A stretch of DNA of 63,117 nt, filler included, from Rhabdomonas costata (taxonomy: Eukaryota), in assembly GCA_019059605.1 (NCBI GenBank). It is 30 parts of 30 records of this genome, joined end to end, with 100 filler letters (N's around TTAATTAATTAA, not from the genome) between each part and the next. Parts side by side here need not be neighbours in the genome. Positions count along the whole stretch, not along the records: positions 42,162 to 44,167 come from JAHMHO010006499.1; 29 more parts are not named here. One strand, 5' to 3'. This document shows, piece after piece, positions 1 through 63,117 of the stretch. Below the pieces are notes generated by a model, which worked only from the letters and a program-made list of their open reading frames with translations, had not been told where the DNA came from and ran no database searches. Position numbers and translations under genes: made by a program. How positions within the stretch are numbered: the stretch's first letter is position 1; every line of letters begins with the position of its first letter.

Positions 1-312
1 GGCGTCGAATGGATCACGAAATCAAAACCCCCACCACATGAACCAGGGGAAATGGAACGATTGACGTCACTAATCCGAACACGCGAACAACTTTACTAGG
101 AGGGATCACTGGGAAGGCCGCCTCGCAACGTCTTTTCAAAGTGGGATGGCGTGCTTCTGGTGTCTTCCTTTTTGTCTCGGTTCGTCAACCTCAATTGCAT
201 TCAGTAAGAGATTTCCAGCTGTTTACCAATGTGACACCATTCTTTACCCGTTTTCTGTAGGTCTGTGATCTCTTTGTCCCGTTTCCGTTTGGCGCGCTCG
301 CTTATTCTCAGG

Positions 313-2011
313 ATGTCAAGGCTCATCACACGCGCGAGCAGCGTAGCGATTGTGGCCATTGTTGTCCTCCTTCTGGCCCCGATGATGCAGACCATACACT
401 CGTCTGGAGTTTCTGGGGTCTCCGATCCCGCCCTGACTTCTCCAAATAGCCAGAACCAAACCACCCCCCGCGCTACCAGGTCCGTCCCAACTAATACACA
501 TACGAAAACTACCAAAGCTGCTCGGAACGCTCCGACACCACCCCCACAGCCCAGGCTACCCACAATGGACCGCCCTGCGGACATCGCCACGCTATGTACC
601 ATGCTCCCAGGGGGCAAGCCTCGGGAAACCCCAATCAAGCTGTACGACGCCTTCCCATTCAGCGATGAGTTCGATGTTATTCGGATTCGTCTGGAGGAGC
701 TGAAGACCGAGGTGTACACCCACATCCTGGGGGAGTCCACTATGACCCACTCTGGGCATCCCAAGCCGCTGTTCAAAGCAGTGCAGAGCAACTACTCTGC
801 GTACAAGATTCGTCGGGTGGAGCCTTACCTGGACCAGTTTCCTTCTGGGGACTTCTGGGCGCGTGAGAGGGGCCAGCGCCAGCTGGCAGCCTCTGCGGGC
901 CTCACGGATGCCGATCCCAGCGATGTGGTTCTTTGCTATGTTTGCCGATCCCAGCGATGTGGTTTCTTGATATACGTTTTCTGGCTTTCTTTACGTCTTT
1001 CCGCAGTTTCATTCCGCTGAAAGACGCCCTTTTGTTCAGCCTTACCCTTTGAAATCTCCACTCTTCCTTCAGGTGGTGGTGTCTGACACCGATGAGATCC
1101 CCTCCCGAAGGTTCGCCTCTGCCCTGCGGTGGTGCACGTTTGACCGCGGCCTGGTCAGCCTGGACATGCCGATGTACTACTACCACATCGGGTGCTATAT
1201 GCATCCATGGCACTTCGGGGTAGCTGCTACGGTAGAAGAGTTCCGACGCCACCCGGGCAACCTGCGCGATGGCTTCGACACTTATCCTCGCTCCGTGTAC
1301 CCCTCTGGTTGGCATCCAGGTATGGGCAAGGGTTGGGATTTAGGTTGTCCGTCGTCAAAGCTCGGTGATAGTTTTCGTAACACCCACTCCTACCTCGTAC
1401 CCCATGTAGCCCCCTCCCCCATCTATGTTAGTTGCTTAGGGTTGGACTAATTGTGCAGTTGTTTGACCCCCACCCGTCCACTCCTTGGCCCTGCCCCTTC
1501 GTTCCAACCAGTTTTGTGCCACCGTATTCCCGTCTTTCTTCACCTTACCCATGTTCTCGCTCTCTGCTCCCAACAGTTCCCTTCTCTGGCCAATTATGCA
1601 GTGCTGCAAATTGCAATTGCTTTTTTATCTTTCGCCATGTGGTCCTCCCTGTGCCTGGAATATCAGGCTACCTTGCTTCTGCCGTGGTGGCGTGGGTGTC
1701 TTGTCGTGGGCGTTCCTCATTCTTTAGGATACTTTCTAAGCGTCAAGGGAATTCAAGCCAAGCTCGCCCGCAACGCCGATGCTTGGGCAATGACCAAGCC
1801 AGAGATCAGCAATGAGGCGAATATTCGCCGTGGTATGGAGCGGTGCGAGAGCTTCTTCAGCGACGGCAAGGCAGTGCACTCCGTGGACCTTTCCTGGCTG
1901 CCCGTGGCCTTCGTGGAGACCCCGGAGCAGTTCACTCAGTTTGTCCCCGAGCTCTTCCAGAAGCACCTCGCGCTTTGCCGCGAGAAGTCCACTCGGGGGG
2001 TTCTGCACCGC
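313..2011 (+). CDS. Glycosyltransferase family 17 (MGAT3/GnT-III-like), type II membrane protein; exons ~313-924, 1073-1319, 1728->2011
   Basis: N-terminal signal anchor and T/P-rich stem, then YDAFPFSDEFDVIRIRLEEL...ESTMTHSGHPKPL, ERGQR, VVSDTDEIP (DxD-type) and GWH..YF...IQAKL motifs typical of GT17. GT-AG junctions restore the frame. Confidence 0.85.
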
Positions 2012-2111
2012 NNNNNNNNNNNNNNNNNNNNNNNNNNNNNNNNNNNNNNNNNNNNTTAATTAATTAANNNNNNNNNNNNNNNNNNNNNNNNNNNNNNNNN
2101 NNNNNNNNNNN
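2012..2111. other. Artificial contig linker (44 N + TTAATTAATTAA + 44 N); first of 29 such linkers spaced about every 2.1 kb
   Basis: The same 100-bp spacer, with stops in all six frames, recurs (e.g. 4122-4221, 6231-6330 ... 61013-61112) and splits the window into 30 contigs of ~2.0 kb. Confidence 0.99.
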
Positions 2112-2747
2112 GTGGTGGTTTCTCTGCTTTGCCTTTTGCCCCTCACTGTCCTTGAGGGGCAAAAGGCAAAGCAGAGAAACGACACGCAATATGCAGGAGA
2201 ACCGTTTGACAGGATGGCACTCTAGTCAGTGGCATGGGTACAATAAAATTTCACAGTTTGTCCTGCTCATAAGTCCTTTCCCATACAGAGGCAGGGGTCG
2301 GTGCCGAACCAGCCCCTTTTCTCATAGAACGAGGACACCGTCTTGTTGCCAGCCTCCACGAACAATGTGGGGCAACGAATGCCCCGCGCCTGCGCCGAAA
2401 AAAGTCTACCGTGACGACTTGATTCTCTTTGATTCTCCGGAACGTGCTTTGTGTTCGGCTGCCGGGAAGGGATCCCTAGATCTTTCTACGTGCTGCACAG
2501 TGGCACACATTTCTTTAGTCATCCAGTGACATTCTTCACTTCACTTCTTTAAAAGGATTGCTGAGGTGAAAAAAGGGTCGGACTTTTGGCAAAAAAAAAT
2601 GCTGTTAACGGCTGGTCACAGAGGACGCAGCAGACGAGGACGCAAGCTAACCTGCAAGAGAGGGTGGAAACGAAAATAGTCACGATGGTGTTTCACTGCA
2701 TCTGAGCGGAAAACAAAGTGAGTCTAGTTCTGGGAAAGGACACGAAC

Positions 2748-2837
2748 CTTAAGCTGGGTCTCCGCCTTGTCCATCAGCATGTTGGCGACACCCTTGTTGC
2801 GGTGTTCAGGATGTACACAAAGGTGGTAAATAAACGC
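2748..2837 (-). CDS. GNAT-family acetyltransferase, internal exon
   Basis: 90-nt exon bounded by cag| and |GTTCGT, encoding AFIYHLCVHPEHRNKGVANMLMDKAETQLK (acetyl-CoA-binding motif A, V.PE.RxxGxA). Confidence 0.8.
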
Positions 2838-3015
2838 CTGTGACGCACCGGTGCACAGGCAACCATGGCACAGATCAAAGGAGAACACACAGAAGAAAAG
2901 AACATATCGACCACTCTCTCGCCTTCCAAGGGAAGGCTCACCCGCTTGTTCCGCTGCTGGTGGGAGCGTGCGTTTCGTGAAGCAAGTGAAATTTAGCACT
3001 GTTGCTGTTGGTCAG

Positions 3016-3377
3016 CGGAGCGATAGCCGTGGCGGAGGAGGCGCTTCGGGCCAACCCTGACGTGGTGCGGGCCGTGCAATGCACCCCGGTGTGCGGGGCC
3101 GTGGACGAGGCCCAGCACCGGACCTGCCAGAAATCCATCGAGCTGCTCCGCGATGAGGTAATTCAGGAAAAGTCAGTGCCCTTGCGCATTTTAGGGGCCC
3201 TCATCGTGTAAACAAACAGCAAGCAGACATTTCAGCACTGCAGCAGACGGCTGTATTGAGGACCCTCTGTCGCCGTCTATTCGCCTCAGGGGGACGTTCC
3301 GCGCGACCTGTTCGTGCTTGCCCCGCAGTACGACCGCAAGAAGAGAGCGGTTGCCCCGTTGAAGCTCATCTTCGCCG
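3016..3377 (+). CDS. Two exons of an unidentified protein
   Basis: GC-rich coding-like blocks (AVAEEALRANPDVVRAVQC...LLRDE | GDVPRDLFVLAPQYDRKK...) with a GAG|GTAATT donor and a ctcag|G acceptor in frame. Confidence 0.5.
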
Positions 3378-5798
3378 GTCCAACCCCCATCCTTCCTCCC
3401 TCTGACCCTCTGAAGGTTGTGGGTTTATTTATAAGGGTTTCTCAGGCTCAGCGTTTGCGGGCTTTCGCTTTTCATCCGTCGTTATCAGAGATGATATCCC
3501 TTCTTCTCAATGTTTGCCTGGAGTGTTGCATTGTATTTGGAAGCATTTCTTTTTTCTGGAAGCAACTGAGCCCACATTGCCTTCGAGAATTTCGTGAGCG
3601 CAAGCATGTCTGTGCTCGCATGGTTGGTTCACTCGGACTCGCACACTGCAGACCGTCTTCGGTCTCTGAGGGCAGAGGTTGAGGAGATGCGCAAGACTGG
3701 GCAAAAGGTTGCCTGTTTCTTTTAAACAGACACACTCACTCACTCACTCACTCATTCAGTCCACAATGGAGCAATGCAGGTAGCCGCTGGAAAAGAGCAG
3801 CACAAAAGCCCGTGACCCGTGGGGCTGAAGGGAGGTTACCATATGTGGAATGTTCGGCGGTGAGCCGGTTCCGGTTCCCCACGGCACCGTTCGCTCCAAC
3901 CTCTCGCGAGCACCCGTGGCCAACAGCGCGTGCGCCAGTCAGTCCACAGTGGTCACCAACAACCAGTCAACCAGGCAACCAGGCAACAGCCATCGCGCAT
4001 TGCGCCCAACACACACACACTCATTCGCTTCCACACTTATTCACACCTTGGTCTTGGTCTTGGAAATCCTCGGCTCCACAACCGCATACCCAAAATATTG
4101 TTATTGCTGAAACACAAAACCNNNNNNNNNNNNNNNNNNNNNNNNNNNNNNNNNNNNNNNNNNNNTTAATTAATTAANNNNNNNNNNNNNNNNNNNNNNN
4201 NNNNNNNNNNNNNNNNNNNNNATTTACTTGGGGGTAAGCCTCGTCTTCGGGATGGTAAGAGGAGTTCCGGTGACGGAGAAGCAAAAAGATCTTGAATTAT
4301 TGACCCTTTTTTACTGTGTGATAGGGCATTTTAAAATCGAGCTTTGTCGTATATTGGACAACACCATCTTCTCTATTGGATAAAGTGGAGCTCTCAAAGT
4401 GAAATTACTTCCATGTCGTACTTATAAAATATCATGCCTCCTGAGATTCACAAGGCAGATGAACGAAGCGGTGACCTTGGACTGGCTCAGCTCCCCTCAT
4501 GACTTACAAGCACTGGTGGAATGCGTTTACTGTACGGATGACATCGGATTGGAAGTTCATAATCACTTCATTTCACAGAAAGCATCTTCAAATGCCATTA
4601 ATCTCTTGTAGACAAATACACTGCCGCCTTATTCTTTCACTTACTTATCAACTACGAAATCTAGTGTACCCAAATCCTCTGCCGCTGGATTTAAGCTTCT
4701 AAACCAGTGTGCCTTTGCCTATCTCTGCTCGCTTACACGGCCTAGAAATTGACATTATTGCAGATCATCTAGAGTCGTTGCAGTTTCAACGTTTTTGACC
4801 ACATTAACAACACTTTCACAATGATTCACATACAAATGTAATCTGCAATTTAAGCCAAGAGAACCTGCATTTTCGTCTGCAGAAGCGTTGAACTGCACAT
4901 ACCAAAAGATAAAGAAGACGTTTAATGGACTCAATTTAGATTAAAATGTCTTTTAAGTGCTGCGTATTAATCAGTCAAAGTAAGTCCTCCGTTAACGGCA
5001 AAACAGGCACAATTTCTCCGTCAGCACATAGCTTTTAAGAGCATTGCTAACGTCATGTAGTACACTTTGCAAACGGAGAGTTTTCATCACTTCCTCCAAA
5101 GATGATAATTATGCATTCTACGGAAACTTCGCACGCACAGTTGCTTTTGACGCAAAATTGTTCATGCTGGGGTCAAATACTTTGCGTTTTTATACAAATA
5201 TTAAATACGCACACCATGAGATGTGTGACATGCCAGTGATCACCTGCACTTGAGAATCTTGCTGCTAATAGAAGAAAGGCTAATTATCACAAAACTACTA
5301 ATCAGCGATGCACTTAAAGTCGAAAAATGAAGGTAAAGGTAAAACTAGCGTTCTCGTGGCTAAAACCGTCCACTTGGCCTAAAGGTTTGGCATTTTTATG
5401 AAGCAGTATTAAGTGAAAATCAATAAAACATCAATAAGGGCGACGCTATTGAAAAGATACGTTTTGTCGATTGTAGTTCAAATCGCACTGATAACATAGA
5501 CATCATCGGTGCAATCGAAAAAAAATCAAGCTCAAATAAAACATGAATAAACTAATTGGCAACGTTTTATTGCAGATTCTTAATAACTGTGCGTAAATAA
5601 TGTGCAAAAATCTAGTGAGCGGCGTTAAGCGTGGTGTCCCTTGATACGCCCCAAAACAAAAAGCTCACCAAACCTTTTTGACTGAAAGCTGTCTCTGGTA
5701 GGCACGCAGATCATCAGCAGCGTCTGCAACAAACCACACTCTCATAAAACGGCACTAGATATACAAAAATCTGCAGATGTAAAATTCAGGATCAGCAT

Positions 5799-6190
5799 CA
5801 ATTAAAAACGTTAGAAGCCTATTTACTGAACGCCAGTCTTTTGTGCACTCCGTATCTGAACTCGCTGCCACATGGGCTGAAATACCTGGACTTATCCTGG
5901 TGCAGGTTTGATGGCACCGCGGACCTGTGCATGCTTCCAAGCAATCTCAGCTTCCTCATTTTGGGCTGCACTTCCTTCATGTGGTCGGTGAACTTCACAC
6001 TTCTCCAGCCAAGGCTTCTGGAAGTGGACCTTTCGAAAAAAAACCTTTTCCAGAGCACGGTGCACGTGGAGGACATGACAAAGCTCTTGTGGATAGCAAA
6101 GTCTCCTGTGTCGTTTGCCACCGCTCGGTGGGATTCAACATGACGCAACTGGACCTAATCTGGAACCACTCAGTGAATCTGCCAAACGTC
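5799..6190 (+). pseudogene. Degenerate leucine-rich-repeat protein
   Basis: Repeats LPHGLKYLDLSWCRFDGTADL, LPSNLSFLIL, RLLEVDLSK fit an LPxxLxxLdLsxNxfxGxvdl LRR pattern. A further repeat (MTQLDLIWNHS) continues in another frame after a stop. Confidence 0.6.
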
Positions 6191-6453
6191 TGCTATTTTC
6201 CCGCAACATTGGCCTTTATTTATATTTTGGNNNNNNNNNNNNNNNNNNNNNNNNNNNNNNNNNNNNNNNNNNNNTTAATTAATTAANNNNNNNNNNNNNN
6301 NNNNNNNNNNNNNNNNNNNNNNNNNNNNNNGGGGGTTTGGGTACCCTGACGAAGCTTTGCTGTTGTTCTGCTCTTTATTGGGCGGTGTGAAAGCCGTCTA
6401 AGAAAAGGAAACCTGTCTTTCCAAAATTTTCCTTCGTTTGTCCATTATGTGAC

Positions 6454-8312
6454 CCAGCCACACCCAGGAGGATGGTGGCCTTCGAGTTGACGACGGTCTC
6501 CATGAGGTCAGGGACCTCGGACTTCTTCTTCCACCCCGCGATCACGTTCGCCTCCTGGCAGAACCGCTCCTTGTAGTCCTCCATCTTCGCGCGGCCCTTG
6601 TACAGCAGCCCCACGCTGTCCAGCACGAAGATCCGAGACACAGCCTCCTCCTGGGTCAGGCCCTCCCGCTTCATCCCCTCCGCAATGATCCAAGCCACAC
6701 CTGGGGAATACCAACACACAAGTGGATGCATGGGTCACCCGGTCAGCGTTCCAGCCAGATTTTGACCGTTCGCCGACCGCAGACCTTTCAGCTCAGTACA
6801 AACAACGACAATGTCCTTTCCCGGTACGCACACCCAGAAGAGAACAGATTTCGTTGGCTTTAATTATTCAAGCATCGTTCACGCACGCGGGAACATATTC
6901 TTGTCTAAGGGATGGCGATGCCCGGTCTGCATCCCAGTGTGGTGAAGGGCTGCGGAGGTGGATTTACCTGCGCCACCGGCGCCAGCGCCCGAGATCACCA
7001 CGATTTGGTCCTTGAGCTTCTGGTTGAGCATCTTGCACGCTGCCACCACGCCGGACAGGGTGACTGCCCCCGTGCCCTGGATGTCATCGTTGAAGGACGA
7101 CACCTGTGGGAACACGCCCCCCCCGAAACATTCCACATCCATTCCACATCGCCCCTCCTTCTCCTCTCAGGAAATTGTGGTACTCTGCACAAAAAAGAAC
7201 CCCCGGGGAACCTCAAATACTGAATACTCGAAAATACTGAAATCTGCTGGATGGAAAGATGATTTGCAAAGATGGGGGCAGGCCTCGTCGCGGAAGCGCT
7301 CCAGGACGGAGAAGGCGGCGTCCTTGGAAAGGTCCTCCCACTGGATGATTGTGCGGGGCCAGTGCTTCTTCACGGCCTGCACGAAGGCCTCAAAGAAGGC
7401 CATGTACTCCTTACCCGTGAGACGGTTGCGCTTCACCCCGAGGTACATGGAGTCCAGCTGCAGGTCCTTGCGGTTGGTGCCCACGTCCATCGCAACCTGC
7501 ACCCCGTGACCCCCCCCCGTTGTGTGCGTGTGCCTCGCGCCAGTCCGGGGGTGGGGCGCACACGCACCTGCATCAAGTACCAGCAGCAACGGAAGACAAG
7601 GTGTGGTAGCAGGTAACCGGGGGAGTGTCCGGCCTTTTCAAGGAAGAAAGCAAGGCAAGAAGGAAGAAGGCGGTGGGGGGGGGAATTCCGGCTTGTGCAT
7701 CACTTCTGGTTTGGGTCACTGGGACAGTGTTTAAAAGTCACGGCATGTTCATGGCTACACGAAAAAGGCTGGCTGCACGAAAAAAGTCAACTATTTGGAA
7801 CGGGAAGCGAAGCTGAACAAGGGAAAAAGACATACAGGGCAAGTCTGGAACGGCGACACGCCGCCTGCCGCGGTGTACAGCGCCAACTTCCCAATTGGAA
7901 TCCCCATTCCACCGTACCCTGAGAAATAGAGGTGCAGAAAGGAAGTAATGGCAGCCCAATGTGGTGTTTCTGAAAACGGCCGCATTTAAACAAGTCAAGT
8001 CCAGTCATTGCTTGGGCGGCGAAGATGAAAGAGCATTAAAAGGAAAAGGGGTTGCAGCGCACAAGAAAAGCCACAAAAAGGCCCGAGAGGTCGTGGTGGG
8101 GAGTGCACACCCTGGTCTCCGATCCCCAGGATGGCCGAGGAGTCCGTAGCGACGATCATGCGGATGTCGGTGAGGTAGTAGTTCTTGACGATTTGGTCCA
8201 CCTTGTGGATGTTGCTGGGCGAGAACGACAACCCTCGGGCCATGTTGTAGAGGTACGAGAACTTCCGGCAGGCCTCACCCACGGTTGGGGTGTAGATGAT
8301 GGGAAGCATCTC
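6454..8312 (-). CDS. NAD(P)-dependent malic enzyme, partial; exons 8312-8111, 7918-7836, 7496-7284, 7103-6968, 6700-~6454
   Basis: Motifs [69 protein letters not shown] and DSVGLL. All junctions join in frame. Confidence 0.96.
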
Positions 8313-8438
8313 CTGAGGCATACAGGCAGACCCCCACANNNNNNNNNNNNNNNNNNNNNNNNNNNNNNNNNNNNNNNNNNNNTTAATTAATTAANNNNNN
8401 NNNNNNNNNNNNNNNNNNNNNNNNNNNNNNNNNNNNNN

Positions 8439-10240
8439 GGGGGTGTGGTGCCGAAGCCCGCGGCGGTGGCTGCTGCAAGGAGGTCGCTGGCAAGCTGGCT
8501 ACGCTGGCCTGAGCTGGTTTGGAGGGGAACCACACTGGTAGTGGACAGGTTAACGGAAGGGGTTCCCAAGGCAGCGGCCAGCTCATCGGCAGGGGCGGCG
8601 GAAGTGGTCAGGTAGACTGTGGAAGACGAGAGCTGGCGCCCAGAGACCTGAGTAAGGATCAGAGCAGCGGAGGATGCCGAGGCGTGAACCACGACTGCGT
8701 CTGGGGGGAACGTCCCCGCGGCGGAGAGCAGCTGGGACACGGTGGTGGAGGCCCCGGCTGAGGACGCGGCGGACAGCGAGGCGTTGCTGATAAGCCTGAG
8801 GGAGACTGCAGATAGGGCTTGGCCCAGAGCCTGAGCGAAGGCCATCCCGTCGGAGCCATCCTCATAGATCAGGGCGACCCGTGTGGCGGCGGTGTTCTGG
8901 ACCAGGTAACGGACCACGGCCTGGGCCTCGTCCAGGAGGGAGACCCGCACGCTGAGCACGGCACGTCGCACGGGCTGGAAGAGGGCGGGGGTTCCGGAGA
9001 GGGCCCCGACCAAAGCAGACCCCGCCGCCACGGCAGCGCTGGCAACAAGCCCCAGGGAGGTAGAGTTTGGGGTATACACCGCGGCCAGGGCGGTGATGTT
9101 GCGTTGCAGCAGAGCCAGGGTGTTGTGCAGGCCAGCGGAGTCATCCGAGGAGCTTTCCACCAACGACAGGAGGTGAAGGCGCTTTCCCGATGATGAGGCC
9201 AGGTTGTGCTCCGCCACGGCCGCGAGAAGCCCACGGTAGGCTAGCAGCCCACTGGAGGAGTTCGCCACGGACTGGCCAAGCACCACGTATTGAGGCAGCG
9301 TTGGAGTCAGGCTGGAGGTATCACAAGAGCAGGAAGACAGCGGGGCCGTGGTGGCCGAGCCAGTTCCCGAGGTGATGTTCGTGATGTACAACTGGTGCAC
9401 CCCTTGCCCGCACGCCGAGGAAAAGCTCAGGCTCACCCCCTGCGAGGTTGTCACCGTGGCAGTGTCCCACAGGGCTTGCAGGAAGGTCTTCGAGGTGCTG
9501 GGGAGCATGACTTGGGCAGCCATGGAGGCCGTCACGGCGGCCTGGCACCACTCCAGAGTGTGGCTCTGCTCGCAGCTCTCCGAGGCGGAAGCGGGGGAGC
9601 TGTGCACAACGAACCCGGAGGCCCACGAGGGAAGTCCAGATGCTGTCGAGGGGAACACCCCAATCATTCCGGAGGCCACCAAGTAGCGGGTGGTGCGCTG
9701 GCCCAGCAGCGGTGCGACGGAGGTCAGGATGGTGCTGGAGTCGGTCACCGAGGCGAAAACTACTACACTGGAGCAGGAGAAGGACCCCGCGGAGGTCAGG
9801 AACTGAGCCGCCACCGTCGCGGAGACCAGTCCGCTTCCCGACGAGGAGAACGAGGCGGAGGCGCACAGCGGCAGCCCGGTTGAGGTGAGGAATCCCGAGA
9901 ACGCCTGCACAAACATCGAGGCCATGGGCATGTCCTGGTCGTAGATGATCCCAAGGTTGGGGCTGGCGGTGTCACCGGAGGTAAGCAGGAACCATAGCGC
10001 GGCGCGGAGGTACTCCGAGACTGCGGCAGAGCTGCGCACGGCGTAGGAGTCGACGAGGGCGCCCTGGAACTCCAGCCCGGGGCCCACGGGGAGCACCACA
10101 ACCCCGCTGGAGGCCCACCCCAGCAGCTGCGTGGAAAGGGTGGAAGTCAGCGGGGGTACGAAGGCCGCGGCAACCGCGGCAAGCTGGGCCGCGGTGGCAG
10201 ATGTGGTGAGGCAGGTTGTGGTGAAGGTCACGGAGGTGGC
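8439..10240 (-). CDS. Large receptor-like protein with type-1 periplasmic-binding-protein (LIVBP/ANF-like) ectodomains, partial
   Basis: ~1.8-kb uninterrupted ORF. VVLGQS...GLLAAVAEHN...GKRLHLLSL...GALSG...LSVRVSLLDEAQAVVRYL...RVALIYED resembles the PBP1 ligand-binding fold. An earlier copy of the motif (YAVRSSAAVSE...LGIIYD) suggests tandem domains. Confidence 0.72.
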
Positions 10241-11687
10241 GTTTTTTTCATTACCCGCTCTCTCCGGTATCTCCAGCACCGTCATCATAAGCCCGTTGGT
10301 CGCTGCCATCCTATCTGCGCGCCATCTGCAGTATTTTAAACCAGAAATGATCCGCATTAAATTGAAAAAAATCACCAAAATCCAAATTATTGGCCTTGCA
10401 AGTTCTTCTAGTCTGCTGCAGGTTGCAGCCATTTGATCGCAAATTNNNNNNNNNNNNNNNNNNNNNNNNNNNNNNNNNNNNNNNNNNNNTTAATTAATTA
10501 ANNNNNNNNNNNNNNNNNNNNNNNNNNNNNNNNNNNNNNNNNNNNTGTGTGTGTGCTTGTGTATGTCTTCCCCAAGATCTTTCCCTCTGTGCTCAATGAT
10601 ATAGATCTTGGGCCGGTTTCATTCCCTCCCCCTGTCATGTTCCGTGCAGTGGCTGAACGCCGCGGAAAAGAATACCCAGCGCCAGCGCTTGTGTACTCGT
10701 CCCGAGTTGAAAGTATATGACGCGAAAGCTGGTAGGTAAGTTAAAATAAGTTGCAAGAAGAGACAGGGCACAGTGCTTTTGCTGTGGTTATTTTGGGATG
10801 GTAGCAGGCGAATGAGCGTTTCAGGGGTTTTGATAGTGAAGGAATCGACATATGTGTGACAACAGTCGGGATATTGTAGATCGGACCATTAGAAATGGCG
10901 AAAAGAACTCGGTCATTTATATGTCATGCTATTGTCGCATGAGTGAGCAATGCGGTTGGGATGTGTCCCGTCTTTTGATGGTATTCACTATCTTTGTCTG
11001 ATATTGTCGCGCGATGTCTCGTTTGTCTTGTTTGCTATCGTTTATTATCTTTTTCGGATGGTGAAAATGTCGTCGTTTTCGGGCTTCCCCAATGCAAATG
11101 CAGGCTGTTCGCAACAGGAACATTTCTTTGGATGGGCATTGCAGGATTTGGTGATGAGGGGATGTCTGGGAACATCATTTTCGTCGAGACGTTCGCTGGC
11201 CTTGAGCCGGACAGATTGAGTGCATTCCACGATTTTCTCACCCAGCGCCGGGCACCTCCGTTGCCGTGTGGGCAAGACAGTTTGCGGGTCACCCAGATCA
11301 TTTCTACATCGTCATCCACTCGGTCATTCTCATCCTCAGAAAATCTGTTCTTGAGGTTTGGTTTTAGGGAAAGATTGAATACCGCCCTGGGGTTATCGGG
11401 AAATTTCTTTGCGCATTTTGTCTTGTTGGTTTTTGGGTCCACTGCGCCACAAAATTTGCCACCGCAAAAAAATGGAGTTTGGGGTGATTAGGGACAAAGG
11501 AATATGGAATTATTCAACCTTTGCGGGCTCGTTTTGTGCGGTGATATGTGAAACAAGCTAATAACGTAATGAATTTAGGACTGTGGTGGATCCAAGATGT
11601 ATCTAGCGCTTGTGAACGCGGCTGTGCCCGTTTATCTTCTACATGCCCTCATCACATCTTCACTGGCGCATTTTCATCGCTGAGCAG

Positions 11688-12552
11688 CACTGGCTCATTA
11701 ACGTATTCGGCGGAATTGCCGCTTAGTTCTGCTGACGACCGAACTTCGTTGCGAAAGCTACTGCTCGTCCGTGAGCTCCCATTTGCGAGCACTAAGGAGG
11801 CCAAAGCCTTCCGTGACTCTCTCCTAATTACCGTGTCTTCCTCTCATCTGCCGCCGCGCCGGTGTGTGGGGCCTCGACACCCTTTGATTTTCGTGTGGAC
11901 GGTGAGCGATACCCACGCCGCGGCGGCGGCTCTAGGGGCTGAGTTCCCAGCGGCGTTCCTGGGAAGTCCTCGGCTGAGGAAGGTTGAGTTGGCGGGGATA
12001 ACCGACGCGAGGATCCGCACTCGACTTAAGGAAGTGCTGCGGTGCGAGGGAGTGAGCCTGGGTATGCTTCTTTCGCTGTCTCGCGGATCCTGAACCTGAT
12101 CCGAAAAATTAACTGAATCGACAGGGTGAACGTTTTTTTACCTTGTCCTAGTAGCATGGTTGCAGGCCCAACTTGTCACTCTTTGGTCTCCTTTTTGTCC
12201 TGGATGCCTTTATCAGGGTGACTGTTCTCTTTCCGGATTGGGGGTGCTGTGAACTGCAGTTCGCCAAAGAAAGATTTCCATACATTTTGGATGCTTGAGT
12301 ACAAATATTGCGGTTGACGACAGTGCAATTAAGCGAGACCGCGTATTGAAGTTTCGTTTCAGCTTACGTTAAGTAGTGGGAGGTTCTTTAAACCTAACCT
12401 TGAGCCCTGTGAATAAAATGGCCAAACCGGAAACACAAACCTGCACTTAGCCGCCATGGACATCGACAACCTGGCCGTGCAGGCGAAGGGGGACATTCGC
12501 TGCGCGCTGACCCAGGCGCAATGGCTCGCCCGGGGGTCCCTGCCACAACCCC
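11688..12552 (+). CDS. RAD17: Cell-cycle checkpoint clamp loader RAD17/Rad24-like, partial; exons ~11688-12061 and 12451->
   Basis: RKLLLVRELP (degenerate Walker B region), HPLIFV, FP..FL, ...RLKEVLRCEG, and in the next exon GDIRCALTQAQW (sensor-2, cf. GDIRSAINSLQF). Phase-1 G|GTATGC...ttag|CC joins them. Confidence 0.75.
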
Positions 12553-12900
12553 NNNNNNNNNNNNNNNNNNNNNNNNNNNNNNNNNNNNNNNNNNNNTTAA
12601 TTAATTAANNNNNNNNNNNNNNNNNNNNNNNNNNNNNNNNNNNNNNNNNNNNTGTGGTTGGTAAAAGAAAACGCAAGACATCAGCTATCGCTGTGGGCAC
12701 TTATATTTGGCGAAAAAAGAGTGTATGAGTATGACCAATCCAATGCAAACCTAATACCAGTTTCTTCCCCCCGCAAACAAAAAAACCGAAAGTCAGACCA
12801 AAAATGTTTAGAAGTGGCTTTAAAAAGAGACTCACACCAAAATACGGGCGCAGTTCAGGTGCTTTGGGATACCAACCAACTCGGTTGACAATGGTTTTGG

Positions 12901-12968
12901 AGGTATACTTCTAGAACAAAGAGAACAAAGAGAACAAAGAGAACAGGTATACTTCTAGAACAAAGAGA
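12901..12968 (+). repeat. Compound tandem duplication (AGGTATACTTCTAGAACAAAGAGA x2 with internal GAACAAAGA repeats)
   Basis: Directly visible repeat units. Confidence 0.85.
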
Positions 12969-13023
12969 TGTCGCCGTCAATGTGCAGCACAGTCTCCGGT
13001 ATATTTTTTCTCGAAAACCTCTG

Positions 13024-14001
13024 TTAAATGCTAAAGTGCCTCAACACAAAACGCACAAAAATGTCACCTTGGCCAGTGCTGCACGGGGTGCCTCCCGCCA
13101 GCGGGGTGGCCGGAGGCAGGCTGGTCGTCAGGAACCTCCCGATGCTCTCGAAGTACAGCTCGCAGCACCACGTGTCATTGTGCGTGCCGTTAGGCAGCGG
13201 CACAAACACCCTCCGAGAGGACCGGCCCTGCACAACGGGAGAAGGACGCACTCAAAGAGTGCGTTGTGGAACCTGCTGACTACCACCCGCTCTCTTTGTG
13301 CCACGAGGCGAAGAGTATATCACGCAGACTTCAGAAAGTAATATGAGGTCCTTCATGGGTTTACACGGCGACCGTTGCAGCCACCGTTCAAATAAAACGA
13401 TCCTTGAGGGAATCTATGACTCCCTCCGACTTTGCAGATGGATGAGACACCAAGGAGGCCAGATGCCGGATTCACTCAAACCCGCAGGCCCCCAACACAG
13501 GTTGAATCCGAACCCAACTTTCTTGCTCGACGGGTGCAATTTATTAGGGGGGGGGGGTTGTTTAGGGATGCACTTCAGCCATCCGATGGAAAGAGAGCTA
13601 AGGAGCCTCACGAGCAACGCTGTTTCTAGGACCACCAGGACCACATGCCTGAAAAAATTTTGCAGGAAAAGAACGTTCTGTGTTCAGCGCATACTTCTGC
13701 GCATAAGCGCGTGCAGCTCTGTGGCGAAGGCCCGATTCTTTATCCTAGGGAGGGTGAACTGCCTCACAGTGGAGAGAACGGGTGAGACATTATACGACTG
13801 GTCACGAAAACTCCGTTGCCTGCTCCCAAAAGACCCCACACACACACCACACCACTACCAAGAAAAGGGCAAGCGCGCGTGCAGCGGGGCACCGCTCGGG
13901 TGTATAAGTCGTGCATCTGCGACGGGGGAACCAGCTCGTCCTTCTTCCCGGATAGGAATAGGATAGGCTGCCGCAGTTTCCGCACCGCACTGACGCTATT
14001 C
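13024..14001 (-). CDS. Alpha/beta hydrolase, ABHD13/Bem46-like, C-terminal exons (14001-13893, 13227->)
   Basis: PILFLSGKKDELVPPSQMHDLY (catalytic Asp) and PNGTHNDTWCCELYFESIGRFL (catalytic His) match the ABHD13 family pattern. Confidence 0.88.
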
Positions 14002-14531
14002 CTTCACACAGAGATTTGGATAAAATCAGATAGAGAGAGAGGCATACGAGCAACTTCGTGTTATTGATGATTTTCCAGGAGGGGGCTCTTTGACATTGAA
14101 AAAGAAGCATTTTTCAGGTTTTTCGGGCACAGCTGGAGAGACTATTAAAAAAAAGAATGTTCTTCTCTAACCACCCCCACCATGGCGCAAAGGTTCCACC
14201 AGTAAAAGGGGGATTTGGGGGTTGGAAGGCGCACTCTGAGTTAGTCTACCCCCAACATCTTTGAAAGAAACTCAACTTACGGGGCCCCAATTTAGATGAC
14301 CGATGCTCTTCACCATTATATATTTTTAGCAGCAACAAAAACCGCAGACCCCCATAAAACGCTTGACTCATGTACCATTACCGTCAGAACATCAGCTCTC
14401 AAACATTTCTCTCTGCAACAAAGGTGTTCCTACGAAAACACACAACACGGGCACAGAATACAAAGAAAACACGGGAAAAAACCAAACCAATCCCCAACTC
14501 CAAGCCCGTGAAATGGCCGCTTTTTTTTTCA

Positions 14532-14652
14532 GGAAACGTCTTTTTAAGAGAAAACAGATGACGTGGGTTATGACTTCCTCCAGATCTCCCACCCCCGGGT
14601 TTGGAGGAAGTCATAACCCACGTCATCTGTTTTCTCTTAAAAAGACGTTTCC
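14532..14652. repeat. Perfect inverted repeat, 51-bp arms, 19-nt loop, at contig end
   Basis: 14532-14582 is the reverse complement of 14602-14652. Confidence 0.95.
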
Positions 14653-16492
14653 CAAAAAACNNNNNNNNNNNNNNNNNNNNNNNNNNNNNNNNNNNNNNNN
14701 NNNNTTAATTAATTAANNNNNNNNNNNNNNNNNNNNNNNNNNNNNNNNNNNNNNNNNNNNACAACGTTGTTGAATGCACAATGGAAAGAGCAAGCGAACG
14801 GGTTTTCGATCATTCTCCCCGCAAACACAAGAGAACATATCAGAAAGCACGTCCACGGGCAAAACAAAAGGCGTCAAGCCAGCGTTCAACGCGACCAAGG
14901 TTTTCGCACATCGCAGATTTCACCTCTGCCCAAAAATGGTGGTGGACATCCAGACATCCACAGAGAGCGTGCATTCACCGTGGAATTCGAATGTTAAATA
15001 CCTGAACATATTCCTACTGTTGTTTTCGACCCTTTCTGCAGCACATGATTTATTTTTACCTTTTTGTTTCGTGCGCGCCCGCCCGCCCCAATCGTTCGTG
15101 TCCTCGTTGTAGATGTGTTCATGTTCGTTGTATTCGTTATAGATACTAAAAGTATAAAGCAAGCAAACAAGCAAACTAGCCGTAAACTATGAACACTAGC
15201 TTCTTAGCCTCAGTAAAATGAAAACGTTTGGAAATATCAACGTTTGGAAATATTCATACAAGCTTGGCGCTGTTGTTGTGGCGTTCCCAGGAATTCGGTT
15301 GGAAACGCGTAGTTACCTTGCCGCGGTTGCTCAGGATCCTTCACGGTTGCTTTTTGGATTTCTCTGTTCATTTGATTCCCTACCATTTGTCTCTTACTCC
15401 CACCCGGTGCCCGGGAATGCTTGAATTTTTGACGTAAGAAAACTGTCCCACCACTCCGGCTAATGGCGGACCTCACGTTGTCTCTGAAGCCGAAGCTTCC
15501 TAGTGTGCTGGACCGCAGCCTGTACTTCGGGACCAGCTCGCCAAAGAAGCCCGCCGAGGTTTGTCGCGCACCGTTAAGGTATTAAAAATCAATCACGTAA
15601 AAGCACCAAGGTGAACCAAACAAGAAGACTGGTTTTTAACGACATCGGAACGGGTGGGATTGTTGCGTGGTGGGATGCGGCTGCGGTGAGGTTCGGGGGT
15701 CTCGGGGCATGAGGCACGGGTGAGCACGGAGATGCCCGTAAAAAATCGTTTTGTGTGCCTGGAAGGTGGATGGGGCCTTTTATTCATGCTTATTTATGCT
15801 CTGAACTGGCGCTGCATTCACCCTCCACAGTCGCGGGGTCATCCTTTTCTGTGTAAACAATTTTCTTTTTCGAGTAGGTCAGTTTGAGCTCGTTTTGCTT
15901 CTTCTTGAACCTACACCGTGGTGGGAAAAGGAAAATGGAGATATGTGTGGGCATCTGGGAGCCAAGCCCGTGCATACCGTGCATACCAGGTGTGAATCAG
16001 GAACCACCTCTTCCGTGGAGGATCCACAGACCAAAAGCGCAGAAGAACCAAAGGCGCACACACACACCCAGTGGCAGTTCCCAGTGAAGGCTATACACGC
16101 AAAAGGACCTATAGCCAATTTACACCCGTTTGGGTATTTTTCAGAGAAAAGGCGAACCTAGCAAATGGAATGCGGCCGCAATAAGTATTGGCATTGGCAT
16201 GATACGAAGCGTTACTGAGGGGACTGCGAGAAAAATCAGTACAACGACGGCCGTTGTGAACGCCCTACCAGCTGCCCGCCCAGCTAGAGACAAATCCGGA
16301 GGGGGTATTTTTCAGTTTAGGCATAAGAAAGTTCGTCCGTAGCATGCTTTGGCTGTTCGACCTGCTCTATTTTCCGTTTCCTTTCGAACGTACCAATTTT
16401 TTTGGAGCCGCTTCTACCGCTTGTTGTTCGTGGAATTAAGCGCTTGACTTCGAGCCGATATTGGATTTCTGCAAACGCACACACGGGCTCAC

Positions 16493-16556
16493 GCGCAAAC
16501 CACTTCTCCATGCCCCAGAAGCACCCCCCGGCGAAGGTGGCCTTCTCCACGGGCAT
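16493..16556 (-). CDS. msrA: Peptide methionine sulfoxide reductase A, first exon
   Basis: MPVEKATFAGGCFWGMEKWFA contains the GCFWG active-site motif and ends at a C|GTGAGC donor. Confidence 0.88.
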
Positions 16557-19126
16557 CAGAGCGAGCCTGGCGTGCCTCAAAATTTTCGATAAACGAAGAG
16601 AGAAGCCCGTCCCTGACCCACACACAACGGCATCGATGGGAGGCCCAACCCAATGCCCATCAACAGCAGCAACGCAAACGTTAACTTCGGTCTCACGCGC
16701 AGAGGCAACCCACCAACTTCAACCGTAGTATGGCTCGGTTGACATTAAAGATGAGAATTTCAAAAATCNNNNNNNNNNNNNNNNNNNNNNNNNNNNNNNN
16801 NNNNNNNNNNNNTTAATTAATTAANNNNNNNNNNNNNNNNNNNNNNNNNNNNNNNNNNNNNNNNNNNNCACCCTGGGGGGGGGGTGGTAAAATCGGGAGG
16901 TTTAGGTGCTGGGAATCCGCCGTTGCGAAAAAGTCATTTTCAGACAACGTTTTCCGTAATGGAATTGTACACCCCCCCCCCTCATTTTTCAATGTTGGTT
17001 AGCAAAACTGTCTTACCCAACATTGATAAGGGGGGGGGGCAAAACCTTGGTTGTTCAAAGTATTTTGGAAAATGTTGCTTCGTTACCAGTGGGCCGAGGC
17101 AGAATCGCCGATGACAACTAGGATTCTGATTTTTTTGAGAATGAGGCCGCTTGAGAAATAACGATTGAGTAGTCACCAAGCTGTGCCTGCTCCGTTTCTC
17201 ACTGCCGCCATGCTATGTTATGCGTCGCTTGTCCTTTCCTCGGTGTGGTTTTCTGTGCCCTGGGTCTGCTTGTGTGTGGGTTTCGTTATGGGCTTGCTCC
17301 CACGCTGTAGTTTTCTCCAATGTCTGCCTCTGTATGTGCACTTTGCTGTCGACGACCTTGATAACGTCTGTTCGTTTGTTCATTGCACTTCTTAAGCTTG
17401 ACTCCACAACATAAGGTAGTGCTATAGAATATGGAGGGGGGTACCTCTCCGTTTTTCTTCTATTTTAGCATGACAAAGGGTTTTGGCAGAGCTATGGGAA
17501 GTGAACTAGCGGAAGGGAATGGATGCAGAGCTTTGATGTTGTTTATACCCCAAAGAGACTTTTCACATGGCGCATTACCGACCAACACCAATACAAACAG
17601 GTCAAGTAGTACAAGCGGTAGTTGTGATGTGGCACGTCTATTAGCAGCTGTAATGATGGTACCGCATTTTCTCTGGCGAGAGGAAGGGACTATCGTTGTT
17701 ACGCCCGCTCGTGTCCATCCAGTTGATGGCATCGGTAAAACGCCGAGATTCAGAGACGCCCCTCGCTCTCTCTCTCTCTCTCATGTGGTGCTCTTCCCGT
17801 GCGTTTCCGTGGTGGGCTTTGGTCTTTTCTCGCTTCCCGCGCCTTGGGGCGAGACTTGCGGCTGCCCCCCCGTTTTTTGCCCGGGCCACGCACCCCCTTT
17901 TTATGCCCAGCCTTTTGCCTCCAGCAGCTTCCTTTGACGCTCGTGTTTCCTTGGGACCTCTCTTAGAAATTTTAGGTGGTGAAAACAAAGTCGCCGCCGG
18001 CCTAGCCACGAGATCCGACTAGGATCACCTTGAATGGCGGCCAACAGGTCACCTTTCTGAGATTATGAAAAATGGAAGGCTCTTGCTTCCAACCCCCCTG
18101 CTCGAACTCCTGGAGCCTCGGGGGCGCCATGCTGGGGCGCGCGTCCCGACGTGCGAACAAGCCGGGACACCACCAAGGACCTACCATTAGTAGGGGTTGG
18201 CCTTCACAAGCCGATACGCCTACAAAAGTAATCCACTTGCTTTCCACCAGTGGGTTTCCTGAGCGCAAAAAATACAGAAAAGAATCCACCTGGCTTCCCT
18301 ACTCTTGATCCCAGTCGGACCAGTCAGGTCCTCGACGAGAAGACATCAAAGATAACAAACGTGTAACCGCAAAAAGGAAGCACAGAGTACCACAGAGCAC
18401 AAAGGTAATCAACAGCACATTTAGGCAGGGACATGGGCGCCGCGAATGTCACGACCAGCAAAGACAAGGGGCCCCACGAACAGCTTACGTGAGCGAGCGT
18501 GACAAACGCCAGTGGGGTATCAGCATCTATTCGGTCTGTCCGCTACTTCTGTGCCCTCCTTCCTTCTTTGCGTTTCACCACTTCTTTTGGTCATTCTTTC
18601 CGGGCGTAGCCATACATGCAGGTTAACGCTTGCATCTGGGTTGGGTCCTGGCACCGCCGGAAGGAACCCTACCCATGGGTCATATGAAGCAACATCTCAC
18701 CCTCAGCATGGGAAAAGGCATCGTGTGTGGGGATTATCAACCTTCAGGCAGCCACTGTTCACCACAGCAGCGGTTGGCATCTTGCGTAATAGGTCCCTCG
18801 GGAAGATGAACATCATGACATCAGCCCGACCCCTACACACCACGATTTTTTCAATCCACAACTTCGACAACATCANNNNNNNNNNNNNNNNNNNNNNNNN
18901 NNNNNNNNNNNNNNNNNNNTTAATTAATTAANNNNNNNNNNNNNNNNNNNNNNNNNNNNNNNNNNNNNNNNNNNNGTGTTTGTTTGAATGAAGGGTAATT
19001 TTCAATTGCAAGGAAATGAACTTTAAAGGGATATGAATCGCAGGTTTTCCCGATACGATGCTCTACAACGGCACCTTTGCTTTGCCCTGTGTGTGCTTGG
19101 GCCTTGGCGTTGATTTTTTGATTCAG

Positions 19127-19989
19127 CCAACCCGACGTGTGCGACCTACTATTCGGCCTGCCCCACGGACTACGTCGCAAACAGCGTCGGCACGGTTTGC
19201 TCCACCTCCGTGTGCAGCCAAAGCGACTGCTGCTCGGGTGTGCGTGTGCGGGGGGTATAATTTGTGCACAGAACTCGAAGCAGAATGAGGATAGGAACTT
19301 GACAGGGATTCTCAAAGACAGTGCAGTGCCCCCTTTCCTCCTTCGTCAGTGCTGGTCCAGCGAAGCGCAACTCGCGATGGGACATAACAACATCAAGGAT
19401 TGGGACCCTGCCTTGACATCTGGAAGCACAGGGGCTGAATCGTCGATGGAAAAAGCCCTAATATGAGCAAAACAAAAGTGGAAAAAATTGACATGAAAGT
19501 CAATACCAGCCGGGGCCAATCGAGCATGGTCCCTTTTCCCACTTCCCCCACCCCGTTTGTTTAATCGAATTTGCTCCTTGTTGTGCGTTATTTTGCGTCT
19601 TTTTTGTCGGCTGCCACGTGTGTTCATGTGTGCGGAGTCGGTTTTGAGTTTCTGAGCAGTGGGCGATTAACACGGAAAGTTGTTGAGTCCTCAGATACGG
19701 AAACATCTTCGAAGTTGCCGCAATTGAGTCGCGTCGGGCAAGCGGAAGTTCTCTGAGCGTTCACGTGGCGGTCTGTCTGTCTGTCTGTCTGTCTTTCTCT
19801 TTCTCTGTGTTAGCTTCGTCCGGGGGCACCGGCACCGGAACGGGAGGCCTCGCCTCTTCTTCCAGTGTCATGATTGCAGTGGTGACCCTGCTGGTGCTGT
19901 GCCTTGCGGCGAATGTGCTGATCAGTGTGTGCCTGTGGTGGTGGCGTAGGAAGGACGACGACTGGTACAAGAAGGGCCTGGGTTTGTGA
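19127..19989 (+). CDS. C-terminus of a Cys-rich single-pass surface protein (exons 19127-19237, 19814-19989)
   Basis: NPTCATYYSACPTDYVANSVGTVCSTSVCSQSDCCS joins in phase 1 to a G/S/T linker, a hydrophobic TM (VMIAVVTLLVLCLAANVLISVCLWWW), an RRK stop-transfer and a stop codon. Confidence 0.7.
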
Positions 19990-20699
19990 GCGCAGCGCGT
20001 GCCCCCCCCCCTCCCACATAGTTTTGAGATCGGCACAGGCTCTCGTGCAACGTGCCCAACATTGCCTAGCAACTTTGGAATTGGGTTGCTGCAGTGAGGA
20101 GCTCCCATTTTTCGCTGGGTTTGGCGCGTGGTCTTCCCGCGCCTTCCACGTGCCCGCTTTGCACGTGGGTACGATTTCAGGGGATTGTTTTTGTCACCCT
20201 TACCCATCTGCTACATTCGCAGCGAGTGTAGGACTGTGACGCAAGGCTGGGGGGGGGTGATGCCATTACTTCTCCGTCTTTTCCTCGTCCTTTCTCCCTC
20301 TCTCACTCACGCTTCTGCCTAAATGTTGGGTGCTGACTTCCTTCAGAGAGGGCACGTGCACCACGAGGCAATTCGCTGGCGTTCAAGTTCCTTCCCGCTG
20401 ACGACGCTACTCCAGGTGCAGCGCTTTGGGGACGAGAGCAGGAGCGGTGGGAGGTGGGGGACTTCGTCAGAGTATTCTCTCTGAAAACTTCAGATCTGGA
20501 TTCGTCAGGGGCGGGCTCTGCAAAAACGTCAGAGATAGAGGTTTACGCTGAGCTTCTGAGAGCTATGCCTAGCGATGAGGCCAAACCGTAACGTCATCGC
20601 TCTCCTCCTGCCATTTGGTTATGTAAGGCTTGGTGTCGGGCGAGCAAAGGTGAAGCAGAGCTCGCGGCATCCTTCACCCAGGACCGAGCCCTCAAACAG

Positions 20700-20982
20700 C
20701 GGGCAATGTCGTGCCCCCGGAGCGCTTCTACAGCGACTGCTTCAAGCAGGACGCCGCCTGGGAGACAGAGCTGCGCTCCCACCTGCAGTCGCACCAGGCC
20801 ATCCTGGACAACCCCAACGCCCTTCAGGTTGCCGCGCAGTCCTTGGCCAGCGCTGGGGCTCCAGGCGCGGAGTCCCTGGCCACGCAATGCCTGGCTTACT
20901 CGACGGCACGGCACCCCGAGCACAGCCGGGCTGTGGCGACGTGCCGGTGGTGGACTGCGACAAACTCGGAGGACCCCTCAAA
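20700..20982 (+). CDS. Exon of an unidentified protein
   Basis: GC3-rich open frame (VVPPERFYSDCFKQDAAWETELRSHLQ...) after an acag| acceptor. Confidence 0.5.
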
Positions 20983-21791
20983 NNNNNNNNNNNNNNNNNN
21001 NNNNNNNNNNNNNNNNNNNNNNNNNNTTAATTAATTAANNNNNNNNNNNNNNNNNNNNNNNNNNNNNNNNNNNNNNNNNNNNTCGAATTTTGGACCCAAT
21101 TTTTGTTTGCAGCAGTCACACACGGCATGCCCGATATATATCAGATTACTAATATATATCTATCAATGATCAGTCAATATATATCAAGACTAATATATGC
21201 CAAGTAAAACAAACAGTCAGTGGGAAGCGGGAGAAGACGAAAAGACGTAGAGTAGTCTGATTTTTTTAGCCTACGTCCGTGACACGATTGTTGCGTTGTG
21301 GCGTAACCTCCCCCCTGACCGTAAGGGGAGTTAATACATTACCACAACTCCTGCTTTGGGCCGCAGCATGATCACCGGGTTTTTTTTTTCCAACTAAGGT
21401 TGGATGCTTTTTTACCAACCCACTCTTGAAGAAAGAACAGGTCCCAAGGGGGTTGTAATGACTAACAAACGCCGCCCATGCCTTAAATTTGCGCACGTGT
21501 ATGGGCAAGGCGTGCTTCTCCGAGAATGAGCGGGGACAATCCAACAAAGGCATTGTAATTCAGAGGAACTCAAGCAATTATTGAAATAAGAACATGTGAT
21601 ACTGTTGTGCCTATTCAGCTGTTATACGTGTAGCATTCAGATGTTATACATGTAGCTCACTTTACTGTGACACTTTTATTTATATCAACAGTGTTGACGT
21701 ATGGGCGAACACAACTGCACATTTAATTGCGACTTAGTTTTTTCGGAGGGCATTCTTTTCCATTCTATTTTTTTGTGCTTCTGCTTCTCAG

Positions 21792-23088
21792 ATTCGCAGC
21801 CTCTGGTCAACTCCGCTCCGGATCAGCAAACTGTTGTGGGGTACAGCAACCCCTCCACCTCCTGCGTTTCCTCCCTCCCGTCCTCGACTTGGTCGTCTCC
21901 CACCAACCCTGGCTTGACCCTGCCGCCCAGCGCAAACGCTGACTTTCTGGTATTTTCCCCGTACACTTTGAATCACAGCCAGACCTATTCATTCCAGGAA
22001 ATCGTGCGTACCGTCTCCACTCCGCCCACCACTCTGGAGCTGACCTACACCGTGCGAATTGCCAGAGGGGCAGTGGTGGTGCTCTTGGATGGCCCTGCCG
22101 TGGCGCATCTCCCGTCCTCTGGTGGGGCATTGAGTTTTGATGTGAGTCGAAGCTACGATTCGGGGGTTTCTCCAGCCCTCCGCCTGCCCGCCCTGCAGTA
22201 CTTCCAGCTCAATTGGACGGTCTGTGAGATTACCGTGCTGGGATGTTTGGATCGCACCTCAGAGACATTTTGGGCGGGGATCGTTGCGGAAGCAAAGCAA
22301 ACGGGGAAGTTGACGCTGCAAGGGTCTTTGGGACTGGGAAGCTTTCAGATTACCGCCCAGTTGACTGCTCCGGATGGTTTGCAGAGCAGCGCTTCAGCCC
22401 AAGTACACGTACATGCGGGGTCTATACTGGCTGCAATCGGATGGGTGTGCGCGTGTGTGCGTGAGCGGGCCCTTGATTTCTCTTGTTGTTCTCCTGTGAT
22501 TGTGACATTGTTTAAAGCGATTATATGTCGTCTTTTGAGGGAACATGAGGAATTGAGAGATCCTTTTTCTTAGACGGATTTCACACCACCCAAGAAAAAG
22601 CAGAAGAATATGATAATTTATTACCGGCTTATGAGCGTGGTGGGCAAAAAGGAGAAGTTGAGCAAGAAGAGCCGAGAGCCAAGTAAACTCTGCATGCAAT
22701 GGGTGGTGTTTGATACGGATGAGAATTTATTAGGTGGATTTGCAGCGATTTTAAATGAACCTGAATCCATTGGTCTCATTCTGATGCGAAATGCTTCTTT
22801 TGCGAACGCAAAAGTTTGAAGATTGTTGGTGCTTATTTGCAAGGATTTATCCTTGTCTCTCTGCTGCTGAGCCAGTATGATTCAATTAAAATGAATGTTG
22901 ATGTGCATTCTGCTTGTTTGTTAGGTGCGCTCTTACGACGGTCAGACGGCATTCAATCCGAACACCCCCCTCCGGGTGTGGAGCAATGTGTCTAGCTCGG
23001 CTCAGTCTTTATCCTACGCGTGGACTCTCCTTGATGCTGCGGGAACGCTGCCGCTGTCCGGGGTTTCCCTTTCCAGTCACCAACAAAA
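21792..23088 (+). CDS. REJ/PKD-like domain surface protein, partial (exons ~21792-22445, 22925->)
   Basis: LVFSPYTL...TYSF, LSFDVSRSYDS...LNWTVC and LSYAWTL are typical beta-sandwich motifs of REJ domains. Confidence 0.65.
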
Positions 23089-23260
23089 NNNNNNNNNNNN
23101 NNNNNNNNNNNNNNNNNNNNNNNNNNNNNNNNTTAATTAATTAANNNNNNNNNNNNNNNNNNNNNNNNNNNNNNNNNNNNNNNNNNNNTGTGGTGGGTGT
23201 GGGTGGGGTTTGTGGTCACTTTCCGTGCTTTTTGTGAGTGGTATGCATTTGGCCACTAAG

Positions 23261-24945
23261 CTGTGGATTTCGGAAGTCTTCAAGAGCGACCCCGAGGGCG
23301 ACCGCTTCTGCGAGCGGCAGCTGAGTGACCACTTCGCGGGGTACCACACCAAGTGCTGCTCTGTGGGCTCCGCGTTCGCAGACGAAAGGGTGACCCTATG
23401 TCCATATCCCATTGTTTCACTCAATGCGCGCTTGCAAGTCTCCCACAAAATTCGAGCCACGAGCCTCTGAGGCCGCCTGAGGACTGATTATTGCAATCTC
23501 CGACTGCCCCCCCCCCTTCCCGGACACCTCCCACAAACGCTTTTAAACTTGAGGTGAAGAGTTTTTTCATTTTCCCATGTGGTGCCTGCGGGCAATATTA
23601 AACGCTTTTGTGTAGATTGGATTGCCAAACGGACATTACGTAACCCAAGTTCCCAGTGCGCGCTTCTTCGGGATGCATGATGAGCGGTCAGACATTCCTT
23701 TTCCGATTGCGAACCGCAACCGAACGCACACCCACAAGGGGTTGCCTTCTTCGCTGGAAGCAAGCGCAGCCTTTCGCTGGGGCCTCCACAAGACAGGCGG
23801 GCAAGACTAGTGCGGTGTTGAGTCCGAGCAGAGGTGGCAATTGGCGGCATGAGTTAGCACGAGAGGAACACTCCTGCCAGACCTACGGATTTCACCATGA
23901 GGGTGGAACCCTCGTCCTTGCTGCGTTTTCGCTCCTTCAGGAGGGGCAGCTGGCACACACGTGCTGCCTGCTCCCATCCTCCATCGGCTCTCCTATTCTG
24001 CGGATCGCGGACTGGGACGCCACATCCGCCTTCATCCCGTTCGTGGGCATAAGTATATCCCTTGCGCGAGTTTGCAGATGCACGACCCCCGCCACTGACC
24101 CCACCCAGTATCGCACTGTCCCCTCCTTGTTCCGCTAGATTCAAGAGCAAATGGTTAAATTCGCGGTATGAATTGTCATGGAACCTCTACCTCCAAGGGG
24201 AAAATGAACGAGAATTGTAGTTCATGGTCACCGCGCTATACCGAAATTCGATGGGAAATCAGCGGCTTGGTCAAGGAAGCACGCAGGGAACAGTGCCAGA
24301 TGCTTTTCTTCAGGTGTCTCTTCTCCGTATATATACACACACACTCCTTATACGCGCATACAGATTGTGGGCGCAGCAAGACGGACATTCTGATCAACTC
24401 CGATCCTGATTCTCCTGAAAAGAAGTATCAGCTCAATGCGCATCTGCTCGCCCTCGGGGGGGGGGGTTGGTCGGCATTTTTCACTAATCACGATCACTGA
24501 GCTCGTGCTCGCGTAGTTTACTCCAGATAGAAACTGCTGGGGTTTTCCACCCATCTCTCATGCTAGGTTCGCTTTTTTTGTTTTTCTTTTGGCTGTGCGC
24601 ACATGCCCACCTATCCGCCCATCTGCTTCGAAACTTTGAACGTGCGCCTCTCTCCGCAACTGCTTCCTGCTCATGTGACTCTTGGCCGTTGCGCTATTTT
24701 CGTTTGTACCTCGAAAAATAAAAAAGTTTCCGCTGAGAAAAACACAATAGCCATTATCTCCGCTGAAGTCCCGGCCCAAATCCTTGTTCTAACGGTACTC
24801 CCCTCCAAGAATCGCTGAGGGCACCCCTCTATGTTTCGCCTGTGTTTTGTTTGTGCTTGTGCACGGCTTCCGTTGATGAGAATTGCTCATTGACATTTCT
24901 TTCTCTTATCGCTGTTCTGGGGGTTCTACCAGGTGGGCCTATCTA
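23261..24945 (+). CDS. Multi-exon unidentified protein fragment
   Basis: Several GC-rich coding-like blocks with plausible splice signals (LWISEVFKSDPEGDRF..., EEHSCQTYGFHHEGG..., CGRSKTDILINSDPD...). No family recognised. Confidence 0.4.
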
Positions 24946-27900
24946 GCCTCTTCAGCCGGCCTCGGAACCTCACCAATCGTCGGGGCCTCATCGGAAATGG
25001 GGGGGTAGGACCACTTACTTCGCCCAAAACCTCGCCCTATTCGCTGGGTGACATCCGCCATGGTCACTCCCGGACCAGACCGGACCGGACCGGAGACCTA
25101 ACATTGACCTCAGAACTCAAGCTAGAGTGACAGGTTGGGGCTCATATTTGGTAGTGTGTTAGTACTCCTGAGATGAGTTGGTTGGCCGCTTCCCGNNNNN
25201 NNNNNNNNNNNNNNNNNNNNNNNNNNNNNNNNNNNNNNNTTAATTAATTAANNNNNNNNNNNNNNNNNNNNNNNNNNNNNNNNNNNNNNNNNNNNGGGTG
25301 TGGTTTCTTGTGTGTCCATATAAAGGGTTTCCCAACCCACGCTTTGCCAGCAAGACACACAAGAAGCCACACATCAATACGAGACGGCAGGAAGCAAGGG
25401 AAACCTTCTTGCAGGGCGAGCTCAGACTCCGCAGAGCTGGCATGTTGAGACAGCTGTGCTTCCCGACGGGCGAGCTCCTCCAGCAAACGGGCACGCTCCC
25501 GCTTAAAGTCAGCATACTGTGCACGCAAAAACTGCCGAACTTCACGAGCACGTCCCTCCTAACTACCTCAGCCCACTCTTTCCCCCATAAAGCTGAGCAA
25601 ACGTTCCAAGTCATAAGTATTTGGGGTCGCTGGCCTCGCCTCAGATGAAATAAAATCCATTTGAGGGGGGCCAATACCGGTGCATTTTTCCATGCCTTTT
25701 CAAAAATATCAAACAGTGGGGACTCCTCCCACCGAGCCCATTGAATTGCCGGTCACCGCCATGGTTTGGGAAAGAAATACACAGCGCACAGAACCTTCTG
25801 CCGGCCAGCCTCGATGAGCATCGAGCGTCTCTCCGGAGTGCACGAGACGCACTGATGCCGAGCATCTCCTGCAGTAACACCCCACCCCGCACCTTTCTCA
25901 CCCCCTGTCAACAAGTCCACCAAAAAATCCCGGCTGGGCACCATCTCTTGACCCGCGCACAACCTTCAGCGGCCGGCGCTGCCTGCAGCGTGCTCTTTCC
26001 ATCGGAGTAATAGCTCAAAAACTTGCAAACCAAACCTGTATGAAGTTTTCATGGAAGTGAAAAACAATGCGGGGGTAAATTAGTCCAAGCTCATTCCAGC
26101 AACCCATGCAGAAATGTAGTTATGAATTTCCAACGGAGAAAGGCAAGTGATAGGCGAGTTTCACAATCATAACCGCGGCAAAGTAAAGCGGAGGAGCAGA
26201 CCATTGCCTGTGCCCATCAGCTGGGTGTTAACAGGGGATGGCTGGAGTGGAGCTACTGGGGTGGGAGCCCCACTTCCCCTGGGCCCCTGGGTAGGTGGGG
26301 GGTGAAACCCCTGGGGCACCGAGGAATGACCCAAATATCCGTTCGGCATAGCTCCTGGGAAAATCAAGAGCCGGGGCGAATCCAAAAAATCGCACCAAAA
26401 CCAGACAGCGAGCACCCCAGTTGGCGAGAGAACGATGTGGTAATTGTGCAAAAGAAAAAAGCTTCCATCAAACGAAAACGCTCTCTGGGCCTCGGTGAGA
26501 GAAGCGCGAACAGCCACAGGCAAGAGGGGCAAAGTCGCAAAACGGAGATGGTCACCTGAGCTGCGAAGACCACTTGGATACAACATGTCCGCTGGCATGG
26601 CTTCCTGTGGGCCAAAACCAGCGAAAAAAAATGGAGGAGCCCACGCGGAACACGCGCGGTTCAAAGCAGCGACAGCAGGGGTCAACGCAGCGTGGCAAAG
26701 ACGAAGACAAAAACAAAAATCGGCAATTGATATTTACTTTTACACATGGCAATACAAAGGACAAAAAGGTTCAGATCGTGAGACCAATAATCACGCAACA
26801 AAAATGAGCTCCATGTTTCCCAAAGTAAAATACCATGCGTGTATCCCCACTGATAAACATAAGGGGGGGGGGGGAATCGAACGCCGGGTGAATTTACGAC
26901 GCCTCAAGCAAAAGGGCGAAAAGCAAAGGCTGACCTGAAATCAGGAAAACGAAATTAGCAGTTAAAGGCCTGCGGAAAGTACACAATGACGACTGAGAAC
27001 GCTCATCTTGGCCTCCTCACTGTCATTTCTCACTTACTCAAAGGCTTTGAAGACAACAGAAGACAACAGATAAAGGACCAAAACTGGTAAAGCTGAAAAC
27101 AAGACAAACGCAACGACGACGACAACAACAACAACAAACTGCTGCAACAGCAAAAATGGCAACTACTTATCCCTAACGGCACCACATCTTGTTCGCAGTT
27201 CCATTTCGGGACACCCGCCCGATAGAGTTCATTGACCTTTCCCACAAAAACATCCCATCAATTTAAGATCTTTCATCATGTGTCAAACCTGCCCCACACC
27301 ACNNNNNNNNNNNNNNNNNNNNNNNNNNNNNNNNNNNNNNNNNNNNTTAATTAATTAANNNNNNNNNNNNNNNNNNNNNNNNNNNNNNNNNNNNNNNNNN
27401 NNGTGGGGTGTGTCTTCTGATGTGTGCGCGCAGGAGCTCTGGGCCTTTCGATTTCCGCGAAGTCAGGAAAGCCCGGCACTCCCCAGCCTGTGTCCCCCAC
27501 CGGCACGGGCTCCCCCACCAAGGCCGCCAGCGCTGCTGGTGGGGGGCTTGGGGGGAATCTCGCCCTGCTAGGGGAGTCCGTGCAGTCCACCTCGCTCTCC
27601 GTGCCGGGCTCCCCGCAGAACGCCGGGACCGAGGAGGGCCCCACCTCCCCGCTCGCAAAGCCGGGCTCCTCCAGGGCAGGTGCTTGCGGTGTTTTCCCTT
27701 CTTTGTTCTCGTTTTCCGGCGCTGATGTGATTATGAAGTGGGGCTGAAGGGTCAGTGAAGGAGTCGGAGAAGAAGGGGCGCATATGTGTCTTTTGAGAAG
27801 GGCCATTGGTCTCTAGCGGCTAGAGGATTGGAAGGTTATCCTCATCCTCGACAGCGGCACACGAACTTCTTGGATTCAATGTGGCGTTGGAGAAGGGGGA

Positions 27901-30003
27901 GGGATGCTTGCTCGGGTCAGTTGGATGGGTCCGATGCATCCGGTTTTGGACCTGGATGATGTGAAAAGGCGGTCATAGTGAAGTGGGCTTTTTTAAAGTG
28001 GTGTGTGTGGTGTCCGTCATGATTCTACGCACCATGCTCAAAGACGGTGCTTGATCCCCGGCATGGGGCTGGAGGGCAGGGAGGAATGCGCGGCCCCCAT
28101 CAATCTTCACAGAAGGCCTCTGGGCATGGCATGGCTTGTTTCTGGCTGTAACGCAAAGGAACGCGAGTCAAAAAGTGACCTTCAAGTTCACCTGCAAGCA
28201 CCACTTCTTTGTCTAACTTCCTCTTCTTGTTTGGCTCATGTCTGGGAGAATTAATACCTGGGGGTATTAGCGTCATTATATGTGCCGCCCTTCCAGCTTC
28301 CATGCTCTCTGGTGACAGTTTAGAAAGTGTATTTGCCACTCTCGTCAAGTATAGGCCCACCTCTGTGCAGGCAAGCCCCCCGTTATAGGGGTGCTTTTGG
28401 GGCGCGCGTGAGAGGTCAGGTAACACTGAAACACTGACTTGTTGCGATTTTTTAGTGGCTTCAGGTGTTTGGTGGGATCAACCTTGTTTTGCAATTGCAG
28501 AAAAGTTATGCACAGGCATGGCAAATAAGGTGCTTTTCAAGATTGTGGTTGGATGCGAAGGGATCCAATCAGGGACAAAGAACGCGACACTTCAGTCTGC
28601 ACGCAGACCGGTGCGAAGTTTGCGAGGTTTTGGTTCGCCGTATCCATCTTGGAGATTAGTTTGGAGGCTACCGTCGACCTTGCACACACACACAGGTTCA
28701 AAGAGAAGGTCGATGGCATCCAAGGTGTGCCGACCTTTTTTGTCTGGGCATCTTGGGCAGTGGAATGCGGGGTTTTTTGGAACTTGTGCAGATTTTGGAG
28801 CGTTTTGACTTTGGCCAGTTTTTTTGCATAAAGGAATGGTATCTAGTCAGGTTGCCACAATTGAGACGGTTTTTGTATTTTTTTTCATGATTTATTCATG
28901 CCGGCTCCCCCTGTGTGTTTTTCCATTATCTTCCACATTAGAATTTTTAATTCACCAAATAATAATGCCCACAGCGATACGCACTGCGTGCTTTAACGGC
29001 ATAGACTAAAACGATCACCTAAAGATCATCTACTATGCACGCCAGCTTCCACGGCAGTGGACGATGTGGTGACCTCGTCTCCCGGAGGTGGTCATCCTTT
29101 TGTCCACCTTCCTCTCCCGCCCGCAAGCGTGAAGATACCGGCCGATGGGTACAATGACGCAGCGATTATGTGCAGCAAGGCCCTAAAAACCCGAAAAGCC
29201 GCAGGGACCACATGCAAGAAGCCGCAAAGCCCTGTATAAATTTGTGTTTAAAAACCTACCTCTCCCCGTTGCAACATTTACACGCACTCTTTCTCTCGGT
29301 CAATAGACCTCCTCAAGAACGGAGAAATCGACGGCCCGCGGCCCATCCCGTTCGGAGACCTCTCGGCAGGCCACCCCCTCGGAGGGCGCGGCGGCGAAAC
29401 CACCCAACNNNNNNNNNNNNNNNNNNNNNNNNNNNNNNNNNNNNNNNNNNNNTTAATTAATTAANNNNNNNNNNNNNNNNNNNNNNNNNNNNNNNNNNNN
29501 NNNNNNNNGGAACCCATGACCAAAGCCAAAATACATCGACAGTCGACAGATTTCAGCATCAAGTGTGCGAGAAAAAAAGAGAAGAGTGGTAAAGCAAAAG
29601 AGTTGTCAGGGGGTGCATTGAGCACCCAGAGAGCTGAGTTAAAGAAAGATAATTGAAGAAGCCTACAGTAGGCACACAAGCCATCACGAATACCAGGAAG
29701 AACACCTGAGACACCAATCAGACACAAACTGATGACAAATAATGTTTTCCCTTGCAGCAGAATCGATCCTCATACTCGAACTCTTGAGAATATGACTTTG
29801 TTTGATAATTTAGTGTCCACACTATAGTAATGCCGAAGCACCACATCGCCCGCTACCAAAGGCAAGCGCGGGATCCACAACGCCACGCAAGAAAGCGGAA
29901 CAAAATAAAGGAAAACCAGAATAAGCCATTTCACAGCAGCCATGCCCATTTGAGCATTCGACCATAAAAACGTCGAACAGAGAAGCACATTTCCGGATGG
30001 CCG

Positions 30004-31274
30004 TTAGAACCACCTGCTTACCGCCACAATCGCGCCAATGGCGAACTTGGCCAACATAACTCCCGCCTTAGAGCCCCTCATGGGATACACGGCGTACGTG
30101 TTCACGGCCTTCCGGAGCATCCCCAGAGCGAAGTTCGGCACGAACCTAACAACTCCCTGGCGGAAGTGCGAAAGTGAATCATCCCCTTCCCAGTCTCTTC
30201 ACTCAATAAGACACATATGCCGGGCCGAGGCCGCGGTATCCCGACGTCCCAGCACCAATGCGTTTTTGAACATAAATTTTCGGTTCCGTCCATAAAACCT
30301 GCGCTGCGCAGGAGAAAGGAGCGTCAAAAAAAGAAATGGCCGCCAAGGGGCACGGGTGAGTATCGAGCTGAAGATGAAAGTTCCGGCGTCACAGCGTTTC
30401 GGGAGGCTCACTGTTGGCCCACCACACAGACAAGACCCCGGACCAGCTTCGGTTTTGCACTCATTGTTTGCGCAATTCCATACCCTCCCCCCGAAAAAAC
30501 ACCAGCACGCCTTGTGAGTAACCAGAATGCCAGCCCGTGGGCCCAGGCTGATGAGCACCAGCAGGGGAGCGGGCTGGTAGGGCTCGGGCTGCTCCTTCTC
30601 TAGTGCCATCTTGGGCAAAATCTTAGAGAGGTAGAAGGCCTGCTGCTCCGCGGCGTATGCCATCTTCTCCTGTGTGGAGGGGCAGGCGCAGGCATAGCCA
30701 CGCGCACACAATCGAGCTGCATCCCTGTCTCTCTGTCACCCGCGTCCGTACGCGCAAATGCTCAGGCTGTGCAGCACTTGCAGTGGTGTTAACAGAACAA
30801 AATGCGTCCACTCGTCCCCAAAGGGCGAATCTTCATGTCACGTGCGAAAAACAAAAGTGCCCAAAAATTCAAAGTTACGAAAAAGTAGAGCACCAAAAAT
30901 CCTCGATTCCGCATTCGCGCAGCCTCTGTACACTGGACAATCTTCGCCGGCCCTGATTTCCGTCCTTTCATAAAACGAAATAAAACGAGGAGCCACGAGA
31001 GCACACACAAGGCTGAAGCACCCACCAGAACACAAAACATCATCGCCTGACACGTACAGACATTTTCATCTACAAACCTCGGGGCGGTCGTTGACGTCTC
31101 CCAGGGCGAAGATATTGGGGTAGTCCAGAAGCTGCAGGTGGGGCCCCACCCGCACGTGCCCCGAGGGCTTCAGCGCGCCCGGCAGGGTGACAAACCCACT
31201 GTTCGGCTTCACTCCAATCGTCCGTAGAAGGATCTCCGCCGGCAGCACGGTGCCCTTCTCCGTGCGGAAAGCCT
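30004..31274 (-). CDS. FAD-dependent pyridine nucleotide-disulphide oxidoreductase, AMID/AIFM2(FSP1)-like, C-terminal exons (31274-31078, 30669-~30510, ~30156-30004)
   Basis: TIGVKPNS, GHVRVGPHLQL..YPNIFALGDV (FAD-binding), EKMAYAAEQQA and YQP...LISLGP motifs. Confidence 0.82.
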
Positions 31275-32399
31275 CTGCAACCGACCCAACCCAAATCGAT
31301 GCTCCAAGCGAGCTCGGTACTGCCACTGTGCTTCAGAAAGGAATGCTGGATGCCAGCGTATTCCATCATCCAAATTGAATGCAAAGTTGAAACCTCAACA
31401 TGCCAGCTAAATACTCAGACGCCCCACATAGGGGAAAATAATGCCGGCAAACGTCCGGGCGGCAACGACCAAAGCCCTCCCTCCAAGCTCCAGGAAATGA
31501 AGAAACACACACAACNNNNNNNNNNNNNNNNNNNNNNNNNNNNNNNNNNNNNNNNNNNNTTAATTAATTAANNNNNNNNNNNNNNNNNNNNNNNNNNNNN
31601 NNNNNNNNNNNNNNNTGTGGGTGGATGGGGAGAGATGGAAGGGCAGAAGGGCGTCGAAATCTGCCGAGACGAAGCTGAGGAGAGATTGTTGCAGGTGAAT
31701 TTACAGCCAGGAAGTGAGGGGACCGCAGAACGGAAGAAGACTCGCGGGAGGGGAATCCGCCGGTAGGAGAGAGAATGCCGAGGAGGGGAGTGAAGAAGAC
31801 GGGAGAAGGGAAGGAAGCTCACTGAAGCCCGTGCTGTGGGCCCCCCGCGGAGAGAATTCCGCGGAGCGAGAGGGACGCGCCGTGGTGGCGCCAGGCCCGG
31901 CAACCCAGTGCTTTTCCCCGCATTTGTGGGAGGGATAAGGGGTGGCTTCCGGGTGTCCTACCGACCGCCGTTCTTCGAAACGTAGACAGCCGTTGAGAGT
32001 GCCGGAAGAGGCGGAGGCACGTGGAGTGGAGGGGGCAACGGACACCGCCTCTACAGAGTCAGCAATCCTGCCCAAAAGCTCGATTTAGGCGGACTGCAAA
32101 AGGTTGCCGTCGACATCGGGAGTGACGAGGGACAGCGAACTGCAGGACCTTCCTGGTCGGAGGGCGGAGGTGGGCAAGAAGAAGCTCCAGGGCGACCGAG
32201 GAGATGGTGTCGGGAAGAGTGAGAGGAACCTGCTGTGCGAGAGGTGAGGGCGGAGAACTTCGCATCAAGTCGTCGGTCGAGCTTGGAGGCAGAGAATTGC
32301 GTCTGAAGCTCGACGTGACACTGCTGGAGGGACTGCTGGGAAGCCTTGATCTGCTCCACAGCGAGGATGTGCTGCAAGACGGTGCAAGAGGCAGTGACA

Positions 32400-32600
32400 G
32401 TCCCTGTGGTTCCCTGGGACTCTGGGGTCAACGTGCTGGGCATTGCTGTGGGTTCTCGTGCATTTGTGGCAGGCGACTACTCTTCATTGGTTTCTAAACT
32501 CTCCGAAGCGCTGAGACGGCTTTCACTGCTCACGGATTCGTGTGTGGCATTTTTCATTTGCTCCGTAGCTGCCTGTGTCTGCCTGCCGTGTGACCCATCT
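32400..32600 (+). mobile_element. Fragment of a CRE/SLACS-like non-LTR retrotransposon reverse transcriptase (region after the YxDD motif)
   Basis: GVNVLGIAVGSRAFV...KLSEALRRLSLLTDSCVAF resembles the G(I/V)xxLGxPxGSxxF...L..L.D.q.A segment of CRE-clade RTs. The fragment is short. Confidence 0.55.
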
Positions 32601-33099
32601 TCAGTGACATCGACACAACAGTACACAAGAAGCACTAACATCAGGACACACAACACCGCTGACCCACTACAGAACCAAGAACCCACCAACCACCACCAGC
32701 CAACATGACCACCAACGCACCATACCACCACAACCATGAGACCATGAACCACCACACATCCTTACGCACCAACCACCATCGACCCTCAGACCCACAGACG
32801 CTAACACCATCAACCCTACCACACTCCTCGACACCCTCAGCCTCCAACATCACCACATCCAACCCTACGCTCCAACCCAACAGCCAACATCAACCCTTAA
32901 GCCTCAACCCTACGCACCAACCACCCTACGCTCCAACACCAACCACAGCATGACCCTCAACCCAACACCCAACACCCACTCCTACTCCTACAGCTACAGC
33001 ATATACCTATACCAATACCAATACCTTACCCTACTATACTATAAGAAGAACACACATACGCGCGAGGAACCCAACACAACAGTACACTACAAGCAGACA

Positions 33100-33214
33100 G
33101 ACACAGAGAGCATGGTTGTGAAGACAGAGAGCATGGTAGACAGAGAGCAAGGTTGACGAAGACAGAGAGCAAGGTTGACGAAGACAGAGAGCATGGTTGA
33201 GAGAGAGCATGGTT
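33100..33214 (+). repeat. Minisatellite, ~6 imperfect copies of ACAGAGAGCA(T/A)GGT (16-22-bp period)
   Basis: Directly visible. Confidence 0.85.
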
Positions 33215-33714
33215 AACAGAAGCCTACAAGTACAGCAAGTACAGCACACACCAACAGCCCACACTACCAGACACAAACACACCACTAGCGATACAAACAC
33301 ACCCTGACATCCTCACTCCAAGACCCACACACCAACGACCCTCTGACCGAGGTCTGACCGAGGACAGAGTCATCCGATGACCATCAACACCAACGACAGC
33401 ACGAACCCCAACACAACCACCATCCTGACACACCCTACGCAAACAGCCACAACGTGACATCAGCAACACCTACGCACAGACCAGGAACCAACAGAGACTC
33501 GGCATGGTTGAGACAGACACAGAAACAGACACAGAACCTGAAACCTCCTTCTCCAACAACAACAACACCCTACGACTGCGACTCAGAACCTTACACTTAC
33601 CCTTACACCAAACCNNNNNNNNNNNNNNNNNNNNNNNNNNNNNNNNNNNNNNNNNNNNTTAATTAATTAANNNNNNNNNNNNNNNNNNNNNNNNNNNNNN
33701 NNNNNNNNNNNNNN

Positions 33715-33772
33715 GTGTAGTGTAGTGTAGTGTAGTGTAGTGTAGTGTAGTGTAGTGTAGTGTAGTGTAGTG
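33715..33772 (+). repeat. (GTGTA)n pentanucleotide microsatellite at contig start
   Basis: About 11 perfect copies, truncated by the contig edge. Confidence 0.95.
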
Positions 33773-36574
33773 TGTGGTTTTGGCTGGGTTTGCGGTGGCG
33801 TTGATGTTGGAGTTGATGTCGGTGTATATATATGTGGTGCGAGGGTGTTGTTGTAAACCATGCAGAGTCTGTTTCAGCCAATTCTCTGTAGTGGGTCGTT
33901 TTGGCTAGTTTCGTGGGTAAGTTTGTGTAGTCCATGGGCGGTTAGTGTCGGCTGGGACGGTGGTGTGCTGGTGTGGTGGTGTCCTTGGTGTCTTGTTCAT
34001 GCTGACGGTGCTGTTGGTGGAGTTAGTGGAGTCGGAGTCGGAGGTGTTGGTTAGGTGTTCTGTGATGGCTACTGGCTATTACGTGGGGTTTTGTGGGTCG
34101 AATGTCTCTTAGTGTGCTTTGTGGGCTAGGATTTGATGTTGTTGTAAGGCGTAGGAAACGCTTCCAAATCCTTGGGGCTGTTGGCTGTGGCTTGTGGGAT
34201 TGACGTTCCTATGAGTTGACTTCTTAATCTCGCTTCCACTCTTTCTTAGATCTTAGTGGATCATGGTGTGGTTGTCGCTGCTGCGTGTACTCTCGTGTCT
34301 TCTTTTTCTCCTTTCTGTCCGGATTTGCACTCAGACGTTTGTATTCGTGTGTCATCCGTGGTAGAGTGGTAGTAAGAGGTGTGGTAACGGTGTACATTGT
34401 GACCGAGTGTGGTTCATGGTGTGTGATAACTACCATTGTTGAGTTGCTGCTTGTTTTGGCTCTGCTGGTTGAGTTACGAGTGCTGTGGACCCACGGCCAT
34501 GGTGTGAATGCTTGTGCTGTCAGCCTTTGTCGTGGTAGAACGGTATGTTGTCAGGTTGGTTGTGGTAGAACTGTCTGTGTTGTTACAGCTCGTTGTTTGT
34601 GGCTTGTGCTCAACATATCGTGCTTGCGGGATTCATGGTGGTTACGCAGGCGATGGTGACTGGGTGTGTTTGTGTAACGGTTGGGCATCCCATTCATTTA
34701 TATGATGTCCGTGGGATGGAGTTACAGTGTGGCTAGGTGTATCTGTGCATGCGATGTGCTCAACACCATGTCAATGCCTTTTATTTCCTCTCACATGCGT
34801 AATACATTCTGTTGTAGTTTGCATTGTGTAGTGTGCGTGTGCTAAATGGGTATCTGGTAGTAGGGTGTGTGGCATCATAGTGTATGGCTTGTTGGCATAT
34901 CCGCTCCAACAGGTTTACAACGTTAAAGTGGTGGTTTACGAAGATTGATTTTCCCGTGCGGTTGTGAAGTTGCTGGTGGCTGCATCTTTAGAGTATGTGA
35001 GTCTGGTTGCATCACTGATGTTGAGAAAGAACCGAACCCACTTTCCGGTGCATGTGTCTCTAGTTCTGGTGGCGCAGATTATGCTGACTTGGGACCGCAA
35101 AATAGCAGCCAAGTTCGCGCGGCAAGCTCGGCTCTTCTGGGATGATCAATCTGCATGCTGCGCTGCAGCTTGTTTTACTGTGCCTGCAGATTTGCTGAAT
35201 CATCTGTGATTGGAGATTAAAGAGGCACTGATGGGCCTGCCATTTGAGGAGACTGCGGTTTTCTTGAGAAGAAATCATTTTATAATATGGCGGTGCGATT
35301 TTCGAGGTTTGTTGGCTTTACTGAGGCTTGAAATCAGAAGACTGCTGAGGCTGTGTTGGAATATACGCTGCTGAATCTTGCAACATATGGAATCGGTTAA
35401 ACATGTGCTGAATCAACTTGAGCTGCTTGCTTCTAGTAGAGAGTTATTGGCTGTTGGAGTGGTGCTGGTGCTAGTATGGTTTGGTTTAACTGCAGTCCGG
35501 CGCGAATCGTGGCGTTTTGCCGCAAGCTATTACCTCTACTAAGAGATCTCGCTGAAATGCCACTTTGACGTTCCTTACTTATGTGACCACTCGCAGTACT
35601 CTCTTATAATGATGAATTCCCTCACGGCAGCAGTGAGTTGTAATGGACAATGAATTTGCAGAACACCCACTAGTGGATCTGATCGGAAGCATTGGTACTG
35701 GACTGTGAAGTAGAAGAGCTTCGCATATTTTTTCCAACAACACNNNNNNNNNNNNNNNNNNNNNNNNNNNNNNNNNNNNNNNNNNNNTTAATTAATTAAN
35801 NNNNNNNNNNNNNNNNNNNNNNNNNNNNNNNNNNNNNNNNNNNGCCAGCCTTAAGATGGGGTTGTTGTTGCTGCACAGAAGGCCTTCTCGCAGCAACCCT
35901 GAAAGTGACTTCTGACCAAATAACCATTGTTCTAATGCGCCAGTGAAGGCAGGAGAGTTGACCCGAAACCCAATTGGACGGAAGCCTTAAACGAACTCCA
36001 TCACTCGTGCAAACAATGTGAGAAGTGAGAGGGAGGTGGAAAATAACACGATATACTCCGAAGAGCAACCGCTTGGTGGTGCACGTACCGCCGGTGGAGA
36101 ACTAGGATGTGGAGGGCGTGGAGGAGGCCCAGAGGAGGGTAATGGGGCTGCGAGCGCTATTCCCGCCGGACGGATCTCCATCCGGCCATTACGGAACCTG
36201 GCGTCACACCTCCGCCGCACCTCAGCTACCGCCAGCCATGCCAGCTTGTCCAGGGAAGCCCCCGGGAAGCATACCTGCGGCACCGCAACCCACCCGCACC
36301 CACCACAGATGAATTGCAGAATTCATCCAAGCGCGAGCGAATCCAGAAGAAGGGCAGTGGAGCAGTGGTGGTGGGAATTTTGGGTGAAACCCAACCCTTG
36401 GTTATGCATCAATACAAATGTTGCCACGGTTCAAAAACTTAGAGACCTAAAAGGCCCAGGCGCTGAAAAAGGGACCGAAAGGCAGAAAGAGGGGAAGAGG
36501 GCAGAGGAGAAGCGGAGAAACGAGGGGACGGCACACCTCGAGGTGGGAGGTTAATTTGGAGAAGGGCCTCCACT

Positions 36575-37685
36575 CATCCGGGAGCCCCTCGCTCTGCCCC
36601 CACTGCGTCTCGCGCAGGAGCACCACATACCTCTTCACCGCCATGGCCACCCCATGCCACAACTCGAAGACCTGCAGCAGCCCCTCCCCGCTGAGAGGGT
36701 CCTGCTCTGCACCCAGGGCGGCATGTTCCGACGCAAGCACAGCCGAACGAGAAGTCGCGGCTACGGGGCCCTTCTTCTCCAAGACACTGCCGCTGTCCCT
36801 GTCCCAACCCCTGATCACCCAGCTACATCACCCACCAGCTGCGAAAAAAGCTGGGTGAGTGGAGGGGTGGAAAGACGCCATATGCGCTTGTTAAAGCTCA
36901 ACGTGCGGGCGCTGTGCACTGGCGCCCGCGCTTAGAGGTCCCGAAACGACGAAAGCCTAGTTACACCCCGAAACTGAGAAATTAGAGCGTTACATTTCCA
37001 ACATTTCCAAGTCTTTTTGCCCTGTATTTATGCCGCTGCTCCCCAAATGCGCAATGTGCCTTTTATCTCACGGATAATCCAATCTCTCAGCTTTCGATGT
37101 AGCCTGCTATGCGAAAGTGCGTTACGAAATGTTTTTTTTGCACGTTTTTCGGGGTGCACCATGAAAAGGTCCAGCTTAGTGCCAGCGTCAACCACTCGTT
37201 TAATCTGCATCATATCTGCTGGTTCTTGAGAGACAAAATTTCGGTCTACACGCTAAACGTATCATAGCCAAGAAATCTGGTCATTTTTGGGCCGATTTAT
37301 ATATGACAAAACTCGATTCAGTCACAAAACTCGGTTTACAGTGTTCATTTGCAAAGGATTCTTTTCGGTTGCAGACTGGTACCTGACCTCAAGAAAAGGG
37401 GTCACAATTGCATTGGGCCTCCCAAAACGCTTCCCAAAATCCCTTCTTCTTCCCCAACCACTCACCTCTTCGGAAGGATACCTGCGCAGATAGAACTCTG
37501 GCGGATGCCCCACGCCCCTGGCTTGGTCCCTTGCTCCCTGGGTGGCGGTGGTGCCCGTGGTAGACCAGTCGTGAGACAGCCGCTGGGGCAAAGGGGCACG
37601 CGCTGCTGATGGCGCCGCGCTGCGCGAAACCCTTCGCGGCGACAGGGGCGTGGGGACGGCAAAGACATCATCTCGGGGGTCCATC
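36575..37685 (-). CDS. N-terminal exons of an unidentified protein (MDPRDDVFAVPTP...)
   Basis: ATG near 37685, a GAG|GTGAGT donor, and downstream short exons with AG acceptors. No family recognised. Confidence 0.45.
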
Positions 37686-37706
37686 CTGAGCCCAGGCGAG
37701 ACCACA

Positions 37707-37786
37707 TCCAGACCCACAGCCACAGCCGCACACACGCCCTGTCCAAGTGCACAATGCGTGTGTGCGGCTGTGGCTGTGGGTCTGGA
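37707..37786. repeat. Perfect inverted repeat, 31-bp arms, 18-nt loop
   Basis: 37707-37737 is the reverse complement of 37756-37786. Confidence 0.95.
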
Positions 37787-38825
37787 AACCGGATTAAGAA
37801 AATATAACGGTTGGTATTCTTTTATTTGAGCCGGAACCCACAACCCCACNNNNNNNNNNNNNNNNNNNNNNNNNNNNNNNNNNNNNNNNNNNNTTAATTA
37901 ATTAANNNNNNNNNNNNNNNNNNNNNNNNNNNNNNNNNNNNNNNNNNNNAGTGCTGGCATGCTTTCCGTCACCGCTTTAAATTGATTTTTTTTTGCAAAA
38001 TGTTAAAGCCAGTTTTCTGTTACCAGTGGTAACCGTTACCACCGGTAATCGTTACCACTGGTAACTTACCCCCCCCCCCCAACTTTCGTTGGGTCTTTGG
38101 TGCCACTTTGAAAGCTCATCCAGCCTCTCGGAAACCGTTAAGGTTGATCGTTGGAGTATGGTTATCCATGAAAGCCTTTCATTTTCCCTCTGCGGCGAAA
38201 TACTTTGTATGAACACCAAATATTGAACATTGAACAGCAGCTGATTGATTGTATGAACCATATCACGGGGTGAGCGGTACTCGTGGAAGAGGTGCCACCA
38301 AACGGTTCCGGTAATCAATCTTCCTGCAATCTCAAAGAGCCACGCCGGAAAGAGACATTTGCACCACTGAGGCCTGTATGTGGTGGAGGGCGGAGAATAG
38401 GCTGTTGCCCTGGCAAACATGACGAGCTGCGGGACAATAAGATGGAGAAGATGGGAGTTAACCCTGAGCCCCCACGTTCAAATTACTCAGCGCCGATCAA
38501 ATCGTCGCCTTTCCCTATCCCCACTGTATTCTTTGGAGATGCAGATAACAAGAACCGACATTGCAACTCGGGGGGGGGGGGGGGTGAGCGTGTGCAGGAC
38601 TAACGAAATGGGTGCTTACGCACCGCGGCACTAATGTTAGATGTTCAGAAACACACTGAAGGGGGTCTTATCCTCACTCGTATAATCGTCCAATTGCTTG
38701 CATTTTTATACGCAGAAAACCGCTTTCGATGTGCACCATCTCAGAATGTCTCGTGGGAAAGTCTATTTGGGGAGGCAGTAGGGGAGTACTTTCGCTTTTT
38801 GTGTAAGGGCTGTGCGGAGTTCCAG

Positions 38826-39633
38826 GGCTCGGCAGCGCAGCTGATGGCCGAGTTGTGCGCACTGAATCCCACCGCTGCGGTGGAAGAACTTCTGCTGCAG
38901 ATTCCGGTGTCTCAGGCAGCGCACCCTGCGGTCGTGCGAAGCCTGGCTGACTTTGCCTCCAATTCCAGTGTGAATGTGTGCAGCAGTTGGCGTTTTGTCT
39001 TGAGCAAAAACATTCCAAAACACACTGGCTAAAAAACCAACGCCTCATAACACCACCTTGAAGGGCCTCGTTGGGCAATTGTTGCTGGTCTTTTTCAAAG
39101 CAGCCAAACTTCCTGGGGACCTGTGTATCCTTGCAAGCCTTTTCGACCGGGAACCTAACATGCCTCATTGCTTCACGCGGTCACAGTGGTGCGTCATGTT
39201 GCTGTAATTTGGGTAGAGATGCTGTCAGGGGTTGTGTATGTGAGCCCAAGAGATCCCCCCTACATCCGGTAGCCGGTAATGGCACCCGTGCGAGGTCATT
39301 ATTTCCGGCTCCGGCTCCCCTCCCCGGACCCAGAAGCCACTCAGTGATTAGGGCGAAGATTTGCAAGTCCCCATTTCCCATTACCGGGTGGCCGCTGACA
39401 ATTGGTGCAGCTCGGGCAGGCAGCAGAAGCAATAGTAGAAGACCCCAAGAACTGCAATGGAAGAAAATCGCGTTCCGATAAGAAGCTGAACCTTGACAGA
39501 ATGACACGCATCCGATATGTTGTCCCCTGCACAGCGGAAAAGTTCTTGCCCAACCTTAAGGCTGTTCTGGCAAAGCTGTTGCCGGTGCTGCCCTACGCAA
39601 GGGCGGACCCCCTGAAGCTCGCCCTCAGCACAG
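38826..39633 (+). CDS. Maestro HEAT-like repeat protein (MROH1/HEATR7-like), exons 38826-38967 and 39535-39633
   Basis: VEELLLQIPVSQAAHPAVVRSLADFA and FLPNLKAVLAKLLPVLPYARADPLKLALST resemble the MROH1 N-terminus (ELL.k..pG..PH..VV.tLa.l / vP.l..vL..mLP.L). Phase-1 GT-AG join. Confidence 0.68.
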
Positions 39634-40119
39634 GTTTTGGATGAGCTCCATGACCCCCCCTATCTTGATCACTGTCACCACTTGCTTAGGGCATGGTGCA
39701 ACCCTTGCATGCACCGCATTGCAGCATTTACCTTGGCATATCACGCGCGTTAATTCTCTTTCTGTCTTTGCTACGCAGCCCTTATCTCCACCTCGATATG
39801 TTTTTGGTTTTACTTCCAGAAGCTGAAAAGGGGTTGCAAGGATGGGGAAGAATTACTAAAGGCACAACCACAACAGGTCGACAACCTTTGGGAAAGAATG
39901 CAAACTTTAGGCATACCCGGGAATGCAACAACCCAACCTTTCTTTCAAAAACACCNNNNNNNNNNNNNNNNNNNNNNNNNNNNNNNNNNNNNNNNNNNNT
40001 TAATTAATTAANNNNNNNNNNNNNNNNNNNNNNNNNNNNNNNNNNNNNNNNNNNNGGCAGAGGCCATTCAAGACCATTTTCCACAACTCTCACAGATACA
40101 ACTGCCAAAACGCCAAATG

Positions 40120-41538
40120 TTACACTGGCTCAATCTCTGCCAAAGTCCATTTCGGGATAGTCTGCTTTTTCCCGCATACGGTTCTCAGGCAGTTCACAAT
40201 GCACTTCGGAGGAAGCGGCCTCGGGATATTACCAGGACGATGTTCCCATACTACAGAGGCAATAGCACCGTACACCGCGGGGTTCAAATAGCGGAAGGGC
40301 TCAAAGCCCGTAAAGCTAGAGGGCTGAAGCAGGCAAGCGTAGCGGCCCAGCGCAGGTCTGTCAGCGGGAATGTCTCCTTGGACTGAGGTCCCAATCCAAA
40401 GCTCAGCATTATATCTCGAGGTTGGGTGCAAAAGCGGGTCCAGACGAAGAGTGCGGAGATGGGAGGCCCGGGCCCACCAAAAGTTGCCGCCGTAGAAGTG
40501 GTCCGTGTGAAGATTTTTGACTGTGCTCCGGAACAGGTGGATCCCAACGGTTTGGTAATGAGCCAGCAAGATGATGCACCACCGGAACATCCACACCGTG
40601 GCCCAGGTCATGACGCCTCTCCACATGTCCTGACCACGGGAGGATCGGTGGCCACCTTAAATGGCAACACAGAGATGCATAGCAATCGTTACGCCCAGTG
40701 CCCAGTGGAAGTGGAAAGATTTCCGAACTTTTCCCCTGTCGCAATTATAAGAGCCCAAATGAACACACACACACAGAGGACACATTTTACAGTTGAGTCT
40801 AGCACTCGTCTTGCTGATTCCTGGCGTACACATGTTTACTTCGGATGGGTCCAAGTGCGCGCATGTAATCGAGGAATGGGATGGGATGCGCTCGCCTTTG
40901 GTGTGGAGGTAGAGCACGTAGTCCTCAGGGTGTTGCCAGGTGTAGGCGTGGAGAGCCCGGAGGGTGGGATACTCGAACTCTCCCACAACCCCCCGAAATA
41001 CTACCGTGGCTCCGTGGAGTAATCCCGGGGTGACGCTCGGGCTGCCGACTATCCCGACGTACAGACGGGCGTGCTGAAGCAGCCCGGAGCAGTGCAGGGC
41101 ACGAAGAAGCTCCTCCGCCACCCCACCACTGCGCGGGGAGGAAAACCCGAGGTGCAGGAACACGGCCAGGCGCCGCGGAGGGCTTCCGAGCGCTTCCCGA
41201 AATATCGGCTCCCACAGACTTTCCTCAGAAGGCGACACCAAGGGTCCCAGGCGGTTGAAGAATGAGAGCTCCAATTTCCGCAGGGTTCGGAGCATCACTT
41301 TGGTGTCCTTGGAATGAGGAAGGCGCGAGGTGAAGTTTCCAGAAGGGCGGTTCACCCGTGAGGAAAGAAGAAGCTTCCGGAGCAGAGCAGTGGTCTCCGG
41401 GGACCCACCGCTCATGGTGGACGTGATGGTGACTCCGGGTTGGGAACCGGGAACAGACAAGGCATATGCGAGGTTTGCCACCACAACACTGACCAGCACC
41501 GTCCTGGTAAGCCGAAGGACGGGGCATTGATCTCCCAT
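40120..41538 (-). CDS. Complete two-exon type II membrane protein with a phage/giant-virus-like putative glycosyltransferase domain (exons 41538-40896, 40655-40120)
   Basis: Signal anchor, then FEYPTL, VLYLHTKG, WRGVM...WCIILL..YQTVG, HFYGGNFWWARASHL and RYNAELWIG. A GC-AG intron joins HTKG to GHRSSRGQDMWR. Confidence 0.75.
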
Positions 41539-42392
41539 TCCGACACAGGCTGTCAGAGCCATACAAAAGAAAGAGAGTCATGAACCGTCTGAAGCAGCAA
41601 CTTTCATGGAGAAAGTCATACTTGATTTATTCATCAAAGGAATGAACCAATTGGTAAGGTGAAAAGCAGTTTCTTCCTCCCTGAGAAAAGCTTCTTGCTA
41701 GACTCACCCTTTTAACATGTGGCCTGTGCTCGCCTTTTGAGCTTGGCTTTTCTTCGAGTGTGCTATCTCCCCATCCATCGGTATAGAGATCCATGTTGTG
41801 CTTTCATGGGCAGGTATAAATTGGCAATTTGGGGCCTTTTCGCTGTACTTGTTGTTATGAACACTTTACAGAATGGTGACACATCCTACAAATTAAAGGG
41901 AAAAGATGATGATCGATGATCACAAAAAAGAACCCAAAGTTTTTACCCCGTCTTTACAAGGAATTGCCACACTACCCACAGCAACCAAAAATGTCACTAC
42001 GCTGCATCGGGCGGATTTTTGGACCCCAACCTTCATAAAGACACTGTCAGTATTGGGCCACNNNNNNNNNNNNNNNNNNNNNNNNNNNNNNNNNNNNNNN
42101 NNNNNTTAATTAATTAANNNNNNNNNNNNNNNNNNNNNNNNNNNNNNNNNNNNNNNNNNNNGGTGGTGGGGAAAAGGGGAGTTGAGGTGGCCGGGTGCCT
42201 TTTGGGCCACTGGCAACCTGCCAGGGATGTGTTGCCATCGTATTTCGTCTTGCCGTTCTGTGGCTTTCTCATTTCATTGTGGGCCAGGTTCTCCCGAGGT
42301 TTGCATAGGAGAGAGAGAGAGGGAGGGAGAGAGATAAGGGGGGAATGATGCGTCGATACAAATACTGGGAATGTTGCGTTGTTTCCACACAG

Positions 42393-43729
42393 CTTCTGGC
42401 GGGGCCTGCGATCTTCCCGAAAGGTTTTACGCGTTGGAGAGGAGGGGCCTGGGTGGTGAAACCGGAGCATCCCTCTCCCTGTTTTTGTCGTGCCCTCTCC
42501 TCAGGACGAGACCCCACCTTGGTTCCCTTGCGCTAGTCGCTGGCCGTTTATTTCGGCCCCTCAGACGCGTTCAATGTCAGTGTTACGTCTGCTCGTCGCC
42601 CCCGCATTCATCGTGTCTTTTCCTCCCCTTTTACAGCTGTGACGGATTCCACGTGTTGTGCCCTGCCGACCGGAAGAATGTCGGGATGCAGTGCCGCGCA
42701 AAGGCCGGCGCCTGCGATGTTCCAGAGGTGCTATGCTGTGTGAGGATCACGCAGGAAGGGGGGTGGGGGGCGGGAAATAGATGCCTTCGTACCCCTTGTA
42801 CCTCTGGCAGAACTCATCTCAGAGGTAATGTAATTGATGCCATTAGCTCCATGGTGCCTGCGTTCTGACCGGCATACTAGGGGCTCTTCTTCTCAAGCCT
42901 GTATCGTATATGTATTTGGACGGACGACTTTTTGTCCCCCCAAACGCCCAAACCGTTTGGCAACCCGTTTGGCTGGTTTTTTCTCTTCATCGCAGTTTTG
43001 CACGGCGAATTCCAGTGACTGTCCTGTGGACATGCTGCAGCCTGCGAACACCCCATGCAACTCTGCTGCGGGAATGTGACCTCTTCCACACACATCCTCT
43101 GCTTTTTCTCGAATTCTCTGCCGTTTCGCAATGGATGCGAAGTCACGGCGCAAGTCAGTGATGCTCACTTATCCCTCCGCGGAGGTCCAAACCGTTCCCT
43201 AGCAGGCTTTATCGGTTGGTATACTAATCAGCCCGGCGAAAAGTATCTGCCCACTGTCCTGTCGAAGATGAGCCCTTCGCTGTGGGAAGTATGAGAAGCC
43301 ACACAGCGAATGGGGCTTTGAGAGGTTGGAACCACAATGGACCCTTCTAGATGCCACACCTAGAAGACGAAGAGATATATCCAGGGGCTGGGAATCTGCC
43401 AGTAAACTCTACTGAGGAGCAATGTCAACCCATCCAGAATGGGCCATAACCCATTAGTCTGGAAGCCCGGATGCGGCAGTGAAGGATGGATGGGTGCCTT
43501 TGCTGCCATGTACACACAAACATCCGTTGCTCTGCAGATGTCTGTGACAAGGCCGAGTGGTGCACGGGGAACTCTTCGCAGTGCCCCACGGACCAGAAGT
43601 GGGGCGCCGCTGTCATGTGCCGCCCCGCCGCAGGGCTGTGCGACGTCCCAGAATTCTGCGACGGGCAGGCCGACGCCTGCCCCCAGGACCTCCTGAGGCC
43701 CAACCAGTTCTCGTGCCGCTCCAGCGCTG
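42393..43729 (+). CDS. Tandem disintegrin-like Cys-rich repeat protein (exons 42393-42423, 42637-42727, 42996-43071, 43538-43729)
   Basis: At least four repeats of CR..AG.CD(L/V)PE.C.G.S..CP.D, the disintegrin-loop consensus. Confidence 0.88.
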
Positions 43730-44420
43730 GCATGTGGGGCACGTTTTTTGGGGCACCCTCGGCACGATGAATGCACTGTGAATGAAACGTGATAAAAAAC
43801 ACAGCCTCTCCTCCGTCCATTTCCACCGCATTTTTTCTGTTTCTGTTCGCTTCGTGGCGTTGGCATTTTCCTATGGGGCCGGGGGTTTTGCATCTTGCGT
43901 GAAGTGCTGGTCTGCTTCTCCTTGCTCTGAACTTTCCCATGGCGGGTTTTTGTTACATGCAGCGGAATCTTATCCGAAAACAGACCAAGAAACAACCCCT
44001 CCTGGCTCGACAGCAGACCCCTCCCCTTCACATCCAGCTGTTCACGACCAACCGCATATTGCATCCAATCAGTTGTTGAACGGAACACAAAAAACACTAT
44101 CGGCTTCCTCTGGCAGGCAGTTTCACGACGTACCATCGGAAGTGGACATTATAAAGGTCAACCACCCNNNNNNNNNNNNNNNNNNNNNNNNNNNNNNNNN
44201 NNNNNNNNNNNTTAATTAATTAANNNNNNNNNNNNNNNNNNNNNNNNNNNNNNNNNNNNNNNNNNNNGGGGTGTGGTTGGTGAACATAACACCAAGGGAA
44301 CTTCAGTTGACATATCCAGATCATGCATCCCACAGATGAGCGCATCGATACAACGATCGCAACAAAAGAGAGTGGGAAGGAAATGCACAAGTGGGAAAGA
44401 GAGAGGTCGAAAAGGCGGAC

Positions 44421-44637
44421 CCTCGGAGTGCAGGTAGTCCAGGCCATCCAGGATCTGCCCAAGATATTTCCTGAGCTCTTCTCCAGCAATCCTGCCGGCG
44501 CAGCTCAGGATTCGCTCCAGGGAGTTGGGCAAGTGCTCCATCACAAATAGCACCCGCTGGCCGTCCTCGTGGAACACCACGTCGTGCAATTGCACAATGT
44601 TCGGGTGGCTAGACTGGAGCTTCTCCAGGTTGTCCAG
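44421..44637 (-). CDS. Protein kinase domain exon (subdomains III-VIa)
   Basis: HPNIVQLHDV...LFVMEHL..SL...LRKYLGQILDGLDYLHSEG, flanked by AG and GT. Confidence 0.88.
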
Positions 44638-45664
44638 CTGATTATCAGGGGTCAGAAACCGAAGCGAAAGCGCTTATAAAAATGCACATCAAACAAGTAA
44701 AATGATGTACCCCAAATGAAAGCCGGAGGATAGTCTCTATTGGAATCCCAGGGGACACGTGCATCGCCTGCAAACCCGTGCATCTCCTTCCAGCCCCCCA
44801 ATCTGCTACCTTGTCGCTTACAGAACTGGACTGCTCGACTGCTGGGAGGGCGGTGTCCTTATGCCAGGGGGGTACATTAATGGACTGGAGCCAAGCACAT
44901 ACTGGGATGCGGCGAGTGCGGCATATCTGCATGCATATACACGTCACAGTCACTTGCTGTGGTCGAGTCGAGAGGTTCCTAGAATCTCTTTGGGTATGTG
45001 AGGGTCCTGAGCTCGCAAACTTCAAGCCCAAGACTCGTCAGTTTGACGGAAGTCGTCTGCAAGCGACATCAGGACTGTGCCGGCTAAGCGATCTTTTCAA
45101 TAGCTCCTCCCTTTTTGGAGAGAGCGAGCAGTCCATCTTTCGTTTTGTACGGTCAGCCATGCTTCGTTCTGTCTTCGTGTGAACTCTTCCCTGCAAAAAA
45201 AAGGTGCAAGTGCAACTTTATTTCAGTAGCTTCCTCTCCCTGGAAAACCTCGACGAGCACTCACACAACATTCACGTCAGGGTCGTTACTGGGCAATACA
45301 GCCATTGCTCGGTGTTTATTCTTGCAGAACGGATGGGGCTTCGAACCCGCGGGTACGGCGTTCGCCGGGTCTTATGTTGCTTCGTGGCCCCTCGTTTGAA
45401 TCAACTCGCACCCCCGGAGCTCGTGGCTCCTCCCAGCCCTGTCGGAGGTTGGAGCACCCGCTCTTCCGAAGGAGGGCCCCCCAAGACCGTCCCTACGATC
45501 TCTCTATGCTTCCAGACTAATCCTGCAACAATGACAATGGGTGTATCGTGGCGGGCAAGAAGAAGAGCAGGATGGGAATGAAATCATGTAACAGAATACA
45601 GCCAAGCAAAGCGGCGAAGAGGTCCGGGGGAGAGGGAGGGTGCAAAAGGAATGCTTCTCGTGCC

Positions 45665-45815
45665 TCGAGGACCGCCACCAAAGAGCGCGCCCAGTTTCGC
45701 AGCGTGGGCAGTGGGATGGGATTGACGAAGTAGTGCGCCAGTAAGTGGGCCAAAGTGCACTCCAGCCCGGTGTGTAGCACGTGGAACCCATCCAAAGCGG
45801 AGGACATCACGCCCT
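45665..45815 (-). CDS. Upstream exon with a degenerate kinase-like segment
   Basis: LECTLAHLL...PIPLPTLRNWARSLVAVLE resembles the alphaD-alphaE region of a kinase. Confidence 0.45.
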
Positions 45816-46375
45816 CCCCGAAGGCAGTCTACAAAAAATGGTGTCCAGTCAGCGTTCTTCACGAACTTTATGAGCCCTGCTAAGGTCAAAGAGCCACCTC
45901 TGAGAAGGCTACACGGTGGTGTGCACATTCTTAAAGGATACTAAAGAGATAAAACTACCGAGAGAAGCACCTATTCCTGGCAAAGAAAAAAGGAAGGGCA
46001 TCTGCCCGTTGACGGCATCGAGGCTGCACAGGTCACTACGTCGCTTTCCAAACATCGAAGGGAAAAGGGCCTATGTAAAAGGTCGAACAGCGAACAAACC
46101 CTGCATACCTTAAAAGACATATTCTGTTTCTTGTACTGGACCTGGGTGCTTAGAGTATTTCGGAGAGTCAGTTTCTGCAGGCATCACGTCCAACAAACGT
46201 CACCTGCACTTTCATCATTGTTTCTTAAACGGCTATGGCATAGGGGTAGATCAAGGTGTTTTCCAAACCCAACNNNNNNNNNNNNNNNNNNNNNNNNNNN
46301 NNNNNNNNNNNNNNNNNTTAATTAATTAANNNNNNNNNNNNNNNNNNNNNNNNNNNNNNNNNNNNNNNNNNNNGG

Positions 46376-46443
46376 TTTTGACATACATTAGCAATCTGGC
46401 ACTGCCATATATAGCAGTGCCAGATTGCTAATGTATGTCAAAA
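46376..46443. repeat. Perfect inverted repeat, 30-bp arms, 8-nt loop, at contig start
   Basis: 46376-46405 is the reverse complement of 46414-46443. Confidence 0.95.
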
Positions 46444-46497
46444 TCGCAAACCATACGGTCCTCGCGTCTGGCGGAAGTCCACTTACTGCCACCGTGC

Positions 46498-46584
46498 GTA
46501 GGTAGTAGATAGTAGATAGTAGGTATTAGGTAGTAGGTATTAGGTAGTAGGTAGTAGGTAGTAGGTATTAGGTAGTAGGTAGTA
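46498..46584 (+). repeat. 7-bp tandem repeat (GTAGGTA with variants), ~12 copies
   Basis: Directly visible. Confidence 0.9.
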
Positions 46585-48927
46585 TGAAATGTAACATCGT
46601 TGCAGTCGGATCAATATCCCAAGTATTGGTAATTGTGGAGATCCTGTGTTACCCTGCTACAGTACAGAGCGATAACACTTCCGTACATGAAGGATACATC
46701 ACTTGTTGCGCCATATGAAGTATGCATGACAATTATTCTAACAAATGTAACCACAGTAGGCTTTTGCAGGTGTAACAGTGGCTACCTATGCAGAATGCAG
46801 ACTCAAAAGATAGCTACAGATGTTCCGTAATTCAGATAGGGCATCATTTAGACATCCATGGTTGAGTGCAACAAAACTGCTCTTGGCAAGATAAATAAAA
46901 TAGTGCTAAGGCAAACATAGATATGCTCTCTGTGGTGATGCATAAAATTCCCAATGTTTGACGACAAACCTCAACTCTATTGAGGCAATCTATTTGCTAC
47001 GCTTTTTCAGAAGAAATCAAAAAACACTCCACTGTGTAACGTCAGTGCTATACGTAAAAATATAATAAATGCACTGACTGACCCTCACAAGTCTTACTAT
47101 TATTTTTAGCCTGATTTGTGTGTAAATGATGCTGTGAACCACAGGGTGGATTTTTACGTGCGCTATAGAAATTAAAATGGCAACTTCACAGCAATACTAT
47201 ATAAAAAGCTCATTTGGTCATCATGGCAAAGCAATGAGAATGAATCTGTTACTCGGAAAGAGTATTTCTCAGACTCTGCAATGTAAGCTAGACTAGTTGT
47301 GTTTTTCGTTCCAAAAATAGCAAATGTAATTTTATAGTTGTTATAGTTTGGCTTTAATGATAATTTCATTTCATTGTTGTGGTAAAAACTATGCCATTGA
47401 ACTGCGCGCGGGTGCTTTATTTTATGCGACGTGATGTAACATTTTTTCTCAATAGTTGTGGGAAGTTTTTTCGTCAAAGAAAGTGTTTCATTGACACAAT
47501 ATGCAGGAAAAGGGGCGCTTCAAACGGTAGAAGCATTCCAGATGTTATTGTTTCATGCAGCTTTGCATATTTGTCACCTGAAAGCGCAGCAGAATAAATC
47601 AAGAACTGTAGTTTTAAAATGTACTACCAGACCTTCATCACTGGGTGAAATATTTTGGCATGAAGTTGGTTCAACAACAACGCGCAATTTCAATAATTGT
47701 TTTTAATATGGTTGGAGTGAACAAACCGGCAACTGTTACGGCTAAAGAGCATCTGTCTGTAGCTCTTATGATATTTCCTAATGAATCCTGGAAACTCATT
47801 GTCACGCATATGTTATTGGGGCATCATGTTTTGTAATGTGCCTTGCTGTCTTCGCGCGGCAAGTTCTTATTTTCAGTTGGATCTTACTATCAAGCAAAGT
47901 TGTGTTCCTACATAAAGCCGCAGCTGTTATTGGACTATGAAAATCTATCACTGCTAGTTTTTGAAACTAATAATTTTAAAAGCTCCAAGCAAATACAAGT
48001 TAATGAGCAATCTGCGTCAATACAACGTTGTCTTGATCTGAGTTCCATATTGTAACGCAATCACAGTTTAAGATTATATGAGCCATGCATCTGCTGTGGT
48101 GAGCTATTCCCGTCATGGCGTGTACTGAGCTTCGCGTCAGCCAACCGTAACAAACACTACAGCACCTTTGTTCTCACTGAGGTTTACGAACGTTTTTGAC
48201 ACGCTAGAGTTTTGTTTAGTGAATGATAGAGGCAGAAGGCGTAGAAATTATAGCGCTCCACAGGTAATAAGCAGAGCCATAGGCCGCATTCCACCAGAAT
48301 TAAAAACATTGTGTTACTACTTGCAACGTTCGTAACAAATTCACCTTTTTTAATTTGCAAAATGACCACACAACCAACCNNNNNNNNNNNNNNNNNNNNN
48401 NNNNNNNNNNNNNNNNNNNNNNNTTAATTAATTAANNNNNNNNNNNNNNNNNNNNNNNNNNNNNNNNNNNNNNNNNNNNGTTTTGTTTGTGTTTTGTGTG
48501 TGTCTGTGGAGTGGAGGGGAAGCGGGTTGTTGGGTGCATGTGGGGGTAGGGTGGAGAGACACTTTTGTCGCTCATCGTCTGCTCGAGACCCCGGTCACTC
48601 TTCAAGCAACTGGGGCCACAGTGACCTTCACCATCACGCCTGAGCGAGACCAGCCTGTTAGACCGTAAATATGGATTGGAGCCGATTTCGGTTCCGGACA
48701 GCATCCATTCCAGTGTTTTCCCTTTACATAAAGTTGCCTGGGAGAGTTTACCGAGTTTCACTTCCATCGACTGCACATGTGTGTGTGGACACAGACACCC
48801 CAACGTGCCATGGTAGCTCAACGCCAAAACAAAAAGGAAAACGTTACCCCACCCCCTTCCTCCAAATTGGATCGGACAGGTGGGTACAGACCCCGGGGGC
48901 GGGGAGACGAGGTAGTATGGGGCGCAC

Positions 48928-50136
48928 CGGCTAAGAAGATCGTCCTCCTCGAGGTTGGGGGAGTCCCACAGCAGCATCCACAGCACCTTGGCACTGCGAT
49001 CGCAGATCTCGCGGCACCACATGTACGTCCCCATGGCGTACACCAGGGTCTCCAGCCTGGACTTCACTTGGGCATGGGTCTGCCGCGAGGGTTGAAGGGG
49101 GGCAGGGTGTCAACCCATCCATGAAATGGTCATGAACAAGGCGGAACAGTTCAACCCTACACAGCCTAGAAGGCAGGAACACTCCACAGCGACAGGTAGT
49201 TGAAATTGAAAAACAATGCGCAAAGAGGATCGGAAGTCCTGTGTCCACTGTACAGTGCGGAGCGTCCAGGTCAATCGGACAGTGGATGGTGTTCATGGAG
49301 CGGAGACAACGAAGATGGATTTCGGACAAAGAAAAGCTGGTCAACACACAAACAGAGATGACCGCCTCAAGAAACTCGGCCTCTCTTTCCAGTGAATGCC
49401 TCGCAATAATTTAGGTATACAGAGGGAGGGAGGGAGGGAGACCCGACCTGAGTGCGGACGCTGTGATGCAGAGCGGCCAAGTTGGCGCTAGCCGCGGGAG
49501 GTGGAGAGGCCAGCGCCTCGCCGTCGGTGTTTCGTGAGAGCCCCAGCAGGGCCTCCAGGCACCCCAGCAGGTCCAGGACGTAGGGGTCGGGCAGGCGCCC
49601 AGCGGAGGCCTCCAGGCAGCTACACACAGCCCATAGCTCACAACACTCCCCTCCCACAGCAAGAAAAAGGAGAAGCGAGAGAGCGGCCGAGAGAGAGAGA
49701 GAGCAAGAGAGCCCGGGGGGTGGGGGGACTGAGTGGTGGAGAGGATGACAGATGATACAGGTCTTCATGTATGGCAGCTGGGCACAGGCAACCAGTGTGC
49801 TTGTCAGAGAATTAAGACCAAATACCTACCCAAGACGATCTGCGCCCAGGAGCCCTCTCTGCTCCGCCTAGCCCAATCTACCGTTTAACCATAGAAGAGC
49901 AGCCGAACTTAACCCGTCTCACAACGGCAGTAGCAACCCCTACCCTGCAACAGGAGTTAAACACCAATGCTCCACATTCGAGGCCACTTCGAGTCTAAAA
50001 CCAGAACCGCGCAGATACTCCCCCCCTCCGCACACGCACACCGACAAAGCACTCGAGGTGCGCCCTCTTCGACGAGCTTCAGGGCCACGCTGAGCTCGGA
50101 GTCCAGCACCTGCTCCCTCTCTCGGGCGTATGCTTC
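48928..50136 (-). CDS. Multi-exon unidentified alpha-helical protein fragment
   Basis: Coding-like exons EAYAREREQVLDSELSVALKL, LWAVCSCLEASAGRLPDPYVLDLLGCLEALL and VKSRLETLVYAMGTYMWCREICDRSAKVLW, with splice signals. Confidence 0.5.
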
Positions 50137-53100
50137 TGTTAAGGTGGGCGTGAGCGCACCCATGAACGTGCGTGCGCGTTGGGGGCGGGGATTTCAGAAG
50201 AGAGATGAAGGACTCGGGAAATGACGTTACAAAAGCGTCAAAGAAATTGCGCGCAAGCTTATGGAAACAGTCGGCTGGCGTTTCAAGAGGGTTGTTGTTT
50301 GCATACAACACCTTACGCATTTTTTGGTCTCGCTCACACCCACTCTTAGTTTCCCCTTTAGCAGCGAAAAGGAAGCATCCAGCGACTCACAAAACAAAAG
50401 CGGTCAGATCCGAATTCAAACCAGTTTTATCTACCAGAGAGAAATGGAAAAACGAAACGTATGGGATGGGATGGCCCCACCAACNNNNNNNNNNNNNNNN
50501 NNNNNNNNNNNNNNNNNNNNNNNNNNNNTTAATTAATTAANNNNNNNNNNNNNNNNNNNNNNNNNNNNNNNNNNNNNNNNNNNNGGGTTTTGGGCTCTTT
50601 TGGTCCCAAATAGACTAGAAATAATGGAAACCACGTGGCAAAGCCACAAGAAAGTTAGGTTTTCTTTATTTTTGTGCCCTATAAATAGTGTGTGTGTTTT
50701 GATTTCAGAAACCAATTATATACCTTATTCAAACTCTCTCTACGTCGGCGCCCCGTTCACGCGCCAATGTCATCATCAGTATCAGCTGGTAGTAGACTAA
50801 ACAGGTTCGAGGTGTGCCTTGCCAGCTTTGCAGGTTTGCGTGCGGTTTCTGCCATTTTTCATGGCACTGCATCGTGCGCCAAGACGCTAAAAGCTGAGGA
50901 ATCCCGGCTATTTCCAGTGCAAGACGTCGTGCTCCAAGCCGCTGTACGTGAGACAAAGAAAAGCGTCGTGCTCCAGCTGTTTAAGTTGGAATATTACCAC
51001 ATTATGTTGGCCTCCCAATCACAGGCAGAACAGCCAATAAAGTTGATGGAGCAAGACACTTAGTTCTCAGTACAGTGCAAAGACAACAAGGATCACTTCC
51101 TGCATTGGATAATGGAGTTCAATATCACAAAAATAAGTGAAAGCTGCAGGATGCATTGGACATAAAGTACACACTAATCGCTTTGGTAGAACATTTCATC
51201 ATGCAGTTCACGTGTGACAATAGTTTTAGTTGGAGCTGTTCTTCCACAACACAACCCCTAGTTCTTCCAGCACACAAAGTAGTGGCATATTATTGAGTAG
51301 ATTACCCACTGGATCATGAGAAGTAATTGGACTAAGTTCCATTCCACAGTGCATACATACAAAATGTTCACCAAAGCGCAGTGTCACAATTAAATTGGTG
51401 CTGAAAAAGATCGATTGTTTGGAACATACATTAAGCGGAAAGTGATGAAACAACAAAAGTCACAAGCACACTATACAAGGCAGTGGAGTGCGCGTGGGAA
51501 GCTTTCATCACCACACAGTCCTCTATGCCACAACATGTGGCTGCTTTGCTGGCGGTGTGCCCGCAGTTAGATTCGCAAACTGCGGCTCAATGAACGCAAC
51601 CAATGCACTTGGATATTGTGAAGCGCACGCCGCTCGAGTTCACACCAATGTCCTCCCAAATTGGGACGAGGTCCCCGCACAATGTCTTTTCTGGAGAGCA
51701 TGTCGAGCAAACCTTATGAATGATCTGATCTCTTCATAGAGATGTTTGGCATGTATTCAGCGTGCAGCAAGATCTCGAGCATCGGAGCGGAGATTTGCAG
51801 AGCTACAGGAAGCGAGAAGAGGATGGCCGCTCCACCTCACTTTTTATTACTCCTCTAAGAGCTTTGTAAAATCTTCAGCTTATTCGCGAAATTCTTACAG
51901 CTTCATCAGACGACACTCGTACGTACAACTCTTCGGGAAAAACAGCGGAGCAGAGAGTGTACTGATTGCAAAGACAAAGCCAAAAAGGAGATAAAAAGCA
52001 AATCGGATAGCGAAAAATACGATTTCCGCTAGTCGACACATTCCTCGCTTGTTTCCAGCTGAAGAGCCTGTTTTTACTGCTGTGCATAAAACCACTGGGC
52101 TTTCATGTTTACCAAAAATTGAGAGGATTACAGAAGGTACGGGAGGTGAGAGGACAACACCACGTTTGGCGTCCTTCTCTTTGAGGAAGTCGGTAAAAGT
52201 GTGCGGTTGTTTAGTTGGGATTTGTCTACCAAACACAGTGTTCCACGCCACCCACAGTGTCATTGTGTTAACCTATATCAATTTATTGAGCTTGTTCCTT
52301 GCGGAAAGTGACTCTCAAAAATCTGAGCTTGTGGACACAACAATGCATAAAGATGACTGAATTTTGGCGTGCGGAGCGCCCAGTACCACCGCTGCTTGCC
52401 GAGGGCCATCCACAGTGATCCAGAGGCACCAGGTAAGTCCAACTCTTCTTAGATCCACCAGAGTGCTGTGAAGGAACTGAGTTTTGGATGTAAGGTACGG
52501 CAAATCTGAGTTGTTAGCGTAGGTGCAACTTTGAGCCTATTATTATTATTATTATATATTGCCACCAAACATCCAAACTCTCCCAACACANNNNNNNNNN
52601 NNNNNNNNNNNNNNNNNNNNNNNNNNNNNNNNNNTTAATTAATTAANNNNNNNNNNNNNNNNNNNNNNNNNNNNNNNNNNNNNNNNNNNNTGTGGGGGGG
52701 TGAGAGGGGTGATATTTTAGCGGACTCGGATTTGATCTTTTTTCTTTTTCTTCAGGCTTTACTTCTCTTTGTGAGGCGGTTCCATCTGAGGCTCTGGTTG
52801 GCCTGATGGCAGACTTCTTCGAGGCGATGTGCGAGGAGATTGTCGCCACAGGTGGGCTTCTGGACAAGGTAAAAGTGATGTTTTTTTTGTATCCGGTCAG
52901 TTCTTGTTGATTTTTTCTACACTGCGGCGCAGCGCAGTGTTGAGGATGAGGACGGCTGAGGGGAACATATTTACAGGGGTGGATGACAGCAAGGAGGAAG
53001 GATGAGGGCGGTATTAAAAGCGAGAAGCACACGAGCGGAAAAATCAAGGGAAACTTCTTGCATTTGGTATTCATGGATGGTTCATGGCTCTGGAGAGAAC

Positions 53101-56100
53101 ATTGGTACTTTCTAATTAGTCCCCAACCTGTCCCAACCAAAATGTGAGTCAACCTGTGTGGTGTTGGGACGAAGTGCACTGCATTGCAACAAGAAGTCCG
53201 TGCCCTTTGAACATCTAACGAGTAGAACCCGCATTCTGGAGCATGGCGCAGTTGTACTGTGACACAATGCCGGGTCTTCGGAAGCTGGATTGCAGTGCAG
53301 TGTCGGATTAAACCAGAGTTCTTTCGATTAACATGAGAGTTTTTCAGAGGTAGGCAGCGGGGTGCGGATCCGGGTGCGGCCACCCCGCAGTGGCTGCCCG
53401 CAGTCATAGAGATGAGCGTTGTAGCCTCCCCTCCGTGAGTCCAACTCGAGGGGGTTTTCTCTGGGCGATTTCTCTGGGCCCATCCTCTGCCTCCAGGGGT
53501 TGTTGTTGCAGCTTAACTCTTTGCCTTTCGCACACTGCGCCTCCTCAAGTACGGGAGTAACGACATTTTTTGTGTCGTAAGTGGTCCCCCATTGTATTGG
53601 TGAGGGTTGCTGGGCTGCGTTTCCTTCTGTTACTATTCTCCTTCTTCAGCGCAAATCTGTGAAACCCCACCTCAAGTTGTTGACGCAGTTCTGTATCAAA
53701 GCTTTACTGGAAAATCAAGTACAATCCAAACAAAAAGGGAGTCCAACACCCACCTGCAGCAACCACACTCACAACTCAAGAAAAAACCTTTGAAGTTTTA
53801 TTCAAAAAATTATTGTTGCATTTTAACTGGGACCCCGATATGTATTGATCATATACAATTCAACTCTCTGACTCACACTCTCACCCGCTTGTGGTGTTGG
53901 TGTTGGTGGTACGCCGTCAGCAGCAAGCTGTAAGCTGTAAATCTGGGAGGGCGAGATCATCGTGGATTGATGTCCCATTTGTGATGGGCCTTGCCTTCCC
54001 TTCCGCTTCAACAAGCGAAAAGTCTCTGTCCTTCGTGCCGCAAGCAGCGTGTGAAAAGATGCCGCGACATTTCACCAACGATGAGTATCTGCAGCCCAAT
54101 TCAGACGAATCGTTCTGCGGCCAAGGTTTGGTTCTGGCTACCCAAAGCAGGAGGTCGGAGCCTCAGTGACTTGAGCGGCAATGGAGCAGCGCGGGTAGCC
54201 GCTGGAAAAAGCAAGTTGCGGGACTTCAGCTTAGGTCCCGTGGGGCAGAAGGGTGCGACAAATCTTTCGGGACCAGAGTGGTGCAAAGGCACGGGATGCG
54301 GGTCTGTTTCCCAGTGACATCATGGTAGAGCTGGGTTGTGCCCGCCTCATCGCTGTTCCGAAGCCAGGAGGGCTTTCCGACATCCCTGTGGGAAAAACGT
54401 TGCGTCGGGCGGAAGACAAGCTGTTGCTGTCCCACCGTGGCAATGATCTGGGCAGAACCCTTATCCTCTGCAGGTGCGAGTCAGCGAAGCAGGAGAGAGG
54501 TCACCCCAACTGATGGGTGGAAGGTATGGCGGCGGTAAGGCAGTACCCCTCCCCACACCCATACGCATAGATGTGCGGACACGCTGCTGGACGACGGCGT
54601 GGCCTCCCCACAGCAACCTCGTGGGGTTACCTCCCCTCGAGGCTCGAGCTCTGTCTCGCGCTCCGCAGCGCTTATCCCTGTGGGCTCTACTGCCTCNNNN
54701 NNNNNNNNNNNNNNNNNNNNNNNNNNNNNNNNNNNNNNNNTTAATTAATTAANNNNNNNNNNNNNNNNNNNNNNNNNNNNNNNNNNNNNNNNNNNNCGTG
54801 CGAACCCATCGATGGAGCAGGTGATCCAAAAGAATAGATGGGAGCGAGTTGGACAATAACTCTAGCGACCTGCAAACAAAACCAAAACCACCGTCCCAGT
54901 ATCCGCAAGGGAAAAACGGAAAGGCCCCACACACCAGTACTCACGTTCCAGTTCTCTGGTGATAATCAATTTTAATTCGAAGAAAATGCCAGCTGGGCAA
55001 CTGCAGCGGGAGTGGGTCGGCCAGCGCCTGGTCTCTGAGCTGGTCTTGTACAAGACCACAAAAGGATCTCGAGTTATTTCCGATAATGCAGAGAATCTTT
55101 TATTTAAGCTTTTCGTGCATGAAAGCAAGCCACTGAAGTCGAACGAACTGATCGCGCGACACTCTGATATGCGGGTGCCCAAGTGCTGCGAAAGGTGTGG
55201 AAAAGGGAAATTATTTAGTTCCTCTTCGGCCCTAGCGTTATAATGACACACTTCACTGCTTTTTGTCCTTTTTGTCTCTCAGGGAGAACTGTCGCCCATC
55301 GTGCAGTGCTTTCCAGTGATCCTGTTCCGCCCGCCTCGGTCCCAGGAAACGTAAAATGACTTCGGGAGTGTTGGTAACCACCTCTGCAGCCGCATGATGG
55401 GTCAGTCATCGGGTGGCCTTCCCTGGACTTCGACTGCTTCTGGGGGTCCGTCGAGTTTTTCAGACCTAATGAAGAGGAACCGCCTCACGAGATGTATTGT
55501 TCAACACTCCGGAATGAAGCCCGTTGAAAGCACCTGTTGCACGTGCAAGGCTTGCCGCTCAACTTACCTTGCATCTGAGCTTTGGCGGAACCTTCGACGA
55601 GACGTTTGCTGCATACTTTGCTCTGCTGCCACAATTGCCTGGTGCATTTGGGTCGAGACCTATAAATAGCCGGTTAACTGAGTAACAGGGATCCGCAAGT
55701 GCACTGACGTACTGATTCGAAACGCAGCAGTTCTGTGAAGACGACTATGGGTAAAGGTAATACTGAGCGAGCCTCGGCGATATGCAATTGATTCGATTTT
55801 TATGCAAGGTTCGTCTTGAGCTCCGGTGTGTCCCTTTCTTGTTACGTCAGATTATTAAGGATTAAATGGTCTTCTTTGCGCAAGTTTGGTGACTCCTGTT
55901 GAAATTTCTGTGTGGTTGCCCCAATTATTCAGTGCCGCACCCAATCTTTTTTCGAGTAACGAATAGTAACTGGCGAGGGGGCTCAGCCGAAGCAGGCTTG
56001 GGGTCTTTTGTATATGTAGATGTTGTGCCTTGGCCTGTTGCAATGCCACTCAAGTCCTGCAAATAACGGCTAACGACCCTACGGAGATGTTCAAGTACAG

Positions 56101-59063
56101 TCTCTATACCACGAAGGCAGTACGGTTAACTCAACAGGCAGGTCATGGTACTGCAAAATGATCTCCTTGGCCAATTTCTGCACAAAAATCCTGTAATGTT
56201 CCAAAATGCTGCCATGATGGAAATAATTGTTGTCCTTCAAAGTCTCAGTGTACTCCAGAAAGTACTTCTTCCTATCCAACCAATTGGTCATTAAGGTAGT
56301 CATGCCACCAATCTGGAATCGGCCGTGATGCCTGCATGTATGAAAGAAGATTGTTCTGGTCGTTGGCTGAGCGGCCGCTTTGAACACTGCCTCTGTTGCT
56401 TCCAACTGTGGAGGAGCGGCCCCACACATTATGGTCACGTGAAGACCCTGGGATTTATTGAGGAAAAAACTGGAGATGGAGAAAACAACTAAAAATTTGT
56501 GGAAAAATTTGTCAAGATAAGTCACCAACTGAAGCGACGGAGAGTCATAACCAAAAGTGGTTCCGTATGTACAGAAGCAACTAACGCCGACGCCTGGGAC
56601 CGAGCAGACGATCCCGGAGGAGTGTATTCTTTCATATGCACAACTGGACATGCAGCAGGCCCCCCGGTCCTCGGGATCAGAATTTCCTGACCTTTCACCC
56701 TCGGCCGGTGGTGGTACCCTTTGGCGGCTCTTTCGTGATTCTTTTGCGCCGCTTCATGCCCCACGCCACGGCGGGCACCCACAACGTATGCAAAACCAAA
56801 CCNNNNNNNNNNNNNNNNNNNNNNNNNNNNNNNNNNNNNNNNNNNNTTAATTAATTAANNNNNNNNNNNNNNNNNNNNNNNNNNNNNNNNNNNNNNNNNN
56901 NNGGGTTGTGTGGATGCATCTGAAAAGTTAAATTTGAAGATATGTGGATATAAATGGTGGCGCAACGTGATATTAACAGGCGGCCCAAATTGCAATCTTC
57001 AGATGATCGGCTTGCTTTCAAATGCGAATTTACAAGAAAGTGGATCAGGAGTAATGCTACTGCAATATCAGTAGAGCAGCCATTAAATGCTGCACATTGA
57101 GGTTTCTATATGCTCTCAAAAGAAGGCGATTGGAGCAACAAAAATAGCTGTTTGACAACAGGCGCAAAAATGCGTAAAATATCATTAAGCAGAAAGTGAG
57201 GCGCTGGACTCGAAGATAAAAAGTGACTGTAAAAATCGAGCAGCTGTTCGGAGCAGCTTGGCGGCGTCTGTACGATATACAATAATTGAACTGTGACAAT
57301 CATCACACTCACATGATTAGAGTCGGTTGTATGCTTGGCTAAAACACGCAAAAATTCTGTTATGACTTCACTAGACCAACATATAGAAAGCTAATGGAAT
57401 TTTATGCGCCTCTGTGCTCAGAAACATACTGTACGTTTACGTTAGGCTCAAAAAAACAAATTAAAAATCGCTCTGACCTGCTTGTAAAATTGGAAACATC
57501 AAAGCACATCAGATGGATCACAACAACGTGATGCTACTCAACAGCTTCCATCTTAAATAGAAGGCAAGAAATCCGCAAATTCACTTAGAACACATTCTGC
57601 GCTGTTGTAGATCATAAATGATTAAAACCTTGTCTGGTTGTCTGGATAAGAGCGAATAATTTAATAATAAATTTGGCATCTTCAAGTTCCACGTGATACA
57701 ACAAACATATCGCCAGGAAAGGAACTTCAAAAGAATTGTGGGATCAGTGAGAAGATAACAAATAACACCCACACGCACGTGAAATGCAACATGGAAAGTA
57801 AAGTAAATAAAGGCTGTCAACAAAATGGAAATGAAATGAAATGTGTTGCAGTATAGAGATAAATTCTGCAAAACGTTTTGCTGAAACTAAAAGTGGACCT
57901 ATGCGCCGACAGTATTTTAACACAGCATACCAAAACTTAACAACTTGTAGTGGGTGCTGAACATCACCAAATCACAAATACAAATGCAAATCAAGGCACA
58001 ACTTCAAAAGTTAAACAGCACGAGACTTAGATATTATGTTCGTTTTATGGTGTTCAAGCACAAGTAATTGCTTAATGGTAATGACTTAATCATGATGGTA
58101 AACATGAAACGTAACGAACGTTTCATCATATTTTACAGTGACATCACATATGCTATGTATGGCAATATAGTTTTACAGTAATCTTCTTTTAAAATAAGGT
58201 CTGACTGGTACAACATTGTAGCAGTTGCTATTGAAACCAATATTGGATGGTTTGTACTGTGATAAACTTATGAAATTATCTCGTGTTATTTTTGTAAGCA
58301 ATTAAAACACTGACCTGTATTAAATCTTGACCAAAAATTAGCATCTGCAAAATCGATAAAATGACTTTCACTGGAGTTTATTTAGCTCTCAAGTGGATTG
58401 ATATTATCATCACGTAAATAGATTCAAAAACTACTAATGACATGACGCATGCATATCATTATCAATTCCAATCTTCTTACCGATAACACGCTTATAAGGT
58501 GCGCAATTATGTTTCACGCAAGTCCAAAATTTACAACTGATAATACCGTAGAAAACGTTACATTAGAAAGAATATTTTATACATCATCACTAAGAATGCA
58601 GCGCGTCAAAGAACACAATTCTATTACAGAAACGTTCTATTGTAGCTCAGGCTTAGCAGCAAGTATTTGATAAAAAGTTCCAATAATAATGTTTTTAATT
58701 TTTTTAATTTTTAAATAGAAAGGGGCTTAAAATGGACAATAATTCTGTATCTCCTTACAACCTTCCCTTGCCGGTCAAGGTTGGTACAGAAAAAGTGCAG
58801 GTCTGGAGGGACATACTACCACCATAGTCCGATCCAGCACTGACCATACGTGGACAGGGTGGTCAAATGTTTGGTAAAAATGCCCTAAAATGAGGCAAAC
58901 ACAAACCNNNNNNNNNNNNNNNNNNNNNNNNNNNNNNNNNNNNNNNNNNNNTTAATTAATTAANNNNNNNNNNNNNNNNNNNNNNNNNNNNNNNNNNNNN
59001 NNNNNNNGTTTTTGTGTCGCGGATGCGCAAAATACATGATGTGGCGCAACACAACAACCGCCA

Positions 59064-61012
59064 CGAGGAATCGCCGGGTCCTCAGGGGCAATCTCCACGG
59101 TGGTGAGGTACGTGTACACCGACTCCGAGGGCTGAAAGTTAAAGTCTCCGGCAAGGACGTATGGATGGAAACCCGCTAACTGGGCCATCGTCCGCGAAGC
59201 CTGCGTGGCGTGCAGCATCATCACCTGTCACAGAGAGCATAGCAGAGAGGACAGAGGATAACAGGAAACCAGGGACAGACCTGACAAATCTCGCAATGCT
59301 GGCCCTCTGGACCAGCTCTTGGATGCACATCAAATCAAGGAATAAATTAGCAAAAAAAAAATGATGATTCAAATTTTCTTTTGAGCACACCAGCTGGGTG
59401 GTCGCAACCCTGTCCGGGATTAACGTTATGCGGCTATTTTTTCAATTTCAACCGTGGAGGAGGGTGTGGAGAGAGGCAGAATCAAACGTTGCCCTCCACT
59501 GTCCCAGGTAAACATAACAAAAACAATGTAGCACACCCGCAACCGCCTCATGGAGAGGGGGAAAGGCAACTAGCATTATTAGAACTTCAATGTCGGGAGG
59601 TTCTCAGGAAAAGGGTTTTGGGGTAGATGCAGCAAAGGGGTTTCCGGCAACCCCCTCCCCCAAGCTGCGGGTAGGCCTCACAAAGCTGGTGCTCAATGCC
59701 CCTGTGAAGAGCAACTGAGAAGGAATTGCGTAAAATTGCGATTCAAAAAATTCAAACCATCTTGCGTGAAGGCGCAAGTCGCACTTTTGGCCAAACTTAC
59801 TTGCACGGGAAGTTTGGGTGGAGTGCTGAGCCATTCCTGAGGCTCGTTGTAGGCGCACGGCATGTGGTACGTCCCCACGCAGAATGGTCTCCGGCTACCA
59901 GCCCTTCCCCGCAGTCGGACGAAGACCAGGGTGTTCGCCCGCCGCCCCGCCGCCACAAAGGGGTCGTCCCGAAGCTCATGCAGCCGGGAGGCCAGAGAGG
60001 AGCAGGGCGAGGATGGCTCCCCGCTGATGCCGTGCCATGAAAGAGCGGGGAGGTAGTCTCTGCAACCCCAATTCCCATGGGGTACGCGTGTGCTCGGTAT
60101 CAGTGGGAGGTTCAAGTTGACAACTGGGGTCATTGCTTTCTGCCCCATTCTTTCAGCTCGGTCCTACAATTCGAATACTGATACATACGGTGTGCAACTG
60201 AGTGGGAAGCCCAAAAAAGCTCGTGTCTCTTGTTCGAGGCACGCCAGTATTCAGAACGCTGCTCTGCTACACTCACGGTGGGTTGGAAGGTCAGTGCTCT
60301 GGAAGTTGCCGACTGTGAAGGAGGTGTTCTCGGTCAACTCCAGAGAGAATTCCCTTGCACAATGTGTGTTGTGGTGCATGCATTTGGCACGCCCACTCCA
60401 CTCCCAACCCAGAATGCGGGGAAGAAGTGCAAAGAACCGCGCATCCTGCGGCGGTACACGCACAGCTCACCCCTGTGCACCACTCGGGCGGCCACGAGAA
60501 CCACCACACCTCAACGCTGACTGCTCTCATCCTCCATGCCTCATCTTTTACACCAGTGGGGACCACGTGGAGTTGAAAATGCCCGACAAGGAGTGTGGGT
60601 GGTTTAACCACAGTCCGTGACTGCATTTAATTCTAAGCGACTGCATCCATATGCACCGAAACGGTGATTCCTCACCATGTCATATGCCCCCCTGTGTGAA
60701 CTTTTGACAAAGAACAGCCACGGCTGCATGCGCACACGCCTGACGAGTCTCCATAGCCTGGCAAACGACCAACCAGGAGACGGTGGAGCGGTCAAAGGAG
60801 GAGTTGCCCTGCCATGGCTGCCCCCTGGGCCAACCTCCTGCGCGCCGCAGGGCTCCGGCTGCAAGCGGTCAGCCAGCCGGACGATTTGGCAGCGCTCCAA
60901 CTCGAACAGCGAGTTTTCAAACGCGATCCCGACCCCCATGTGCCTTTCGGAAAAGACGCTATAACCACATTTCATCCACTTGTGATTGTGATGCATTGGT
61001 TTTGTCACAAAA
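59064..61012 (-). CDS. Endonuclease/exonuclease/phosphatase (CCR4/Angel/nocturnin-like) family protein, partial
   Basis: MGVGIAF, NTLVFVRL, FCVGTYHMPC, VMMLH and PYVLAGDFNFQP (catalytic GDFN) across three exons. Confidence 0.85.
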
Positions 61013-61153
61013 NNNNNNNNNNNNNNNNNNNNNNNNNNNNNNNNNNNNNNNNNNNNTTAATTAATTAANNNNNNNNNNNNNNNNNNNNNNNNNNNNNNNN
61101 NNNNNNNNNNNNGGGGTTGGGTACAAAAATGTCTGGGTATGAAAGACCACAAC

Positions 61154-61970
61154 CAGGGTGGTGGATTGAATCAAATTTGGACATTTTTTGTAAAGGGAAC
61201 TCGCTTTGGGTCGTCCCACCCCCGGCCCTTAATCACTGCGAGCTTGCTTAAAGCACCCGGAATAAAAACGAGCAAGGTGGGGAACCCGCAAAAGCGGTCT
61301 CTATTTCCGCTCGCAATATGAAGCGCACATAAATCACAAATCACAATAAACGTGGGCTGCAACGGGAAGAGACGACCACGACGGGAAAGGGGCGTGCATG
61401 TAAATCACACAGACTTGTAGATGAGAGCGTGACAGCGGGGTGATGGGTGACAAGGAGAGGCGCGAGAAAGACAACCCACCCATTTTTGATTTTCGATTTT
61501 GATTTTTTGATTTTAGTGATGATTAAACCAACTGTCATGGATTTAAAGCTCCCACACGCATCAAGCCGGCGCCCTGCGCATCGCGTGGTTGAAGCAGATG
61601 AAAATTGATACTCAGAGAAGCTAACATAAACAGTCTTCGCAGAAGAATCACGAAACAACCTCCGGCAGAGCCGCACAGCGAGTGATTTAATAAAAAATCA
61701 CACTTTTCGGGGTGAATAAATCATTCATTCTTTTTTGAAGAAGAAATGTACGTCACCGTCAGTAAATGGTGCATTAGCATTATCAGCAGAAAACAACAAG
61801 CAACCAACAAAGCTTGTAAAGCCAACGGCGCCCGGAATAAAAACGAGCAAGGTGGGGAACCCGCAAAGAACACACTGACCACCTTCCCGCTATCCCCACT
61901 CGTAAAACTCACAGAATACACAAAAACAGTCCCGTGATTTAATCAATTTGATTAAATCATGACAATCCTG
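61154..61970. mobile_element. Non-autonomous hAT-like DNA transposon (MITE-like), ~817 bp
   Basis: Imperfect TIRs (CAGGGTGGTGGATTGAATCAAATT vs reverse complement CAGGATTGTCATGATTTAATCAAATT), flanking 8-mers ACCACAAC / GCCACAAT (6/8 identical), many GATTT/AAATC motifs, and no ORF. Confidence 0.68.
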
Positions 61971-63117
61971 GCCACAATGCCAACTTTAAAGGGCGTATTT
62001 AGCGTATTTAGGGGGAAATCACGTTGAATTTTTGAAAGGACAGGAGCGACGCGACAGCACGAACAGACCGAAGCACACAAGATTTGACTAAACGTAGGAT
62101 ACCTTGAAAAAACCGAACGTCAAAGTGGGTCTTAGGGAGTTGACATGAGGCACACTTCTCGATTCCCAAAGACCGATCCCAGCGAGATGAGCAAAAGGAA
62201 AAACCACGCCAGGATGGGAGACGCCATAAAGGGAGGTCTGGCAGGACGCGCACATAGAGTAAGGGAGAGAATCAGAGAAGAGGTGCCCGAAAAAAAAGCA
62301 TCTCTTGTCCTTCCGGCCGCACCATAGGGAGCGCAAGATCAGATGGAGAACGAAGCCCGCTGAATCCCAATAAATCTCGTTAATTGAGGTGTCCCGGCAG
62401 TTGCGACCACCGCCTGTGGCAAGCTTTTCCAAGCTGGTCCAGGATGGGCCGCGGAGCGCAAAAAGTTCCTAGGTGCTAAGATCGGTGAGAGGATAGGTGA
62501 GTGCCAAGTCTCAAGCAATGGCTGTTCTTTAAGTAATTTGGTGAGAGTATTCCATTCGGGATGCCAGAAAAAGACGATAGTTAACTCTATCAGAAATCAT
62601 TGACTCTTTTGCTCCACTTCAGGCAGCTCGTTGTCCGCAGCCGAATTCCGATCCGGTCTGCGCTTCAAACTCTGCATTCCGGCAGCACACCGGTACCCGA
62701 ATTGTGGAACGCCGACGCACTGGGCACGCACGCCTTCTGCCCAAAGGTCAGTGCTCATAAAGCGCCCGCTTGCCATTGACTTAACATCGTGACAACCACG
62801 GCACCACCTCCTCGATTGGGTCGCTGTGGCCAAGGTGAGGCGTAACTGTGACCCCTGTGCCAGCCTTGTGTGCGTGCGACGTCTTCGGAGCCTTCTGAAG
62901 CTGGAGCGGGTTGAGCAGTCGTGTGCGTTCCCCCGCTGGGCCGACGGAGAATACCTGCGGCTTCGGGCACGAACAAAAACAAAAAATAGCCCCGCTGCAG
63001 TCCCCGCGAATTACCACACCACATCCAGGCACCATGCCACTCTGTCTGCCCGCTCAAACGGACATCAGCAGCAGCCTGCTCAAATCAGCCGCAGTCCCGT
63101 CCCGCTCGGCAGCAGAA

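Follow-up and report, generated by a model that had tools for sequence, protein, structure and literature searches.

We identified a candidate GA-AG intron in a gene encoding a disintegrin-like repeat protein of the euglenid Rhabdomonas costata (Table 1). It is likely that this is an ordinary U2-type (major-spliceosome) intron that carries A instead of T at donor position +2 and is still recognised through U1 pairing elsewhere in the donor. To judge from the sequence, splicing probably takes place at these borders.

The window, which is the whole stretch of 63,117 nucleotides that was analysed, is composed of 30 contigs, each some 2 kb long, that are linked through runs of N with a 12-base linker, and adjacency in it does not imply adjacency in the genome. 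The gene fragment (contig G000:C6499) comprises five exons or exon ends, and both gene ends lie off the contig. It encodes 32-residue disintegrin-like repeats (PF00200), a unit length taken from 69 intact paralog units. Each repeat has four cysteines. The genome contains at least 81 matches to the family, whose only relatives in the protein size range covered (112-2000 residues) were three unnamed proteins with 43-49% identity. Exons on neighbouring contigs were labelled by eye as protein kinase (44268-44673, minus strand), probable HEAT-repeat protein (38604-39644, plus strand) and probable glycosyltransferase-like protein (40120-41577, minus strand). An Rfam search of the window gave no match.

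An earlier reading of this DNA, made from the sequence only, had hinted at dinoflagellates. That hint was misplaced, as the organism is a euglenid: it has paraflagellar rod genes, and 69 of 69 residues in an exon of one locus are identical to RCo002385, a EukProt protein that in its remaining parts matches more exons of this locus. RCo identifiers denote Rhabdomonas costata (PMC8219788), a colourless osmotroph, and we used that study as evidence at the level of the species (R. costata or a conspecific).

Table 1. Features of the disintegrin-like repeat gene fragment in window coordinates (a slash marks an exon-intron border)
Feature	Position	Strand	Basis or remark
Contig with gene fragment	42162..44167	.	
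Exon (ASGGACDLPE), missed in the sequence-only reading	42393..42423	+	Spliced alignment
GT-AG intron, phase 2, 213 nt	42424..42636	+	Spliced alignment
Exon (CDGFHVLCP...CDVPE)	42637..42727	+	Spliced alignment
GT-AG intron, phase 0, 268 nt	42728..42995	+	Spliced alignment
Exon (FCTANSS...CNSAA plus one G)	42996..43071	+	Spliced alignment
GA-AG intron (borders very probable), phase 1, 466 nt	43072..43537	+	Spliced alignment; both X1 and X2 have A at 43073
Predicted donor CGG/GAATGT	43069..43077	+	Against U1 ACAUACCUG: 7 Watson-Crick pairs, one G-U wobble, one A-A mismatch (+2)
Rival GT donor AT/GTGACC, phase 2	43076..43081	+	Matching AG only via a micro-exon
In-frame TGA, reached on intron retention	43077..43079	+	
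Acceptor, CAG plus modest pyrimidine tract	43518..43537	+	Pyrimidine content 0.59 (GT introns average 0.72)
Exon, two 32-residue disintegrin-like repeats	43538..43729	+	PF00200, E 5e-10
Probable GC donor G/GCATGT	43730..43735	+	Acceptor off contig; candidate

Placement of the donor at 43072

The exon ending in CNSAA would continue into a TGA, and the exon that follows the CAG at 43535-43537 needs phase 1. Between 43064 and 43081 the donors in frame with the AG at 43537 are CT at 43066, CG at 43069, GA at 43072, TG at 43075 and GA at 43078, and among these only the donor at 43072, where GAATGT starts, keeps the repeat spacing. In 75 of 79 paralog loops, six residues separate Cys from Cys-Asp; the remaining 4 loops are longer. 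From the paralog repeats, with the target left out, we made a circular profile and used it for a spliced alignment in which the AG was fixed and the donor free. This alignment recovers both upstream GT-AG introns and selects GA at 43072, scoring 215.7 versus 201.3 for the best path limited to GT and GC donors (+14.4 bits). The join G/GAATGT, which the sequence-only reading had proposed from the stop codon, the acceptor phase and the repeat register, is thereby upheld.

The exact position is less firmly set than the register. The weak point is the left flank of the junction, where 10 residues contribute 9.3 bits and fall below our 12-bit filter, and the protein score alone slightly favours borders slid by 1-4 bases. 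Across the paralog loops the residue at the join is Gly in 62 of 75 and Asp in 6 of 75; slid borders give Gly and the GA-AG borders give Asp. When the acceptor is freed too, the target moves to GT...GT, and 9 of 45 canonical introns likewise shift their ends, so the register sets the length of an intron better than its position. Two paralogs (L006 and L026) have GT introns at the repeat position and in the phase of the target.

The next intron of the gene had been read as beginning with G/GCATGT at the same repeat position. The motif is indeed there, at 43730, with AT/GT at 43734 as an alternative; the intron itself is a candidate only, since the downstream exon is off the contig, and a GC donor at 43730 is plausible.

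The GT at 43076 could also be the donor if a hidden micro-exon lay inside the intron, a route that the sequence-only reading had named. There are 49 frame-keeping AG...GT/GC combinations that would provide such an exon, and the few paralog loops with more than six residues show that longer loops occur. However, every one of these combinations lengthens the loop, the T that they place at -1 is found in 1 of 79 GT donors, and the 14.4-bit deficit applies to them. Nor would a micro-exon account for another GA intron (L237, described below), at which paralogs fix the donor base. We consider a micro-exon very improbable.

DNA and RNA contigs over the junction

The sequence-only reading had asked whether the A at 43073 might be an amplification error. 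Contigs from the runs X1 (42978-43800, depth 12) and X2 (43040-44021, depth 6.5) have no letter but A at this position. The two differ at 43062, 43139, 43738, 43749 and 43760 and are thus distinguishable haplotypes, both with A; 43073 lies outside the X3 contigs. Some features of the data would suit an amplification or assembly error in place of GT: loose ends in the runs look like what we take to be a whole-genome-amplification adaptor, X1-X3 are from one sample that is possibly the assembly's own source, and assembled contigs drop rare variants. For these reasons the contigs exclude a one-off error but not every artefact. However, three GA donors share a motif that is present in 2 of 79 GT donors, and random T-to-A errors would not favour such sites, which together with the agreement of X1 and X2 makes an error extremely unlikely. 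RNA editing of +2, an idea raised in PMC7072748, is one that we do not favour, as we know of no mechanism for A-to-U editing.

An RNA run from another study (X4) yielded one 171-base contig on 43551-43719, identical over 169 bases, from a library that may contain DNA. This contig lies inside the exon 43538-43729 only and hence is blind to splicing. The contigs of the four runs X1-X4 contained no joint across the target junction, and none of the three GA junctions was spanned by a read, contig or transcript-derived protein that we examined. Looking for transcript-derived proteins over a GA junction yielded distant relatives only, three for the repeat exon (among proteins of 112-2000 residues) and 19 for the ATPase exon. 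Within the intron, a piece of 39 bases (43381-43419) recurs on other contigs of X1, X2 and X3 and is a dispersed repeat remnant.

These data also bear on whether the gene is a dead or poorly spliced copy, in which a T-to-A change broke the GT donor, leaving the intron in the transcript and ending translation at 43077. The family is redundant, a GTATGT donor would have been strong, and the protein of this gene was not found among transcript-derived proteins of 112-2000 residues; a dead allele is conceivable because the spliced product was not seen in the contigs or proteins searched. Yet all five exons are open, and the exonic differences between the runs number two (one synonymous, the other replacing Ser by Pro, which is common at this site) versus 11 outside exons, although these numbers are small. 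Moreover, the exon 43538-43729 is unchanged in X4, with the same caveat about library DNA, and the same donor motif is present in two other genes. We therefore judge a dead copy unlikely.

U1 pairing and the intron survey

The U1 snRNA 5' end, which the sequence-only reading had named as something to look for, was found in three complete identical gene copies (L001:1501-1667, plus strand; L002; L003). It reads ACAUACCUG in place of ACUUACCUG and is the complement of CAG/GUAUGU, so that GTATGT, the reference donor adopted earlier, matches this genome's U1 exactly. The sequence also fits the +4 T preference of the GT donors (44 of 79). No variant U1 was found by family or by DNA search; two further partial copies end before the 5' end. 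In E. gracilis all five bases of GTGTG donors pair with U1, one of them by wobble, and the accessible text of that study (PMC11170887) implies the same U1, so this form is probably euglenid-wide and not new. No such change of the U1 5' end is present in 69 yeasts that use GUAUGU (preprint 10.1101/2022.06.08.495308, accessible text). In R. costata U1, U2 and U6 are all present, with canonical pairing boxes in U2 and U6. The U1 and U2 genes at L001:1501-2259 lie tail to tail, 400 bases apart. U6atac was not found by a search that had no working control. The U12-type donor is RTATCCT, which the target donor does not fit.

The target donor pairs with U1 at 8 of 9 positions, and the duplex has a predicted energy of -8.8 kcal/mol compared with a GT mean of -7.0. 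A T-to-A change in a GT intron probably gave rise to the GA intron. The one known U1 would bind the GA donor through the other positions from -3 to +6, with a single A-A mismatch, and this pairing may be what rescues the donor. Normal GT donors are degenerate, and around four matches at the seven flanking positions appear to be enough for them. The 3' end would be read as a normal pyrimidine tract with CAG, and the G joined to AT would then encode Asp and leave the repeat intact.

We surveyed introns by the same spliced alignment at loci of the repeat family and of dynein, paraflagellar rod and P-type ATPase genes, which supplied a count of donor dinucleotides for these loci. The survey called 160 introns, from which 69 were dropped (68 with flanks too weak for the 12-bit filter and one duplicate). 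The 91 anchored introns that were kept comprise 83 GT, 5 GC, 3 GA and 0 GG donors. The target was added by hand despite its 9.3-bit left flank, and L237 came from a motif search; as both were selected, the unselected GA rate is 1 in 89. GA calls among the dropped introns (L014, L050, L056, L279 and L283) and GG calls (L015, L069, L277 and L280) include none that is well anchored. No anchored GA introns were found in the dynein, paraflagellar rod and other ATPase loci.

The sole GA intron found blind is in a repeat paralog (L039), where CAG/GAATGT is favoured by 22.6 bits over GT and GC routes. The third GA intron, in the P-type ATPase locus L237, also has CAG/GAATGT, lies within the TGDHP-x-TA motif and is favoured by 31.5 bits. 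Two paralogs of L237 have G/GT at the identical base and phase; these show the donor side only, as their acceptors are off the contig. Sliding the L237 border to a nearby GT loses a Thr that is present in 17 of 17 printed homolog motifs, and sliding it by 1-3 bases yields a Gly that is present in none of the 17. Two unrelated observations were made in the survey loci. The last 250 bases of the minus strand of L260 hold a near-perfect MITE-like inverted repeat, with arms of about 57 bases as judged by eye, inside a GT intron of an ATPase paralog. In L081 the second dynein heavy chain exon is intact apart from an in-frame TAA, at a position that is Tyr in the paralog, and this is an error or a broken copy.

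At the seven positions flanking +1 and +2, the GA donors match U1 at 6, 7 and 7, whereas GT donors average 3.76 with a maximum of 6. ATGT at +3 to +6 occurs in 3 of 3 GA donors versus 2 of 79 GT donors. The five GC donors, with a mean of 4.0 matches versus 3.76 for GT, are not clearly better, so the signs of U1 compensation are confined to GA. G at -1 is absent in only 3 of 79 GT donors (L037, L074 and L095), two of which start with GTATG. Two paraflagellar rod genes (L057 and L058) both carry a G/GCATGC donor, and that of L058 is confirmed by the transcript-derived protein P0004. The proposal that this spliceosome tolerates GT, GC and GA donors therefore holds for GC (5 of 91 anchored introns, one backed by transcript-derived protein), and the GA donor is very probably real. 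General tolerance does not follow. GA is rare, and each case that we saw pairs almost perfectly with U1, which would make any tolerance conditional.

Genome-wide counts of the donor sequences CAGGAATGT (912), CAGGGATGT (735) and CAGGTATGT (560) are not above Markov expectations. A test for a coding-to-intron signature, applied to 78 GA, 28 GG and 31 GT sites, did not work on the GT control either and thus had no power. When 92 open frames preceding 80 CAGGAATGT sites were scanned against Pfam, there were three hits, one of which is a real donor (L221/L237). The other two were rejected: in L194/L238 the site is inside an exon, and the remaining hit is far from its site.

Relation to nonconventional introns and to other lineages

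Euglenids have nonconventional introns, and the target could be one of these, or an intermediate intron: it would still be 466 nt long, but its borders would be shifted by 1-4 bases (as in AT...AT, which yields CNSAAGVCD) and its excision would proceed via end pairing. A slide of two bases yields the consensus Gly, CTG at -8 to -6, an intron ending in a pyrimidine, and C at exon +3; the last three are features of nonconventional introns (PMC4770533). In contrast, the 40-nt end duplex of the target, at -4.8 kcal/mol, is weaker than that of 96% of 76 GT introns. A test on 10+10 nt of the ends gave -0.6 to -1.7 kcal/mol or 0 for all five border choices, and the fold of the whole intron has a z of -1.35 with the ends apart. 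CAG at +4 to +6 is absent in every slide, with TGT and CTC found at the GA-AG borders, and the CTG of the two-base slide stands by itself. The U1 complementarity is near-perfect, not absent, and the paralog GT introns fix the same base. The end test on L237 gave -2.9 kcal/mol, within the range of a quarter of GT introns. Because the ends of the target are unpaired, we regard removal as a euglenid nonconventional intron as improbable.

The fibrillarin intron of E. gracilis, AG/gatc...ggag/GA, has GA...AG borders in a euglenid, as in the target, and is classed as intermediate on account of its structure (PMC3935182), a precedent that speaks for an intermediate class here. However, that intron has an end-pairing structure and a weak U1 match, whereas the target has no structure, neither a CAG nor a CTG motif at its GA-AG borders, and a near-perfect U1 match. 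Of the properties that define an intermediate intron, the target has the AG border and lacks the end-pairing structure. The conventional introns of the two species are alike: those of E. gracilis, too, have a degenerate GTGTG-type donor with T at +4 and a GC share of about 5% (PMC11170887). The accessible text of that survey has no GA-AG class and files all introns other than GT/GC-AG as nonconventional.

GA-AG introns are known in the copepod Eurytemora affinis and in Oikopleura dioica (PMC7072748). As in R. costata, they have a GA donor with AG/G upstream and A downstream and a normal AG acceptor, and form a minority class. In those animals GA-AG accounts for 3.2% of supported sites, more than GC-AG, and a variant U1 has been proposed, whereas in R. 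costata GA is about 1%, less than GC-AG, with the consensus GAATGT and no variant U1 in three complete copies. Core dinoflagellates likewise combine GT, GC and GA donors within one genome; there, GC/GA-AG (GC or GA) introns make up 25-74% in three genomes (PMC7789003), compared with about 5% GC and 1% GA in the unrelated lineage of R. costata. The term GA-AG does not occur in the accessible text of a diplonemid survey (PMC12621601); the accessible part of PMC11613528 provided background. A literature search that covered few subscription papers found no U1-matched GA-AG class described for euglenids.

Transcript-mapped introns of the species are listed in PMC8219788, with 11,418 in Table S2. 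In the supplement file, both strands counted, we found GT-AG 9461, GC-AG 634, GA-AG 185, CA-AG 122, TT-AG 92, GG-AG 91, CC-AG 86, AT-AG 82, CG-AG 82, AA-AG 15, AC-AG 10 and TG-AG 8, the classes AG-AG, CT-AG, TA-AG and TC-AG being left out of the counts. GA-AG is the commonest of the 10 counted XX-AG classes other than GT and GC, 1.5-fold over CA-AG, the next. According to its legend, Table S3 lists the non-canonical rows a second time; on that assumption GA-AG amounts to about 90 rows or 0.8%, close to the survey rate. Of the 26 read-supported candidates that have BLAST hits, 5 are GA-AG, and the authors' curated list contains none. In the accessible text these rows stand with the nonconventional candidates and are given by dinucleotide only, the intron section is silent on GA-AG, and 'U1 snRNA' has no hits in the main text. 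The tables are raw Exonerate output with repeated isoforms, and with this noise and a margin of only 1.5-fold they lend modest support to a GA-AG class.

It is possible, and we suggest only tentatively, that euglenids have an overlooked class of true spliceosomal GA-AG introns, at about 1%, that emerged from GT introns more than once and persist solely as G/GAATGT, the full complement of a single euglenid U1 with no variant U1, and that surveys have filed as nonconventional. Since the GA-AG type is already known, the gain would be a new lineage and a lead on mechanism, not a new system. If the suggestion is correct, the euglenid spliceosome would have relaxed its check of +2 independently of dinoflagellates and copepods, and such introns may mark the start of a path leading from conventional introns to the nonconventional type, itself unexplained. 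The target intron by itself supplies a testable rule for a donor that lacks U at +2, namely full U1 pairing around one mismatch, for which the paralog GT introns are natural controls. It also implies that some euglenid introns now counted as nonconventional are ordinary ones, which bears on annotation and on how the two types of intron are related.
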